Shown in pieces: positions 1-64,000 of a stretch of 64,000 bases of DNA. How positions within the stretch are numbered: position 1 is the first letter of the stretch; each line of letters starts with the position of its first letter. Where the stretch lies: the NCBI GenBank assembly GCA_963811165.1, contig CAWEQH010000010.1:288001-352000 (forward strand), written 5' to 3'. The notes below the pieces were generated by a model. It was not told the origin of the DNA. It saw nothing but the letters and a program-made list of their open reading frames with translations, and did no database searches. The position numbers and the translations under genes were made by a program. Source of the DNA: an uncultured Nitrospiraceae bacterium (GTDB lineage: Bacteria; Nitrospirota; Thermodesulfovibrionia; Thermodesulfovibrionales; UBA6898).

Positions 1-863
1 CGTTTGCGGCCTCCTGTAATCTCGTCCGCAAGGTGCTTTACAGGCTTGACCGGGAGTTTGCCGGGATTTTTGACGGATTCATCAGGGACCGGCAGATCGA
101 TGTCTTCCCCAAAAAAGGAAAGGCCGGCGGCGCGTTCTGTGCGCACCACCTCATCTCGCAGCCTACCTATATTCTTCTTAATCATACCGGGGAACTGACC
201 GATGTCCTTACGCTTGCCCATGAAGTCGGCCACGGCATCAATAACGAACTTATCAGAAGGAGTCAAAACGCCCTTAATTTCGGGACGCCGACCTCGACGG
301 CCGAAGTGGCGAGCACCTTCTTGGAAGACTTCGTGCTTCAGGAGATACTTAAAAAGTCGCGCGGAGAATTGAAGCTTGCGATCATGATGAAGAAACTGGA
401 TGACGATGTTTCGACTATTTTCAGGCAGGTCGCATGTTACAGGTTCGAGGCCGCCCTCCATGAGCTTTTTCGAAAGAGGGGCTATTTATCGAAGGAGGAG
501 ATAGGAAAGCTGTTTAGTGAGCATATGGCGGCTTACATGGGTGATTGCGTGGAGCAGACGAAGGGCTCTGAAAACTGGTGGGTCTACTGGAACCATATCC
601 GCTACTTTTTTTACGTCTATTCCTACGCAAGTGGTCTTCTCATTTCGAAGTCTCTCCAAAACTCGGTAAAAAAAACCCCGGCGTATATGAGCAAGGTCAA
701 GGACTTTTTGTCGGCGGGTCTTTCGGATTCTCCAAAAAACATCTTCCTCGGGCTCGGGATAGAAATAGAAAACGGGGATTTTTGGGAGAGTGGCCTGGGG
801 GAGGTCGAGCGTCTGTTAGAAGAGACGATCAGCCTGGCGAAGAAACTAGGCAAATTGCGATGA
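1..863 (+). CDS. pepF: M3 family oligoendopeptidase F (5' truncated by window edge)
   Basis: GK.GGAFC motif, HExxH (LAHEVGH), AEVASTF and FYVYSYASG motifs. Confidence 0.9.
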   Translation, partial: FAASCNLVRKVLYRLDREFAGIFDGFIRDRQIDVFPKKGKAGGAFCAHHLISQPTYILLNHTGELTDVLTLAHEVGHGINNELIRRSQNALNFGTPTSTAEVASTFLEDFVLQEILKKSRGELKLAIMMKKLDDDVSTIFRQVACYRFEAALHELFRKRGYLSKEEIGKLFSEHMAAYMGDCVEQTKGSENWWVYWNHIRYFFYVYSYASGLLISKSLQNSVKKTPAYMSKVKDFLSAGLSDSPKNIFLGLGIEIENGDFWESGLGEVERLLEETISLAKKLGKLR

Positions 864-941
864 GCCTCCCCCTGCAGGGCTCGTTATATCTGATATACTT
901 CTTCTATAGGCTAGGCCTTTGTTTCATCCGTGTGAAGAGGT

Positions 942-2828
942 GTGAAGGTGGATACCAGACTTAAAGAGGTGATGGCCGCATACCCTGAGAAGTTTGCCGC
1001 CGAAGAAGAGATATTTGCCAAAATACACGCCGGGGACAGGATATTCGTGGGGACGGGCTGCGGAGAACCGCAGTGTCTTGTGCGGGCGCTCATAAAGTAT
1101 GTCCGGTCCCACCCGAAGGCCTTTTTCGACGCCGAAGTGCTGCAGGTATGGAACCTCGGAGTGTCGCCCTACGCAGACGAGAAGTTCAGGGACAATTTCC
1201 GGTACAACTCCTTCTTCATCGGAAAAAACTCCAGAGACGCCGTCAATCGCGGTGCCGCGGATTATACGCCGATTTTTCTGTCGGCCGTGCCCGGTCTTTT
1301 TTATAAGAAGCGGATACCGGTCGATGTCGCGCTCATACAGACTTCGGTGCCTGATGCGCACGGCTTTATGAGCCTCGGCGTAAGCGTCGACATAGTCAAG
1401 GCGGCGACGGAAAGCGCCTCGCTGGTCATTACACAGGTCAACTCCCGGATGCCCAGGGTCCACGGCGACACTTTCATTCACATCAGGGACGTTGACTTCA
1501 TTCTCCCATGCGACGAGCCGCTGCTCGTATTTGAAACGGTGGTGCCGGATGAGATCGCGGAGAAGATCGGGAAATATGTGGCGAGGATAGTGCAAGACGG
1601 CGACACGATACAGGTCGGGTATGGAAGCATTCCCAATGCGATACTCGCACATCTTCGCGGGAAACGTCATCTCGGGGTGCATACGGAACTTCTCACCGAC
1701 GGGATCGTGGACCTGATGAAGAGGGGGGCCATAGATAATACTATGAAGGACCTCAACAGGGACAAAACCGTAGCCGCGTTCTGTATGGGCAAAACGGAGA
1801 CTTATGAGTTCATCAACGACAACCCGAGCATAGAATTCAGGCCGGTAAGTTACACGAACAATCCGCTCACTATTGCCAGGAACAAAAACGTTACGGCAAT
1901 AAACAGCGCGCTTGAGATAGACCTCACCGGTCAGGCCACTGCGGAATCCCTGGGAAAATATTTTTTTAGCGGGATAGGCGGCCAGGCCGATTTTATGAGA
2001 GGGGCCATTCTTTCTCAGGGGGGCAAGACGATCCTCGCCCTGCAGTCTACCGCCGAAGAGGGTGAGGTGTCGAGGATCGTGCCTTACCTTAAGGAAGGAG
2101 CAGGAGTTACCCTGACGAGGGGAGACCTCCACTATGTAGTTACGGAGTTCGGCATAGCTTATCTTCACGGGAAAAACATCAGGGAAAGGGCGATGGACCT
2201 CATTGCCATAGCCCACCCGAAGTTCAGGACATGGCTTATCGAGGAGGCGAAGAAACTTTCGTTGATCTATAAGGACCAGGCCTTTATACCTGGAGAAAAG
2301 GGCGAGTACCCCGAGACGCTCGAGACGTACCGTACGACAAAGAGCGGGTTGAAGATATTTCTCAGGCCCGTAAAGATAACGGATGAGCAATTGCTCAAGG
2401 ATTTTTTCTACTCACTGTCGGGCAACAGCATGTACCACAGATTTATCTCGATACGCGCGGATATGCATCATGACCGCATCCAGCAGTTCGTCGTGATCGA
2501 TTATACGAAAGAAATGGTCATCCTTTCAGTAGTGCAGGAGGAGGATAAGGAAGTGATCGCCGGCATGGGGCAGTACTTCATCGATGAGAAGACCCATACT
2601 GCGGAGGTTGCCTTTTTGGTCCGTGATGAATATCAGGGCCGGGGGATAGGCAGCGAGCTCCTCTTATACCTTACGTACCTCGGGAAAAAGAACGGGCTGC
2701 ACGGTTTCACTGCGGAGGCGCTGGTAGACAACAAGGCGATGCTCCAGATCTTCGTAAAAGCGGGTTTTGCGATCGAAAAGCACTCCGAAGCGGATATGTA
2801 CGAGCTGACGATGTCCTTCCGGGATTGA
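942..2828 (+). CDS. Acetyl-CoA hydrolase/CoA-transferase fused to a C-terminal GNAT acetyltransferase
   Basis: GVHTE, EIDLTGQ and GIGGQADF CoA-transferase motifs; C-terminal YQGRGIG acetyl-CoA binding motif. Confidence 0.88.
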   Translation: MKVDTRLKEVMAAYPEKFAAEEEIFAKIHAGDRIFVGTGCGEPQCLVRALIKYVRSHPKAFFDAEVLQVWNLGVSPYADEKFRDNFRYNSFFIGKNSRDAVNRGAADYTPIFLSAVPGLFYKKRIPVDVALIQTSVPDAHGFMSLGVSVDIVKAATESASLVITQVNSRMPRVHGDTFIHIRDVDFILPCDEPLLVFETVVPDEIAEKIGKYVARIVQDGDTIQVGYGSIPNAILAHLRGKRHLGVHTELLTDGIVDLMKRGAIDNTMKDLNRDKTVAAFCMGKTETYEFINDNPSIEFRPVSYTNNPLTIARNKNVTAINSALEIDLTGQATAESLGKYFFSGIGGQADFMRGAILSQGGKTILALQSTAEEGEVSRIVPYLKEGAGVTLTRGDLHYVVTEFGIAYLHGKNIRERAMDLIAIAHPKFRTWLIEEAKKLSLIYKDQAFIPGEKGEYPETLETYRTTKSGLKIFLRPVKITDEQLLKDFFYSLSGNSMYHRFISIRADMHHDRIQQFVVIDYTKEMVILSVVQEEDKEVIAGMGQYFIDEKTHTAEVAFLVRDEYQGRGIGSELLLYLTYLGKKNGLHGFTAEALVDNKAMLQIFVKAGFAIEKHSEADMYELTMSFRD

Positions 2829-2845
2829 GAGCGGACAGGGTGAAA

Positions 2846-3526
2846 TTACTTCTTGCCCGATCTTTTTTCGATAAAGGCCCCTATCGCCGCCCTGGCGGAG
2901 GGCTGTAGCCCGACGTATCGCACGCCGAAGCGGAGCACACCGTCGTCGCTTTTGACGACTCTCATTACCTCGGCATCGGTTTCGATCCGCTCGGCGCCGG
3001 GAAGAAAGAAACAACAGGTCAAGACGTCCCCTCTTTCCAGCGCCTTGTCCGCCTCAAGCAGGAGACCTGTTGCACTGATGTCTTGCGAGGAGCAGAAAAA
3101 AGGTTTGTTGTCGAACTTGCCGTCGACCGTGGCCTTGAGGAGTACACGGTAGCTCTTTCTTTCTTGGACATCGAGCAGTTTGCTTACACTTTCGAGAAAC
3201 TGTAGCGGCCGGATGGGCTTTGTGACATGCACGGTTGCCTTACACCTCGTTATCCGGTGCAGGTCGGCCTCACTGCCTCCGCATACCATGATAAACGGGA
3301 CATATTTCAACTCCTCATCGTTTCTGATAGCAGCGCACAGCTTGTCGCCGCTCATGCCGGGCAGGTCCAGGTCGGCGATGATAAGATCGACTTTTTCCTT
3401 CCTGTGTAAAGCGAGTGCTTCTTCCCCCGATGCAGCCGTAAATATTTTGATGTTGTTCCTGTTGAGGATAGTGCGTTCTCTTTCTATAAGGTGGCCGAGG
3501 TCATCCACCAGTAATACTTTCTTCAT
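2846..3526 (-). CDS. Response regulator receiver plus PilZ domain protein
   Basis: VLLVDD ... DLDLPGMSG ... TKP receiver; ERKSYR and DISATG PilZ motifs. Confidence 0.85.
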   Translation of the reverse strand: MKKVLLVDDLGHLIERERTILNRNNIKIFTAASGEEALALHRKEKVDLIIADLDLPGMSGDKLCAAIRNDEELKYVPFIMVCGGSEADLHRITRCKATVHVTKPIRPLQFLESVSKLLDVQERKSYRVLLKATVDGKFDNKPFFCSSQDISATGLLLEADKALERGDVLTCCFFLPGAERIETDAEVMRVVKSDDGVLRFGVRYVGLQPSARAAIGAFIEKRSGKK

Positions 3527-3647
3527 GGCCTATTGTTTATACGTGAATCGGACTCTCTTTGTCAAGAAACATCACCCCGTTATACTCTCAACGGCAAAGC
3601 ATTTGTGAAGCACTTGCGGTATCGTGCAGAGAGAGAAGTGAAACGCT

Positions 3648-4439
3648 TTAGTCCATTATCCTGTTGACCTTGACCGCAAAGAGCAGATATGCCGCGGTAA
3701 GCGGGATGCTCGTCAGCCACCAGAGGGCAAGAACGCTTCCCGCTATGTTAAAGAGCGCGCCAAGGACCATCGCCGGGGTCATTGATACTGCGGCCAAACG
3801 CATATACGTTCGGTAACTCAGCGGCGGGCCCGGTGACTTTGTGAGAAGAGACGCGAGCAGCGCGAGAATTACCACTTCAATAAGACGGATTAGGAAAGAA
3901 AAGAATACCGCCAGAGGATACAGGATGAAGAAAAGCGATTTTGACAGTTCTTCGATCCATGTGTAAAGGAGCCGCCTGTCCAGAGAGAAATCGTCGACCC
4001 CGGAGAGATCGATGGTCCTGGTCCGCCCATCTTCGTTTCTGACCGTCACCGCTGCCTGAGAAACAAGCATGACCGCCTTCGAACCTGCCAGCGAGCGGAC
4101 CTTACCGGTCGTGTCGAATATGATGAGAGGATCTCCTGATTTGTCGTCTTTCACGTAATAAGGCTCCGGTTTGTCTATCGAAACTTTCCCCTTGCTGATC
4201 TTGATCGCCGGCATCTGTCTTACTATTCTTGGCGCTTGCTCATTCAGCACGTCGGAAAGCTCCCATTGAAGAAGAAGGACAAAAGGGATTGTGCAGAGTG
4301 CAACTGTCGAAAAGAGGAAGACAAGTCCGGGTCCCTTCCAGTTCCTGCCCACATCCTGATACAGCGACTTTGAAAAAAAAGCCATAAAAAGCGGATGGAG
4401 CAATGTGTATCGTCGCGCTGTATGCTCGTAAGAAGTCAA
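3648..4439 (-). CDS. DUF1189-like membrane protein
   Basis: N-terminal TM, soluble loop and several C-terminal TMs; F.SKSLY..VG..W pattern. Confidence 0.6.
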   Translation of the reverse strand: MTSYEHTARRYTLLHPLFMAFFSKSLYQDVGRNWKGPGLVFLFSTVALCTIPFVLLLQWELSDVLNEQAPRIVRQMPAIKISKGKVSIDKPEPYYVKDDKSGDPLIIFDTTGKVRSLAGSKAVMLVSQAAVTVRNEDGRTRTIDLSGVDDFSLDRRLLYTWIEELSKSLFFILYPLAVFFSFLIRLIEVVILALLASLLTKSPGPPLSYRTYMRLAAVSMTPAMVLGALFNIAGSVLALWWLTSIPLTAAYLLFAVKVNRIMD

Positions 4440-4452
4440 GGTGGTCTTCTCC

Positions 4453-4902
4453 TTACGTGCGCGGCCAGACCGACCTTATCACGAGGAGCGCTATCCCTAT
4501 GGTAAGAGCGGAATCCGCCACGTTAAATGCCGGCCAGTAGAAGTTTCCGGCGTAGACCTCCAAAAAATCGATCACGTATCCGTGGGCGATCCTGTCGGTA
4601 AGATTCCCTGCCGCCCCTCCAAGGATAAGGCAAAATCCCAGTCTGTTTTCGTGGTCCTTTACGATCATGACGGAGACCGCCACAATTGCGGCTGCCGATA
4701 TAAATATAAAAAAGGGATTTCCCAGCCCCTTGAACATACCGAAGGCCGAACCTATGTTGCGGTAATATACGATATTAAAGCAGGGCATGGCTTTAATGAC
4801 CTGATAGAGGTTCAGGTTTCTCATGATGAGGTATTTTGTACCCTGGTCGAGCATAAAGATGACAAAGGCCAGCACGAAGTAACCGGCGGTCCTGGATTTC
4901 AT
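4453..4902 (-). CDS. lspA: Lipoprotein signal peptidase II
   Basis: DQGTK, NIGSAFG, GAAGNLTDR, VIDF and FNVAD motifs. Confidence 0.95.
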   Translation of the reverse strand: MKSRTAGYFVLAFVIFMLDQGTKYLIMRNLNLYQVIKAMPCFNIVYYRNIGSAFGMFKGLGNPFFIFISAAAIVAVSVMIVKDHENRLGFCLILGGAAGNLTDRIAHGYVIDFLEVYAGNFYWPAFNVADSALTIGIALLVIRSVWPRT

Positions 4903-4917
4903 TCCGGTCAACCCCGA

Positions 4918-5370
4918 TCAGAAAGTGAAGATCAATGCGAATTCGTCGCATTCCGGGAATTTTGGACATCTGATGCAATCGCCCCAAATCTTTTGGGGGA
5001 GGTCCGATTTGTCAATATCTGTAAACCCCAATTTTTTGAAGAATAAAGGTTGATACGTAAGGGCGAACACCCTTTTTACCCCGAGGGCTTTTGCCTCGTC
5101 AAGGCATTGGGTTACCATTTTTTTCCCTATCCCCTTCCGCTGGGACTCCTTCTTTACTGCGAGAGAACGGATTTCAGCGAGGTCTTCCCACAGGACATGC
5201 AACGCGCAGACACCGAATATCTTTCCCTTCTCTTCACTTACCACAAAATCCCTGATATTTTCATAAAGCTCATTGATCGACCGCGGGATCATTTCTTCCT
5301 TCCGCGCGAATTCATTGACGAGCTTCTGGATGTCCCTTATATCAGCTATCTTTGCTTTTCGTATCCTCAA
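4918..5370 (-). CDS. argA: Short GNAT N-acetyltransferase (ArgA-like N-acetylglutamate synthase)
   Basis: LAEIRSLAV, VFALTY...FF and LPQKIWGDCIRC.KFP.CDE signature. Confidence 0.75.
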   Translation of the reverse strand: MRIRKAKIADIRDIQKLVNEFARKEEMIPRSINELYENIRDFVVSEEKGKIFGVCALHVLWEDLAEIRSLAVKKESQRKGIGKKMVTQCLDEAKALGVKRVFALTYQPLFFKKLGFTDIDKSDLPQKIWGDCIRCPKFPECDEFALIFTF

Positions 5371-5899
5371 TGTACTGTATCCCTTTCAAGATAGAATTTG
5401 TATTTGCTCTTATCCCGTTTCCCCCCGCCGACTTCGACGGTCCCTCGACGATCTTCAGTATCGAAGACCTCCGCAGAAGCGCGGTCTCTGCGATCATCGC
5501 ACCGAGCATGACCATGTTGGCAGATTTTGTGTTGCCCGCGGCGCTTGCCAGTTCGGTTGCAGGGACGGATATTGCCCGCGCATCGTCCCTGAGGGCCGGA
5601 TCCTTAATCAGAGAGCTGTCGTAGAAGATTAATCCGCGCCTTTTCAGTCTCGTCTGAAATTTCTCAAGAGACTCTTTGTTCATGATAATAAGGATGTCGG
5701 AACTCAGGACCACCGGCGAACCGATCATTTCGTCGGAGATGATGACCGTGCAATTGGCCGTGCCGCCCCGCATCTCAGCTCCGTAGGAAGGAAACCAGGT
5801 AACTTCCTTGTTTTCTCCCATTGCCGCATACGCCAGTACCTTGCCCAGAAACAGAATCCCTTGTCCCCCCGAGCCCGCGATGACCACCCTTTTTTCCAA
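5342..5899 (-). CDS. 2-oxoacid:ferredoxin oxidoreductase gamma subunit
   Basis: [17 protein letters not shown] and ANMVMLGA motifs; TTG start. Confidence 0.9.
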
Positions 5900-6649
5900 T
5901 TAGCTCTCCTCCCCATATCTGTCTTTCACTGTCCCGGTAGGGTAGACCTTCAGCATTTGCGACTTTATCCATTCAAGCGATGCCCGCGGAGACAACCCCC
6001 AATCAGTAGGACAGGGGGAGAGCATTTCGATTAAGGAAAACCCCTTTCCCTCCATTTGATATCTGAAGCACTTCTCTATTGCAGACTTTGCGACGACAAG
6101 ATTTTTGTAAGAATCAAGAGAAACCCTCTGGATAAAGGCCGCGCCTTCAATGGTAGCGAGCAGTTCGGATACCCGCAGGGGGTAGCCCTCGAACGCGGCA
6201 CTTCTTCCCGCAGGGGTGGTAGTCGTGCGCTGTCCCAGAAGCGTGGTGGGGGCCATCTGTCCTCCCGTCATGCCGTAGTTGGCGTTATTGATGAAAAAGA
6301 CGGATATGTTTTCTCCCCTCACAGCAGCGTGGACGATTTCGGAAGTGCCGATTGCAGCGAGGTCGCCGTCGCCCTGATAGGAAAAAATTATCCTGTCGGG
6401 CATAACTCTTTTTAAAGCCGTTGCGACTGCCGGCGGCCTGCCATGGGCCGATTCGAGGATATCAAAATTGAAGTAGTCGTAGGAGAAGACCGCGCATCCG
6501 ACAGGCGCGATACCGACGACTCTCTCACGGATATCGAGGGCGTCTATACACTCCGCGATAAGCCGGTGCGCAATGCTGTGTCCGCACCCCGGGCAATACC
6601 GGAAAGCAGCCGGCTTCAAACTCCTTGGTCTACGGAACATCTTTTCCAT
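5900..6649 (-). CDS. 2-oxoacid:ferredoxin oxidoreductase beta (TPP-binding) subunit
   Basis: YCPGCGH, HGR, QGDGD, NNANYGMTGGQ and SPCPT motifs. Confidence 0.9.
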   Translation of the reverse strand: MEKMFRRPRSLKPAAFRYCPGCGHSIAHRLIAECIDALDIRERVVGIAPVGCAVFSYDYFNFDILESAHGRPPAVATALKRVMPDRIIFSYQGDGDLAAIGTSEIVHAAVRGENISVFFINNANYGMTGGQMAPTTLLGQRTTTTPAGRSAAFEGYPLRVSELLATIEGAAFIQRVSLDSYKNLVVAKSAIEKCFRYQMEGKGFSLIEMLSPCPTDWGLSPRASLEWIKSQMLKVYPTGTVKDRYGEES

Positions 6650-8018
6650 CTATTCTTCCTTTGTAGCATATAACCTTATTCTTACCGGATGACTTCGCCC
6701 TGTACATTGCGGAATCCGCAGCGTCCAGGAGGGACCGCGCATCCACAGCGTTTTGGGGATATGACGCGATTCCGCCGCTCAAAGTTACGCTCGTCCCCCC
6801 GTCCCGTCCCGTCAAAAAAATATTTTTCTCGACGGCAATCCGTGTCCTGTCCGCAAGGTGTATGGCATCCTTTTCGGACGTATTGGGGAGGATCACTATA
6901 AATTCCTCGCCCCCGTATCTTACCACGATGTCGGTCTCGCGGGAAACCTCACGCAGGATCAAGGCCAATTCATGCAACACATCGTCGCCCGCCCGGTGGC
7001 CATAAGTATCATTGAGCTTCTTGAAGTTGTCTATATCGAAAAGGATTACCGAAAAAGCATATGCATATCTGTGCGATCTCGCTATCTCGAGATCCAGCTG
7101 CTTATATAAATATCTCGTGTTATACAGTCCTGTAAGGCCGTCGGTAATGGACAAGCGCTGTGTTTCCTCGAATAGTCTGATCTTGTCGATTATCAGGGAT
7201 ACGTGGTTCCCCAACAAAGATAGCAGGGAAGCAAAATCGTTATCCAATATTTTTTTCCTGCCGCTTCTGCCCGCCAGGAACAGAAACCCGATCGCCTCCA
7301 TGTTCGTCGACAGCGGGACCCCCAGCATGAAGACGATTCCCTCCCGGCGGAGCGTGCCGTTTTTCACCAGAAATGAGGAATCGACAACCGGCAGAATATC
7401 CCCTCTGCCGAGGAGGTCCTCGCAAATCGAATTCATTGAGCCATCCTCTATTGCACGCTGTGATTCGGGAGAGATTCCGCTGGAGCACTTAAGCCGGAAT
7501 ATGTGATCTTCTCTGATAATAAGTATTCCTATGCCGAAATCGGTAGCCAAGAGGATCTTCCTGAGCAGGTTCTCCATAACGAGGTCCATATTTTGTGACG
7601 ATATGAATGTCCCTGATAAGGTATTGATTATCATAAGCTCCTTGTTTCTTCTGATGAGCTCCTGTTCAAGATTTACGAAGTTGGAAATATCCTTCAATAA
7701 GACACGAACAAAGATTGAACCATCCTCTGACTCAAACGGAAGGACAAACACTTCATGATGCTTTCCCTCCCTTAGGATCACTTCAAAATCCTCGTTTCCG
7801 GAGGAAACGGCCTCATTCACTTTCATGGCAAGCGGTCCGAGCGGTCCGATCTCCGCAATATTTTTTCCGAGGAGATTTTTCCGGGTGTCCCCTAAAAACC
7901 TTGCGCAATGGGCGTTCAGATCGTGCACCCTGCCATCGCTCTGTAATATGATTATGGGATCGGGAACGAGATCCAGGCAGAAATACGCAGGGACCGTCTT
8001 TAGCCTCAGATATGCCAT
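6630..8018 (-). CDS. PAS-GAF-GGDEF diguanylate cyclase
   Basis: TDGLTGLYN, DIDNFK, RETD I-site and RYGGEEF. Confidence 0.9.
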   Translation of the reverse strand: MAYLRLKTVPAYFCLDLVPDPIIILQSDGRVHDLNAHCARFLGDTRKNLLGKNIAEIGPLGPLAMKVNEAVSSGNEDFEVILREGKHHEVFVLPFESEDGSIFVRVLLKDISNFVNLEQELIRRNKELMIINTLSGTFISSQNMDLVMENLLRKILLATDFGIGILIIREDHIFRLKCSSGISPESQRAIEDGSMNSICEDLLGRGDILPVVDSSFLVKNGTLRREGIVFMLGVPLSTNMEAIGFLFLAGRSGRKKILDNDFASLLSLLGNHVSLIIDKIRLFEETQRLSITDGLTGLYNTRYLYKQLDLEIARSHRYAYAFSVILFDIDNFKKLNDTYGHRAGDDVLHELALILREVSRETDIVVRYGGEEFIVILPNTSEKDAIHLADRTRIAVEKNIFLTGRDGGTSVTLSGGIASYPQNAVDARSLLDAADSAMYRAKSSGKNKVICYKGRIDGKDVP

Positions 8019-8144
8019 TATTTCTCATTTTAGATTGTGGAGTTTCTTTTCGCAAGCTCATGATTTGCAGTCATAATAGATTGGGCTATAATGTGCCTAG
8101 GCGAAAAAGACGAGCAATATCTATGCGGGGAAGGAGAGTACGGC

Positions 8145-8459
8145 ATGAATAGGAACATGAAATGGGGTCTTTTGGGCAGCGTGGTCGTCATTTGCGTTCT
8201 CATTTTTATATTTACACAGGGTTCACCCAACGGGGCGGAACTTTTTAGGAGCCAAGGGTGCATCAGTTGCCACAGCTTTAAGGGGAAGGGCGGAGAGCTA
8301 TGCCCTGATCTAACTGGAGTTACCGGTAGAAGAAGCGACAGTTGGATACGTGTACAGATAAAAGACTCCAAAAAACATAATCCGAACTCAAGAATGCCCA
8401 GCTTCGGGCATCTTTCCTACAGGGAGATAAGCGCAATAATCCGTTATTTGAAGTCCTAA
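8145..8459 (+). CDS. Monoheme class I cytochrome c
   Basis: N-terminal hydrophobic anchor, CISCH, P.DL and SRMP distal Met. Confidence 0.85.
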   Translation: MNRNMKWGLLGSVVVICVLIFIFTQGSPNGAELFRSQGCISCHSFKGKGGELCPDLTGVTGRRSDSWIRVQIKDSKKHNPNSRMPSFGHLSYREISAIIRYLKS

Positions 8460-8746
8460 GTTAGCTTCTTCGGGCAAAAAATTATGATTATGCATTTAAG
8501 TATGCTCTTAATTGGACATAACTCATGGTTACCGAAGGTAACAAGTTATGGCAAATTCTGACACTATTTTTTTTTATAGCTCGTGGGATTCCGTGTCGAG
8601 ACGCCATACGAACGATTGCGATAATGGCATTGTTTATGCTGATTTTTTGCAAACAAATTGTTTACTAATTAATGCTAAAAAAATTGTTGCTTTTCGACAT
8701 CTTATGAACTAAGCTTTAAAAATAAAAACCATTGAGGGGGTGTTTT

Positions 8747-9913
8747 ATGAAAGATTTCTTGGATGGTCTTCCTGCAGAGCCTGGAGAATCCCTTGAGAGG
8801 CTCGCAAGAAGTGGTCTGTCGCGCAGAGATTTTCTTAAGTTCTGTACGGGCGTGGCGGTTATGCTGGGATTGCCCATAGGCATGGGCTCCAAAATCGCTG
8901 AGGCTGTAATGAGCGCCAAAAGGCCTCCTGTGCTTTGGCTGTCTGCCCAGGAGTGCACGGGCTGTACCGAGAGCCTCTTAAGAACAAATCATCCTACTCT
9001 TGACAAGTTGATCCTTGAGCTTATCTCTCTTGATTATCATGAAACCCTTGAGGCCGGGGCAGGGCATCAGGCCGAGGCCGCCCGGGTAAAGTCTATGCAG
9101 GAGAATAAGGGAAAATATATATTGGTGGTAGACGGCTCCATCCCTGTTAAGGACGGCGGAATATACTGCAAGATAGGCGGTAAAACCGCTCTTTCACTCT
9201 TAGAAGAAATGGGGTCCCAGGCAGCGGCAGTCATAGCCATCGGTTCCTGTGCCTCCTGGGGCGGCGTGCCTTCTGCAGATCCGAATCCGACCGGCGCTAC
9301 CCCGGTTCATGAAATCTTCAAGAGCAAGGGCATAAAAACACCTGTAGTAAATATTCCGGGATGTCCTCCGAACGGATATAATTTCCTGTCCACGGTACTG
9401 TACTTTGTGACGTTCAAAAAGCTTCCTGAGCTTGATGATCTAGGTCGTCCCAAATTTGCTTATGGCAGACTTATTCACGACAATTGCGAACGAAGGCCGC
9501 ATTTCGATGCGGGCAGATTTGCAAAAGAATTCGGCGATGAGGGCCACAGAAAAGGATATTGCCTTTACAAGCTCGGATGCAAAGGCCCTGAGACATATAA
9601 CAACTGCCCGACACTGCTCTTCAACGACGTCGGGGCCGGGGCATGGCCGGTAGGCACAGGACATCCTTGCTTCGGATGTTCAGAAAAAGGCGTCGGCTTC
9701 TCGGCAGCTCTATTCAGCCCGGCAAAGCTTAAAGACACAACGCCTTTTATAGGCTTCCCCGGTATAGCTGAGGATAAAGGCAAAGGTGCGACAATTGCTG
9801 GCGTTGCAGTGGTTGCAGGTCTTGCAGGGGCAGCGATAGGCGCTGGGGTTTCGACGGCAAAAAAACTCGACAAAGCGGATAAAGATAAGACCGGACCAAA
9901 GTCTAAGGAGTAG
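8747..9913 (+). CDS. hybO: Hydrogenase-2-type small subunit
   Basis: Tat signal SRRDFLK; ECTGCTES, GSCASWGG, PGCPP, HDNC, CLYKLGCKGP, WPVGTGHPCFGC; C-terminal TM. Confidence 0.95.
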   Translation: MKDFLDGLPAEPGESLERLARSGLSRRDFLKFCTGVAVMLGLPIGMGSKIAEAVMSAKRPPVLWLSAQECTGCTESLLRTNHPTLDKLILELISLDYHETLEAGAGHQAEAARVKSMQENKGKYILVVDGSIPVKDGGIYCKIGGKTALSLLEEMGSQAAAVIAIGSCASWGGVPSADPNPTGATPVHEIFKSKGIKTPVVNIPGCPPNGYNFLSTVLYFVTFKKLPELDDLGRPKFAYGRLIHDNCERRPHFDAGRFAKEFGDEGHRKGYCLYKLGCKGPETYNNCPTLLFNDVGAGAWPVGTGHPCFGCSEKGVGFSAALFSPAKLKDTTPFIGFPGIAEDKGKGATIAGVAVVAGLAGAAIGAGVSTAKKLDKADKDKTGPKSKE

Positions 9914-9916
9914 GCC

Positions 9917-10882
9917 ATGGATATAAAAAGAAGAGATTTCTTGAAGATAGTTGGAGGCGGGGGTCTGCTCCTGGCGTCAAATATTGCGCCGGCGCTGGCG
10001 ATTTCAAGGCCTCCTAAGAGCATGCCTCCGGAAGCGGTCGGGATGTTTTACGATTCGACTATCTGCATAGGTTGTAAGGCCTGCCAGCACGCCTGTAAGC
10101 AGTTCAATGAAATGCCGGCAGAACATACCATCAGACCTCCGGATATGATGGATGAACTTTGGGACAACCCGGCAGACCTTTCGGGAAAGACACTGGAGAT
10201 CATTAAGGCTGTTAAGACAGGCCCGGGAGAGGAGAAGAACATAGACTTTGCATTTGTAAAGAGGAATTGCATGCATTGTGTTGATCCCGCATGCGTTTCG
10301 GCATGTCCGGTGTCGGCATTAAGGAAAGATCCCAAAACGGGTGTCGTGACTTACAATAAGAAGGCATGCATAGGCTGTCGTTACTGCCAGATGGCATGCC
10401 CGTTCAATATCCCTAAGACAGAGTGGGACAAGGCATTTCCTCAGATACGAAAGTGCGAGTTCTGCAACCATAGGTTTGCCGAGGGCAAATACTCGGCATG
10501 CTGTGAGTTCTGTCCTACAGGGGCTTCTATCTTCGGTCCCGCAAAGGACCTCCTCGCGGAAGCCAGGAAAAGGTTGACCCTCAGGCCCGGCGATTATTAC
10601 AACTATCCTCTGCAGACGGTTAACTCTAAGGACAAGATGCGACAGAAGGTAGCCCCGTACGTTAATCACGTTTACGGAGCAACCGAGGCCGGAGGCACGC
10701 AATTCATCATGCTGTCGGCTCTACCCTTTGACAGTCTCGGCATGCCCCCTCTGTCGGACAAACCTGATGCGGCATTTTCCGAAGGAATACAGCATACGCT
10801 TTATAAGGGGATGATTTTGCCCGCTGCAGTACTTGCCGGTCTCATGTTTGCGGCATACAAGAACACCAAGAAAGATGAATAA
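9917..10882 (+). CDS. hybA: Hydrogenase-2 Fe-S subunit
   Basis: Tat signal RRDFLK, four 4Fe-4S Cys motifs, GGTQ and QHTLYKG C-terminal TM. Confidence 0.93.
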   Translation: MDIKRRDFLKIVGGGGLLLASNIAPALAISRPPKSMPPEAVGMFYDSTICIGCKACQHACKQFNEMPAEHTIRPPDMMDELWDNPADLSGKTLEIIKAVKTGPGEEKNIDFAFVKRNCMHCVDPACVSACPVSALRKDPKTGVVTYNKKACIGCRYCQMACPFNIPKTEWDKAFPQIRKCEFCNHRFAEGKYSACCEFCPTGASIFGPAKDLLAEARKRLTLRPGDYYNYPLQTVNSKDKMRQKVAPYVNHVYGATEAGGTQFIMLSALPFDSLGMPPLSDKPDAAFSEGIQHTLYKGMILPAAVLAGLMFAAYKNTKKDE

Positions 10883-10912
10883 AATCATGCAACCTATAAG
10901 GGAGAAAAGATT

Positions 10913-12049
10913 ATGAGCGAACCCAAACCGATAGGAGGAAAAATAATCACAGCGCCGTTTCTTTTCTTTTCTGCGCTGGCGGCGATCGCCGTGATATTGA
11001 TTATCAAGCGTTTCATCTTCGGACTCGGCAACGTGACAAACCTGAACGACGGCTATCCCTGGGGAATCTGGATAGCCTATGATGTCGTAGTAGGAACGGC
11101 CTTTGCCTGCGGCGGATACGCAATCGCGCTTCTTGTATATATTTTTAACAAGGGGGAGTTTCACCCGTTCGTCAGGTCGGCCCTGCTGGCCAGCGCCTTC
11201 GGCTATACACTCGCCGGCGTGTCGATCTTCTTTGACGTAGGACGTTACTGGCAGGCGTATAACCTGTTTCTTCCTTGGTATTCGCAATTGAATTCGGTGA
11301 TGTTTGAGGTTGCCTTCTGCATCTCGCTGTACATCTTTGTATTATGGATAGAGTTTTCACCTTCGTTTATGGAGTGGATGAGCAAGAAGGGACTTGTCAA
11401 GACAATGAATAGGCTGATGTTTGTCTTCATTGCCATAGGAGTACTCCTCCCTACCATGCACCAGTCCTCACTGGGAACTCTTATGGTCGTAACCGGGCGT
11501 AAATTGCATCCTTTATGGCAGACGCAGATGATCCCGCTGCTTGCGTTGATTTCTGCCATAACGATGGGATACTCGATCGTTATCTTTGAAGCCATCGTCT
11601 CGTCGGTTTCTCTAAAAAGAGAGATAGAGGTGCCCCTGCTGTCCAAGCTTTCGGCACTGATCCCCTGGCTTATCGGGGCCTATCTTGTGGTGCGGTTCGG
11701 CGATCTTTTGTACAGAGGCCAACTGGGATTAGCCTTCACCAGCGGGTTTAAAGGCATAATGTTCATTATCGAAAATGTTCTTTACATAGTTCCATTGGTT
11801 ATCCTGTCATCCGCAAGCAGCAGGATGAGGCCAAAGATGCTGTTCGTTTCTGCCGTCATTATGCTTCTGGCGGGAGCGGTTTACCGTTTCGATACATTCC
11901 TTATAGGGTTCGACCCTGGCCCGGGCTGGCACTATTTCCCCTCGGCACAGGAAACGCTTATAACAGTGGGGCTGATATCTATGGAGATTGCCGGTTATAT
12001 GGTTATCGTTAAGAAACTACCTGTGCTGCCCGATTTGCGGCATGCATAA
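10913..12049 (+). CDS. hybB: Hydrogenase-2 membrane subunit (NrfD family)
   Basis: GYPWGIWIAYDV and PTMHQSSLG motifs; about 10 TMs. Confidence 0.93.
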   Translation: MSEPKPIGGKIITAPFLFFSALAAIAVILIIKRFIFGLGNVTNLNDGYPWGIWIAYDVVVGTAFACGGYAIALLVYIFNKGEFHPFVRSALLASAFGYTLAGVSIFFDVGRYWQAYNLFLPWYSQLNSVMFEVAFCISLYIFVLWIEFSPSFMEWMSKKGLVKTMNRLMFVFIAIGVLLPTMHQSSLGTLMVVTGRKLHPLWQTQMIPLLALISAITMGYSIVIFEAIVSSVSLKREIEVPLLSKLSALIPWLIGAYLVVRFGDLLYRGQLGLAFTSGFKGIMFIIENVLYIVPLVILSSASSRMRPKMLFVSAVIMLLAGAVYRFDTFLIGFDPGPGWHYFPSAQETLITVGLISMEIAGYMVIVKKLPVLPDLRHA

Positions 12050-12067
12050 GATACTTTAGGAGGAGAT

Positions 12068-13768
12068 ATGGCAAAAAGAATAGTTGTTGATCCCGTAACA
12101 AGAATAGAGGGACATCTGAGGATTGACTGCGAAGTTGATGGCGGCAAAGTCACAAACGCCTGGTCTTCCGGGCAGATGTGGCGAGGGATAGAGGTTATCC
12201 TCAAGGGTCGCGATCCGCGCGATGCGTGGCTATACACCCAGCGCTTCTGCGGCGTCTGAACGACGGTCCACGCACTGGCTTCAGTGCGTTCGGTAGAAAA
12301 CGCCCTGGGGATGGAGGTCCCCGTGAACGCCCAATATATAAGGAACATGATGATGGGCGCTCACGCAACACATGACCATATCGTCCATTTTTATCATCTT
12401 GCCGCGCTCGATTGGGTGGATATCGTCTCGGCCCTCAAGGCCGATGCAAGAGCGGTTTCGAACCTGGGCCAGAAGCTTTCTCCATGGACGGGGAACAGCT
12501 ATAGCGAGGTAAAGGCATCTCAAGACAGGCTGAAGACTTTTGTGGGTTCAGGCCAGCTCGGTGTGTATGGAAGCGGCTACTGGGGCCATCCGGCCATGAA
12601 GCTTTCGCCCGAAGTGAACATGCTTGCGGCCCATCATTATCTTCAGGCGCTTGAGTACCAGAGGGAGATTAATAAAGTCGTCGCAATTCTCGGTTCCAAG
12701 ACCCCTCATATACAGAACGTGGCCGTGGGGGGAGTTTCCAATGCCATCAACCTAGACAGTCCTTCGACTCTTAATATGGAAAGACTGTATTATATCAAGA
12801 CGCTCATCGACAAGGTCGGAGACTTCGTTGAAAATGTTCTTCTCGTCGACACAGCTGCGGTCGCGGCATTCTACGCGGAGTGGACGAAGTATGGTGCGGG
12901 TGTGACAAATTACCTTTCAGTTCCGGATATGCCGATGGATACGAAGGGGACGACCTTTGCGCTTCCCGGCGGTTACATTCCGAACGGAGACATAGGAAAG
13001 TTCCAGGCGATCAAGAGTTATCAGGACCCTTTCTTCAGGGATAGCGTCAAAGAGAGCATCAAGCATTCCTGGTACGACGGCGACTGGGACCGCCACCCGT
13101 TTGAAGAAGATACTGTCCCAAAATATACCGACTTTCAGGACAAGGGAAAGTATTCATGGGTCAAGTCGCCGACCTTCAAGGGGAAACCTGCACAGGTGGG
13201 GCCGCTGGCGAATGTCCTTTGTATGTTTGCGGCAGGTCACGAGCCTACAAAGAAATACGCGACGAAGATGCTCGATACAATAAGTGCAGTAGCAGGTACT
13301 AAAGTCGGATTGGCGGCACTGCATTCGACTATTGGGAGAATCGGTGCAAGGTCGATCAGGTGCGCGGTCCTCTTCGATACCTTAAAATCGCAGTGGCAGG
13401 CGCTTGTAGAGAATATCTCGAAGGGAGATGTCAAGACCTTCAACCATCCGACTTTCCCGGCCGGGGAACAGAGGGGCTATGGCTTTCATGAGGCCCCAAG
13501 GGGCGCGCTCTCCCATTGGATCGTGATCAAGGACGGCGTAATAAAGAATTATCAGGCCGTTGTCCCGTCGACCTGGAATGCAGGTCCCAGAAATAGCGAA
13601 GAGGCACTCGGGCCGTACGAGGCTTCCCTTATCGGAAACCCGGTGATAGATGCCGAAAAACCTCTCGAGGTTCTGCGGACGGTGCATTCTTTTGACCCCT
13701 GTCTTGCCTGCGCGATCCATATGGTAGATAAGACCAACAATGAAATCGTGAAGGTTAAGGCGGTATGA
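12068..13768 (+). CDS. hybC: Hydrogenase-2-type large subunit, 566 aa, with putative selenocysteine at residue 64 (TGA 12257-12259)
   Basis: ORFs 12068-12259 and 12284-13768 are in the same frame and join as TRIEGH...[15 protein letters not shown]-terminal [12 protein letters not shown]; hairpin just after the TGA. Confidence 0.9.
12257..12294 (+). promoter_or_regulatory. Putative bacterial SECIS element of hybC
   Basis: 8-bp perfect stem ACGCACTG(12270-12277)/CAGTGCGT(12282-12289) with GCTT loop; the loop G follows 18 nt after the UGA. Confidence 0.75.
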
Positions 13769-13775
13769 AGACGGC

Positions 13776-14297
13776 ATGAACGTTCTTGTGCTGGGAATAG
13801 GCAACGTCCTCATGATGGACGACAGCGTGGGTGTGCGCGCAATCGATGAGCTTGAGAGAAGATACCATTTTCCCGATGAGGTGGAACTTCTGGACGGCGG
13901 GACATCCGGTATCGAACTTCTTTCATATTTCGGCGACCGAGATTATTTGATTATCATCGATGCACTGAAATCCGGGTCCGCTCCGGGGACGGTTGTGAGG
14001 GTGGAAGGGGATGATGTCCCCGCCAGATTTATGACGAGGATATCGCCCCACCAACTCGGCTTGTCCGACGTACTTGCTGCGGCCACAATTTCCGGCCGGC
14101 TCCCGGAAAATTTGGTGCTCTTCGGGGTCGAGCCAAAAACAGTAGAACTCGGCCTAGGACTTTCCAGTGAGGTTCGGGCAGCCCTCGACAAAGTCGTTGG
14201 GGTAGTAATAGAAGAACTCAGACGTATCGGCTATGCAGGAGAGCCGCTTGAGACCGTATCGTCCGGGAAGACACTATGGGAGAAGGTGCAGGGGTAA
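13776..14297 (+). CDS. hybD: Hydrogenase maturation endopeptidase
   Basis: LGIGNVLM.DD..G, DGGTSG, IIDA and SPHQLGL motifs. Confidence 0.93.
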   Translation: MNVLVLGIGNVLMMDDSVGVRAIDELERRYHFPDEVELLDGGTSGIELLSYFGDRDYLIIIDALKSGSAPGTVVRVEGDDVPARFMTRISPHQLGLSDVLAAATISGRLPENLVLFGVEPKTVELGLGLSSEVRAALDKVVGVVIEELRRIGYAGEPLETVSSGKTLWEKVQG

Positions 14298-14507
14298 CAG
14301 GGATACTCTTATCCTGATACTCTTTCCGCATAAGCGGGTCGAAAGTGTCGTAGCTGCTTAGTATACGCAGTCTTTCAATGCCATTCCTTTCGGTCAGGGA
14401 CTTTTTCCCCGGGATCCCGATTGAATATTATCATTGCTTCTTCGGTTGAAGGATGTCATACGTCATCATCGCGTGATTTTTCCCTCTTAATAGAGATATA
14501 ATAAAAC

Positions 14508-15194
14508 ATGAGAGTTTTGTTGGTTGAAGACGAGCAGAATGTGGCTTCTTTTCTTAAGAAAGGGCTCGAAGAGGAGTTTTATACCGTCGATGTTGCCGAG
14601 GATGGCGGAAATGGTTTGGCCATGGCAACATCCAAGGAATATGATTGTATCATACTGGATGTCATGTTGCCGGAGATCAGCGGTATCGAGATATGCAAGA
14701 AGTTGAGAAGCACAAACGTGAAAACCCCGATACTGATGCTTACGGCCCTCGATTCCGTGGGCAGTAAGGTCGAAGGTCTCGAAAGCGGGGCCGACGACTA
14801 TCTTACAAAGCCCTTCGCCTTTTCCGAGCTTCTTGCGAGGATAAAGGCCTTGCTCAGGAGGGCTCCGGATTCTGTAAGTGAGCTGACGATGAACGATCTT
14901 CGCATGGATCTGCTGTCAAGAAGAGTTTTCAGGGGGGACCAGGAGATCATCCTCACCCAGAAGGGTTTTGCCATTCTCGAGTATTTCTTAAGAAACAAGG
15001 GGAGGGTGTTGTCGAGAACACAGATTATCGAGAACATCTGGGGATATAATTTCGATCCCAACACCAATGTGGTAGACGTACATATAAAGTTTCTGAGAGA
15101 AAAAATAGACAAGGGATTCCAGAAAAAATTGATTCATACAGTGAGGGGATCGGGTTACGTACTGAAGGCCGAAGATGATGGTCAAGACCTTTAG
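14508..15194 (+). CDS. OmpR-family response regulator (CusR/CzcR-like)
   Basis: LLVEDE, LDVMLP, GADDYLTKPF, NVVDVHI and HTVRGSGY. Confidence 0.9.
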   Translation: MRVLLVEDEQNVASFLKKGLEEEFYTVDVAEDGGNGLAMATSKEYDCIILDVMLPEISGIEICKKLRSTNVKTPILMLTALDSVGSKVEGLESGADDYLTKPFAFSELLARIKALLRRAPDSVSELTMNDLRMDLLSRRVFRGDQEIILTQKGFAILEYFLRNKGRVLSRTQIIENIWGYNFDPNTNVVDVHIKFLREKIDKGFQKKLIHTVRGSGYVLKAEDDGQDL

Positions 15195-16545
15195 GTTAAG
15201 GCTGACCATAATCTACACATTGGTCGTTGTGGGAATTCTTTCGGCGTTTGCGACTGCGATTTATTTTCAGTACAGGCGTAGCCTCTCGGAAAAGATCGAT
15301 AGTTACCTTCTTAAGGAAGCAAACGAGGAAATCCTCGTCGAGAGCAACCCTAAACTCCCGCCCAGGAATCGGCAGGTCATAAAGAGATTCGGCGACGAGT
15401 TTTTTGAAATCATAGATAATAAAGGGCAGGTGCTCATTACGTCCCTCGCCGCGGAGGGCGAGCGCTGGCCGCTCGACAGTGAGACGATGATGAGTGCATT
15501 CAAGGGGTCTCCACAGTTCAGTACCATTAACTTCAGAGGTTTGAATTACAGGGTCCTTTACTTTCCCATCAACGGAGAAAAGATATTGAGAATAGTCCTT
15601 TCTCTGGGAGAGATCGAGGGGAGCATCAAAGGACTCAGGAACCTTTTTTTCTTCTCTCTGCCGTTTGTTATTTCGTTATCCTTTGCCGCCAGCTGGTTCC
15701 TCTCCGGTAAGGCTCTGGCACCCATTGTAAAAATCGGGTCGCTGGCGAGTCAGGTGAGGGAGGGAAGGTTGGGCAAGCGGATAGAAATGGAAACAAAAGG
15801 GAAAGAAATCCAGGACCTCGTGATCATGTTCAACGAAATGCTCGACGGCATCCAATGCTCCGTCGAGGCGCAAAAGCGCTTTACTGCGGCAGTATCTCAT
15901 GAGGTGAGGTCGCCTCTCACCTCGTTGAGGGGAAATATAGAGGTTGCACTGAGAAAGAAAAGGACCCCGGAGGAGTATGAGGACCTCTTAAAGACGAATC
16001 TCTCCGATATTATAAGACTGTCAAGGATTACCGACAACCTCCTTTTTTTTACAAAGGCTGACAATAATATCATCGAGGTGAGGAAGCAGTGGTTTGAGGT
16101 TGCACATCTCTTCCAAAATTTAGTTGAGCGCCTCAGATACAGGGCCTCATCCGCCGGCATTACAATCTTGGAGTCATATCAGGAGGGTCTCGAGATGTGG
16201 GGCGACATCGACCTTCTCGAACAGGCATTTTCGAATATCATAGAGAACGCAATTAATTATACCCCCCCCGGTGGGACGATAACGGTGTCTTCGAAAAAAG
16301 AAGACGTTCGGATTATGATTTCGATCAGCGATTCAGGTATCGGCATTCCGGAAGATGAAATCCCCCATTTATTCGAAAGGTTCTATCGGGTCAATAAGGA
16401 ACGTTCGAGAAAGTCAGGTGGAACGGGGCTCGGGCTCTCGATAACAGAGTGGGTCGTAATCGCCCATGGAGGGAAAATTGGGGTAAGTAGTGCGCTGGGT
16501 TCAGGAAGCGAGTTCATTATCTCATTCCCGGTCCCTCAGGATTAG
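15175..16545 (+). CDS. Sensor histidine kinase (CusS-like)
   Basis: 2 TMs, HAMP, SHEVRSPL H-box, NAINY, DSGIGI and GTGLGL. Confidence 0.9.
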   Translation: MMVKTFRLRLTIIYTLVVVGILSAFATAIYFQYRRSLSEKIDSYLLKEANEEILVESNPKLPPRNRQVIKRFGDEFFEIIDNKGQVLITSLAAEGERWPLDSETMMSAFKGSPQFSTINFRGLNYRVLYFPINGEKILRIVLSLGEIEGSIKGLRNLFFFSLPFVISLSFAASWFLSGKALAPIVKIGSLASQVREGRLGKRIEMETKGKEIQDLVIMFNEMLDGIQCSVEAQKRFTAAVSHEVRSPLTSLRGNIEVALRKKRTPEEYEDLLKTNLSDIIRLSRITDNLLFFTKADNNIIEVRKQWFEVAHLFQNLVERLRYRASSAGITILESYQEGLEMWGDIDLLEQAFSNIIENAINYTPPGGTITVSSKKEDVRIMISISDSGIGIPEDEIPHLFERFYRVNKERSRKSGGTGLGLSITEWVVIAHGGKIGVSSALGSGSEFIISFPVPQD

Positions 16546-17543
16546 GCCGGCGCACTGAGCCCCCTTCTTTCCTTTCCCGCTGCGGCAAGTCCCAGCTGGC
16601 CTATGGTCTCAAGCATCTGGGCTTTCGTGGTAGCGTGAAACGCCTTTTCTCTGAGAGGCTTTGATCCATACAGGGATTTTGTGTACCATGTATAAAATTT
16701 TCTAAAAACCAGGGTCCCCGTAGCTTCGCCCTGGAAATCGCAACACATGGTGAGATGGGCAGCCATCGTAGCCACAATGTCTTGTATATGCGGTCTTTCA
16801 AGGATTTTTCCCGTCTTTATAAGTTCATCCGTCTCTTTGAATATCCAGGGGTTTCCCAGCGCCCCCCGTGCGATGATGACGCCGTCACAGCCGGTCTCAT
16901 CGAACAACTTCTTTATCAATGAGGGAGAGAGGGCATCACCGCTTGCTATAACCGGAATGTCAAGCGCAGCTTTCACTTCCCCGATAATACGGTAATCTAC
17001 ATTGCCTCCATAGCCTTGCGACCGTGTCCGGCCGTGGATAAAAAGGGCCTTGATGCCCGCCTCGCGCGCATACAGAGCCACTTCTTTTGCGTTTACGGAG
17101 TCTTCGTCCCAGCCGGAGCGGATCTTGAGGGTAACGGGGAGCGGTGAGTGGCCTATCAATGATTTGAGGAGGTCCCTCAGTTTTCCGGGATCTTTCATCA
17201 GCGCGGCGCCTTCACCCTTTCGAATCACTTTATAGACCGGGCAAGCGGCGTTTACATTGAGGAGATCGAACTCCCTTGAAGACAGGATGTCTACCGCCTG
17301 CTTCATAACCTCCTTGTCATCTCCCACAAGTTGGACCCCAAGTGGTCTGTCTTTGCGGCCTGACGACAGCATGCTCATCGTATTATCACTTTGATAAACA
17401 AGAGAGCGGGCGCTAATCATCTCCGTAAATGCAAAGCCGCATCCGAAGGATCGGTTCAACATCCTAAAGGGAAGGTCGCTTATTCCTGCAAGTGGGGCAA
17501 GCATCAGAGAGGTAAATTCTTTTCCGGCGATTATTAACGACAC
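16542..17543 (-). CDS. dusB: tRNA-dihydrouridine synthase B
   Basis: LAPLAG.SD.PFR, N.ACP, KIRSGW, HGRT and ARGALGNPW. Confidence 0.92.
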   Translation of the reverse strand: MSLIIAGKEFTSLMLAPLAGISDLPFRMLNRSFGCGFAFTEMISARSLVYQSDNTMSMLSSGRKDRPLGVQLVGDDKEVMKQAVDILSSREFDLLNVNAACPVYKVIRKGEGAALMKDPGKLRDLLKSLIGHSPLPVTLKIRSGWDEDSVNAKEVALYAREAGIKALFIHGRTRSQGYGGNVDYRIIGEVKAALDIPVIASGDALSPSLIKKLFDETGCDGVIIARGALGNPWIFKETDELIKTGKILERPHIQDIVATMAAHLTMCCDFQGEATGTLVFRKFYTWYTKSLYGSKPLREKAFHATTKAQMLETIGQLGLAAAGKERRGLSAPA

Positions 17544-17633
17544 ACTGATATTTTACATGATAAGTATCCCGGCCGTGTTCGTTTATACGCAAGAAACGCG
17601 TTGGGCTGAGAATATTCTTTATCTCCGAAAAGT

Positions 17634-17642
17634 TGTTATAAT
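17634..17642 (+). promoter_or_regulatory. Extended -10 promoter element
   Basis: TGTTATAAT ending 33 nt upstream of the ATG at 17676. Confidence 0.5.
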
Positions 17643-17675
17643 GTAGTGAAAATTCTACATGAAGAAGGTGACGTT

Positions 17676-17927
17676 ATGGCAAAGGTAATTACCTACGGAT
17701 GCAAGGAATGCGGTTGCGAGATCATAGTGAGTGGATCGCACGAAAGCCATCTGCGGCCCATTTTCTGCTGCGGGGTCGAGGTTGTGAAAATCTCGCCTGC
17801 TTCGAAAGAGACTTCGAAGAAGACGAAGGGAAAGAAGGTCTCAACGGCGGTGAAGAAGGTAACGCGGAAGACAACGGTCAAAACAGAGGTTAAGAAAATG
17901 GCAACCGCACGGAGGAAGACGACCTAA
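17676..17927 (+). CDS. Small protein with desulforedoxin-like Cys motif and Lys/Thr-rich tail
   Basis: CKECGC-x16-CCG followed by a highly basic tail; GAAGG RBS and upstream promoter. Confidence 0.65.
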   Translation: MAKVITYGCKECGCEIIVSGSHESHLRPIFCCGVEVVKISPASKETSKKTKGKKVSTAVKKVTRKTTVKTEVKKMATARRKTT

Positions 17928-17937
17928 GGGTAAAGTC

Positions 17938-18279
17938 ATGTCGAGGGGCGTTCGTGAGACAGAGAGGTTGCTTTCCGCCTATCGTTTTTGGGGACTTGCT
18001 ACGCTGGCCTTTTTTGGATTGTTTCTTCTGTCGGTGTTTACCGCATTATCGAGTACGGGGCTAAACAGGGTTATGCTCGTGGCGCCGCTTTTTTCCGGAT
18101 TCCTCTGGATAGGAACAACTTCTCTTAGTCGCCATTCACTGATTCAGCTCAAACGATGCATGGGCAAAGAGGTAGGGTTGCTTGAGTTTGTCTCGACGCA
18201 GTTTGTCTTTGTCCTCTTTCCCTTTACTTACAGAGAGTTAAAAAAAGAAGTTTCGGCGTACGCAAACCACCGCCTCTAG
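17938..18279 (+). CDS. Hypothetical membrane protein
   Basis: 113 aa ORF with 2-3 hydrophobic segments, directly downstream of the previous gene. Confidence 0.55.
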   Translation: MSRGVRETERLLSAYRFWGLATLAFFGLFLLSVFTALSSTGLNRVMLVAPLFSGFLWIGTTSLSRHSLIQLKRCMGKEVGLLEFVSTQFVFVLFPFTYRELKKEVSAYANHRL

Positions 18280-18304
18280 AGGGCCGCAAAAGGTATGGAC
18301 GAAA

Positions 18305-19225
18305 TCAGTTGCCGTTAAGAACTTCTTCTATTGTGATCACCACGGATTCTCCCAGGGAAACAAGGTCGTACCCGCCTTCAAGACAAAAGACATGGGGTAT
18401 ATCTTTCCTGCAGCCGGTTATCGATCTGACGATATTTCTGATGCCCTCGTTGGTCACCCTGATTCCCGCAAGCGGATCATTTACGTGGATATCATATCCG
18501 GCCGACACAAGGATAATATCGGGCCTGAAATTGTTTACCAGCGTCGGGAGAATATCATGGAAGGCTGCAAAATAGTCTTTGTCGCCTGAGCCGTGATGCA
18601 CCGGGATGTTGTAGGTAAAACCCCTTCCCCTCCCTTTTCCCCGTTCGGCGTCACTGCCGGTCCCGGGGTAATGCGGATACTGGTGGGTGCTGAAATAAAA
18701 AACGGAATCGTCCTCCTCAAATATGTGCTGCGTGCCGTTTCCGTGGTGGACGTCGAAATCGATCACAAAAACCCTCTCATACCCGATTTTTTGTGCATGT
18801 CGCGCCCCTATCGCCACATTGTTGAATATGCAAAACCCCATAGCCCGATTTGCCTCAGCATGGTGACCCGGCGGTCTCACCGCACAAAAAGCCCCATCCA
18901 GATATTTTTCTCTGCACCTGTCGATTGCTCCGATTACCGCGCAAGCAGCGGATAGGGCCGCCTCGATGGAATGCGGCGAGACGTATGTGTCGGCGTCATA
19001 GTAGCCGGTAAAGGTGATTATCTTCTCATAATAGGAGGTGGTATGTACTGAAAGGATATCTTCCTTCGCGGCCTTTAAAGGCGGCAGATGAATGAGTTTT
19101 TCCCACAAATCCACCTTTTTGAGGGCGTCATTGATTGCGATAAGCCTGTCCTTTGATTCAGGGTGGTTTGATGGCGTATCGTGGAGGAGGAAGATGTCGT
19201 CATAAATGAATCCTATCTTTTTCAT
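18305..19225 (-). CDS. Histone deacetylase family protein (AcuC/AphA-like)
   Basis: HPE, RPPGHHA, GFCIFNN, DFDVHHGNGTQ, SAGYD.H..DPL and LEGGY. Confidence 0.93.
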   Translation of the reverse strand: MKKIGFIYDDIFLLHDTPSNHPESKDRLIAINDALKKVDLWEKLIHLPPLKAAKEDILSVHTTSYYEKIITFTGYYDADTYVSPHSIEAALSAACAVIGAIDRCREKYLDGAFCAVRPPGHHAEANRAMGFCIFNNVAIGARHAQKIGYERVFVIDFDVHHGNGTQHIFEEDDSVFYFSTHQYPHYPGTGSDAERGKGRGRGFTYNIPVHHGSGDKDYFAAFHDILPTLVNNFRPDIILVSAGYDIHVNDPLAGIRVTNEGIRNIVRSITGCRKDIPHVFCLEGGYDLVSLGESVVITIEEVLNGN

Positions 19226-19265
19226 GGGTACTCAATTGTATCATGCAATTTTAAAAAAATGGATA

Positions 19266-19281
19266 TCGGCACGACCAGGTG
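19266..19281 (+). repeat. Target site duplication, left copy
   Basis: TCGGCACGACCAGGTG, identical at 20607-20622. Confidence 0.9.
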
Positions 19282-20606
19282 TGTTGTCAACAAATAGAGT
19301 TGTCCGGTTTTAGAGCAGATAAACTGTCCGGTCCGTAGCTAGTTGATATCAGGCTGCTTTTTTGTTTAGTTTTGAGACCTCCTTCCCCTTGGAATTAAAG
19401 GCTATCAATTTTCTGTGCCCATGGAATATTGCTAGGTTGCCGTTTGGATAGCGATGGACACGGACCTTTACTTTGACATAGTGAAAGCGATATTTATCGG
19501 CTGGAATCTGAAGGGTCAGGGCATCGAATTTGACACAGTTGTTGTTGCCGACCGTCCGCTCATATTGTTCGCAGAGGATGTCTTGAAGAGGTGTTCCGGC
19601 CCAAGGGACAAACATACTGGCAGGCTCCTCAGCGGATACGGCAAATTCATCGTTAAAGGCGGGAAGATACACATCACGGATATAGGCATTGGCCTGTTTC
19701 ATCTCAGTGATGCCGGCCATGGCAAGTTCCTTTACAAGGCGCTCCTGATGAGTGCGGAAGGCGCGTTCAGAGCGTCCTCGGGCCTCAGGGGAATAGGCCG
19801 GGATCATCTCTATCCCTAACTGCCTCATGGCACGGCCAAATTGTGTCAGATTCTCCTTATCCACCTTCCCCCCAGCCTCTGGGGTATTCCAGTAGTGGCT
19901 GCCGCGATCCGTGTACAGTGAGGCAAATACTCCATGCTCGACGATCACCTCACTAACTCCCTGAAAACTGCTCTGAGTTCCTTCTTCATCGATAAAAAAC
20001 ATCGAGTAATGTCCATTGCTGGCATCATCCATTGTTACAATCAGATCCCATAACTTCCCAGGCACCCACTCATGTGTGGAGCCGTCCTGATGCAGCATCA
20101 TGCCAATATACGGAGCTCTTGGACGCTGTCTCCGGTGGGTTCCCTTTCTCGAATCCTTATGCACAAGTCCCTTGCCCTGAAGAGTATTCTTTACCCAGGT
20201 GTAGCTCCTCATGCCCTCATGAGCCCGCCTGTACCAACTGTAAAAGTGCTTAACCGTCAATCCCTGGTACCTGCGGCTGTATAAATCTGCCAGGGCCATT
20301 ACCTCATCAACAGGCGCACTGCGGTGCGATATCTGTCCTAAACGCCTATCAATAAGTCCCTCCATCCCCTGCTCCTCATATCGAACCAGATATCGACGGT
20401 ACGTCCGGTCGCATACTCCAAGCAGCCTCGCCGCTTCCTCCTGCGTCAATCTCCCCCTTTGACATCCCTCATATGCTTCCTCAAATCTCATCTTCCGTAC
20501 CTCCTGTAGTAGTGCTGTCCTCTTCATCAATGGCACCTCCGTGCCATCCAATCTTAACCGGACAGTTTATGTGCTACAGATACGGACAGTTTATTGGCTC
20601 GCTACA
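19282..20606 (-). mobile_element. Insertion sequence, IS1202 family (ISNCY/IS481-like), 1325 bp
   Basis: TGT...ACA ends, imperfect terminal IRs each with two (AAC/AGT)TGTCCG motifs, 16-bp flanking direct repeat, single DDE transposase. Confidence 0.88.
19349..20527 (-). CDS. DDE transposase
   Basis: N-terminal HTH (LTQEEAARLLGV), HQDGS.H.W, YTDRGS and SPEARGRSER. Confidence 0.92.
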   Translation of the reverse strand: MKRTALLQEVRKMRFEEAYEGCQRGRLTQEEAARLLGVCDRTYRRYLVRYEEQGMEGLIDRRLGQISHRSAPVDEVMALADLYSRRYQGLTVKHFYSWYRRAHEGMRSYTWVKNTLQGKGLVHKDSRKGTHRRQRPRAPYIGMMLHQDGSTHEWVPGKLWDLIVTMDDASNGHYSMFFIDEEGTQSSFQGVSEVIVEHGVFASLYTDRGSHYWNTPEAGGKVDKENLTQFGRAMRQLGIEMIPAYSPEARGRSERAFRTHQERLVKELAMAGITEMKQANAYIRDVYLPAFNDEFAVSAEEPASMFVPWAGTPLQDILCEQYERTVGNNNCVKFDALTLQIPADKYRFHYVKVKVRVHRYPNGNLAIFHGHRKLIAFNSKGKEVSKLNKKAA

Positions 20607-20622
20607 TCGGCACGACCAGGTG
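20607..20622 (+). repeat. Target site duplication, right copy
   Basis: TCGGCACGACCAGGTG, identical at 19266-19281. Confidence 0.9.
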
Positions 20623-20715
20623 TTGCAACACTAAGGAATGCATATTATGATGAAATCAACCAAGTACCTCAGGGAAGGAGCTAAGATATGAGCAGTTCGG
20701 GGAAGGAGTGACAAC

Positions 20716-21861
20716 ATGAAGATCCTTTCGGGTTTTTTGGGAATGGCGCTCATACTCATTGTGCTTTGGGATGCCTTCGAGACAATTATCCTGCCTCGCC
20801 GTGTAACCCGTAAATATCGCCTCACCCGCCTTTTTTATCGTTATACATGGTTTTTATGGAATTCGGCAAAAAGGATATTTTCATCAAGACGCCAGGAAAC
20901 CTATATGGCATTCTATGGTCCTCTGTCAGTCATTCTTCTCCTTAGCGTATGGGCGCTCGGGATTATCCTGGGGTTCGCCTTTTTGCTTTGGGCAGCGGAC
21001 TCTCCCGTAAAGACTCCTGAGGGGACAGCAGGTTTCTTTATGGACTTTTATCTGAGCGGTACGACTTTCTTCACTCTCGGAATGGGTGACGTCATCCCGA
21101 TTTCCGCATTCTCGAGGGCCTGTGCAGTGGTCGAATCCGGCCTCGGTCTTGGTCTGCTGGCGATCGTCATCAGTTATCTGCCAGCTCTTAATCAGTCTTT
21201 TTCCAGGCGTGAAGTAAATATATCTCTTCTTGATGCGCGTGCAGGATCCCCGCCAAGCGCCTACGAGCTCTTACAGCGTCGCTGCCACGACAATGCGGGT
21301 ATGGAAACACTTCTTCAGTATCTCAGCGAGTGGGAACACTGGGCCGCAGACCTCCTCGAAAGTCATCTGTCGTATCCGGTTCTCGCTTACTTTCGGTCTC
21401 AGCACGACAACCAGTCGTGGCTTGCTGCCCTTACGACAATTCTTGACACGAGCGCATTTGTGATCGTAGTGATGGAAGGCCCGTGCGAAAGGCAGGCGCG
21501 ACTGACCTTTGCAATTGCGCGGCATGCGGTTGTCGATCTCTCGCTCGTTTTTTTTAGTCCGCCCTCAAAAAGCAGACGTGACCGTTTCCCCCACGAGGAT
21601 TTTGTGAAATTCTCTGAAGGCCTGAAATCAGCCGGGCTGTCGGTTCGAAAGGGAGAGAAGATTGAGGAGGAACTCGCCAGGCTGCGCAATATGTATGAGC
21701 CTTATGTCCGCTCACTTGCCAGTCACCTGCGTCTTTCAATCCCTCCCTGGGTTGCCAGGGAGGTCCCTACGGATAACTGGCAAACAAGCGCGTGGGAGAA
21801 GCGTCTGGGATCCGGAAAAGAAGGTGACGGTTCGGGCAAGGGGGAGGGCTGGCATTTCTGA
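20716..21861 (+). CDS. Potassium channel family (Ion_trans_2) membrane protein
   Basis: TMs flanking the pore-like SGTTFFTLGMGDVIP; conserved SHLSYPVLAYFRSQH C-terminal domain. Confidence 0.8.
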   Translation: MKILSGFLGMALILIVLWDAFETIILPRRVTRKYRLTRLFYRYTWFLWNSAKRIFSSRRQETYMAFYGPLSVILLLSVWALGIILGFAFLLWAADSPVKTPEGTAGFFMDFYLSGTTFFTLGMGDVIPISAFSRACAVVESGLGLGLLAIVISYLPALNQSFSRREVNISLLDARAGSPPSAYELLQRRCHDNAGMETLLQYLSEWEHWAADLLESHLSYPVLAYFRSQHDNQSWLAALTTILDTSAFVIVVMEGPCERQARLTFAIARHAVVDLSLVFFSPPSKSRRDRFPHEDFVKFSEGLKSAGLSVRKGEKIEEELARLRNMYEPYVRSLASHLRLSIPPWVAREVPTDNWQTSAWEKRLGSGKEGDGSGKGEGWHF

Positions 21862-21893
21862 TAAATGATGCGGGTGCGCCGATATTATTAAAC

Positions 21894-21922
21894 AAAAAAA
21901 GGGCAGGGGAGTCCCTGCCCTT
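21894..21922 (-). terminator. Intrinsic terminator of fhs
   Basis: GGGCAGGG/CCCTGCCC stem followed by a U-tract on the minus strand. Confidence 0.8.
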
Positions 21923-21944
21923 CTGATCTCCTATTATAATAATC

Positions 21945-23708
21945 TTAGAACAATCCGCTCACCTTTCCGGTATTGACGTCTACGTCGACCCTTCTGAACG
22001 CGGGATTGGAACTTGTTCCGGGCATTAGGCTGATTGTCCCGGCACATGGGCAGAGGAATTTCGCGCCGGAATAAATCAGGACGTCCCTTATCGGAAGTGT
22101 CCACCCCTTCGGCACCCCTTTGACAACCGGATCGTGGGTTAGGCTCAGGTGCGTTTTTACCATCATGGTGGCAAAGTCCGCGTACTTAGGATCGTCTTCG
22201 AGCATCTTTGCCTTTGCCTCGGCCTCGGGCAGCCAGGATACTCCGTCAGCCCCGTAGACTTCCTTTGCGATCAGTGCCACGCGGTCGCGCAGCTTCATCT
22301 CTAGCGGATAGAGGTACTTGAAGTCATTTTTCTCGTTGCAGGCGTCGATAACCGAATCAGCCAGTTCAAGAGCTCCGTCTCCGCCTTTGAGCCAGTGCTG
22401 GGATTCAGCGCAACGGGCGCCCGCTGCCTCTGCAGCCTTTTTGACTACCGCCACTTCGGCATCTGTATCAGTGTAGAAACGGTTGACGCAGACAACCGGA
22501 TTAATACCTGATTTCCGAATGACCTTGATCATGTGAACCATGTTTGCGCAACCTTTTTCGACAAGGGCTATGTTTTCCTTTGTATACTCATCAGGCAGGG
22601 CTTTACCGGCAACAACCTTAGGACCGCCGCCGTGCATTTTGAGCGCGCGGACAGTTGTGGTAAGCACCGATACATGGGGTTTCAGGCCGCTGAAGCGGCA
22701 CTTGACGTTCCAGAATTTTTCGAAGCCGATGTCAGCGGCAAAACCCGATTCGGTCACATGGTAGTCGAACAACTTTAGTCCGACACGGTCGGCGATGATG
22801 GAGGACTGACCTACCGCTATGTTTGCGAAGGGTCCGGCATGGACAAAACAGGGATTGTATTCGGCAGTGCACATCAGTGTAGGGTTGATAGTATTGCGCA
22901 TAAAGGCTGCCATGGCGTTGCCGACTTCAAGGTCGCCAGTGGTGACGGGCTTTCCGTTTTTGTCGAAGGCAACGGTAATGTTGTTAAGTCTTTTTTTCAG
23001 GTCAGCGAGATCGTTGGCAACAGAAAGAATGGCCATGCATTCAGAACCCACGGCGATACCGAACTTAGATTGCATCATGTATCCGTCCTGCCTGCCGCCG
23101 ATGCCGATAATAATATTACGCAGGCTCTGTGCACAGAAGTCCATGATCCAGCCCATCTCCACCCTGGTGGGGTCTATATCCAGACGCCTCATCTTGGTAA
23201 GACGCGCCAACTGCTCGTCGTTATAATTACGCTCATGCTGCATCCTCGCAGTAAGGGCGACCATAGCGAGGTTATGGGCGTTCATGATATCGTTGATGTC
23301 ACCGGTGAGTCCAAGGGAAAACTCGGTCATGGGGATTAGCAGCGAATTGCCGCCGCCTGCTGCCGTGCCCTTTACGTTCATGGTGGGGCCGCCGGAGGGC
23401 TGGCGCAGTGCCCCGCCCACGTTCACGCCGCGCTTGCCCAAACCCTCCATCAGGCCGCAGGAGGTTGTGCTTTTGCCTTCGCCCAGTGGGGTAGGGGTGA
23501 TTGCAGTCACCTCAATGTATTTGCCGTCAGGCTTGTCCTTTAGCCGGTTGATGATCTTTAGAAAGTCGATCTTCGACAGCCGGCCCATAGGCAGCATCTC
23601 GTCCTTCTGCAGGCCGAGCTTATCGCGCCACTGTTCTGGGGTAGGCATGTTCTTTTCTGCCTCTTCTGAAATCTGCCAATCGGCTAATTTCGTTGCATCA
23701 TACGGCAT
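21945..23708 (-). CDS. fhs: Formate--tetrahydrofolate ligase
   Basis: [29 protein letters not shown] and [14 protein letters not shown]. Confidence 0.97.
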
Positions 23709-24165
23709 AGTAATTCCTCCTTTTTTAAATGCATGATATTTATTATTTATGCCTGCAGGCCGGGCCTGGACAGAGCAAAAACTGACTATTACTTATAAAA
23801 TGATAAGAAACTTTAATGATTAATGCAAGAAAAAAATGATGGCATCTTCCCTGTAATCTAGTAGCTGATATGCTCGTGTAAGAACCTTTCGTTCATTCGC
23901 CTAAAAAGGCGGCGATAAAACCAGATACCCGCGTCCTCCTCCCTGTGAACTTTTATATATCTTTTCCAGGACTTTTTCCACCGGAATCCATTATTATAGA
24001 AATATGGTTTTGCAAATTATCATATAAGAATAAACACTGTCAAGAAAAACAAGGGGGTTAGTTCATTAATAATATTAATATATATATGTATCTGCATCAT
24101 AGACTCTCTGTTATTATGGAGGCATAAATCCCATTTGTAAGAGCAGAGTATCCGGAGGAAAAGAA

Positions 24166-25122
24166 ATGTTTAGATTAAAGTTTTCACTGGTCGTTATTTT
24201 TTTATTAATAGGCGCCGCATCCAGCCAGGCCGGCGTGTTGCTCGATAAGGTAGTGGCGGTCGTTAACCAGGAGGTCATTACCTGGAGCGAGTTATACAAG
24301 TCCATGGAGGCCGACGCCTCTCCACAATTGAAGGAAATGAAAGATAATGAGAGGCGGCAAGTATTTAAGGAAAATGAGGCTTCTTTTCTTGATACTCTCA
24401 TCGGCGTCAAATTGCAACTGCAGGAGGCCAAGAGTTTGGGAGTCAACGTGAGTGAAGAAGAACTTAAGGAGGGTATCGATAACATCAAGAAGAAATACGC
24501 TATGACGGATTCAGCTTTCATAGACTCCTTAAAGAAGGAAGGATATACCTTTGAAGAGTATAAGAAGAGGCTTCGTGAGCAGATCATGATGAGCAAAGTT
24601 GTAAATATGCAGATCCGCAGTAAGATACTGGCATCGGATGCCGACGTTAAGAAGTTTCTCGAGGAAAACAGGGATTTTTCTGAGTCGGGGGAAGGGTACA
24701 GGTTAAGCCAGATATTCTTTAAGAAGCCAAAGAATGATGGGGAAAAAAGCAGCGTTGAAGAGAAGGCGGCTGTCGTACTCAAGAAACTGAAGGAGGGTGT
24801 TAATTTTGCTGACCTGGCAAGGCAGTATTCTGAAGACTCCTCGGCTTCAGCAGGTGGAGATCTCGGCCTGATAAGAAAAGCTCAGATGGCGAAGGAGTTC
24901 GCCGAGGCTCTTTCAATGATGAAACCTGGGGAGACAAGTGCTCCTTTTTGGACATCGGGAGGCCTACACATCATCAGACTACAGGAAAAAATCGGAGCGA
25001 GAAGCCCTGATCAGATCAAAGAAGAGGCGAAGACGGCTTTCATCAACAAGACCTTCATGGAAAGGTACGCTGCCTGGATGAAGGGTCTGCGGGAAAAAGC
25101 CTATATAGAAATTAGGCTCTAA
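24166..25122 (+). CDS. surA: SurA-like periplasmic chaperone / parvulin PPIase
   Basis: Signal peptide, DKVVAVVN.EVIT, FADLARQYSED and GGDLG. Confidence 0.85.
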   Translation: MFRLKFSLVVIFLLIGAASSQAGVLLDKVVAVVNQEVITWSELYKSMEADASPQLKEMKDNERRQVFKENEASFLDTLIGVKLQLQEAKSLGVNVSEEELKEGIDNIKKKYAMTDSAFIDSLKKEGYTFEEYKKRLREQIMMSKVVNMQIRSKILASDADVKKFLEENRDFSESGEGYRLSQIFFKKPKNDGEKSSVEEKAAVVLKKLKEGVNFADLARQYSEDSSASAGGDLGLIRKAQMAKEFAEALSMMKPGETSAPFWTSGGLHIIRLQEKIGARSPDQIKEEAKTAFINKTFMERYAAWMKGLREKAYIEIRL

Positions 25123-25228
25123 CCGGCTTGTGTTCCGCACTTTTCTTTTACAGAGAGGTGGGGTTTCTTTTTTTTCAGGGGAGGGCGATTATGATGCCGA
25201 CTGGCCTTATAAGACGGAGGAATAATTC

Positions 25229-25879
25229 ATGGACGGTCTCAGGATAGGAGTCCTTGCATCGGGACGTGGTTCGAATTTTCAGTCAATCATAGATGCGATC
25301 GAAGCCGGGTATATAAAGGCGGGGGTGCGCGTCCTTATAACTGATAATCCTGAGGCGTTTGCTATCGAAAGGGCGAAGAAACACCTCATAGAATACATGA
25401 CAATGAGTCCGAAACAATTTGCTTCGAAAGATGTCTACTTTCAGAAAATCGCCGACGAAATGAAAAGCCGCGGCGTGGGGCTTGTGGTCCTTGCGGGTTT
25501 CATGCGTATAGTCGGAAAACCCCTGATCAATGCGTTTCATAATCGGATCATGAATATCCACCCCGCTCTCCTGCCTTCCTTCCCGGGGCTGCACGGACAA
25601 CAGCAAGCCCATGACTATGCGGTGAAAATATCGGGTTGTACAGTTCATTTTGTCGACGAAGGGATGGATACCGGTCCCATCATTATCCAGGCTGCTGTCC
25701 CTGTAAAAGACGACGACACGGAAGAATCATTGTCCGATAGGATCTTGAAGTTCGAACACAGGATCTATCCCGAGGCGATCAGACTTTTCTCCGAAGACAG
25801 GTTAAGGGTGGTCGGCCGCAAGGTGATTATAGAAAAGGCCTGCATTGATGAGGAAGGCCTTATAAATCCCCGGCTGTAA
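25229..25879 (+). CDS. purN: Phosphoribosylglycinamide formyltransferase
   Basis: SGRGSNF, LAGFMR, NIHPALLP, GCTVHFV and DTGPII. Confidence 0.97.
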   Translation: MDGLRIGVLASGRGSNFQSIIDAIEAGYIKAGVRVLITDNPEAFAIERAKKHLIEYMTMSPKQFASKDVYFQKIADEMKSRGVGLVVLAGFMRIVGKPLINAFHNRIMNIHPALLPSFPGLHGQQQAHDYAVKISGCTVHFVDEGMDTGPIIIQAAVPVKDDDTEESLSDRILKFEHRIYPEAIRLFSEDRLRVVGRKVIIEKACIDEEGLINPRL

Positions 25880-25961
25880 GAAATAATTTCTGCGGCTGCT
25901 TCATCCATGCTTCATTTGAAACAGAGACTCCTCGCCGCGGGGCGATGCTTGTTAGGGTGTG

Positions 25962-26489
25962 CTATTTCTTGCCGTCTAATCTTTTTTTGAGAAGACCCCT
26001 GGCCTTAGTGAAGAACTTAAGAAATTGATCGTCCCTGTAGTCGAAGTATGTATAGGGAAGGGGGTTGAACCTCCCTTCCTGATAAAACAGCTCCAGTTCG
26101 CAGAATACGCCCATCCCGAGATAAATACGATGGGAATAATTCTTCTTTGAGGCGAGAACGACCTTTGCAAGGGTCATATATCCGGGATCGAGATTGATCT
26201 GCCTTTTTCCATTTGCCGAGAATCTCTCTTCAATTTCCATCACGGCAAGTTTAGCCTCCACAAGGGAGGAAGGGTCGGTAATGCTTTCAAAAAACATGAG
26301 GTGACGGTAAAGAGGCGTACCAAGCTCGCCGTCATAATACGTGCTGTAATTCCAAGGCAGGGAAGGGGTTTCGAAATAGATACGCCCGAACAAGTCTAGG
26401 AGCTTTGGGGCTGTGGCGTTAAGAACCTCCTGTGAGGAAAAGAGCGAGGCAATGAACATGACGGCATCCTCGGGATAGTTGCGGCGCAT
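25962..26489 (-). CDS. DUF4416 family protein
   Basis: RQINLDPGY, KNYSHRIYLG and PYTYFDYR motifs. Confidence 0.8.
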   Translation of the reverse strand: MRRNYPEDAVMFIASLFSSQEVLNATAPKLLDLFGRIYFETPSLPWNYSTYYDGELGTPLYRHLMFFESITDPSSLVEAKLAVMEIEERFSANGKRQINLDPGYMTLAKVVLASKKNYSHRIYLGMGVFCELELFYQEGRFNPLPYTYFDYRDDQFLKFFTKARGLLKKRLDGKK

Positions 26490-26500
26490 AAATGCCGTTT

Positions 26501-27013
26501 TCAGAAGAGCGCTTTGATCTGACTCTTCTCATCCGGAGAGTTCCAGTCAGCGCCGCCGATTACACGCCTGACCAGCATACCCTTCTTGTCGACAATATAA
26601 GTCTCCGGAACACCGGTCACTCCATAATTTCGCGCTGCAGCTCCGCCGGGATCGACGTATACCGGGAAAGTGTACCCTTGTGATTTCATATACGCAAACG
26701 CATTTTCATGACTGTCATTGTAAAGGATCGTGATCATGATAAAGTCGTTGTTGGCCGCCATCTCTCTGCAAAGCGCCTCGACCGAGGGCATCTCTTCTTT
26801 GCACTGTTGTCACCACGACGCCCAGAAATGTACGAAAATTATCTTGTTCTTCAGGTCAGAGGAAGACAGACTCTTGCCGCTGATGGGATCGTTCACCACG
26901 AAATCTGGCGCGACGGGCCCTTTTCCGACATTATTATTGCGGGTGGTATCAAAAAAAAGAAAGGCCGCACCTGCTAAAAGCAGGACGGCCAAAATTATGA
27001 TCTTGTGTTTCAC
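26501..27013 (-). CDS. TlpA/ResA-like thiol-disulfide oxidoreductase selenoprotein (UxxC), 170 aa
   Basis: ORFs 26810-27013 and 26501-26791 join in frame as FWASW*QQCKEEMP; N-terminal TM, APDF and GVPET motifs. Confidence 0.9.
26767..26812 (-). promoter_or_regulatory. Putative SECIS element of the TlpA selenoprotein
   Basis: After the UGA: lower stem TGCAAA/TTTGCA, upper stem CCTC/GAGG with GGTC loop; the loop G follows 26 nt after the UGA. Confidence 0.7.
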
Positions 27014-27019
27014 GAACGC

Positions 27020-29461
27020 TTAGTTTACCCCGGTAAGAAGGGATGCCTCCTCTTCCGAGATAAATACTGGGGCATCTGTTTCCAGAAGGACCTTAATTTT
27101 GTTGGCCCCCTTGAATCTGCCTTTGAGTATCTCTTCGGAAAGCGGATCCTCTATAACCTTTTGGACGGCCCTGCGCATAGGTCTCGCACCGTAGGCAGGT
27201 TTGTAATAATGCTCCAAAATCCATTCCTTGACTTCCTGTGACACCTCGACCACAAGTTCCTGTTCTATCAACTGTTTGTTGGTCTCCTCTATAAGAAGGT
27301 TGATAATGGAAATAAGATGTCCCTTGTCAAGAGGATGGAAGACCACGATCTCGTCTATGCGGTTAAGGAATTCCGGGTTGAACGTTTTCCTAAGCTCGCC
27401 CAGCACATTGTCTTTTATATTCTCATAGACTTCCCCCGTCCCGCTGCGCTGAAAACCGAGCGGGGTGGACTTTTCGATGATCCTCGCACCGACGTTAGAA
27501 GTCATAATGATAACCGTGTTTCTGAAATCGACCCTTCTGCCGAAACTGTCGGTAAGAACTCCTTCATCCAGCACTTGCAGCAGGATATTAAAGACGTCCG
27601 GGTGCGCCTTTTCTATCTCATCGAAAAGGATGACGGAATAGGGCTTCTTGCGTACCTTTTCAGTAAGCTGCCCGCCTTCTTCGTAACCCACGTAACCCGG
27701 AGGAGCACCCGTAAGCTTAGATACATTAAATCGCTCCATGTATTCGGACATATCGATTTTGATTAGCGAGCTCTCATCGTTAAAAAGGAAGCTGGCTAGT
27801 GCTTTTGCCAGTTCGGTCTTGCCTACCCCAGTGGGCCCGAGGAAGAAGAATGAGCCTATGGGCTTCTTGCTGCTCTTAAGTCCAGCCCTAGATCTCCGCA
27901 GGGCCTTTGAAACTACCCTTACCGCCTCTTCCTGCGAAATGATGCGCGTGTGGAGTTCCTCTTCCATTCTGAGGAGTTTCTCCGACTCTTTCTCCTCTAT
28001 TTTTATGATCGGGATGCCGGTCATCTTTGAAACGGTATATGCGACGTCCTCCTCATCTATTATGGGGATTTCCTTGTTGAGGTCATCCCGCCATTTTTTT
28101 TGCATCTGTTCATATATTTTTTTGGTTTTTTCTTCTTCCGTCCTAACCGAAGACGCCTTGTCCAGGTCGTGCAGCTTCACATACAGGTTCTTTTCCTTGG
28201 TAAGTCTGTTCATCCTGTATTCCAATTCCTTTAGCTCAGTAGGCGGAGTAAACCTTTTCAGCTTGATCCTAGAGCCCGTCTCATCCAGAACGTCTATTGC
28301 TTTGTCTGGAAGAAATCTATCTGGGATATAACGATCCGAGAGTTTAGCGGATGCGTTTATCGCCTCCTGGCTGATTTTGACCCTGTGATGCGCTTCATAA
28401 CGTGATCTCAAGCCGGCCAGGATCTCGACGGTGTCTTTCACGTCCGGTGGCTGGATATTGATAGGCTGGAACCTCCTTTCAAGTGCCCTGTCTTTCTCGA
28501 TATATTTCCGATATTCATCGGGTGTCGTTGCTCCTATGCACTGTATTTCTCCCCGCGAAAGGGCAGGCTTAAGCATGCTAGAGGCGTCGATGGATCCCTC
28601 GGCGGCTCCCGCGCCTATTAGAGTGTGAAGCTCATCGATAAACAGGATAATGTTATCTATCTGGACTATCTCCTTCATCACGATCTTCAAGCGCTCTTCG
28701 AATTGCCCGCGATATTTGGTTCCTGCAATTAGCGCCCCGAGATCAAGTGATATGATTCTTCTGCCCAACAGGCTTTCGGGCACGTCGCCGGCCACGATCC
28801 GCTGGCAAAGACCTTCAACGATGGCCGTCTTGCCGACACCAGGCTCGCCGACGATCGCGGGGTTGTTCTTTATCCTCCTGCCTAGTACCTGGAGCACTCT
28901 CTCAATTTCATCCTCTCTGCCGATTACGGGATCGAGGCGGTTTTCCTTAGCCATCTGGGTCAAGTCCCTTCCAAATTCATCAAGGGCCGGAGTGGCGCTG
29001 CGTTTTTCACGCATATTCGCATATGACTTCATGGAAAGGTTTATAGTCAACTGTCTGGCGCCTAGAAGGTTAGCACCCAGATTCCTCAGTATTTTGCCCG
29101 CGATCCCCTCATCTTCCCTGATAAGACCCAAGAGAAGATGCTCACTGCCTATATAATTATGTCCCAGGAGTCTGGCCTCCTCGACAGCCAGTTCCAGCAC
29201 TTTTTTGGCCCTCGGCGTAAAAGGGATATCCCCGAAGGTCAACAGGTTCATGCCCGCCGGCAGGTTCCTCTCGATCTCCATCCTCAGTTCTTCGACGGTG
29301 AGCCCCATTTTTTTTAATATCGCAACAGGAAGACCGTCGTCCTCCCGCAAAATAGCCAGAAGAAGATGTTCGGTGCCAAGATAGTCGTTTTGGCGTTTCT
29401 CGGCCTCTTCCTTAGCGAAAATAATGACTTTTCTGCCCCGTTCCGTAAATTTCTCAAACAT
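27020..29461 (-). CDS. clpC: ATP-dependent Clp protease ATPase subunit
   Basis: MFEKFTER Clp-N repeats, two AAA+ modules ([16 protein letters not shown]), GAPPGYVGY. Confidence 0.96.
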
Positions 29462-29619
29462 TGTAAACTCCTTCTCAGAACCTTATCGTTCCTAATAAAA
29501 TGATACTTTTTTTAGGGGGTCAAAGTCAATAAAGGGTATGTATTGCAGAGGCCTCCCCGAGACGGAGTTAATTCAAAGAGAATAACGATAACGTATGCGC
29601 GTCACTAGGGGATAAATCT

Positions 29620-30360
29620 TTAGTCCATTTCCTGACTGGCATTAATGAGATACTTCGCAGCCACTGCTTCAAGGGTGAAGGGAGCGGACTTCCCCTGGTA
29701 GAGCGTACGTAGCGTCTCCAAATCGGACTTCCACACAATATCACCGGGCGCGAGTAATGAAACGCTACCCGGTTCGTGGCCCGTAAGAAGCATGTTATCC
29801 TTGTAATAATAATGTATTTCGTTTATCTCCGTGGAGTATGCGCGCATCGATGGAGGAATATCAATGGGCCGGAACCATAGCTTTATTTCCCGTTCGGCAT
29901 CGCTGTTCGTCGCTGAGGCGTGGATCAGATTATCCATGCGATCGCCGATTATTTTTCCGTCGGCATCCTTAATTGGAACAATCGTGCCCAGGGAGCGAAC
30001 GCATCCGGGTCTAGTATCGCGGGCGACATGCGGATTTGTCGGACCGCAAATATCGCGCATCTTTTTAGTTGCATCGGGTCCCTGATATACAAATGCGATC
30101 ACTCTGCGTTTACCAGGTAGTTCGGGATAGTGAAGGCGCCCCATTATATAATCTATTAGTGAAGGATAAAACACTTTTCCGCGGTGCTCGGCATAATGTT
30201 CCTCGGCAAGCATCCTGGTGACGTGGACTATCTTGGCTCCGGCGAAACGCAGGCCTGTGTGAAATTCTGAAAGAAGGGATAACACATATCCAGTCAATGA
30301 ATTTTTGAGTGCATCCGGTTTAATCAATACAAGTGTCTGCTCAAAGTCCTCTTTCAACAT
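29620..30360 (-). CDS. ndk: Nucleoside diphosphate kinase with C-terminal extension
   Basis: EQTLVLIKPDA, HYAEH.GK.FY, G.TNP and NLIHAS. Confidence 0.85.
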   Translation of the reverse strand: MLKEDFEQTLVLIKPDALKNSLTGYVLSLLSEFHTGLRFAGAKIVHVTRMLAEEHYAEHRGKVFYPSLIDYIMGRLHYPELPGKRRVIAFVYQGPDATKKMRDICGPTNPHVARDTRPGCVRSLGTIVPIKDADGKIIGDRMDNLIHASATNSDAEREIKLWFRPIDIPPSMRAYSTEINEIHYYYKDNMLLTGHEPGSVSLLAPGDIVWKSDLETLRTLYQGKSAPFTLEAVAAKYLINASQEMD

Positions 30361-30383
30361 AATGGTCCTTTCTGCCCTGTTTT

Positions 30384-30637
30384 TTAAGCCAGCGATCTCT
30401 CCAGTAGACCCTTTGCCGATCCTGTCGATTTATTGATTCCTTCTTTTCCTCGTCCGTAAGGCCCAGTTCCATTATCTTCTCTACCCCTTTTCTCCCCAGA
30501 ATGACAGGCACACCGACAAAAAAGCCACCTTCCATGATGTCATAAAGGACTATATCGGCAAGCCCTGATTGTAAAATTAATTGGGCTGTTGTCGTGCCGA
30601 CGCGGCCTGCCCCGATTATGGACACCTTGGCTTTCAT
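30384..30637 (-). pseudogene. mdh: Malate dehydrogenase remnant (large internal deletion plus frameshift)
   Basis: KVSIIGAGRVG...DIVLYDIMEG joined directly to FVGVPVILGRKGVEKIMEL. Confidence 0.8.
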
Positions 30638-30703
30638 AGGATCGTAATTATAAAAAAATACGTTCGTGATTGGCAAGTCATTTATGTTCGATGTTATTTG
30701 TTC

Positions 30704-30732
30704 TTGACATAAAAAGCAATCTTTGCTATAAA
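30704..30732 (+). promoter_or_regulatory. Sigma70 promoter of the ino1 operon
   Basis: TTGACA-17nt-TATAAA. Confidence 0.65.
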
Positions 30733-30786
30733 AATTTTGCAGTATTCCCGCTTAAATATAGAGATAAAGAAGAAGGATAAGGTGTA

Positions 30787-31890
30787 ATGAGACAAATACG
30801 CATTGCAATCGCCGGCGTCGGAAATTGCGCAAGTTCGCTTGTTCAGGGCATCGATTATTATAGAACCATCAAGGGGAATAGTGCCCAGCGCTCGCTGGGG
30901 TTGATGCACTATAACCTCGGCGGTTACTCTCCCGGCGATATTCAAATCGTCGCCGCCTTCGATATAGACAAGAGAAAAGTGGGCAAACCTGTAACCGATG
31001 CCATAGCGAGTGCGCCGAACTGCACAAAGAAATTTCATGCGATATCCAGACGTTCTCCAGCGAAAGTCCTTATGGGTAATGTGCTGGACGGTGTGGCCGA
31101 ACATCTCAGCAATTACCCCGAGGAGAGAAGATTTATAATAGCCCGCAAGAGGCCTGCAAATGTTTCTAAGGTGCTGAAAGAAACGGGGGCGGAGATTCTT
31201 CTAAATTACCTGCCTGTGGGATCCGAAAAAGCCACCGCTTATTATGCCGAGGAATGCCTCAAATCAGGCGTCAGCCTTATCAACTGTGTCCCTGTTTTTA
31301 TCGTCTCAAACAGGGTATGGGCCAAGAGATTTAAAGATAGGGGGATACCTGTAATAGGCGATGACGTGAAAAGCCAGATAGGCGCTACGATTATTCACCG
31401 TTGTCTGGCAAAACTTTTCGAAGACAGAGGAGTAAAGATCGACAGTACCTACCAACTTAATGTGGGTGGCAACACTGACTTTCTGAATATGCTCAACGGC
31501 ACGCGCCTTCGGATGAAAAAGATATCCAAGACCGAAGCGGTGCAGTCACAGCTTCAGGTACCTCTGAATCTTGAAAATATCCATATAGGTCCTTCCGATT
31601 ATATTCCATGGCTGAATGACAACAAGGTTTGCTTTCTACGAATGGAGGGCAGGGGGTTCGGCAATGTCCCCATGCACCTCGAAATGAGATTGTCTGTCGA
31701 GGATTCTCCTAACAGCGCAGGGGTCGTCATCGATGCCATACGCTGCTGCAAAATCGCTCGCGACAGAAAAGTGGGAGGCGTCCTTGTCTCGCCGTCTGCA
31801 TATTTCATGAAACATCCTCTTACACAGTTCCCGGATGAGGTAGCAAAGGCAATGGTAGAGGACTTTATCGACGGCAAGTTAGAAAGATAA
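30787..31890 (+). CDS. ino1: Myo-inositol-1-phosphate synthase
   Basis: GVGNCASSLVQG, NYLPVGS, GDDVKSQ.GAT, GGNTDF and DSPNSAG. Confidence 0.93.
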   Translation: MRQIRIAIAGVGNCASSLVQGIDYYRTIKGNSAQRSLGLMHYNLGGYSPGDIQIVAAFDIDKRKVGKPVTDAIASAPNCTKKFHAISRRSPAKVLMGNVLDGVAEHLSNYPEERRFIIARKRPANVSKVLKETGAEILLNYLPVGSEKATAYYAEECLKSGVSLINCVPVFIVSNRVWAKRFKDRGIPVIGDDVKSQIGATIIHRCLAKLFEDRGVKIDSTYQLNVGGNTDFLNMLNGTRLRMKKISKTEAVQSQLQVPLNLENIHIGPSDYIPWLNDNKVCFLRMEGRGFGNVPMHLEMRLSVEDSPNSAGVVIDAIRCCKIARDRKVGGVLVSPSAYFMKHPLTQFPDEVAKAMVEDFIDGKLER

Positions 31891-31892
31891 AA

Positions 31893-32462
31893 TTGCTCGG
31901 AAACAAGTTCGGACATTTTTTAGACCGGCCGCTTGGAAATCTGGCACGAGCAGTGCCTTTTCACCCCAATACCCTGACAGTGGCCGGATTCCTGCTAACC
32001 GTGATGGCGTCTTTGGTTCTTGTCCGGAGTCTTGCTTTCGGGGGAGTCCTCGTAATTATAGGCGGACTTTTCGATGTTCTTGATGGCGTAGTCGCTCGCG
32101 TCAACAAAAAACAGACAAGATTCGGAGCGTTTCTTGATTCTGTGCTCGATAGGTTTTCCGACGCATTTATACTATTGGCAGTGGGCCTGAACCTTTTCAG
32201 ACACGGCAATGTGCCGGGAATGGCACTATGTGTCTTAACTCTCGTCAGCTCTTTCTTGGTGAGCTACGTGCGGGCGAGGGCGGAGGGGCTTGGGAAAAAT
32301 TGCAAAGAGGGTCTCATGGAAAGACCGGAAAGAATAGTATTGTTTTCTTTGGGGGCCATTACCGGATTCATGGTCCCCATCCTATGGATACTGTTCATAT
32401 TGACGCAGTTTACCGTATTTCAGCGAATGTATCATGCCCTAAAGATGATGGGCCGTGAATAA
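31893..32462 (+). CDS. CDP-alcohol phosphatidyltransferase (PIP-synthase-like)
   Basis: PN.LT, DxxDGxxAR...GxxLDxxLD, SYVRARAE and ERPER. Confidence 0.88.
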   Translation: MLGNKFGHFLDRPLGNLARAVPFHPNTLTVAGFLLTVMASLVLVRSLAFGGVLVIIGGLFDVLDGVVARVNKKQTRFGAFLDSVLDRFSDAFILLAVGLNLFRHGNVPGMALCVLTLVSSFLVSYVRARAEGLGKNCKEGLMERPERIVLFSLGAITGFMVPILWILFILTQFTVFQRMYHALKMMGRE

Positions 32463-32624
32463 TCGTCTTTTTCGTCTCCTAAAAAAATTGCCCAAAGACT
32501 GCCCTGAGCCTGCTGCATTTAGCCCCCAGTGATTTGCCAACCGTAACAGTTATCCTGCCTTTTTGTCACCGGGACAAATGTGAATAATCCGGGAATTATA
32601 AAAGCTTGCGATTCTTCGATAGAC

Positions 32625-32699
32625 TGGAGCGGGCGACGGGATTCGAACCCGCGACTTTCAGCTTGGGAAGCTAACACTCTACCACTGAGTTACGCCCGC
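32625..32699 (-). tRNA. tRNA-Gly (CCC)
   Basis: GCGGGCG acceptor stem, CTTCCCAAG anticodon arm, GGTTCGAATCC T-arm, encoded CCA end. Confidence 0.96.
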
Positions 32700-32821
32700 G
32701 CTAGTGTTTTATAAATCAGAATATGATTAAATGTCAAGCACTGTACTTCCTTTGCACGTAGGGATATCACACCATGATGGGATACAATAGTCGTAAAAGG
32801 CTACACGCCGGGGGAAAGCCC

Positions 32822-34024
32822 ATGATAATCGAATTTGAAGAAAGGGAGCTGAAGGAGAAGATACTTGCTGACAAGTATAACCACCTGGTCTTCAGCGCAG
32901 CTCGGGGAGGTCCTCTTTATCTGGTGGGCGGCTATCTAAGGGATATCTTGAGGGGGAGGATCAATCCCGACAGGGACTACGTCGCGGGAGGTGATTATGA
33001 ATCCCTTCTGAGGCAAATAGTTAACGTCACCGGCGGCAGACTGGTCAGGCTTGGAGGCTACCTGGGCAGAGTAGTACTGAAGGACAAGTCAACGCTTGAC
33101 TTCTCTCCGCTTGTAAAAGACATTTCAGATGACCTCTCACGCAGAGATTTTACCGTCAATTCTCTTGCATGGTCACCTGACAGGGGAATCATAGATCCCC
33201 ATGGAGGGTTAGGGGATTTGCGTAAGGAACGTATCAGTATGATCTGCAGGGATAATATCGAACGGGATCCGATCAGAATACTCAGGGCTTACAGATTTGC
33301 GGGCGAGTTATCTTCCAGGATTGATCGCCGCACTAGAAAGGTAATTAGGGAATGTTCCCTAAGAATTATTGAGGCAAAAAGTGAAAGGATTACTTTAGAG
33401 TTTTTTAAGATATTAAACCTGGAGGCTCCCGTAAAAATCCTTGCCATGATGGGGCGTGACGGAACTTTATATCATTTATTCCCTTTAGCTCATGAAGAGT
33501 TACGCCGCAAACTTAGAGTTTTTTCTAGAGTTGAAAGAATATTTAATGCGTTACCTTTAATGTATGAAACAATATTATGTGAAAAGGGCCAACAGAATCT
33601 TTCGTGTTTGGGTATGCTGCGACTTGAAGTCCTCCTGGAGGGCATATCCACAAACGCTTTGAGTATGAGTTCCATCATTGTAAAAAAGCTTTTAATGTTT
33701 GAAAGAGCTAAAGAGATATTACATGAGGCGAAATGGTCGCATGACAAAATTTTTAAAGCTTTCAGTATTATGGGTGACACCTCCATAGATTTTCTGATCA
33801 TGAAGGACAGGGCGGCCTTATTGTCCGAATATGAAAGGTATTGCAAGATAAAAAAAGATAGCCTCTTGAGTGCAGAGGAAATTATTAGTGCCGGCGGACT
33901 GTTGAGGGGCGCAAACTTGGGCAAGGCGATAAGAATGTTAAGGAAGGCGGAATTCACTCATCAAATTAGGAGCCGCCAGGAAGCGATTAATTTATTGAAT
34001 TGCTTTTGTGATGATTTAACATAA
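32822..34024 (+). CDS. Class II tRNA nucleotidyltransferase (probably CC-adding)
   Basis: LVGGYLRD, DRD, DDLSRRDFTVN, DPIRILRAYRF and ERI..E. Confidence 0.82.
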   Translation: MIIEFEERELKEKILADKYNHLVFSAARGGPLYLVGGYLRDILRGRINPDRDYVAGGDYESLLRQIVNVTGGRLVRLGGYLGRVVLKDKSTLDFSPLVKDISDDLSRRDFTVNSLAWSPDRGIIDPHGGLGDLRKERISMICRDNIERDPIRILRAYRFAGELSSRIDRRTRKVIRECSLRIIEAKSERITLEFFKILNLEAPVKILAMMGRDGTLYHLFPLAHEELRRKLRVFSRVERIFNALPLMYETILCEKGQQNLSCLGMLRLEVLLEGISTNALSMSSIIVKKLLMFERAKEILHEAKWSHDKIFKAFSIMGDTSIDFLIMKDRAALLSEYERYCKIKKDSLLSAEEIISAGGLLRGANLGKAIRMLRKAEFTHQIRSRQEAINLLNCFCDDLT

Positions 34025-34041
34025 TATATCTTATCGGACAA
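34014..34041 (-). other. XerCD dif site (chromosome dimer resolution site)
   Basis: Minus strand TTGTCCGATAA-GATATA-TTATGTTAAAT; XerD arm identical to E. coli dif. Confidence 0.85.
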
Positions 34042-34178
34042 GTTATTTAAACATCAATTGTTGACATCCTGTTGGTATTCATGTGAATAATTTAGATTTC
34101 GGTGGAGAAGTATTGCCGCTATCGGTCTTGTATAGGTATTAGGCAGGCAGATTATTGCGCTATTTCGACCTGTTACAG

Positions 34179-35411
34179 CTAAACCATAACAACCGCATCG
34201 AGCAGCCCTTCCGATATCCTCACGGGCCTTACATACACAACGCTTCCTTTTCCGTACTTGCCCACAGAAGCCCTCACCTTAAGGTAATTACCGGATGTTC
34301 CGGTATAGACACCCGCGGCCACTTGTTCTTCAAGGATAATGTCCATGGGAATGTCGATTTGCCTTTCCATGTAAGCCCTTCGTTTCAGTCGATTTATTTC
34401 CGCTAATATATTCAGCCTGCTCTTAACAATCAGATCATCGATCCGCCCGCTCATCTTCGCTGCATCGGTGCCGGCCCTTGCCGAAAAAGGGAATACGTGG
34501 ATATAAGATAGAGGCAGGTTTCGTAACATATCGGCTGTTTCTTCGAAATCGCTATCGCTCTCTCCGGGAAAACCTACTATGACATCAGATCCCAAGGAAA
34601 TATTATTCAGACGAGAAACTATTGCGTCCACTTTTGTGCGAAAGTATGAAGCTTCATATCCCCGCCTCATTAGTTTCAGGACTCGATCGCTCCCGCTTTG
34701 CAAAGGCAAATGTAAATGTTTACACATCCTCCTTTCAAGAAGGATTTCCGTGAGCTCATCATCCACCTCGGTGATTTCCAGGGAACTCAGGCGAACTCTT
34801 TTTATGCGTGTTTCCCGTAAAATACGTCTAAGGAAATTTTTAAGGTCAGACTTTAGGGGAAGATCTCTCCCGTAAGTCCCAAGATGTATACCCGTCAGGA
34901 CAATTTCGTTGTAACCGTTTGATTCGATGATCTTTACCCTCTCAATTAGCTCATCCTCTCCGATACTCCTGGATTTTCCTCTTGTAAGAGGGACAGTGCA
35001 ATAACTACACCGGAAGTTGCATCCATCCTGTATCTTCAGATACGGCCGTGAACGACTATAATAACCGTAAAAAATATCGACATCTCGTGCCGCAATTATC
35101 TTTACTATATCGAGTTTTCTCGAATTATCGACGACCTCATACACCCCCGGCATAGACCGCACATCGTCTGCCCTGAGATGAGCGTAGCAGCCAGTAACGA
35201 TTACCTTTGCTCCGGATCTCGCAGCGCGGCGGATAAGCTGTCTGGAATTATAGTCACCTTTTGAGGTAACGGCACACGTATTTACTATACAGAAGTCAGG
35301 TTTTTCAGTTAAATTTACTATGGTTACGCCATTTTCCTTAAGTGTTCCTTCAATAATTGAGCTTTCGGACTGATTAACGCGGCAACCCATTGTTAAAAAA
35401 GACACCTTCAC
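34179..35411 (-). CDS. mtaB: tRNA t6A methylthiotransferase
   Basis: TMGCRVNQSES, NTCAVT, CNFRCSYC and LTGIHLG. Confidence 0.9.
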   Translation of the reverse strand: MKVSFLTMGCRVNQSESSIIEGTLKENGVTIVNLTEKPDFCIVNTCAVTSKGDYNSRQLIRRAARSGAKVIVTGCYAHLRADDVRSMPGVYEVVDNSRKLDIVKIIAARDVDIFYGYYSRSRPYLKIQDGCNFRCSYCTVPLTRGKSRSIGEDELIERVKIIESNGYNEIVLTGIHLGTYGRDLPLKSDLKNFLRRILRETRIKRVRLSSLEITEVDDELTEILLERRMCKHLHLPLQSGSDRVLKLMRRGYEASYFRTKVDAIVSRLNNISLGSDVIVGFPGESDSDFEETADMLRNLPLSYIHVFPFSARAGTDAAKMSGRIDDLIVKSRLNILAEINRLKRRAYMERQIDIPMDIILEEQVAAGVYTGTSGNYLKVRASVGKYGKGSVVYVRPVRISEGLLDAVVMV

Positions 35412-36721
35412 CTTCCGGCCGAGACCCTATCCAGACCCACATTTACTCCCGAAAGGGAATGTTGGCGTGCCCTGTCGATTCTCACAAGGACGTACGAACC
35501 TGTCTTTTCTCCCTTGTCACTGATTGTTACTATCTTATTAGTCTTTGTTCTGCCTGCTAGCATGCTCGGATCAGTCTCCGATGGGCCTTCTATAAGAATC
35601 TCTTGAATCGTTCCTTCAAGTGCATAATTTTTCTTGTAGGTTATCTCTTCTTGTAGGTTAAGTATCTCGCTTAGCCGTTCCGATTTAAGATCGTCTCCTA
35701 TATGGCCCTCCATCGTATAAGCCTTTGTACCCCGTCTTGCGGAAAACTTGAACGCGAAAAGCCCATCAAACGATATTTCCCTAATCGCTCTCATCGTTGC
35801 TTCGTGGTCCATGACGGTTTCCCCAGGAAAGCCCGTTATCATATCGGCGGTAATCGCTATGTCAGGAATCCTATTCCTCAGAATGTCAATTTTCCACCTG
35901 TATTCCTCATAGGTGTAGCCCCTGTTCATAAGTCTCAATATCATGTCTGACCCGGACTGAATCGGCAGATGTATATGTTCGCACACGTGGGGCAACTCAG
36001 CCATTGCCACGATCAACCTTTCTGAAAAATCTCTGGGGTGAGAAGTCACAAAACGTATTCTGTCGATCTTAAGGGCATCTATTTTTCGCAACAAATCAGG
36101 AAAATCGACGTCACTTTTATAGGAGTTCACGTTCTGTCCTAAAAGAGTGATTTCCTTATATCCTTTTCCGGCTAGTTCGTCTACCTCGGAGATAATGCTG
36201 CTGCTGGGCCGGGAGACCTCCCTTCCCCGCGTATAGGGCACAATGCAGTACGTGCAGAAGTTATTACACCCATACATAATGGATACCCATGCCTTTATCA
36301 AACTTTGACGGCTAGCAGCTAATTCCCGCAGTGCCAGTTCCTGGTTGTCGTCAAACAACCCGGCCTTAAGCCCGCCGGCAACCATGCTGCCGAGCAAGTG
36401 AATATTTTGCGGGCCGAGCACGAAATCAACATAGGGAGCTCTTCGTACCAACTTGTCCTTGGTTTCCTGTGCGACACAGCCGGCAACCGCTATCTTGAGA
36501 CCTTCGTGTTTCCTTTTAAGCAGTTTTGTCCTGCCGAGTTGGCTATAAAACTTCTGTTCCGCTTTTTCTCTGATCGCACATGTGTTGAAAATAATAAGAT
36601 CTGCGTTTTCAGGTCCCTCTGCTTCGCGATACCCATTTTCCGAAAGGACGCCGAGCATTTTTTCCGAATCATGGACATTCATCTGACATCCGAACGTATA
36701 AATGAAAACAGATTTTTGCAT
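35408..36721 (-). CDS. miaB: tRNA i6A methylthiotransferase
   Basis: TFGCQMNVHDSE, NTCAIREKAE, CNNFCTYC, GQNVNSY and TRAM domain; start placed at ATG 36721. Confidence 0.95.
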   Translation of the reverse strand: MQKSVFIYTFGCQMNVHDSEKMLGVLSENGYREAEGPENADLIIFNTCAIREKAEQKFYSQLGRTKLLKRKHEGLKIAVAGCVAQETKDKLVRRAPYVDFVLGPQNIHLLGSMVAGGLKAGLFDDNQELALRELAASRQSLIKAWVSIMYGCNNFCTYCIVPYTRGREVSRPSSSIISEVDELAGKGYKEITLLGQNVNSYKSDVDFPDLLRKIDALKIDRIRFVTSHPRDFSERLIVAMAELPHVCEHIHLPIQSGSDMILRLMNRGYTYEEYRWKIDILRNRIPDIAITADMITGFPGETVMDHEATMRAIREISFDGLFAFKFSARRGTKAYTMEGHIGDDLKSERLSEILNLQEEITYKKNYALEGTIQEILIEGPSETDPSMLAGRTKTNKIVTISDKGEKTGSYVLVRIDRARQHSLSGVNVGLDRVSAGR

Positions 36722-36851
36722 ATGAAAATGTAACATGATTTTATGGGTTTCTTCAATTTCCCCTATCCTCCGTATTTTGAGTGAATATTCTAAGGCATTG
36801 AAATATTGCGATTTCTTGCAATATTGCGGTATTTGCTTTAATATAAAAATC

Positions 36852-39462
<2,611 letters not shown>

Positions 39463-39470
<8 letters not shown>

Positions 39471-40863
39471 AATATTCACCATAGGTCAGGCCCCCCTCAA
39501 AAAAGGAAAAGAGATCGCCCTTGCCTCTCGGGGAAAAAGCATATTAAAATTCAAATCCATCAATGATATGAGATACCGCCCTGAAGACAGACCGGATCTT
39601 ATCATAGTCGACAAGAACCAGAGTTCCGAAACGTCATTCAGAGAATTCCAGATATCCTTCAAGGACATTCCGAAGATCGTGTTTTCTGATTCCCACTCTT
39701 TCAAGGGCTTCTCTCCCTGGATAAAGTATCCTCAGACCTATGCGCTTCAGAATCCTTCCGCTAGGGAGCTTGAATTCATTATCAAGAGAGCACTTAAGGG
39801 GAAAGAACTTCTCGATGAGAATTTGTCGCTGAAGGAGAAGCTTGTTACCATGACTCACGAACTGGAGTTCTTCGATGAGGTGAGTAAGACCCTCACTTCG
39901 ACACTCGAGCTGAACGATATCCTTACCACGATAATGAAAAAATCCAAGAAGCTGATAAAGGCAGAGACCTGGTCGATACTTCTTGTCGAGGAGGAGACAG
40001 GGGAGCTCGTGATCGAGAAGATAACCGGCAAAAAAGAAGATACAAGTAAAATGAAGAAGGTCAGAATAAGATTGGGTGAAGGAATCGCCGGCTGGGTGGC
40101 ACAAGAGGGCATACCTGTTGTTATGCCGGACGTCTCAATCGACGAGAGATTCTGCTCCGCAATGGACCGGGAAACCGGTGCCAGGACTAAATCGCTAATG
40201 TGCGTCCCGATAAAGAGTAAGGGAAACATCATAGGCGTCCTGGAAATCGCCAACAAGACTACGGATACTCCCTTCACCAAGGACGATCTCGACATTATTA
40301 TGAGAATCGTCGACCATGCTGCCATAGCTATAGAGAGAGCCTCGCTCTATCAAAAGATGGCCGAATTGTCCATTACTGACGACCTGACCAAACTTTTCAA
40401 CACGCGGTATCTGGACAGGACCCTCGAGACGGAGATAACGAGATCGACCCGTCACAAATATTCCCTTTCTCTTATTTTTATGGACATCGATCACTTTAAG
40501 GTGATCAATGACAACTACGGCCACCTCATAGGAAGTAAGCTGCTCGTCGAGGTGGGTCAGCTTCTTATAAAGCGTTTAAGGACGATCGATATCGTGGCTC
40601 GTTATGGCGGCGATGAATTTGTGATCGTTCTGCCGCAGACTGCCCCGAGTGCGGCACTCCAGATCGCCGAGAGAATACGCAAGGCAATCGAACAAAATAT
40701 CTTTCTTAAAAAGAACGGATATTCGCTCCGCTTGACGGCGAGCTTCGGAGTTGCCTCGTATCCAGAGAGCGCAAAATCCAAAGAGGATCTTCTGAGGCTG
40801 GCTGATGAGGCTATGTACAGGGTTAAATACCAGACACGAAACGGCGTTTATGCTATAGTATAA
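39463..40863 (+). CDS. Degenerate REC-GAF-GGDEF diguanylate cyclase
   Basis: [25 protein letters not shown]-site and RYGGDEF. Confidence 0.88.
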
Positions 40864-40866
40864 AAA

Positions 40867-42018
40867 ATGGCGCTCTTTAATTATGCAACCAAGGAAATTA
40901 CGCTTAAGATCGTCTATTACGGTCCTGGGTTGAGCGGCAAGACAACTAACCTTCAGTATCTGCATTCCATCTTGAATCCCGAAACCAAAGGGAGATTGCT
41001 TTCCTTATCGACGGAGGCCGACAGAACGCTTTTTTTTGATTTTCTGCCGGTCGAACTCGGGAAAATTCGTGATTTTTCCATAAGGTTCCAACTCTATACC
41101 GTGCCCGGTCAGGTAAGATATAATGCCACACGTAAAATCGTCCTCAAAGGCGCCGACGCGGTCATTTTTGTAGCCGACTCCCAACGAGAGATGAAGGAGC
41201 AGAACATAGAGAGCTTCGAGAACATGAGGGAAAATCTTTTCTCAAATAACATAAATCCTGACGAGATACCCATTATTCTTCAGTACAACAAAAGAGATCT
41301 CAACAATGTCGCTTCCGTAGAGGAACTTAATGCGGGTCTGAATCAGAATGAATATCGTGTCGTCGAGGCATGTGCCATAAAGGGTACCGGGGTTGAGGAA
41401 TCTTTCAAACTGATTACGAAGCTTCTCCTGAAATTTATTGCAAAAAAGCATCAGATTGAGATCCGGCCTGCAAAAGAAGAAGCGGTAGCAGAAGAAACTG
41501 CAGCAGTTTCGGCAGAGATTCCCAAGCCTGCTGTTAGTTCTGTTTCTCCCGAGGCGCAGACAACGATTTCTTCGGAGGAAGCGATCATGCCAAGCAGGGG
41601 GGAGATTTTTGACGAAAGCTCGCTGTCGCTGTCTGAAGTGCCTTTCGAAAAAGACTACGAAGCGGCGCCGAAACCTGAGGAACCCCCTGCCACCCACCCA
41701 GAGGAAATATCTGTCTTATCAGTAGATGAAGGGATGACCCCCACCTTTTCAGTTGAGAAAGAGGAAATTCCCGTCCGGCCCGTCGCCGAAGAGAAAACCG
41801 CTGTCTTTCCGGTTGATAAAATTGATCGGATAAGCGAGGAAATAGCGAGTCTGCATGGCATCCTGACAGATATTAAGAATTCCGTGTATGTGCTCAGCAA
41901 GGAGATGAAGGACCTCAAAGATATCAGGAGGGAACAAGATGAGATGAGTCGCGCGCTGAAGGATCTTTCGGTTCGGAGCAAAGATGTGAAGACAAAGAAA
42001 AGTTGGTTTAGGTTCTGA
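40867..42018 (+). CDS. mglA: MglA-family small GTPase with long C-terminal extension
   Basis: KIVYYGPGLSGKTTNL, DRTLFFDF, TVPGQV.Y and NKRD. Confidence 0.85.
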   Translation: MALFNYATKEITLKIVYYGPGLSGKTTNLQYLHSILNPETKGRLLSLSTEADRTLFFDFLPVELGKIRDFSIRFQLYTVPGQVRYNATRKIVLKGADAVIFVADSQREMKEQNIESFENMRENLFSNNINPDEIPIILQYNKRDLNNVASVEELNAGLNQNEYRVVEACAIKGTGVEESFKLITKLLLKFIAKKHQIEIRPAKEEAVAEETAAVSAEIPKPAVSSVSPEAQTTISSEEAIMPSRGEIFDESSLSLSEVPFEKDYEAAPKPEEPPATHPEEISVLSVDEGMTPTFSVEKEEIPVRPVAEEKTAVFPVDKIDRISEEIASLHGILTDIKNSVYVLSKEMKDLKDIRREQDEMSRALKDLSVRSKDVKTKKSWFRF

Positions 42019-42065
42019 GGCCTTTGCCTCGGATTAAGACTGTCCTTTCCCTTGGCTATAGGTCT

Positions 42066-43475
42066 CTATAGTAGATATTCTGCGAGATTGATTCTGTATT
42101 TATTGGGATCCATCGTCTTTAATATGGATCTGACATATGCATTCCCCTCGTTTTTTTCCGTGAGATCGACCACATGTCCTTTTATCCTGTTCCCTTTTTC
42201 GTCGATTATGATCAGCACGCGTGGTCTTGAGGGAAAAACCTGGTTGCTTTCACATACAAGCCCTAATTCCTTAGTACTGAGCATGACCAACGTCCCGATA
42301 GGAAACACTCCGACCATATTGACAAAAAATTTAATGAGGAGGGGATCGAGCTGAGTGTTCGACCGCTCCATCATTATGCTCAATGCCTTGTCCGGGGCCA
42401 TCGGCACTCTTGAATAGACCCTTGCAGAGGTCATCGCATCGTATTGGTCGGCGAGGCTCACAATTTTGCTGAAGAAATCAAGTTCAAGATCCTTTCTTAT
42501 TCGCGGATAGCCGGAGTGATCATAATTCATATGGTGTTCGAAGGCAACAATCGCAGATTTGATAGTAAGAGGGTCCAGCTTTTTCAGTTTCAATAATGCC
42601 TTGACTCCCCATACTGGATGCCTTCTTATAATATTCCATTCGGAATCGTTAAAGTTGGACGGTTTGTTGAGAATTTCATTGGGAATGTCCATTTTCCCGA
42701 TATCGTGAAACAACGCAACCATGCCGAGTTCCGTGAGGGTCTTGCGGCTCAGTCCGATACGTTGACCCAAAGCAATGGAAAGGATGCTAACGTTTACCGA
42801 GTGATGATACGTGTACTCATCGTAGTCCTTTATCGCGGTCATCCCAAGAAGAAGTTGTTCTTCCTCGAGGATCTGGTCTACCATATTCTCGATAACCCTT
42901 TTGGCCTTTTTGATATTCACTTTCTCGCCGCCCTTTATTTTATTGATCACGCCCCTTGCATACGAAACGGCATTGAAATAGGTCTTCTTTACCATCTTTC
43001 TCGGGTCCAGTGACTTCTCCTCAACGATCTTTTTGAGCTTTTCTACTGATATATTTCTGACATTCGACATCTTTTCCTCTATCACATCGAACGACGACTC
43101 AGCGTAAGGGGAGGAAAGAAGGGCCCTGACGAGGACTTTCACCTCTTCCGCGGAGATTTTGTCCTTAAAGATGAGGCTCCCAAGCTCCCTCTTTTTGAAT
43201 TCTCTTATCAGAAAGTCAAAGTTCAAAAGATATTCCAACGAATACCGTATACGATAATCGTTGATATAAAAATACTCACCTCTTAACTCAAGGGAAATCA
43301 CCCGCTCGTTTACGATGAGAGCGTTTACCATTAATACGAACTTGTCGATAACCGATATAACGGCGACATTGTCAGGATCGTGGATATGCGATGTCCGCAG
43401 GACTACAGAAAGTTGGTTGACGAGATCTTTCCCTGTCTTGAATCTTTCTATATCTTCCCTATTGTCCATACTCAA
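42066..43475 (-). CDS. HD-GYP c-di-GMP phosphodiesterase
   Basis: YT..HSVNV, HDIGK, HH....SGYP and D.YDAMTS.RVY. Confidence 0.9.
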   Translation of the reverse strand: MSMDNREDIERFKTGKDLVNQLSVVLRTSHIHDPDNVAVISVIDKFVLMVNALIVNERVISLELRGEYFYINDYRIRYSLEYLLNFDFLIREFKKRELGSLIFKDKISAEEVKVLVRALLSSPYAESSFDVIEEKMSNVRNISVEKLKKIVEEKSLDPRKMVKKTYFNAVSYARGVINKIKGGEKVNIKKAKRVIENMVDQILEEEQLLLGMTAIKDYDEYTYHHSVNVSILSIALGQRIGLSRKTLTELGMVALFHDIGKMDIPNEILNKPSNFNDSEWNIIRRHPVWGVKALLKLKKLDPLTIKSAIVAFEHHMNYDHSGYPRIRKDLELDFFSKIVSLADQYDAMTSARVYSRVPMAPDKALSIMMERSNTQLDPLLIKFFVNMVGVFPIGTLVMLSTKELGLVCESNQVFPSRPRVLIIIDEKGNRIKGHVVDLTEKNEGNAYVRSILKTMDPNKYRINLAEYLL

Positions 43476-45096
43476 GCCTTTTTATTGCAGAGAAGACGAA
43501 TTCCTGCAAGAGTTTATTCCCGTCGTTTCTGTGTTTGTTCAGAATTTGAAGTGCATCCTTATTTCCAAGAAGGCCGAGACAATATGCAGCGCATGCCCTG
43601 TTCTCGTCGTTTTTTGCCCTTCCGAAAAAAGTCTTCTTTTTGAAAATGCCGACGATCGAAGTATATACCTCCTCGTCCTTCCACTGAGAAAGGACCTCAA
43701 AATATTCTTTTTTTTCCTCAAAGTCCTTTTCCTTGAAATTCTTGTCGGCCAACTTGTTCATGATGATCCTTTTGGGAGCCTCTGACCTAATGTTCCCAAG
43801 CGCCCTCAGCGCAGCGGACCTCACCTGGATCTCAGGGTCATCAAGACATTCTCTGAGCATCTGTAAAACCCCACCACCACCGAGTTCTCCGAGCGCTCGA
43901 ATGACCTCTTTTTTGACCCTGATATCGCCGTGCCTGACCGTTTTTAGGAGATAATCTACCGCCCTCTTATCCCCTATTTTCCTAAGTATGTAGATTATGT
44001 TTCGCACGACATACCAGCGAGAGTCGCTTAGCCCTTTAGCGAGAGTCGTAATATCCTTCGTCCCTAAAAGGATGAGGGCATCAATTACGATCTTCCTCGC
44101 ATGGATACTTTTCAGCTCCCCCAGTATCTTCATGAAGGGCACGATCGCGTTTTTATCAAGAAGCCTGACGAAATCTTCAAAGATTTTTTCTTCCATCTCC
44201 TGGCCGCTGTCGAGTATCTCTCCCAGGAGACTGATTATGGATTCATTCCCCGCCAGCAGAAGTATCTTCTTCGCCAATCTCCTTCTTTCCTCCTCCTCAT
44301 TCTTGTCGTCGAGCATCTTTTTGAAACGTGACAGTGAGCGCGTTACCAACTGGATATCGCTGCGACCTATCGAGTACTCGATAGAATTAGCGAAAAAAAC
44401 GACAATGTCGTCGAAATCTTCTTTTGACTGCTGCAAATACATCATCTCGAACAAAATATCCATCAGCTTATCCGCCTTGTCCTCCGAATCTCTTTCAAAT
44501 TCCTGTAGCAGAAGCTGGAGATCCTTGTCCGACAGCGGTACGATAGAGACGTCATGCACCGTCTCTTCCTTGAATGCATCTTCGTATGCCCTCATAAGAG
44601 AGTCCTGCTGGGGCTCTTTTTCCTTGATTGCACTGACGGCGCCCTCCTCATAATCATCCTCGTCGGCTAGGATCGTCTCGTCCACAACATACTGTATGTT
44701 CTGGAAGTCCTTTTCCCAAAACAAGGTTACGATGTCGTCGTCAAGAGCATCGCGATTGAAATCCAGAGAGATGATCTTCAGAAAATCTTCCATCTCGTCG
44801 GGGGCGAGCCCTTTTCTAAAAGTAATTTCTCTAAGTCCGTCTTTGAAGAAAAAAAGGGCAAGATTATCTTCTTTTTCGGAACTACTATAGACCTGCTCGG
44901 AATCATAATTGATCTCGTTTTGCTTTATCTTGAAGCTCAATTCATCTTTGTAATAGAAAAATTCCTTGAATTTATTGAAATCATCGCCGATGGTATTAAT
45001 GTAAATGGGGTTATTTGACGGATACATCCTCAGTATCTTCTTTGATTTAAGAAAAGACTGGATTACGTCTCTGGCCTTTTTAAGTTCTTCGCTCAT
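43459..45096 (-). CDS. HEAT-repeat protein
   Basis: Repeated helical units (D.RWYVVRN, DIRVKKEVIRALG, PEIQVRSAALRALG). Confidence 0.8.
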   Translation of the reverse strand: MSEELKKARDVIQSFLKSKKILRMYPSNNPIYINTIGDDFNKFKEFFYYKDELSFKIKQNEINYDSEQVYSSSEKEDNLALFFFKDGLREITFRKGLAPDEMEDFLKIISLDFNRDALDDDIVTLFWEKDFQNIQYVVDETILADEDDYEEGAVSAIKEKEPQQDSLMRAYEDAFKEETVHDVSIVPLSDKDLQLLLQEFERDSEDKADKLMDILFEMMYLQQSKEDFDDIVVFFANSIEYSIGRSDIQLVTRSLSRFKKMLDDKNEEEERRRLAKKILLLAGNESIISLLGEILDSGQEMEEKIFEDFVRLLDKNAIVPFMKILGELKSIHARKIVIDALILLGTKDITTLAKGLSDSRWYVVRNIIYILRKIGDKRAVDYLLKTVRHGDIRVKKEVIRALGELGGGGVLQMLRECLDDPEIQVRSAALRALGNIRSEAPKRIIMNKLADKNFKEKDFEEKKEYFEVLSQWKDEEVYTSIVGIFKKKTFFGRAKNDENRACAAYCLGLLGNKDALQILNKHRNDGNKLLQEFVFSAIKRLEYGQ

Positions 45097-45142
45097 AAAT
45101 TCCGGGACCCGCCCTTATGGCTCACGTGAAGTGTCCCTATAG

Positions 45143-45421
45143 CTATACGAGGGACACTCTCCTCTCCCTAGCAAAATTTCTAATTATCATGGTGGCTGAG
45201 AACAGCCTCTGGAGCCTCAGGTTTCTGCTTCGTATTGCTACTACATCATGTGTGGGAAACCTTTCGGCCCGCACCTCATTTTGGACCTTCGATATCTCAA
45301 GATAAAAATCGCGCAACGTTTCGGGTTCAAAGGATTTCAAGAACAAGGGATTCACCACCACGTATCCCTCCGCAATATCCCGAATAGTCGCTTTTAAACT
45401 CTTTCCCCTTACGTTAGACAC
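45143..45421 (-). CDS. Hypothetical protein
   Basis: GTG start overlapping the tatC stop; operonic position. Confidence 0.55.
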   Translation of the reverse strand: MSNVRGKSLKATIRDIAEGYVVVNPLFLKSFEPETLRDFYLEISKVQNEVRAERFPTHDVVAIRSRNLRLQRLFSATMIIRNFARERRVSLV

Positions 45422-46184
45422 GCTCTTTCTTCCTGTATAAAAACCTGGATAATAGTATACCAATTTCATAAAGAATAATTATAGGCACCGCCATGAGGGT
45501 CTGATTGAATGCGTCAGGTGTCGGCGTGAGGATGGCTCCGGCGACGAACGCAAAAAGCACGGCGAACTTTCTATTTTTGGCAAGCGCGGCGGGAGTTACA
45601 ATACCCAGCCGAGTAAGAAAAATAATCACAAGCGGAAGTTCAAAGATAACACCAAAGGCGAGCACGAATTTAAGACAGAAATCAACGTAGCTGCCAACAG
45701 ACAACATAGGTGTCATGTTCTGAGTCTTATATCCGAGCAGGAAGGTTATCGCAAAAGGAAGCACGATAATAAAGCAAAAAAATGCACCGAAGACAAACAG
45801 GGCCGTTGCAAAAAACACAAAAGGCAACACATATTTTCTCTCTTTGCTTAGGAGTCCGGGAGAGATAAAGCGCCAGAGTTGGTAAAAAATTATCGGGAGA
45901 CAGAGGATCAGAGCAGCAACGAGAGAAACCTTGAGATGCATCCAAAATGCCTCGGCTGGCGCCAGGAAGACCAGGGGGGCAGCCGTCTTCTTGAGTATCT
46001 GGATATGGGGGGAATGGAGAGTGAACTTCAGTTCGGCCCTGAGCGGAAAAGTGATGACATCAAAGATCTTCTCGGAATAATTGAAGACCCCGACAAACAA
46101 GATTAATACCGCCGCAAGAGAAAGCAAAATTCTCTTTCGAAGTTCGGTGAGATGTTCAGTTAAAGGCATCTTGAAATTTTCCAA
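45414..46184 (-). CDS. tatC: Twin-arginine translocase subunit C
   Basis: EHLTELRKR, YQLWRFISPGL...E, FELP and TPTPD. Confidence 0.96.
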   Translation of the reverse strand: MENFKMPLTEHLTELRKRILLSLAAVLILFVGVFNYSEKIFDVITFPLRAELKFTLHSPHIQILKKTAAPLVFLAPAEAFWMHLKVSLVAALILCLPIIFYQLWRFISPGLLSKERKYVLPFVFFATALFVFGAFFCFIIVLPFAITFLLGYKTQNMTPMLSVGSYVDFCLKFVLAFGVIFELPLVIIFLTRLGIVTPAALAKNRKFAVLFAFVAGAILTPTPDAFNQTLMAVPIIILYEIGILLSRFLYRKKERV

Positions 46185-46454
46185 TTATCCCTCTTCTTTC
46201 CTTTCTTCCTGGGCATGCGTCTCTTTGTTTTCCTCCCCTCCTGCCATATGACTCATCTTCATTCCTTCGCCCGATACGTTTTTAGAATCACGAAAGTCAG
46301 CCTCCATCTGTATTTTGGCATTCTGCATGCCATCTCTGATCGCCATGACCCACTTCCCCAGAGTCCTGGCAACCTCGGGAAGTCTTTCCGGTCCGAAGAC
46401 AAGCAGCGCGACCAAAAAAATGATTATGAGCTCCTGGAATCCTATATCAAACAC
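46185..46454 (-). CDS. tatB: Twin-arginine translocase subunit B
   Basis: MFDIGFQEL...LLVFGPERLP. Confidence 0.9.
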   Translation of the reverse strand: MFDIGFQELIIIFLVALLVFGPERLPEVARTLGKWVMAIRDGMQNAKIQMEADFRDSKNVSGEGMKMSHMAGGEENKETHAQEERKEEG

Positions 46455-46486
46455 TACATGCCCCGGAAGAATCCAGAGAGGAAGGA

Positions 46487-47272
46487 CTATTCTTCTTCAA
46501 TAATCTTTTTGATCTCCTTCTTTTCTTCGGGAGGCGTGTAGCTGAGGGATATCAGAATTCTGTATTCGGGCGTTCTTTTGTTTAAGTCCACGCCCATGCC
46601 AATCGTGGTATAAATGGAATCAGTAGTCTTTATTCTGTACCCGAACCGCGCCTCGACCTGGTCGTATTGATTGGAAAAATAGCTCTTTCTTACCAGAAGC
46701 TCCCCGAGCATCTTAAAGTTGTGAGCGGCGGAAAACTCTATGCCCCCCAAAAAAGTAACTTCCTCCCTGAGCTGTCCCGACCCCGGCCTTTCATAAAAAA
46801 AATTCATATGCCCCTTGAAAGGGCCGACTCTCTTGCTCATAATGAACCCTATGCCGTACCCGCCGTGAGTACTGAACTCCGCGCGACCATTATCGATAGA
46901 TGCATTAATCAAATAGGCAAGAGAGGGTCCGTATTTCCCCTCATCATAGAACCTGTGTTTGAATCCTACGGCGATATCTTCCATACCATCCAATGTGGTA
47001 TCGAAGTTGTAAACATAGGGGACCGTCATATTGAATTCGATGGAATCGGAAATGCCATAGGCAGTCCTAAGACTGAACCGGTAAAAATCAGGGTCTTTAG
47101 ATTTTTCGAAGGCTGTCTCTACGGCCACTTTTGTCTTAGGAAGGCTTTCTGCACTAAAGGTAGAAAAGATGCTGTTGGGGGCAACCGGTTGGAGGCCGGA
47201 AACATCGAATGCGAAAGATGACCCCGAAAAAAAAAGAATCACTACTACTACAAAAATGGTTCTATTCATCAT
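46487..47272 (-). CDS. Putative outer-membrane beta-barrel (MetA-pathway transporter-like) protein
   Basis: Signal peptide, alternating aromatic beta-strands, G..D..VG.K.RF motif. Confidence 0.6.
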   Translation of the reverse strand: MMNRTIFVVVVILFFSGSSFAFDVSGLQPVAPNSIFSTFSAESLPKTKVAVETAFEKSKDPDFYRFSLRTAYGISDSIEFNMTVPYVYNFDTTLDGMEDIAVGFKHRFYDEGKYGPSLAYLINASIDNGRAEFSTHGGYGIGFIMSKRVGPFKGHMNFFYERPGSGQLREEVTFLGGIEFSAAHNFKMLGELLVRKSYFSNQYDQVEARFGYRIKTTDSIYTTIGMGVDLNKRTPEYRILISLSYTPPEEKKEIKKIIEEE

Positions 47273-47357
47273 TAGAAAAATAACAGAAAAATCCCAGACT
47301 GTCAATGAAGCGCAGCTTTTTTGAAGACAAGTTCGTCTGCATTTCATCCGCATTTCG

Positions 47358-47387
47358 TTGACAAGTAGCTGGTTTTCACACTATAAT
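47358..47387 (+). promoter_or_regulatory. Sigma70 promoter of trxA
   Basis: TTGACA-18nt-TATAAT. Confidence 0.7.
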
Positions 47388-47414
47388 GTGACTACATTTC
47401 TGAGGAGGTATTAT

Positions 47415-47747
47415 ATGGCTGAAGGAGTTCTTGAAGTAACGACCGCAACGTGGGAACAGGAAGTGTTGAATGAGAGCGGACTTGTGCTGATCGATTTCTG
47501 GGCGGTATGGTGCGGGCCTTGCCGCATGATAGCACCGACCGTTGAGGAACTTGCTAAGGAATACGCGGGCAAGGTCAAAGTCGTAAAGTTAAATACCGAT
47601 GAAAACCCAGAAATAGCAAGTCGATACAAAATAATGGGAATCCCGACGCTCATGTTTTTCAAGGCGGGTCAAAAAGTAGATCAGATCGTCGGTGCCGTAC
47701 CAAAGCCTCAACTCAAGGCTAAACTCGACTCGCTGATTACTGCCTGA
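47415..47747 (+). CDS. trxA: Thioredoxin
   Basis: [10 protein letters not shown] and IPTL; GAGGAGG RBS. Confidence 0.96.
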
Positions 47748-47815
47748 AAGTCCTGCTCTTTTCATGAGCAATCAGTAATTTTAATTAACTTCAAAATATT
47801 TCCGAGGGGTGATTT

Positions 47816-48337
47816 GTGAAAAGATTATTACTTCTTTTTTTTCTTCTCACGGCATTCTGTCTTGTTTCTTGCTCAAGGGGCGACAACGGAATGAAGAAGT
47901 CTTCCCTGGCGCAGACTGCGGGCACGGCACCCGATTTTGCCTTGAAAGACATCGAAGGCAAAAATGTACAATTGTCCCAATACAAGGGGAAATTGGTTGT
48001 CGTGGAATTTTGGGCTACATGGTGTCCTCCCTGTAAGGCAACGATACCGGAACTGATCGCGGTACAGGAGAAATATGGGGACAAGGGGCTGGTAGTGCTA
48101 GGGGTTTCCATCGATGAAGGCGATGATCTGCGCTCTAAACTCTTGGCCTTTTCAAAAGAACACAAAATCAATTACCCTGTTTTGCTCGGCAATGAAGAGG
48201 TCTCAAAGGCTTACGGTGTTATGAGTGTCCCGGAGACGGTTCTTGTCGGTAAGGACCAGAAAATTATCAGCGCATACAAAGGATACGTTGATAATCTCGA
48301 GAACCTCATATCCCAACAGATAGAAAAAAACCTATAG
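47816..48337 (+). CDS. TlpA-family thiol-disulfide oxidoreductase lipoprotein (CxxC)
   Basis: Lipobox LVSC, APDF and FWATWCPPC. Confidence 0.9.
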   Translation: MKRLLLLFFLLTAFCLVSCSRGDNGMKKSSLAQTAGTAPDFALKDIEGKNVQLSQYKGKLVVVEFWATWCPPCKATIPELIAVQEKYGDKGLVVLGVSIDEGDDLRSKLLAFSKEHKINYPVLLGNEEVSKAYGVMSVPETVLVGKDQKIISAYKGYVDNLENLISQQIEKNL

Positions 48338-48342
48338 AATTT

Positions 48343-49663
48343 ATGTTCGAAAATATAAGCGAAAAGTTAGATTCAATACTGAAGAAGCTGAAGGGGAAGG
48401 GTCTCCTCAAAGCGGAGGATATCGAGACCGCACTGAAAGAAATCAGACTCGCCCTGCTTGAGGCAGATGTCCATTTCAAAGTCGTCAAGGATTTAATCGA
48501 AAGGATCAAGTCAAAGGCCGTTGGAGAAGAAGTGCTGGAGAGTCTCACTCCGGGACAGCAGGTAGTCAAGATCGTTAACGCTGAACTTTGCGAACTTCTC
48601 GGAAGATCACAGAGTAAAATTGCACTTTCGCCGAACCCTCCTACAGTAATCATGATGATAGGTCTCCAGGGCTCGGGCAAGACCACTACCGCGGCAAAGC
48701 TGGCGAGGCACTTCAAGAAGGAGGGAAGACGGCCGTTACTTGTTGCGTGCGACCTCCAAAGACCCGCAGCCATCGACCAGTTGCGTACCCTGGGGAAACA
48801 ATTGGATGTTGGAGTCTACTCATCCACTGACACAAAAGACCCTGTTGCCGTCGCCCTCGAATCGCTGAGCAAGGCAAAAGTTGAAGCACACGACATAGTG
48901 ATAATAGATACCGCGGGCAGACTCCACATCGACGAGTCCCTCATGGGCGAGTTGAAGAACATCAAGGAAAAAGTCTCTCCGAAGGAAACACTGCTCGTTG
49001 CCGATTCAATGACGGGACAGGATGCCGTGACGATAGCAAAACATTTCAATGAACAGATCGGAATCGACGGTATTATACTTACCAAGATGGATGGAGATGC
49101 GAGGGGCGGCGGCCGCCCTGTCGATCAGGGCCGTTACGCAGAAGCCGATCAAGTTCATCGGGGTGGGCGAAAAAATAGATGCGCTTGAGCCTTTTTACCC
49201 CGACAGAATCGCATCGAGAATCCTTGGAATGGGTGACATGCTGAGTCTCATCGAACAGGCCCAGCAGTCTTTCGACCAAAGAGAAGCTGAAACTCTCCAG
49301 AAAAGGATTATCGAGGATTCATTCACATTCGACGACTTAAGGGAGCAATTGAAGAAGATCAGGAGTATGGGGCCTCTTGAAAGCATTCTGGGGATGATCC
49401 CCGGGTTCAATAAGGTCAAGAACGTGAACGTCGACGAAAGGGAGTTCGTAAAGATTGAGGCGATCATCAGTTCCATGACGAGGAAGGAAAAGACAAATCA
49501 TAACCTTCTGAACGGGAGCAGGAGGAAAAGGATAGCGTTGGGCAGCGGGACAAACGTTGCCGATGTAAACAGGGTCATAAAACAGTATGTTGAACTGAGG
49601 AAGATGCTGAAGATGTTCAAAGGCAAGAAGAACCTGAAACTCCCTAAGATGTTCCCCTTTTGA
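48343..49663 (+). CDS. ffh: Signal recognition particle protein, split by a +1 frameshift near 49111
   Basis: [14 protein letters not shown] and [10 protein letters not shown] in one frame; AALSI...GEK...[13 protein letters not shown] and M-domain in the next frame. Confidence 0.9.
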
Positions 49664-49724
49664 CGGACTTTACTTTACAAACCGTAATAGATTAAAATTT
49701 CTCATATTTTATAGGAGGTGTTTT

Positions 49725-49961
49725 TTGGTAAAAATCAGACTGACAAGATTGGGAGCTCATAAAAAACCATTTTACAGGCTTATTGTAGCAGATTCGAGGG
49801 CGAGAAGGGACGGTCCTTTTATCGAGATACTCGGAACGTACGATCCTCTCAAAGAACCTTCTGAAATCAAGATAGATTTGGAAAAAGCGAAGTATTGGCT
49901 GCAGAAGGGGGCACAGGCTACGGACACCGCGAAGAAGCTGATGCAAAAGGCTGGCATATAG
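49725..49961 (+). CDS. rpsP: 30S ribosomal protein S16
   Basis: [14 protein letters not shown]...RDG..IE.LG.YDP; TTG start. Confidence 0.96.
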
Positions 49962-49991
49962 GCCGTCAATTTTTCACACGGAGGTAGACAA

Positions 49992-50222
49992 ATGAAAGAG
50001 TTGGTCGAGAGGATGGCAAAGGCATTGGTGGACAAACCTGAAGACGTTTCGGTGAATGAAATCGATGGGGAGAAAACTACTGTATATGAACTCAAGGTTG
50101 CGTCTACGGACCTGGGGAAGGTTATAGGAAAACAGGGAAAGACCGCCCGTGCGATGAGGACCATCCTTAGCGCCTCGGGTACGAAGATCGGAAAACGCTG
50201 CGTACTCGAAATTCTCGAATAA
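49992..50222 (+). CDS. khpA: KH domain RNA-binding protein
   Basis: [17 protein letters not shown]; position after rpsP. Confidence 0.92.
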
Positions 50223-50224
50223 TT

Positions 50225-50752
50225 CTGCCGGAAGGGCCGGAGGGAAATAGGCCGAGACTCACCGTCTTAGCAAAAATCATAAAGGAATGGGGGGTAAAGG
50301 GAGAAATGAAGGCCCTTCCCCTCTCTGAAAGGTTCTCCTCCCTCAGGCCGGACGAAGTCGTGTACCTTCAAATCAATGACACTGTCCGACGATGCTCGAT
50401 CAAATCCCTGCGAAAACTCAACAGTCATTTTGCAGTCTCATTTCATGATGTCACAGACAGGGATATGGCCTCGCTGTACCGGGGTGCTTTTCTCACTTTC
50501 CCGTTTGAGGCAAAGGGTCTGCGCGCAGGGGAGTTTCTTTATGAAGATATAATAGGCCTTGCCGTGATTTCGACCGGCGGGAATAAGATCGGTGATGTCG
50601 TCGACATATTTAATAATAGAGCACATGACGTGTATGTGGTGAGGATGGGCAGGAAAGAATATTTGCTGCCGGCGGTAAAGGAATTTATCAGAGATATTAT
50701 TATAGCTGAAAAGAGAATTATCGTGAGCGAAATAAAAGGACTGTTCGAATAA
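50225..50752 (+). CDS. rimM: 16S rRNA processing protein (start uncertain)
   Basis: KII.EWGVKGEMK, EFLYEDIIG, HDVYVV and YLLPAVKEFI; position between khpA and trmD. Confidence 0.82.
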   Translation: MPEGPEGNRPRLTVLAKIIKEWGVKGEMKALPLSERFSSLRPDEVVYLQINDTVRRCSIKSLRKLNSHFAVSFHDVTDRDMASLYRGAFLTFPFEAKGLRAGEFLYEDIIGLAVISTGGNKIGDVVDIFNNRAHDVYVVRMGRKEYLLPAVKEFIRDIIIAEKRIIVSEIKGLFE

Positions 50753-50753
50753 A

Positions 50754-51491
50754 ATGAAGTTCAGCATCGTTACGATTTTCCCTGAGATGGTCCATGCCTA
50801 TTTCACCGCGAGCATTATGAAGAGGGCAATCAGCAGCGGCCTCATACATGTGGCCGTCCACAATCTGCGTGACTATACCACCGACAAACACAAGACTGTT
50901 GATGACTACCCATATGGCGGCGGCGCGGGTATGGTCATGAAGCCGGAGCCTTTTTTCAAGATCATGGAGAACCTATGGCCTCAAAAAGAAAAGAGGAGGA
51001 TCATTCTTCTAAGCCCGAAGGGGCGGTTGTTCGATCAGGAGCTGGGGGAGGAACTTTCCAGGGAAGAGAAAGAAATTGTTTTTCTTTGCGGTAGGTATGA
51101 GGCGATAGACGAAAGAGTGAGGGAACAGCTGGCGGACGACGAAATTTCTATCGGCGATTATGTTTTGACTGGCGGAGAACTGCCTGCTTTGGTTATAATA
51201 GACGTTGTCGCCAGATTGATTCCCGGAGTGCTGGGCGACAGTCGTTCTTCTGAAGAAGACTCTTTTACGTGCGGCCTGCTCGACCATCCGCATTATACAA
51301 GGCCGGAGAACTTCAGGGGGATGGAAGTGCCGGAAGTGCTTCTTTCCGGCAACCATAGCGAGATAAGGAAATGGCGGAAAAAACAGTCGCTGAGACTGAC
51401 ACTTGAAAAAAGGCCGGCGCTTATCAACAAGTTTTTACTGGAACCGGGAGATAAAGAAATTTTGGATAAACTCGAGGAGGAACGGAAATGA
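50754..51491 (+). CDS. trmD: tRNA (guanine37-N1)-methyltransferase
   Basis: [16 protein letters not shown] and [11 protein letters not shown]. Confidence 0.97.
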
Positions 51492-51838
51492 ACTTAGTCG
51501 CAGCAGTCGAAGAGGGCTTCAAGAGAGACCTCGGACAATTCAATATTGGGGATACGGTGAAGGTCTTCGTCAAGGTCGTAGAAGGGGACAAAGAGAGGAT
51601 ACAGCCTTTCCAGGGGGCTGTCATAGGCAAGAAGGGAAGCGGTACGAGGGCAATGTTTACCGTTAGGAAGGTTTCATTCGGAATCGGGGTGGAAAGGATA
51701 TTCCCCGTTTGCTCATCGGTGGTCGGCAAGGTTGAAGTCGTCAAAAGGGGAGACGTGAGAAAGGCAAAGCTGTACTATCTTCGCGGGAAGAAGGGGAAAT
51801 CTGCGAAGATAAAAGAAAAAGGGTTATCGGTAGAATAA
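51488..51838 (+). CDS. rplS: 50S ribosomal protein L19
   Basis: GDTVKV, KERIQPF.G, GVERIFP and [10 protein letters not shown]. Confidence 0.97.
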
Positions 51839-51848
51839 GCACGTCGTT

Positions 51849-52457
51849 GTGGGCATCTACCACCATGATGCGTCCTTGAGGCAGATGGGCCATGCGGTCA
51901 TAGCGGGAATTGATGAGGCGGGAAGAGGACCGATTGCAGGGCCTGTTGTGGCAGCCGCAGTTGTCCTAAGTGACGATATCAGGATTAAGGGGCTTCGCGA
52001 TTCCAAGAAGGTTCCTGAGAAAGAAAGAGAGAGTCTCTTTTGGGATGTTCTCTGTGCCGCAAAAGGAATTGGTGTCGGGATAGCAGAACATGACGAAATC
52101 GACAGGATCAACATCCTTCAATCGACCAAACTCGCAATGAAGCGGGCCCTTGAAGATTTGGAGCTTATGCCGGACATGCTTGTTATCGATGCGGTCGCCC
52201 TTCCCGCCGTTTCGATCAGGCAGATATCACTGTTTAAGGCTGAATCCAAAAGTGCGTCTGTTGCGGCAGCATCGATTATCGCTAAATATGTGAGGGACTC
52301 TATTATGCTTCGATATCATGAAGTCTACCCGCAGTACAATTTCAAGAGACACAAAGGGTACGGCACCAAAGAACATCTCGGGCTGATAATGCTTCACGGT
52401 CCCTCTCCTATCCATAGAAAATCTTACGCCGGCGTTATGTCTCTTCCCCTTTTCTGA
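51849..52457 (+). CDS. rnhB: Ribonuclease HII
   Basis: GIDEAGRGP.AGPV, DSKK, AAASIIAK..RD and HKGYGT. Confidence 0.96.
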   Translation: MGIYHHDASLRQMGHAVIAGIDEAGRGPIAGPVVAAAVVLSDDIRIKGLRDSKKVPEKERESLFWDVLCAAKGIGVGIAEHDEIDRINILQSTKLAMKRALEDLELMPDMLVIDAVALPAVSIRQISLFKAESKSASVAAASIIAKYVRDSIMLRYHEVYPQYNFKRHKGYGTKEHLGLIMLHGPSPIHRKSYAGVMSLPLF

Positions 52458-52514
52458 GCCTTCTTAAATCTTTTCATTGAAATTATTAATTCGGTACCTA
52501 TAAAATAAAAAACT

Positions 52515-53180
52515 ATGGGAACCATAACCGATAGAGAGAGAATCGACGAGGCACTGGAACTCATTTGGGTATTGGAGGAGGAGGGCCATCGTGAGGTTGA
52601 CCGTTTTAGTCTCAGTTCCGACGATGCGGACGTCGCCGTGCTTTTAGATACCCTCAAGGATGAGGGCCTTGTGAACATAAGCGACGGCTCGATCCATCTC
52701 ACAGAAAGAGGCCGCAAGATGGCAAAGGGTCTGATCAGAAGACAGCGTTTGGCAGAGAGGCTCTTCACGGATGTATTCGAGATGCCGGAGAACACCGTTT
52801 TGGACGATGCATGCAAAATGGAACATATCCTCAGCGAGGAGCTTACGGAAAGCGTATGCATTTTCCTTGGACACCCCCCGACATGCCCTCATGGAAAACC
52901 GATCCCCAGAGGAGAATGTTGCAAGAAGCTGAAAGTGGAGGTGACGCCGGTCGTAACGAGACTGTCGGAATTCGAGGTCGGTGCGACAGGAAAGATCACT
53001 TTTATCGTCCCTTCAGACCCCTCGAGGCTCAGCAAACTCAATTCGCTGGGTATTTCTGCCGGAAGTGTCATTAAATTCGTCCAAAAAGTACCTTCCTGCG
53101 TTTTGCAGATCGATGAAACGACCGTAGCAATCGATCCCGAAATAGCCAGGGAGATATATCTGAAAAAAGTAGTAAAATAA
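52515..53180 (+). CDS. DtxR/MntR-family metal-dependent regulator with FeoA domain
   Basis: RRQRLAERL, ACKMEH and CPHGKPIP; C-terminal FeoA/SH3. Confidence 0.88.
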   Translation: MGTITDRERIDEALELIWVLEEEGHREVDRFSLSSDDADVAVLLDTLKDEGLVNISDGSIHLTERGRKMAKGLIRRQRLAERLFTDVFEMPENTVLDDACKMEHILSEELTESVCIFLGHPPTCPHGKPIPRGECCKKLKVEVTPVVTRLSEFEVGATGKITFIVPSDPSRLSKLNSLGISAGSVIKFVQKVPSCVLQIDETTVAIDPEIAREIYLKKVVK

Positions 53181-53243
53181 CTTTTCCCCCGACAGATTTT
53201 TTTGTTGTCATTACATTGTCTTTTTTTGTATGGTTAATACGAT

Positions 53244-53696
53244 ATGAAGGAGCGCGAAAGAATATCGGCCGATGAGCTCTTCAGTAACGGCCTTCGTCTC
53301 TTGGATGAAGCAAATATCCTGGGCGCCCTTGCCTGCTTTGAAAAGGCCCATATCCATGAAAAGTCACCCATAATCCAGTCCTATCTGGCCTACTGTATAG
53401 CGATGGAGAGGGGCCAAATCTCAGATGCCCTAGACCTCTGCCGGGCTGCCATCGAAGCGGAGCCTCACAACCCCGAACATTATCTGAATCTCGCGAGGGT
53501 TTATTTGAAGGCAAAAAGAAAGGACGAGGCGATAGCGGCGCTGAGAAAGGGACTTTCTTTCGGCGACAATAGGGAAATAAGGGTACTTCTGGAACGCCTT
53601 GGGCTCCGCAAGAAGCCAGTTTTTTCCTTTCTGCCAAGGAACAGTTTTCTGAATAAATACCTGGGCCTTATTCTCAGGCAACTCAGGTTGCGATGA
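53244..53696 (+). CDS. TPR repeat protein
   Basis: TPR-like helices (HYLNLARVYL...EAI..LRKGL). Confidence 0.75.
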   Translation: MKERERISADELFSNGLRLLDEANILGALACFEKAHIHEKSPIIQSYLAYCIAMERGQISDALDLCRAAIEAEPHNPEHYLNLARVYLKAKRKDEAIAALRKGLSFGDNREIRVLLERLGLRKKPVFSFLPRNSFLNKYLGLILRQLRLR

Positions 53697-53740
53697 TCTT
53701 TTCAAAGTAACCAGGCAACCTCATTCATGAAAGTACCCTG

Positions 53741-54562
53741 TCAGACGTACTTTTTGATATTCCTGTGGTTGCCGATATCGAATTTTTCTCTCAAGTCATC
53801 CCCCAGGAGGTTGAAACAGACGGCGGTGAGCGCTATCATTACGCCTGGGGAGAGAACCATCCACGGGGCCGCATTTATATAGGCCCTGTTCGCACTTATC
53901 ATAGAGCCCCAGGTAGCAATTGGCGGTTGGGCACCCAGACCGAGAAAGCTCAGGGCAGATTCGGTCAGTATATATCCTCCAAGCTTCAGGCCGGTCATTA
54001 CGAGGGCAAGCGGGACGCATTGCGGCAGGAGGTGGACAAATACGATCCTCAAGTCGCCGCATCCGACGGCCCTTGCCGCCTCCACAAAGGAAGATTCCTT
54101 AAGGGACATCACCTGTCCCCTTATCAGTCTGGCAAAAGACGCCCATCCCACAGTGGACAATGCGATCATAACTGTATAGATCCCCGGAGGGAAGAGCACA
54201 GAGACACCGATTGCGAGAAGGAGTGACGGAAAGGCAAGTATCAAATCCACGATCGCCATGCAAAGCGTATCTATTTTGCCCCCGATATAACCGGACAGGA
54301 GGCCCACGACCAGCCCTATACCCATCGACAAGAGGGCGGCAAAAACAGAAACAGTTATCGAAATTCGGCCTCCGTACAACACCCGTGTGAGGATATCCCT
54401 TCCTTTATTATCCGTACCCAACGGGTGGTGAAAAGAGGGCGGCTGACGGAGACTGTCGAGATCAATAATATCGGGAGAATACCGCACCAGAGCCGGCGAA
54501 ATCATCGACAGGGAAAAAAGGCATATTAGGATACAGGCCGATATCTTACCGGTCAGCCCCAT
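53741..54562 (-). CDS. Peptide/nickel ABC transporter permease (OppC/DppC)
   Basis: HPLGTD..GRD, FVEAARAVG and ESALSFLGLG. Confidence 0.92.
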   Translation of the reverse strand: MGLTGKISACILICLFSLSMISPALVRYSPDIIDLDSLRQPPSFHHPLGTDNKGRDILTRVLYGGRISITVSVFAALLSMGIGLVVGLLSGYIGGKIDTLCMAIVDLILAFPSLLLAIGVSVLFPPGIYTVMIALSTVGWASFARLIRGQVMSLKESSFVEAARAVGCGDLRIVFVHLLPQCVPLALVMTGLKLGGYILTESALSFLGLGAQPPIATWGSMISANRAYINAAPWMVLSPGVMIALTAVCFNLLGDDLREKFDIGNHRNIKKYV

Positions 54563-55478
54563 GGATCCTCACCCGGGGGTCTAAATAATGATACATAACA
54601 TCGACAGCGAGATTGATCAGTACAAAGAGTATCGTCCCGACGACAATACATCCCATTATTACCGGATAATCCCTCTTTACAATGCCCTCCATCGTAAACC
54701 TGCCGATACCGTCCCACCCGAATATAGTTTCGGTAAGCACGGCCCCGTTAAGATAGCTCCCGAAATCCAGGCCAATCACTGTCACGACAGGTATCAGAGC
54801 GTTTTTCATTATATGAAGAGTGTTAATACTGAATTCCTTTAACCCCTTTGCTCTTGCAGTCCTTATAAACGCCGTATCTACCACATCCAAAACGGACACG
54901 CGGGTCACCCTGGTGATGGTGGCAAGCGCAGGGAGGGCAAGCGTCAGCGAAGGGAGTACCACATATCGCAATCCGCCTGTCCCTGATGGTGGCAAAACCT
55001 TTAGTCTGAGGCTGAAAAAAAGCATAATAAGGAGCCCGCTCCAAAAAACAGGTACGCTGAGAAAAAGGATGCTTATAATCGAAACAACCCGGTCAATTAT
55101 GCCGCCCTTCTTAAGTGCCGAAAAAAGTCCGAGCAAAATTCCGAGAGGCACCGCAATACCCATCGCCCCTGCAGCCAGCAATAGCGTCTTGGGGAACTTC
55201 GATTTTATGTCATCAAACACTTTCCTGTTGGTATAATAGGACCTCCCCATTTCTCCCTTCATCAACAATGAGACATATCCCATGTATTGCCTCGCAGTCC
55301 CCTTATCGGCTCCAATTTCTTTCCTTACCTTCTCTATAATCTCCGGACTGCTTCTTTCTCCCACCAGGGTATAGACAGGATCTCCGGGGAGCGCCTTTGT
55401 CAGAGTAAAGGTAAGCATCGTGATCCCCAAAAGCAACGGGATGAGGAGCGCTATTCTTTTTATAATATAGAAACTCAA
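54546..55478 (-). CDS. Peptide/nickel ABC transporter permease (OppB/DppB)
   Basis: PGDP, TARAKGL, ETIF.W.GIG and RDYPV. Confidence 0.92.
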   Translation of the reverse strand: MSFYIIKRIALLIPLLLGITMLTFTLTKALPGDPVYTLVGERSSPEIIEKVRKEIGADKGTARQYMGYVSLLMKGEMGRSYYTNRKVFDDIKSKFPKTLLLAAGAMGIAVPLGILLGLFSALKKGGIIDRVVSIISILFLSVPVFWSGLLIMLFFSLRLKVLPPSGTGGLRYVVLPSLTLALPALATITRVTRVSVLDVVDTAFIRTARAKGLKEFSINTLHIMKNALIPVVTVIGLDFGSYLNGAVLTETIFGWDGIGRFTMEGIVKRDYPVIMGCIVVGTILFVLINLAVDVMYHYLDPRVRIHGADR

Positions 55479-57055
55479 AAGGAGACCTCCAATCCTTTGT
55501 CCATGCTGTAAATTGGGTATATCCTGTAATTCTTCACGTATGGCTGACGAAGCGTAAAGTCCGTTTTATGCCAGAAAAAGACCCAAGGGGATTCCTCTGT
55601 AATAATGTCTTCTGCAAGACCGTAATCACGATACCGCTCAGCCGGCTCGATCGCCCCCTGCCCCGCCTCTATGAGCCTGTCCACTTTCTTGTTTGTATAT
55701 CTCGCCCTGTTGCCGCTTGCGCCGTGATTGTTCGAGTGGAAGAGTGGAAACAGGAAATTCTCGGGGTCTGGATAATCTGCCCACCAGCTTAACCAGAAAA
55801 GATCCGCCTCACCTTTATTTATGGCGGCCTTATATGCGCTCCACTCAAGCTGCTTTATATGAACATCAAGCCCCGCCTCTTTAAGATAGGACTGGATTAT
55901 CTCAGCGATATCCACCATCTCCTGATCGGAAGTGATGAAAAAATTCACCACCCTGTTCACTGCACCCTCTTCCGCGATGATTCTTTTCGCCCTTAAAGGG
56001 TCATATTTCACAGTTTCCCGCAGTTTCCATTTCCTCAGCAGGTCGGGCACAGGGCCCTGCGCAAGCCTCCCCCTTCCCTCATAAAAGGTTTCGAGGATTT
56101 TTCTTCTGTCTATTGCAGAGGCAACGGCCTTCCTAAGATTCATATCGTCAAACGGAGGTCTCGAACAGTTAAACCCAAGATAATAGGTATTCAGACCATT
56201 GACGGAGGAAATCAGGCCTCTCCACTTTGGAGAGCTCCTGTACCTCGAGTATTCATAGGCGGGGACCCCGATTACATCTAGGTTCCCCAGTTCAAACTCG
56301 GTCACCGCGGTAAGGTCTTCGGGAATGATCCTGTATACAATCCCTGAAATATGCGCCTGTCCTTCGAAATATCCTCTATTTCTTTCCAGGATGAGTTGAC
56401 TGTTATGTCCCCATTCTCTCAAGATAAACGGGCCGCTTCCGACCGGATGGGTCGCATAATCGCTCCCCCATTTTTTCACTTCCTCCTCCGGCACAATGTA
56501 GGCTGCCGTCATCGTAAGAAGATTAAGAAAGGGGGAAAAAGGTTTGACCAGTCTAATCTTTAGGGTATATCTGTCCTTCACTTCCAGTCCCTCCACGTCG
56601 GATGCCTTACCGCTCATATATTGCTTTGCACCGAGTATCTTGTCCAAAACCCAGGAGTTCGGAGACTTTCCTCCGGGATCAAGTATCCTTTTAAAGGAAT
56701 ACTTGACGTCATAAGCCGTAACTTCCCGTTCATTAGAAAATTTGACATTATGTCTGAGAAAGAAAAGGTAGATAGTGCCGTTATCGCTTATCTTCCACCG
56801 TTCGGCTATATCCGGAATCACACTCAGGTTCTCATCGAGTCTCACCAGGCCGTTAAAGAGTTTGGCGGCGATTATGCCGCCCGTCACATCTACGATAAGT
56901 GCGGGATCGAGAGTAGTCGGGTTGTAATTCAGTCTGTAGTAGATGAAGTCGTCAGTCCTGTTTCGGCTCGAACAGGCGGGGAATGACAGCAGGAGACCGA
57001 AAAGGCAGAATGCACTTACGATCCTTTTGCTATTCTTACTAAAGATATATTGCAC
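55475..57055 (-). CDS. Peptide ABC transporter substrate-binding lipoprotein (family 5)
   Basis: Lipobox, TLDP, PVGSGPF and W.ADYPDP. Confidence 0.9.
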   Translation of the reverse strand: MQYIFSKNSKRIVSAFCLFGLLLSFPACSSRNRTDDFIYYRLNYNPTTLDPALIVDVTGGIIAAKLFNGLVRLDENLSVIPDIAERWKISDNGTIYLFFLRHNVKFSNEREVTAYDVKYSFKRILDPGGKSPNSWVLDKILGAKQYMSGKASDVEGLEVKDRYTLKIRLVKPFSPFLNLLTMTAAYIVPEEEVKKWGSDYATHPVGSGPFILREWGHNSQLILERNRGYFEGQAHISGIVYRIIPEDLTAVTEFELGNLDVIGVPAYEYSRYRSSPKWRGLISSVNGLNTYYLGFNCSRPPFDDMNLRKAVASAIDRRKILETFYEGRGRLAQGPVPDLLRKWKLRETVKYDPLRAKRIIAEEGAVNRVVNFFITSDQEMVDIAEIIQSYLKEAGLDVHIKQLEWSAYKAAINKGEADLFWLSWWADYPDPENFLFPLFHSNNHGASGNRARYTNKKVDRLIEAGQGAIEPAERYRDYGLAEDIITEESPWVFFWHKTDFTLRQPYVKNYRIYPIYSMDKGLEVSF

Positions 57056-57081
57056 GAATAATTATAATATATTCGCTGTTA

Positions 57082-58143
57082 TCAGGGTATCCGCTGCCCG
57101 ACAATTTCGTCTTCCGTATGACGGAATATCTCAAACACCGAGATGAAGACGGCAGTGATAAGGGGGCCCATAATCAACCCGATCACCCCGAATAATTTTA
57201 TTCCGCCGAGTACACTGAACAATATTACGATCGTAGGCATCTTCGTCCTGCTCCCGATTATTAAAGGTTTTAAAATATTGTCCACCATGCTGATAACGAA
57301 GACTCCGAAGAGTAAAAGGCCGATGCCCTGGGCAAAGCTATGTTCGATGATAAGATAGATCGAAGTGGGACCCCAGATCGCAAAAGTGCCCAGAAGTGGT
57401 ACAAACGACATCACCGACATGGCCATCCCCCACATCACCGGCGCCTCAATACCGATGAAAGCATAGGCGATGCCTCCCAGGATTCCCTGAATAATCGCAA
57501 CCACGACGCCCCCGTATACTGTCGAGACGATCATATCTTTAATCTGTCCCGCAAGTCTCTCTTTCTGCGTTTCACTAAACGGCAAGTAATCCTTGGCCTT
57601 AGAGAGAAAGCCGGGCCCATCTTTTAAAAAAAAGAAAGTGGTAAAGACGACAAAAATAAAGTCTATTACGGCCGCCAAAATATTTGATATCCTCAAGGAA
57701 ACTTCCTGGAGGAGGCCCTTTCCCACTTTTTTTACGTTTTCAAGTATTACCGCCTCCGAGATGAGGTCCTCCGCCCCGGTATAGGCACGCATCTTTTCAA
57801 AAAGCGGCGAGGAATTCATTTTTTGAACAACTTCCTTCAGGAGGTCTGCGTTACTGTCGTTAATCCTGACAGCAACGACCTGCACTTCGTCGATAAGTAG
57901 CAGAGTGAGATAGGTGATCGGGCCAATGAGTATAATGAGTATCAAAACGATCGTCATTGCAGCGGATATAGCCCTGATCCTGATACGGCGAGAGATAAAT
58001 ACGAAGACAGGGTAGAAAATTATCGAAATCACGATCGACCAGGCAATGGCGGCAAAAAAAGGGCTCATGATCTCATAGGTAAGGTATCCCAGCGTTCCAA
58101 GAAGGAATAGCAGCGTAACGAAATAGAATCTATCCTTAAGCAC
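57082..58143 (-). CDS. AI-2E family transporter
   Basis: FFFLKDG, DNILKP and GLIMGP; GTG start at 58143. Confidence 0.88.
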   Translation of the reverse strand: MLKDRFYFVTLLFLLGTLGYLTYEIMSPFFAAIAWSIVISIIFYPVFVFISRRIRIRAISAAMTIVLILIILIGPITYLTLLLIDEVQVVAVRINDSNADLLKEVVQKMNSSPLFEKMRAYTGAEDLISEAVILENVKKVGKGLLQEVSLRISNILAAVIDFIFVVFTTFFFLKDGPGFLSKAKDYLPFSETQKERLAGQIKDMIVSTVYGGVVVAIIQGILGGIAYAFIGIEAPVMWGMAMSVMSFVPLLGTFAIWGPTSIYLIIEHSFAQGIGLLLFGVFVISMVDNILKPLIIGSRTKMPTIVILFSVLGGIKLFGVIGLIMGPLITAVFISVFEIFRHTEDEIVGQRIP

Positions 58144-58801
58144 GGCACGCCGCGACGAATCTCTCAAACAACCGCCTCGACAATAAGCTCTGCATCCTCT
58201 CCGGATGCCACTGGACACCGACAAGGAATGCGGGTCCTTCGCCATAAAATGCCTCGACTATTCCGTCCTGAGCCCATACAAAAGGTTTCAGCCCCTTCCC
58301 CACCCGCTTTACCGCCTGGTGATGACTACTGTTGACTTCACTCCTAGAGGCCTCCATAAACGGGTTATCCTCAATAATGACGCCATGTTCACCCCTGGCG
58401 TGTTCCAGAGATTCAGGCACCTGCAAAGGTAAATCCTGATAAAGACTTCCCTGAAAAAAAATATTGATCAGTTGCATTCCGTAACATACGCCAAGAACAG
58501 GTTTCTTCCGTCCAATTATCTCACGAAGAAGAGAAAATTCAAAATCAATTCTCACTCGCTCTTCCGGTACAATCCGATAGACAGCGCTTTCTCCGTAGAA
58601 CGATGGCTCCAGGTCCCCGCCCCCGGGGATAATAAAACCGTCATAACGGGTTGCAAGATCACCGACCTCGCTTTGCGGAGGGACAAAAACAGCTTTCCCC
58701 CCCGCCTTTTCCACTGACATTAAATATAACTCGCGCCCAGGGGGGAATATCGAGTTGGTTCCGCAGGTTATCGCTATGATAGGCGGCGCGCTGGTCTTCA
58801 T
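58136..58801 (-). CDS. Peptidase C26 / gamma-glutamyl-GABA hydrolase family
   Basis: PGGGD, GVCYGMQ, VNSSHHQ and VQWHPE. Confidence 0.9.
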   Translation of the reverse strand: MKTSAPPIIAITCGTNSIFPPGRELYLMSVEKAGGKAVFVPPQSEVGDLATRYDGFIIPGGGDLEPSFYGESAVYRIVPEERVRIDFEFSLLREIIGRKKPVLGVCYGMQLINIFFQGSLYQDLPLQVPESLEHARGEHGVIIEDNPFMEASRSEVNSSHHQAVKRVGKGLKPFVWAQDGIVEAFYGEGPAFLVGVQWHPERMQSLLSRRLFERFVAACRA

Positions 58802-58938
58802 CCAGAATGCGACATGAATTCCGTCGATTGATATATGCCGGAAATAAAGTCCTGTTTTATAATCTTATCCCGAAAAAAAGCTTCGAGTCGGCCGGCTAGA
58901 TATGCAGGCTGAACGGCAGTAAAAAGCAATAGAGGATT

Positions 58939-59550
58939 TCAGTCATTCCCTTCCTTTTGATCGTTCATTACCACTATATCCTCCCCGGTGCCTTCGATAC
59001 CCTCGCAGGCTTTCCCCATATCCTGCAAAAGATGGCTCTTTTTAATGTTCAGTTGTTTATCCGCAATTACGGCCTTAAGTCCCATGAGGCCGATATTTAT
59101 CTTTTCCCCGTTTCTGTTAAATGATAGCGTAGTTTTACTCGCCTGATCTTCCTCGTTATAGAATGCCTCCGCCTTCTTCCTAAATAGTCTTGCAGCTTCT
59201 TTGAAATGCTTGGTCATGTTTTTCGTTTCGCACATAATGACAAAGTCGTGGGTACTCACGGTGCCGACGAAACATTTGCTGCATTTTTCGCACGTAGTTT
59301 TAAGGATAGCTGCCGCCCATTGTATTATCTCCGCATGTCTGTCGGGACCGTACTTTATTAAGTAGGGATGGACATTGGCGATTCTGACGTATGCGACCGA
59401 GTATCTGCCTATGTGCGGATAGACCTGTTCTAACCTCTTTATGATCGCAGCCCTATCGGGAAGGCCAGTAAGAAAATCAGGCCACAAGTCCGGGTTTTCC
59501 TGCCTTCTATGGAGTTGCTGAATGTACTTCCTCGCCTCCGCAATTCCCAT
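58939..59550 (-). CDS. Degenerate GGDEF-like protein
   Basis: DFLTGLP, KYG and STHDFV in place of GGDDF. Confidence 0.6.
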   Translation of the reverse strand: MGIAEARKYIQQLHRRQENPDLWPDFLTGLPDRAAIIKRLEQVYPHIGRYSVAYVRIANVHPYLIKYGPDRHAEIIQWAAAILKTTCEKCSKCFVGTVSTHDFVIMCETKNMTKHFKEAARLFRKKAEAFYNEEDQASKTTLSFNRNGEKINIGLMGLKAVIADKQLNIKKSHLLQDMGKACEGIEGTGEDIVVMNDQKEGND

Positions 59551-59686
59551 CTAAGCCCCCTCTCTGCTGACACCCGTTATCCGCATTCCTGTACCTGAAA
59601 GGTATATATAATTAACCGCATTTTAATCAGGATTGTCAACTTTTAGTTATAATTATCAGGTAAGTATTTATTCCCCACCTCTCCAT

Positions 59687-59721
59687 AAAAAAAGGGGACA
59701 TAATTGTTGTCCCCTTTTTTT
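59687..59721 (-). terminator. Intrinsic terminator downstream of ppdK
   Basis: AAAAAAAGGGGACA-loop-TGTCCCCTTTTTTT. Confidence 0.85.
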
Positions 59722-59754
59722 AACAACGGCCTATTTGGGCCTTTTTTTGCCCTG

Positions 59755-62511
59755 CTATTTTTTCTTCTTTTTCTCTTTTAATGCAGCCTGTGCCGCAGCG
59801 AACCTCGCGATCGGAACCCTGTAGGGCGAACAGCTCACGTAGTTAAGCCCTATCTCATGGCAGAATTCGACGGATTTCGCCTCTCCGCCATGTTCCCCGC
59901 ATATACCCATCTTGAGGTCCTTCTTCACCTTCCGTCCCTTCTCTACAGCCACGCGCATGAAAGCGCCGACACCGTCGGTGTCGATCGAAACAAAGGGATC
60001 CTCTTTAAGAATGCCCGCTTCGACATAATAAGGCAGGAACCTTCCGGCATCGTCTCTTGAAAGGCCGTAGACCGTCTGTGTCAGGTCGTTTGTGCCGAAT
60101 GAATAGAAGTCGGCCTGTGCCGCGATCTCGTCAGAGGTCACACATGCCCTCGGCAGCTCTATCATCGTGCCTACGGTATATGCTACCTTCGCCTTGTATT
60201 GCTTCAGGACGCTCTCGGCAGTCGCCACCGTAAGTGCCCTCATCATCTCAAGCTCCTTCACATGTCCGACAAGAGGGATCATGATCTCGGGAATCACCTT
60301 CACCTTCTGCTTTGCAAGCTCGCATGCCGCCTCCATGATCGCCTGCACCTGCATCTCATAGATCTCGGGATAGGTGACGCCGAGACGGCAGCCGCGGTGG
60401 CCGAGCATGGGGTTGAACTCATGAAGCGACTTGTTCTTTGCGTTAAGATGATCGAAGGAGACGCCCATATCTTTCGAAAGCTCCTCGAGTTCATTGTCGG
60501 TGTGCGGAAGGAATTCATGAAGAGGCGGGTCAAGAAGCCTTATGGTCACCGGAAGACCCGCCATCGCCTTGAATATGCCGGCGAAATCGTCTTTCTGGAA
60601 GGGAAGAAGCTTTGCAAGCGCCTTTTTTCTTCCTTCTACCGTGTCGGAGAGGATCATCTCCCTCACCGCCTTGATCCTGTCCGGACCGAAGAACATGTGC
60701 TCGGTTCTGCAGAGGCCGATCCCCTGCGCTCCGTGGTTTCTCGCAACGATCGCGTCATTAGGCGTGTCCGCGTTTGTCCTGACGCCGAGGGTCCTGAACA
60801 GGTCGGCCCATTTCATCAATTCCTTATACCATTTGTTGTGCTCGGGGTCCGCAGGCAGGAGGTCGAGCTTGCCTTCATACACTCTTCCCTTTGACCCGTT
60901 AAGGGTGATCCAGTCGCTTTCTTTAAGACTGTGGCCGTTGACCCGGATGACCCGGTTTTTAACGTCGATGTCGAGGGCCGAGCAGCCAACGATGCAGCAT
61001 TTGCCCCATCCTCTTGCAACGAGCGCCGCGTGGCTTGTCATTCCTCCCTTGGCGGTAAGGATCGCCTCTGCGGCATGCATGCCGTGGACGTCTTCAGGAG
61101 AGGTCTCGTTCCTGACGAGTACTACCTTCTCGCCCTTTTTCGCCCATGCCTCGGCGTCGTCAGCGGTGAAGACGACCTTGCCGATGGCGCCCCCTGGGCC
61201 GGCCGGTAACCCCTTTGCGAGTTCAACAGCCCTCTTCTCTGCAGCAGGATCTACGCTTGGGTGGAGAAGCTCATCGATCTGGTCGGGCTTTACGCGAAGC
61301 ACCGCCGTCTCCTTACTAATCAGCTTCGATTTCGCCATTTCGACCGCCATACGGATGGCCGCCTGTCCGTTTCGCTTGCCGACTCTTGTCTGCAACATCC
61401 AGAGTCTCCCGTCTTCGATCGTAAACTCTATGTCCTGCATGTCCCTGTAATGATTTTCGAGTTTCCGCTGGATCCCGAAGAGCTGCTTATATACCTTGGG
61501 CATCGCCTCTTCGAGCGACTGCAGATGTCTGGTGTCCTCCGTCTTTCCGGCCTTGTTCACAGGATTCGGAGTGCGTATTCCCGCAACAACGTCTTCTCCC
61601 TGTGCATTCGGAAGCCATTCACCGAAGAACATGTTCTCTCCGGTGGCCGGGTTTCTGGTGAAGGCAACGCCTGTTGCGGAGTTATCTCCGGTATTGCCGA
61701 ATACCATCGACTGGACGTTTACCGCAGTCCCCCATTCCTCGGGTATCTTTTCGATCTTCCTGTACGAAACGGCGCGTTTGCCCATCCACGACTGAAAGAC
61801 CGCTCCTATTCCGCCCCAGAGCTGTTCCTTGGGATCATCCGGAAAGTCTTTCTTCAGCGACTGTTTGATGACGGCCTTGAACTCGTCGCAGAGTTTCTTC
61901 AAGTCCTCGATGCTGAGGTCGGTGTCGCTTGAATAGCCCATCTTTTTCTTCAACCCTTCCATCGCATGCTCAAGCTTTTGTCTGATTCCTTGGCCGTCTT
62001 CGGGCTCTATACCGGCTGCCTTTTCCATCACGACGTCGGAATACATCATCATCAGGCGGCGGTAGGCGTCATAAACGAAGCGCTCGTTGTCCGTCCTCTT
62101 TATCATTCCCGGGATCGTTTTTGTGGTAAGACCCACGTTAAGGACGGTCTCCATCATGCCAGGCATGGAGCTCCTCGCCCCGGAACGGACAGAGACGAGA
62201 AGGGGATCATGAGGATCGCCGAATTTCTTTCCGATGATCTTTTCGACCTTGGCCAGCGCGTCTTCGACCTGCTTGCTCAGTTCAGGAGGGTATTTTCGGT
62301 TGTTCCTGTAATAGAGGGTGCAGACTTCGGTGGTGATCGTAAAGCCGGGCGGAACGGGAATGCCGAGGTTCGTCATCTCGGCAACATTAGCCCCCTTGCC
62401 CCCGAGAAGATTTTTCATTTCCGCCTTACCATCCGCTTTGCCGGCCCCAAAAAAATAGACATATTTGTTAGACGTTTTCTTCGCAATCTTTTTAGTAACT
62501 GACTTAGCCAT
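59755..62511 (-). CDS. ppdK: Pyruvate phosphate dikinase
   Basis: LLGGKGAN, SVRSGA..SMPGMM, GGMTSHAA, GLCRTEHMF and GTNDLTQ. Confidence 0.98.
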   Translation of the reverse strand: MAKSVTKKIAKKTSNKYVYFFGAGKADGKAEMKNLLGGKGANVAEMTNLGIPVPPGFTITTEVCTLYYRNNRKYPPELSKQVEDALAKVEKIIGKKFGDPHDPLLVSVRSGARSSMPGMMETVLNVGLTTKTIPGMIKRTDNERFVYDAYRRLMMMYSDVVMEKAAGIEPEDGQGIRQKLEHAMEGLKKKMGYSSDTDLSIEDLKKLCDEFKAVIKQSLKKDFPDDPKEQLWGGIGAVFQSWMGKRAVSYRKIEKIPEEWGTAVNVQSMVFGNTGDNSATGVAFTRNPATGENMFFGEWLPNAQGEDVVAGIRTPNPVNKAGKTEDTRHLQSLEEAMPKVYKQLFGIQRKLENHYRDMQDIEFTIEDGRLWMLQTRVGKRNGQAAIRMAVEMAKSKLISKETAVLRVKPDQIDELLHPSVDPAAEKRAVELAKGLPAGPGGAIGKVVFTADDAEAWAKKGEKVVLVRNETSPEDVHGMHAAEAILTAKGGMTSHAALVARGWGKCCIVGCSALDIDVKNRVIRVNGHSLKESDWITLNGSKGRVYEGKLDLLPADPEHNKWYKELMKWADLFRTLGVRTNADTPNDAIVARNHGAQGIGLCRTEHMFFGPDRIKAVREMILSDTVEGRKKALAKLLPFQKDDFAGIFKAMAGLPVTIRLLDPPLHEFLPHTDNELEELSKDMGVSFDHLNAKNKSLHEFNPMLGHRGCRLGVTYPEIYEMQVQAIMEAACELAKQKVKVIPEIMIPLVGHVKELEMMRALTVATAESVLKQYKAKVAYTVGTMIELPRACVTSDEIAAQADFYSFGTNDLTQTVYGLSRDDAGRFLPYYVEAGILKEDPFVSIDTDGVGAFMRVAVEKGRKVKKDLKMGICGEHGGEAKSVEFCHEIGLNYVSCSPYRVPIARFAAAQAALKEKKKKK

Positions 62512-62754
62512 TGATACCCCTCCCAACAAATTTAAACATAGTAATTCCTATTCATTATAGGGATTTATAGACTACCTTACTGACCGAAAAAATTCAATAT
62601 GCGGATATAAAGTAAATTCTTATAAATTCATTAGGAATTATAATGAACTGATCTTTACCGAACAATAAGCCGACCTTCCACGCTTGTATAACAGTCCTAT
62701 GCAGGATGGCCGTAGCAGAGCAAAAGTCAAAGGGGTGCATGCCAGAAACGGAGA

Positions 62755-62903
62755 TTACTGATTGGCCTCCTTAGAAAAAAGCTCGACGACCTTTGTCTCC
62801 TCTTCCCTCATGGCCGACCTTCCGTGACATCCCCCCTGACATGAGCTTTCTCTCCAAGTATTAGCTTCGATATTGCCTTCAATGTTGCCGTCTACCCTGA
62901 GTG
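62755..62903 (-). pseudogene. Bactofilin (polymer-forming cytoskeletal protein) remnant
   Basis: Fragments TLRVDGNIEGNIEA / LILGEKAHVRGDV / AMREEETKVVELF in shifting frames. Confidence 0.65.
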
Positions 62904-63373
62904 TCATTTAATCGGCCATCCTTTGGGAGTGGCCACATAAATATCCCTCTGCTGGCTTAGATAATCTTTTATTTCACTGATGCTTTCCATCGTTACCTTA
63001 ATCTGTTTCTTTAAGTTTTCCGAGTCTATTGAGCCACTGCCGGAAGTGTCAAGGTTCTCGAGTATTTTTTCCTTTGAGCCGAAGGAAAAAAGCCGCTTGA
63101 ACTCGGTATCTGCTTTCTTCAAACTCTCTATCGTGGCCTTAACTTCTACAAACTGCGTTGAATAATATTTAAGCCGCTCGTTCATCTCCTTATAGTGCAC
63201 CGCATTTACTGCGATAGAAAAGAGATATATAGTGGCCCCTGCCCATAAAATATCGAAGCAATGACGCCAAGCTAAGGGAGTTGAATGCTCCACGATTTTG
63301 AATCACTGTGAGGAACGACCATAATGGTCACCGGGGTAAAGAGCCTTTTCAGCAATTTTTTGATCTTATGCAT
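62904..63373 (-). pseudogene. M23 peptidase pseudogene lacking the catalytic domain
   Basis: MHKIKK...TIMVVPHS start, in-frame TAG 63272-63274, frameshift near 63248, coiled coil, ends at ATPKGWP. Confidence 0.7.
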
Positions 63374-64000
63374 ATCTGACCCCCTTTATTCCCTTTTTGA
63401 TACGTCCTATCATGTAAGACACATAACCCTTCTTCCTTAACTCGTCGATGGCTCTCTTTCCTTCCTTTTCGCTGACGACAACGATTAACCCAAGACCCAA
63501 ATTAAAGGTCCTTTTCATGTCCTCTTCAGGTACATTGCCGGCCCTGCGAATCACCGAAAATATGGCAGGTTCGGGCCAAGACCCCTTTTCAAGCACTGCC
63601 CCGAGACCTTTAGGAAAAATTCTGGGGAGATTCCCGGGAATACCACCTCCAGTAATATGCGCTATTCCTTTCACATCCACCTTATCTTTTATCGCCTGAA
63701 ATGCCTTCACATAGATAGTGGTGGGTTTTAAGAGTTCATCACCCAGTGAAACGCCTATCTCAGGGAGGACTTTATTTGCGCTCATTTGCCTGGAATCAAA
63801 TAAGACCTTCCTCGCCAGGGAGTACCCATTGCTATGGAGCCCGCTTGAAGGAATTCCGATTAACGAGTCCCCGTCCTTAATCCGCCTCCCGTCAATCAGC
63901 TTTCTTCTTTCGACAACTCCGACGGCGAATCCTGAGAGATCATATTCGCCACGCGCGTAAAACCCGGGCATCTCCGCGGTCTCGCCTCCGACAAGCGAAC
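63366..64000 (-). CDS. purM: Phosphoribosylformylglycinamidine cyclo-ligase (5' truncated by window edge)
   Basis: GGETAEMPG, SSGLHSNGYSL, HITGGG and TFNLG. Confidence 0.96.
   Translation of the reverse strand, partial: SLVGGETAEMPGFYARGEYDLSGFAVGVVERRKLIDGRRIKDGDSLIGIPSSGLHSNGYSLARKVLFDSRQMSANKVLPEIGVSLGDELLKPTTIYVKAFQAIKDKVDVKGIAHITGGGIPGNLPRIFPKGLGAVLEKGSWPEPAIFSVIRRAGNVPEEDMKRTFNLGLGLIVVVSEKEGKRAIDELRKKGYVSYMIGRIKKGIKGVRYA

Follow-up and report, generated by a model that had tools for sequence, protein, structure and literature searches.

The in-frame TGA at codon 64 of hybC, the large-subunit gene of a hydrogenase 2 (Hyd-2)-type enzyme, is in all likelihood read as selenocysteine (Sec). 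The gene lies in the window (the whole stretch of 64,000 nucleotides analysed, from an uncultured Nitrospiraceae bacterium), and Sec is the best reading of its TGA because the codon is conserved, a hairpin goes with the TGA, the Sec machinery is complete and the hybOABCD synteny is kept; from the same evidence we infer Sec insertion and favour a natural Ni-(mu-Se)-Fe enzyme, as an earlier sequence-only reading had proposed. This hybC would extend an already predicted CXXU kind of hydrogenase to a large Group 1c-type clade, and the enzyme very probably works like Hyd-2 and not like the classical HysA type; the purpose of the selenium is the part held with least certainty.

The hybC frame runs from ATG 12068 to the terminal TGA at 13766–13768, and translation gave one internal stop, TGA 12257–12259, just as had been claimed from the sequence alone. 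The elements concerned are as follows.

12068..13768, + strand: hybC, large subunit, 566 aa with read-through at codon 64 (profile search and E. coli HybC alignment)
12248..12250, + strand: TGC codon of Cys61, terminal Ni ligand; TGA instead in two related HybC genes (L251, L325)
12257..12259, + strand: in-frame TGA, codon 64, predicted Sec (ORF and alignments)
12270..12289, + strand: SECIS-like hairpin, 8-bp Watson–Crick stem, 4-nt loop, conserved specifically with TGA
13700..13711, + strand: C-terminal motif with Cys545 and Cys548, both Cys codons (translation)

Codon 64 stands in the context R-F-C61-G-V-*-T-T-V-H and aligned with Cys64 of E. coli Hyd-2 and Cys79 of Hyd-1, i.e., the second N-terminal ligand, where the TGA had been placed before; the C-terminal motif is D-P-C545-L-A-C548, all-Cys as claimed, with no UxxC. 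The read-through product aligned to E. coli HybC at 59% identity and a single gap, vs 43% for the Hyd-1 large subunit; a C-terminal extension of 15 residues follows His551. The hydrogenase 2 large subunit model was the best for HybC (876 bits, under its 969 cut-off); the HysA-type model scored low (357 of 780 bits). A single-sequence AlphaFold2 model (pLDDT 33.6) was set aside; a promoter/terminator scan gave signal near chance, and a search of viral contigs gave no match. Among the sequencing runs compared as contigs, none contains half of the window's words; in one RNA run, contigs cover 174 bases of hybD only.

The genes around hybC are given below; hybO, hybA, hybB and hybD match NCBIfam Hyb models and contain only terminal stops, which bears out the earlier statement that the remainder of hybOABCD is intact.

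8091..8459, + strand: gene for a small c-type cytochrome, upstream of hybO; uncertain whether linked to the complex
8747..9913, + strand: hybO, small subunit carrying a Tat signal; start probably ATG 8747, ORF from TTG 8732; 52% identity to E. coli HybO
9917..10882, + strand: hybA, 4Fe-4S electron relay subunit (PRK10882, 427 bits, cut-off 263)
10913..12049, + strand: hybB, integral membrane quinone-reactive subunit (PRK10881, 542 bits, cut-off 450); 48% identity to E. coli HybB
13776..14297, + strand: hybD, maturation endopeptidase (TIGR00072 and TIGR00140 over cut-off)

The order is hybO (Tat)-hybA-hybB-hybC, without the cytochrome b HyaC; the best PDB and NCBIfam matches of the large subunit are Hyd-2, and in the tree it falls with E. 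coli HybC, apart from HyaB. The enzyme is accordingly described as Group 1c-like, a class assigned by E. coli references and synteny. The marks of HysA (Group 1a) were not found: there is no C-terminal Sec, Asp103 is kept in 52/52 TGA-type proteins, and HybO retains Pro306 like E. coli HybO and HyaA. This proline we take to be a marker of a [3Fe-4S] medial cluster. Group 4 CXXU enzymes differ as well, the present sequence being Hyd-2-type and set in a hyb operon instead of an ion-translocating Group 4 cluster. The small c-type cytochrome gene was found in 4 of 22 TGA-type loci, many loci being truncated. With E. coli Hyd-2 HybOABC (Group 1c; PDB 6EN9/6EHQ; PMC5902676) the window shares the gene order hybO-A-B-C-D, the ligands 61/64/545/548, Glu14, Asp103, Arg478, Asp543, His551 and the 15-residue tail, with the identities given above for HybC, HybO and HybB; unlike E. 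coli, it has TGA at codon 64 with a downstream hairpin and lacks hybE, hybF and hybG after hybD. By likeness to E. coli Hyd-2, for which H2:menaquinone activity and proton pumping are known (available part of PMC5902676), the same activities may be expected here. Apart from HybC, no Group 1 large subunit and no Cys-type backup turned up in the genome; the only other hydrogenase found is an all-Cys Group 3-like cluster (G000:C1:8074-12108, 424-aa large subunit). The hypD gene is intact, with hypF- and hypE-like genes adjoining; an apparent TAG in hypD proved to be the stop of the upstream gene.

HybC homologues with TGA at codon 64, the search that the sequence-only reading had suggested as a check, were readily obtained: 16 of 17 full-length orthologues (73–96% identity; 60 related genomes) carry it and one has Cys; among the best 80 loci of the GTDB collection codon 64 is TGA in 22 and Cys in 58, the TGA-type ones belonging to Nitrospirota, Desulfobulbia, one Desulfobacca MAG, one Rokubacteria MAG and others. 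A second set of 84 loci (80 metagenome and 4 pattern matches; 79 classifiable) gave 31 CxxU, 2 UxxU and 46 CxxC, hence TGA in 33/79; the five unclassed loci gave no motif match that could be used, and one of these has TGA at 64. In the loci examined the stop at codon 64 was always TGA, never TAA or TAG. One alignment alone holds 54 distinct TGA-type genes of the clade. A degenerate TGA-motif pattern hit 117 of the 251 genomes in the window's class, a count that pools HybC and a paralogue (below), with 0 for the reversed control; across the phylum to which one Desulfobulbaceae MAG belongs it hit 4 of 401 genomes, and in the class of that MAG 21 of the best 30 loci have TGA. The closest named record to the window's HybC is from a Thermodesulfovibrionales MAG (96% identity), which makes a Nitrospirota of this order the most likely host. 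None of the best 120 database proteins carries U or X, and 25 of the 120 are 485–494-aa pieces without the N-terminal Ni motif; surveys of Thermodesulfovibrionia and Desulfobulbia would therefore overlook this uptake hydrogenase or place it in the wrong class.

The hairpin starts 11 bases 3' of the TGA, and its loop (12278–12281) opens with G at +19; it is SECIS-like in this G-first loop, and SelB binding is predicted. A conserved downstream hairpin had also been named as a check, and a Watson–Crick stem of at least 6 bp was present in 41 of 54 TGA vs 0 of 61 Cys genes (kin that are not independent), and in a second set in 25 of 33 vs 0 of 46. All pairs of the fixed 8-pair stem are present in 30 of the 54 distinct TGA genes vs 0 of 61 Cys genes; as a control, among 547 true TGA stops that end long ORFs, only 11 have a stem of at least 8 bp. 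Third-position conservation at codons +4 to +10 was 0.78 in TGA genes vs 0.56 in Cys genes, with flanks at 0.54–0.67 in both. The TGA-specific hairpin argues for selection. Folding energy was not beyond shuffles (z −0.63); pair covariation was seen in 0 of 8 pairs in the window's clade and was weak in a second clade (1 pair; score reached by 14 of 500 shuffles). With G–U pairs allowed, several Cys-type genes form 7–9-bp stems in another register (+23). The loop lies at +19 in hybC vs +19 to +24 in six other predicted selenoprotein genes of the genome and +27 in SelD; among the TGA clades the register differs (+19, +24, +28).

Trees were built with FastTree and, for smaller sets, IQ-TREE. With the motif and the hairpin-coded residues left out of the alignment, IQ-TREE forces four changes of state among 50 HybC, and 6–8 with denser sampling. 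A single clade for all TGA-type HybC was rejected (AU tests, p 2.7e-6 and 0.0026); this gives no count of origins, since denser sampling reveals nested Cys revertants. Cys genes nest within TGA clades and the Cys revertant L295 retains a decayed +19 hairpin, so reversions from Sec to Cys occur; revertant genomes retain selB and a tRNA-Sec-family gene. The three hairpin registers favour more than one gain of Sec.

Two related HybC genes have TGA at both 61 and 64 with the hairpin as in the window: L251 (2681-2692) and L325 (G1170:C63), at 90% and 86% identity, respectively. They are independent records. The place of L251 inside the CxxU clade suggests that UxxU was reached stepwise from CxxU; for Group 4 such a course was not demonstrable (PMC13582414). 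A separate Group 1 paralogue of about 48% identity (nearest PDB 3MYR) is UxxU or CxxU in many relatives; its family comprises small subunit, large subunit, cytochrome b and protease (L102-L110, L153-L166), its N-terminal motifs are UxxU in 13 distinct cases and CxxU in 7, and it has its own hairpin at +24. In one genome (G004) it stands directly behind a CxxU hyb operon; a search of the window's genome for it found none. Because the ligand and the subgroup are other ones and Asp103 and the small-subunit Pro are retained, an origin independent of the C-terminal UxxC enzymes is indicated, and the suggestion of an independently evolved selenium hydrogenase is upheld. A wider proposal, rather unlikely as a whole, is that N-terminal Sec is widespread among the Group 1 uptake hydrogenases of this Nitrospirota class, gained several times with different SECIS elements, with CxxC passing to CxxU and UxxU under one SECIS (L251, L325), and with bridging Se preventing the slow-to-reactivate Ni-A state without the classical proton-transfer penalty; if true, nature would have two designs for using selenium in hydrogenases, this one beside the classical position.

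The proposed working follows Hyd-2. SelB would bind the downstream hairpin and deliver Sec-tRNA(UCA), so that residue 64 becomes Sec; Hyp proteins and HybD would assemble an active site of the usual Hyd-2 build apart from Sec64, which by homology would occupy one of the two Ni–Fe bridging positions while Cys61, Cys545 and Cys548 remain sulfur. HybO would export the dimer via Tat, and HybA/HybB would carry electrons derived from H2 in the periplasm to the quinone pool, as judged by homology to E. coli Hyd-2. All first- and second-sphere residues are identical to Hyd-2; Glu14, Arg59, Cys61 and Arg478 are, like Asp103, invariant in the 52 TGA-type proteins. L70, Y167 and I425 showed only a loose link to Sec, none being consistent across all four TGA groups; Tyr167 occurs in both large TGA clades and in 4 of 59 Cys-type proteins, and the link of Ile425 is looser still. 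The S-oxygenated bridging Cys proposed for Ni-A would be the second N-terminal Cys; a literature search on which bridging Cys is oxygenated gave no result. The Hyd-2 ligands are given as Cys61, 64, 546 and 549 (PMC5902676, in part), and the Sec of the CXXU motif is predicted to bridge Ni and Fe (PMC13582414).

As the leading explanation for the selenium, at the bridge it could ease the reversal of oxygen damage with sulfur kept on the Cys545–Glu14 proton path, a step that on its own stands slightly below even odds. The idea follows from the proposal that Ni-A carries an S-oxygenated bridging Cys (available text of PMC7324405), together with the finding that Se at the Glu-adjacent Cys penalises proton transfer (portions of PMC8020662 and PMC11212049). 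The engineered C79U form of Hyd-1 retains activity and, at 13%, leads a set of four variants (PMC8020662, available portion); against oxygen protection stand its near-inactivity at 10% O2 (same portion) and the Cys reversions in genomes where selB and a tRNA-Sec-family gene persist. Sec may also be inserted without catalytic benefit, through Cys/Sec drift in selenoprotein-rich anaerobes or as a selenium gate on hydrogenase synthesis. This account is compatible with Sec and competes only with the functional step; it is quite plausible, if not the probable one. The 6–8 changes of state with Cys genes inside TGA clades, the want of any active-site residue that co-varies with Sec and the selB retained by revertants all agree with it, but TGA and hairpin are maintained over 75–96% protein identity in two phyla, the three registers suggest repeated invention, the Group 1 paralogues have undergone the same N-terminal change, and this genome yielded no Cys-type backup.

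For decoding, selA, selB and selD all scored over their profile cut-offs in the genome and tRNA-Sec(UCA) lies at C8:443233-443330, so that the Sec machinery whose confirmation had been advised (selA, selB, selC, selD) is complete; selD itself contains an in-frame TGA. Of 70 related genomes, 69 yielded selA; in a comparison by type that covered 50 of the 80 loci, the gene turned up in 20 of 21 genomes with TGA vs 24 of 29 with Cys. Being near-universal, it is consistent with Sec and does not discriminate. A genome-wide read-through scan returned 103 candidates from 29,215 TGA frames, mostly noise, and the hybC TGA itself failed its filters. Six candidates selected by eye correspond to selenoprotein types already known: two formate dehydrogenases and peroxiredoxin, DsbC-like, DUF1573-like and DsrE-like proteins, named by sequence resemblance and, for several, by the motif list in the available part of PMC13188914. 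These and two further genes of interest are:

G000 C8:341464, C10:105466, C4:672127, C1:386934, C10:825549, C4:730755: six further probable selenoprotein genes
G000:C4:471037-471126 (L175:1038-1127): selC*-type tRNA-Cys(GCA), 90 nt, long variable arm, U discriminator before CCA
G000:C10:697737-698951 (L176:738-1952): CysRS paralogue, 404 aa, without anticodon-binding domain, one Zn-ligand Cys replaced

The selC*-type tRNA scored 57.3 bits on the tRNA-Sec model. Such genes are recorded in Nitrospirae/Thermodesulfovibrio (PMC5389517, available part), and both anticodon types recode UGA in a SECIS-dependent manner, which was named as a limit of the predictions in PMC13582414. If this tRNA (tRNA-ReC-type), with SelB and the same hairpin, read UGA mainly as Cys, the product would be an ordinary four-Cys Hyd-2. 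That outcome is improbable: the genome has a true tRNA-Sec(UCA), selA and selD, a search for a second selB in it found none, and the selC* query drew no match across family f22 (21 of 21 genomes) or in 11 of the 21 genomes from the window's family, although in either family the tRNAs may be unassembled or diverged. Since CxxU HybC is common in f22, the hybC TGA does not appear to depend on selC*. The CysRS paralogue was not accepted as cysS*, the Zn-ligand Cys being missing and linkage to selC* absent. With Sec as the main reading, the selC*-type tRNA is a possible fallback that may supply Cys at codon 64 under Se shortage. A CMD-family gene comes after this tRNA at L175; homologues of the tRNA occur in many relatives, with much longer variable arms in L187, L188 and L197. 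A second tRNA-Sec-like gene with UCA anticodon, 5' A and U discriminator (opal selC* type) was seen at L334:757-849 in genome G860, the HybC of which has reverted to Cys. An ARAGORN tRNA-Cys(ACA) at G000:C4:644207-644298, poorly paired and within a coding region, is probably spurious.

An error of sequencing or assembly, or a pseudogene with a nonsense mutation, is refuted as the source of the TGA by its conservation at the same codon in the 16 orthologues and 22 wider loci, in dozens of independently assembled genomes with frames otherwise open. The TGA-specific hairpin as a sign of selection and a 235-base contig of public run X1 (possibly the source sample) that covers codon 64 with zero differences also speak against it; apparent frameshifts elsewhere in the assembly speak for it. 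Indel errors are suggested there by ffh (window 48343–49663), which is split over two frames, and by one tuf copy (G000:C8:104227-105426), which is split over three ORFs.

CXXU and UXXU Group 4 [NiFeSe] hydrogenases were predicted from sequence by Takano et al. 2026 (PMC13582414; no biochemistry), where two Group 1 and one Group 3 CXXU sequences are cited from Baltazar et al. 2011 (in the part of that text available). The surprise of the present find is lessened by both, and the question of an earlier description, raised in the sequence-only reading, has a divided answer: an N-terminal CXXU was already predicted in print, whereas the literature search, most subscription papers lying outside its coverage, found neither the Group 1c CXXU clade described nor a natural enzyme of this type characterised. 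Common to the Group 4 enzymes and the window's enzyme are Sec predicted at the second N-terminal bridging Cys, a SECIS with G in the loop, a mosaic Cys/Sec distribution and the caveat of a co-occurring tRNA-ReC; unlike the Group 4 ion-pumping complex, the window's enzyme is a periplasm-facing, quinone-linked uptake enzyme of Group 1c type within a large clade.

Classical [NiFeSe] HysAB of Desulfovibrio/Desulfomicrobium (Group 1a; PDB 1CC1, 2WPN) shares with it a UGA-encoded Ni ligand and a periplasm-facing heterodimer. In HysAB the Sec is C-terminal and terminal, in the window predicted as N-terminal and bridging; the window also retains the canopy Asp, replaced by Ser in NiFeSe hydrogenases (available portion of PMC8020662), and the medial-cluster Pro, and its partners are the membrane HybA/HybB. 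Engineered E. coli Hyd-1 C79U has the same ligand position and illustrates that Sec there can yield an active enzyme; unlike the window's, it is artificial, on an O2-tolerant Group 1d scaffold, with the activity and O2 response given above (same portion). That portion also mentions purported natural substitutions at the other bridging Cys and calls the terminal C-terminal Sec position special. In the literature examined the natural [NiFeSe] hydrogenases characterised have Sec at this terminal C-terminal position; a natural bridging-Se enzyme, its Cys revertants and its UxxU relatives would form matched pairs for testing Se per ligand.

Elsewhere in the window, an ISNCY-family transposase was noted at 19349–20551, and at 30787–32462 an inositol-3-phosphate synthase gene adjoins a phosphatidylinositol phosphate synthase-like gene.
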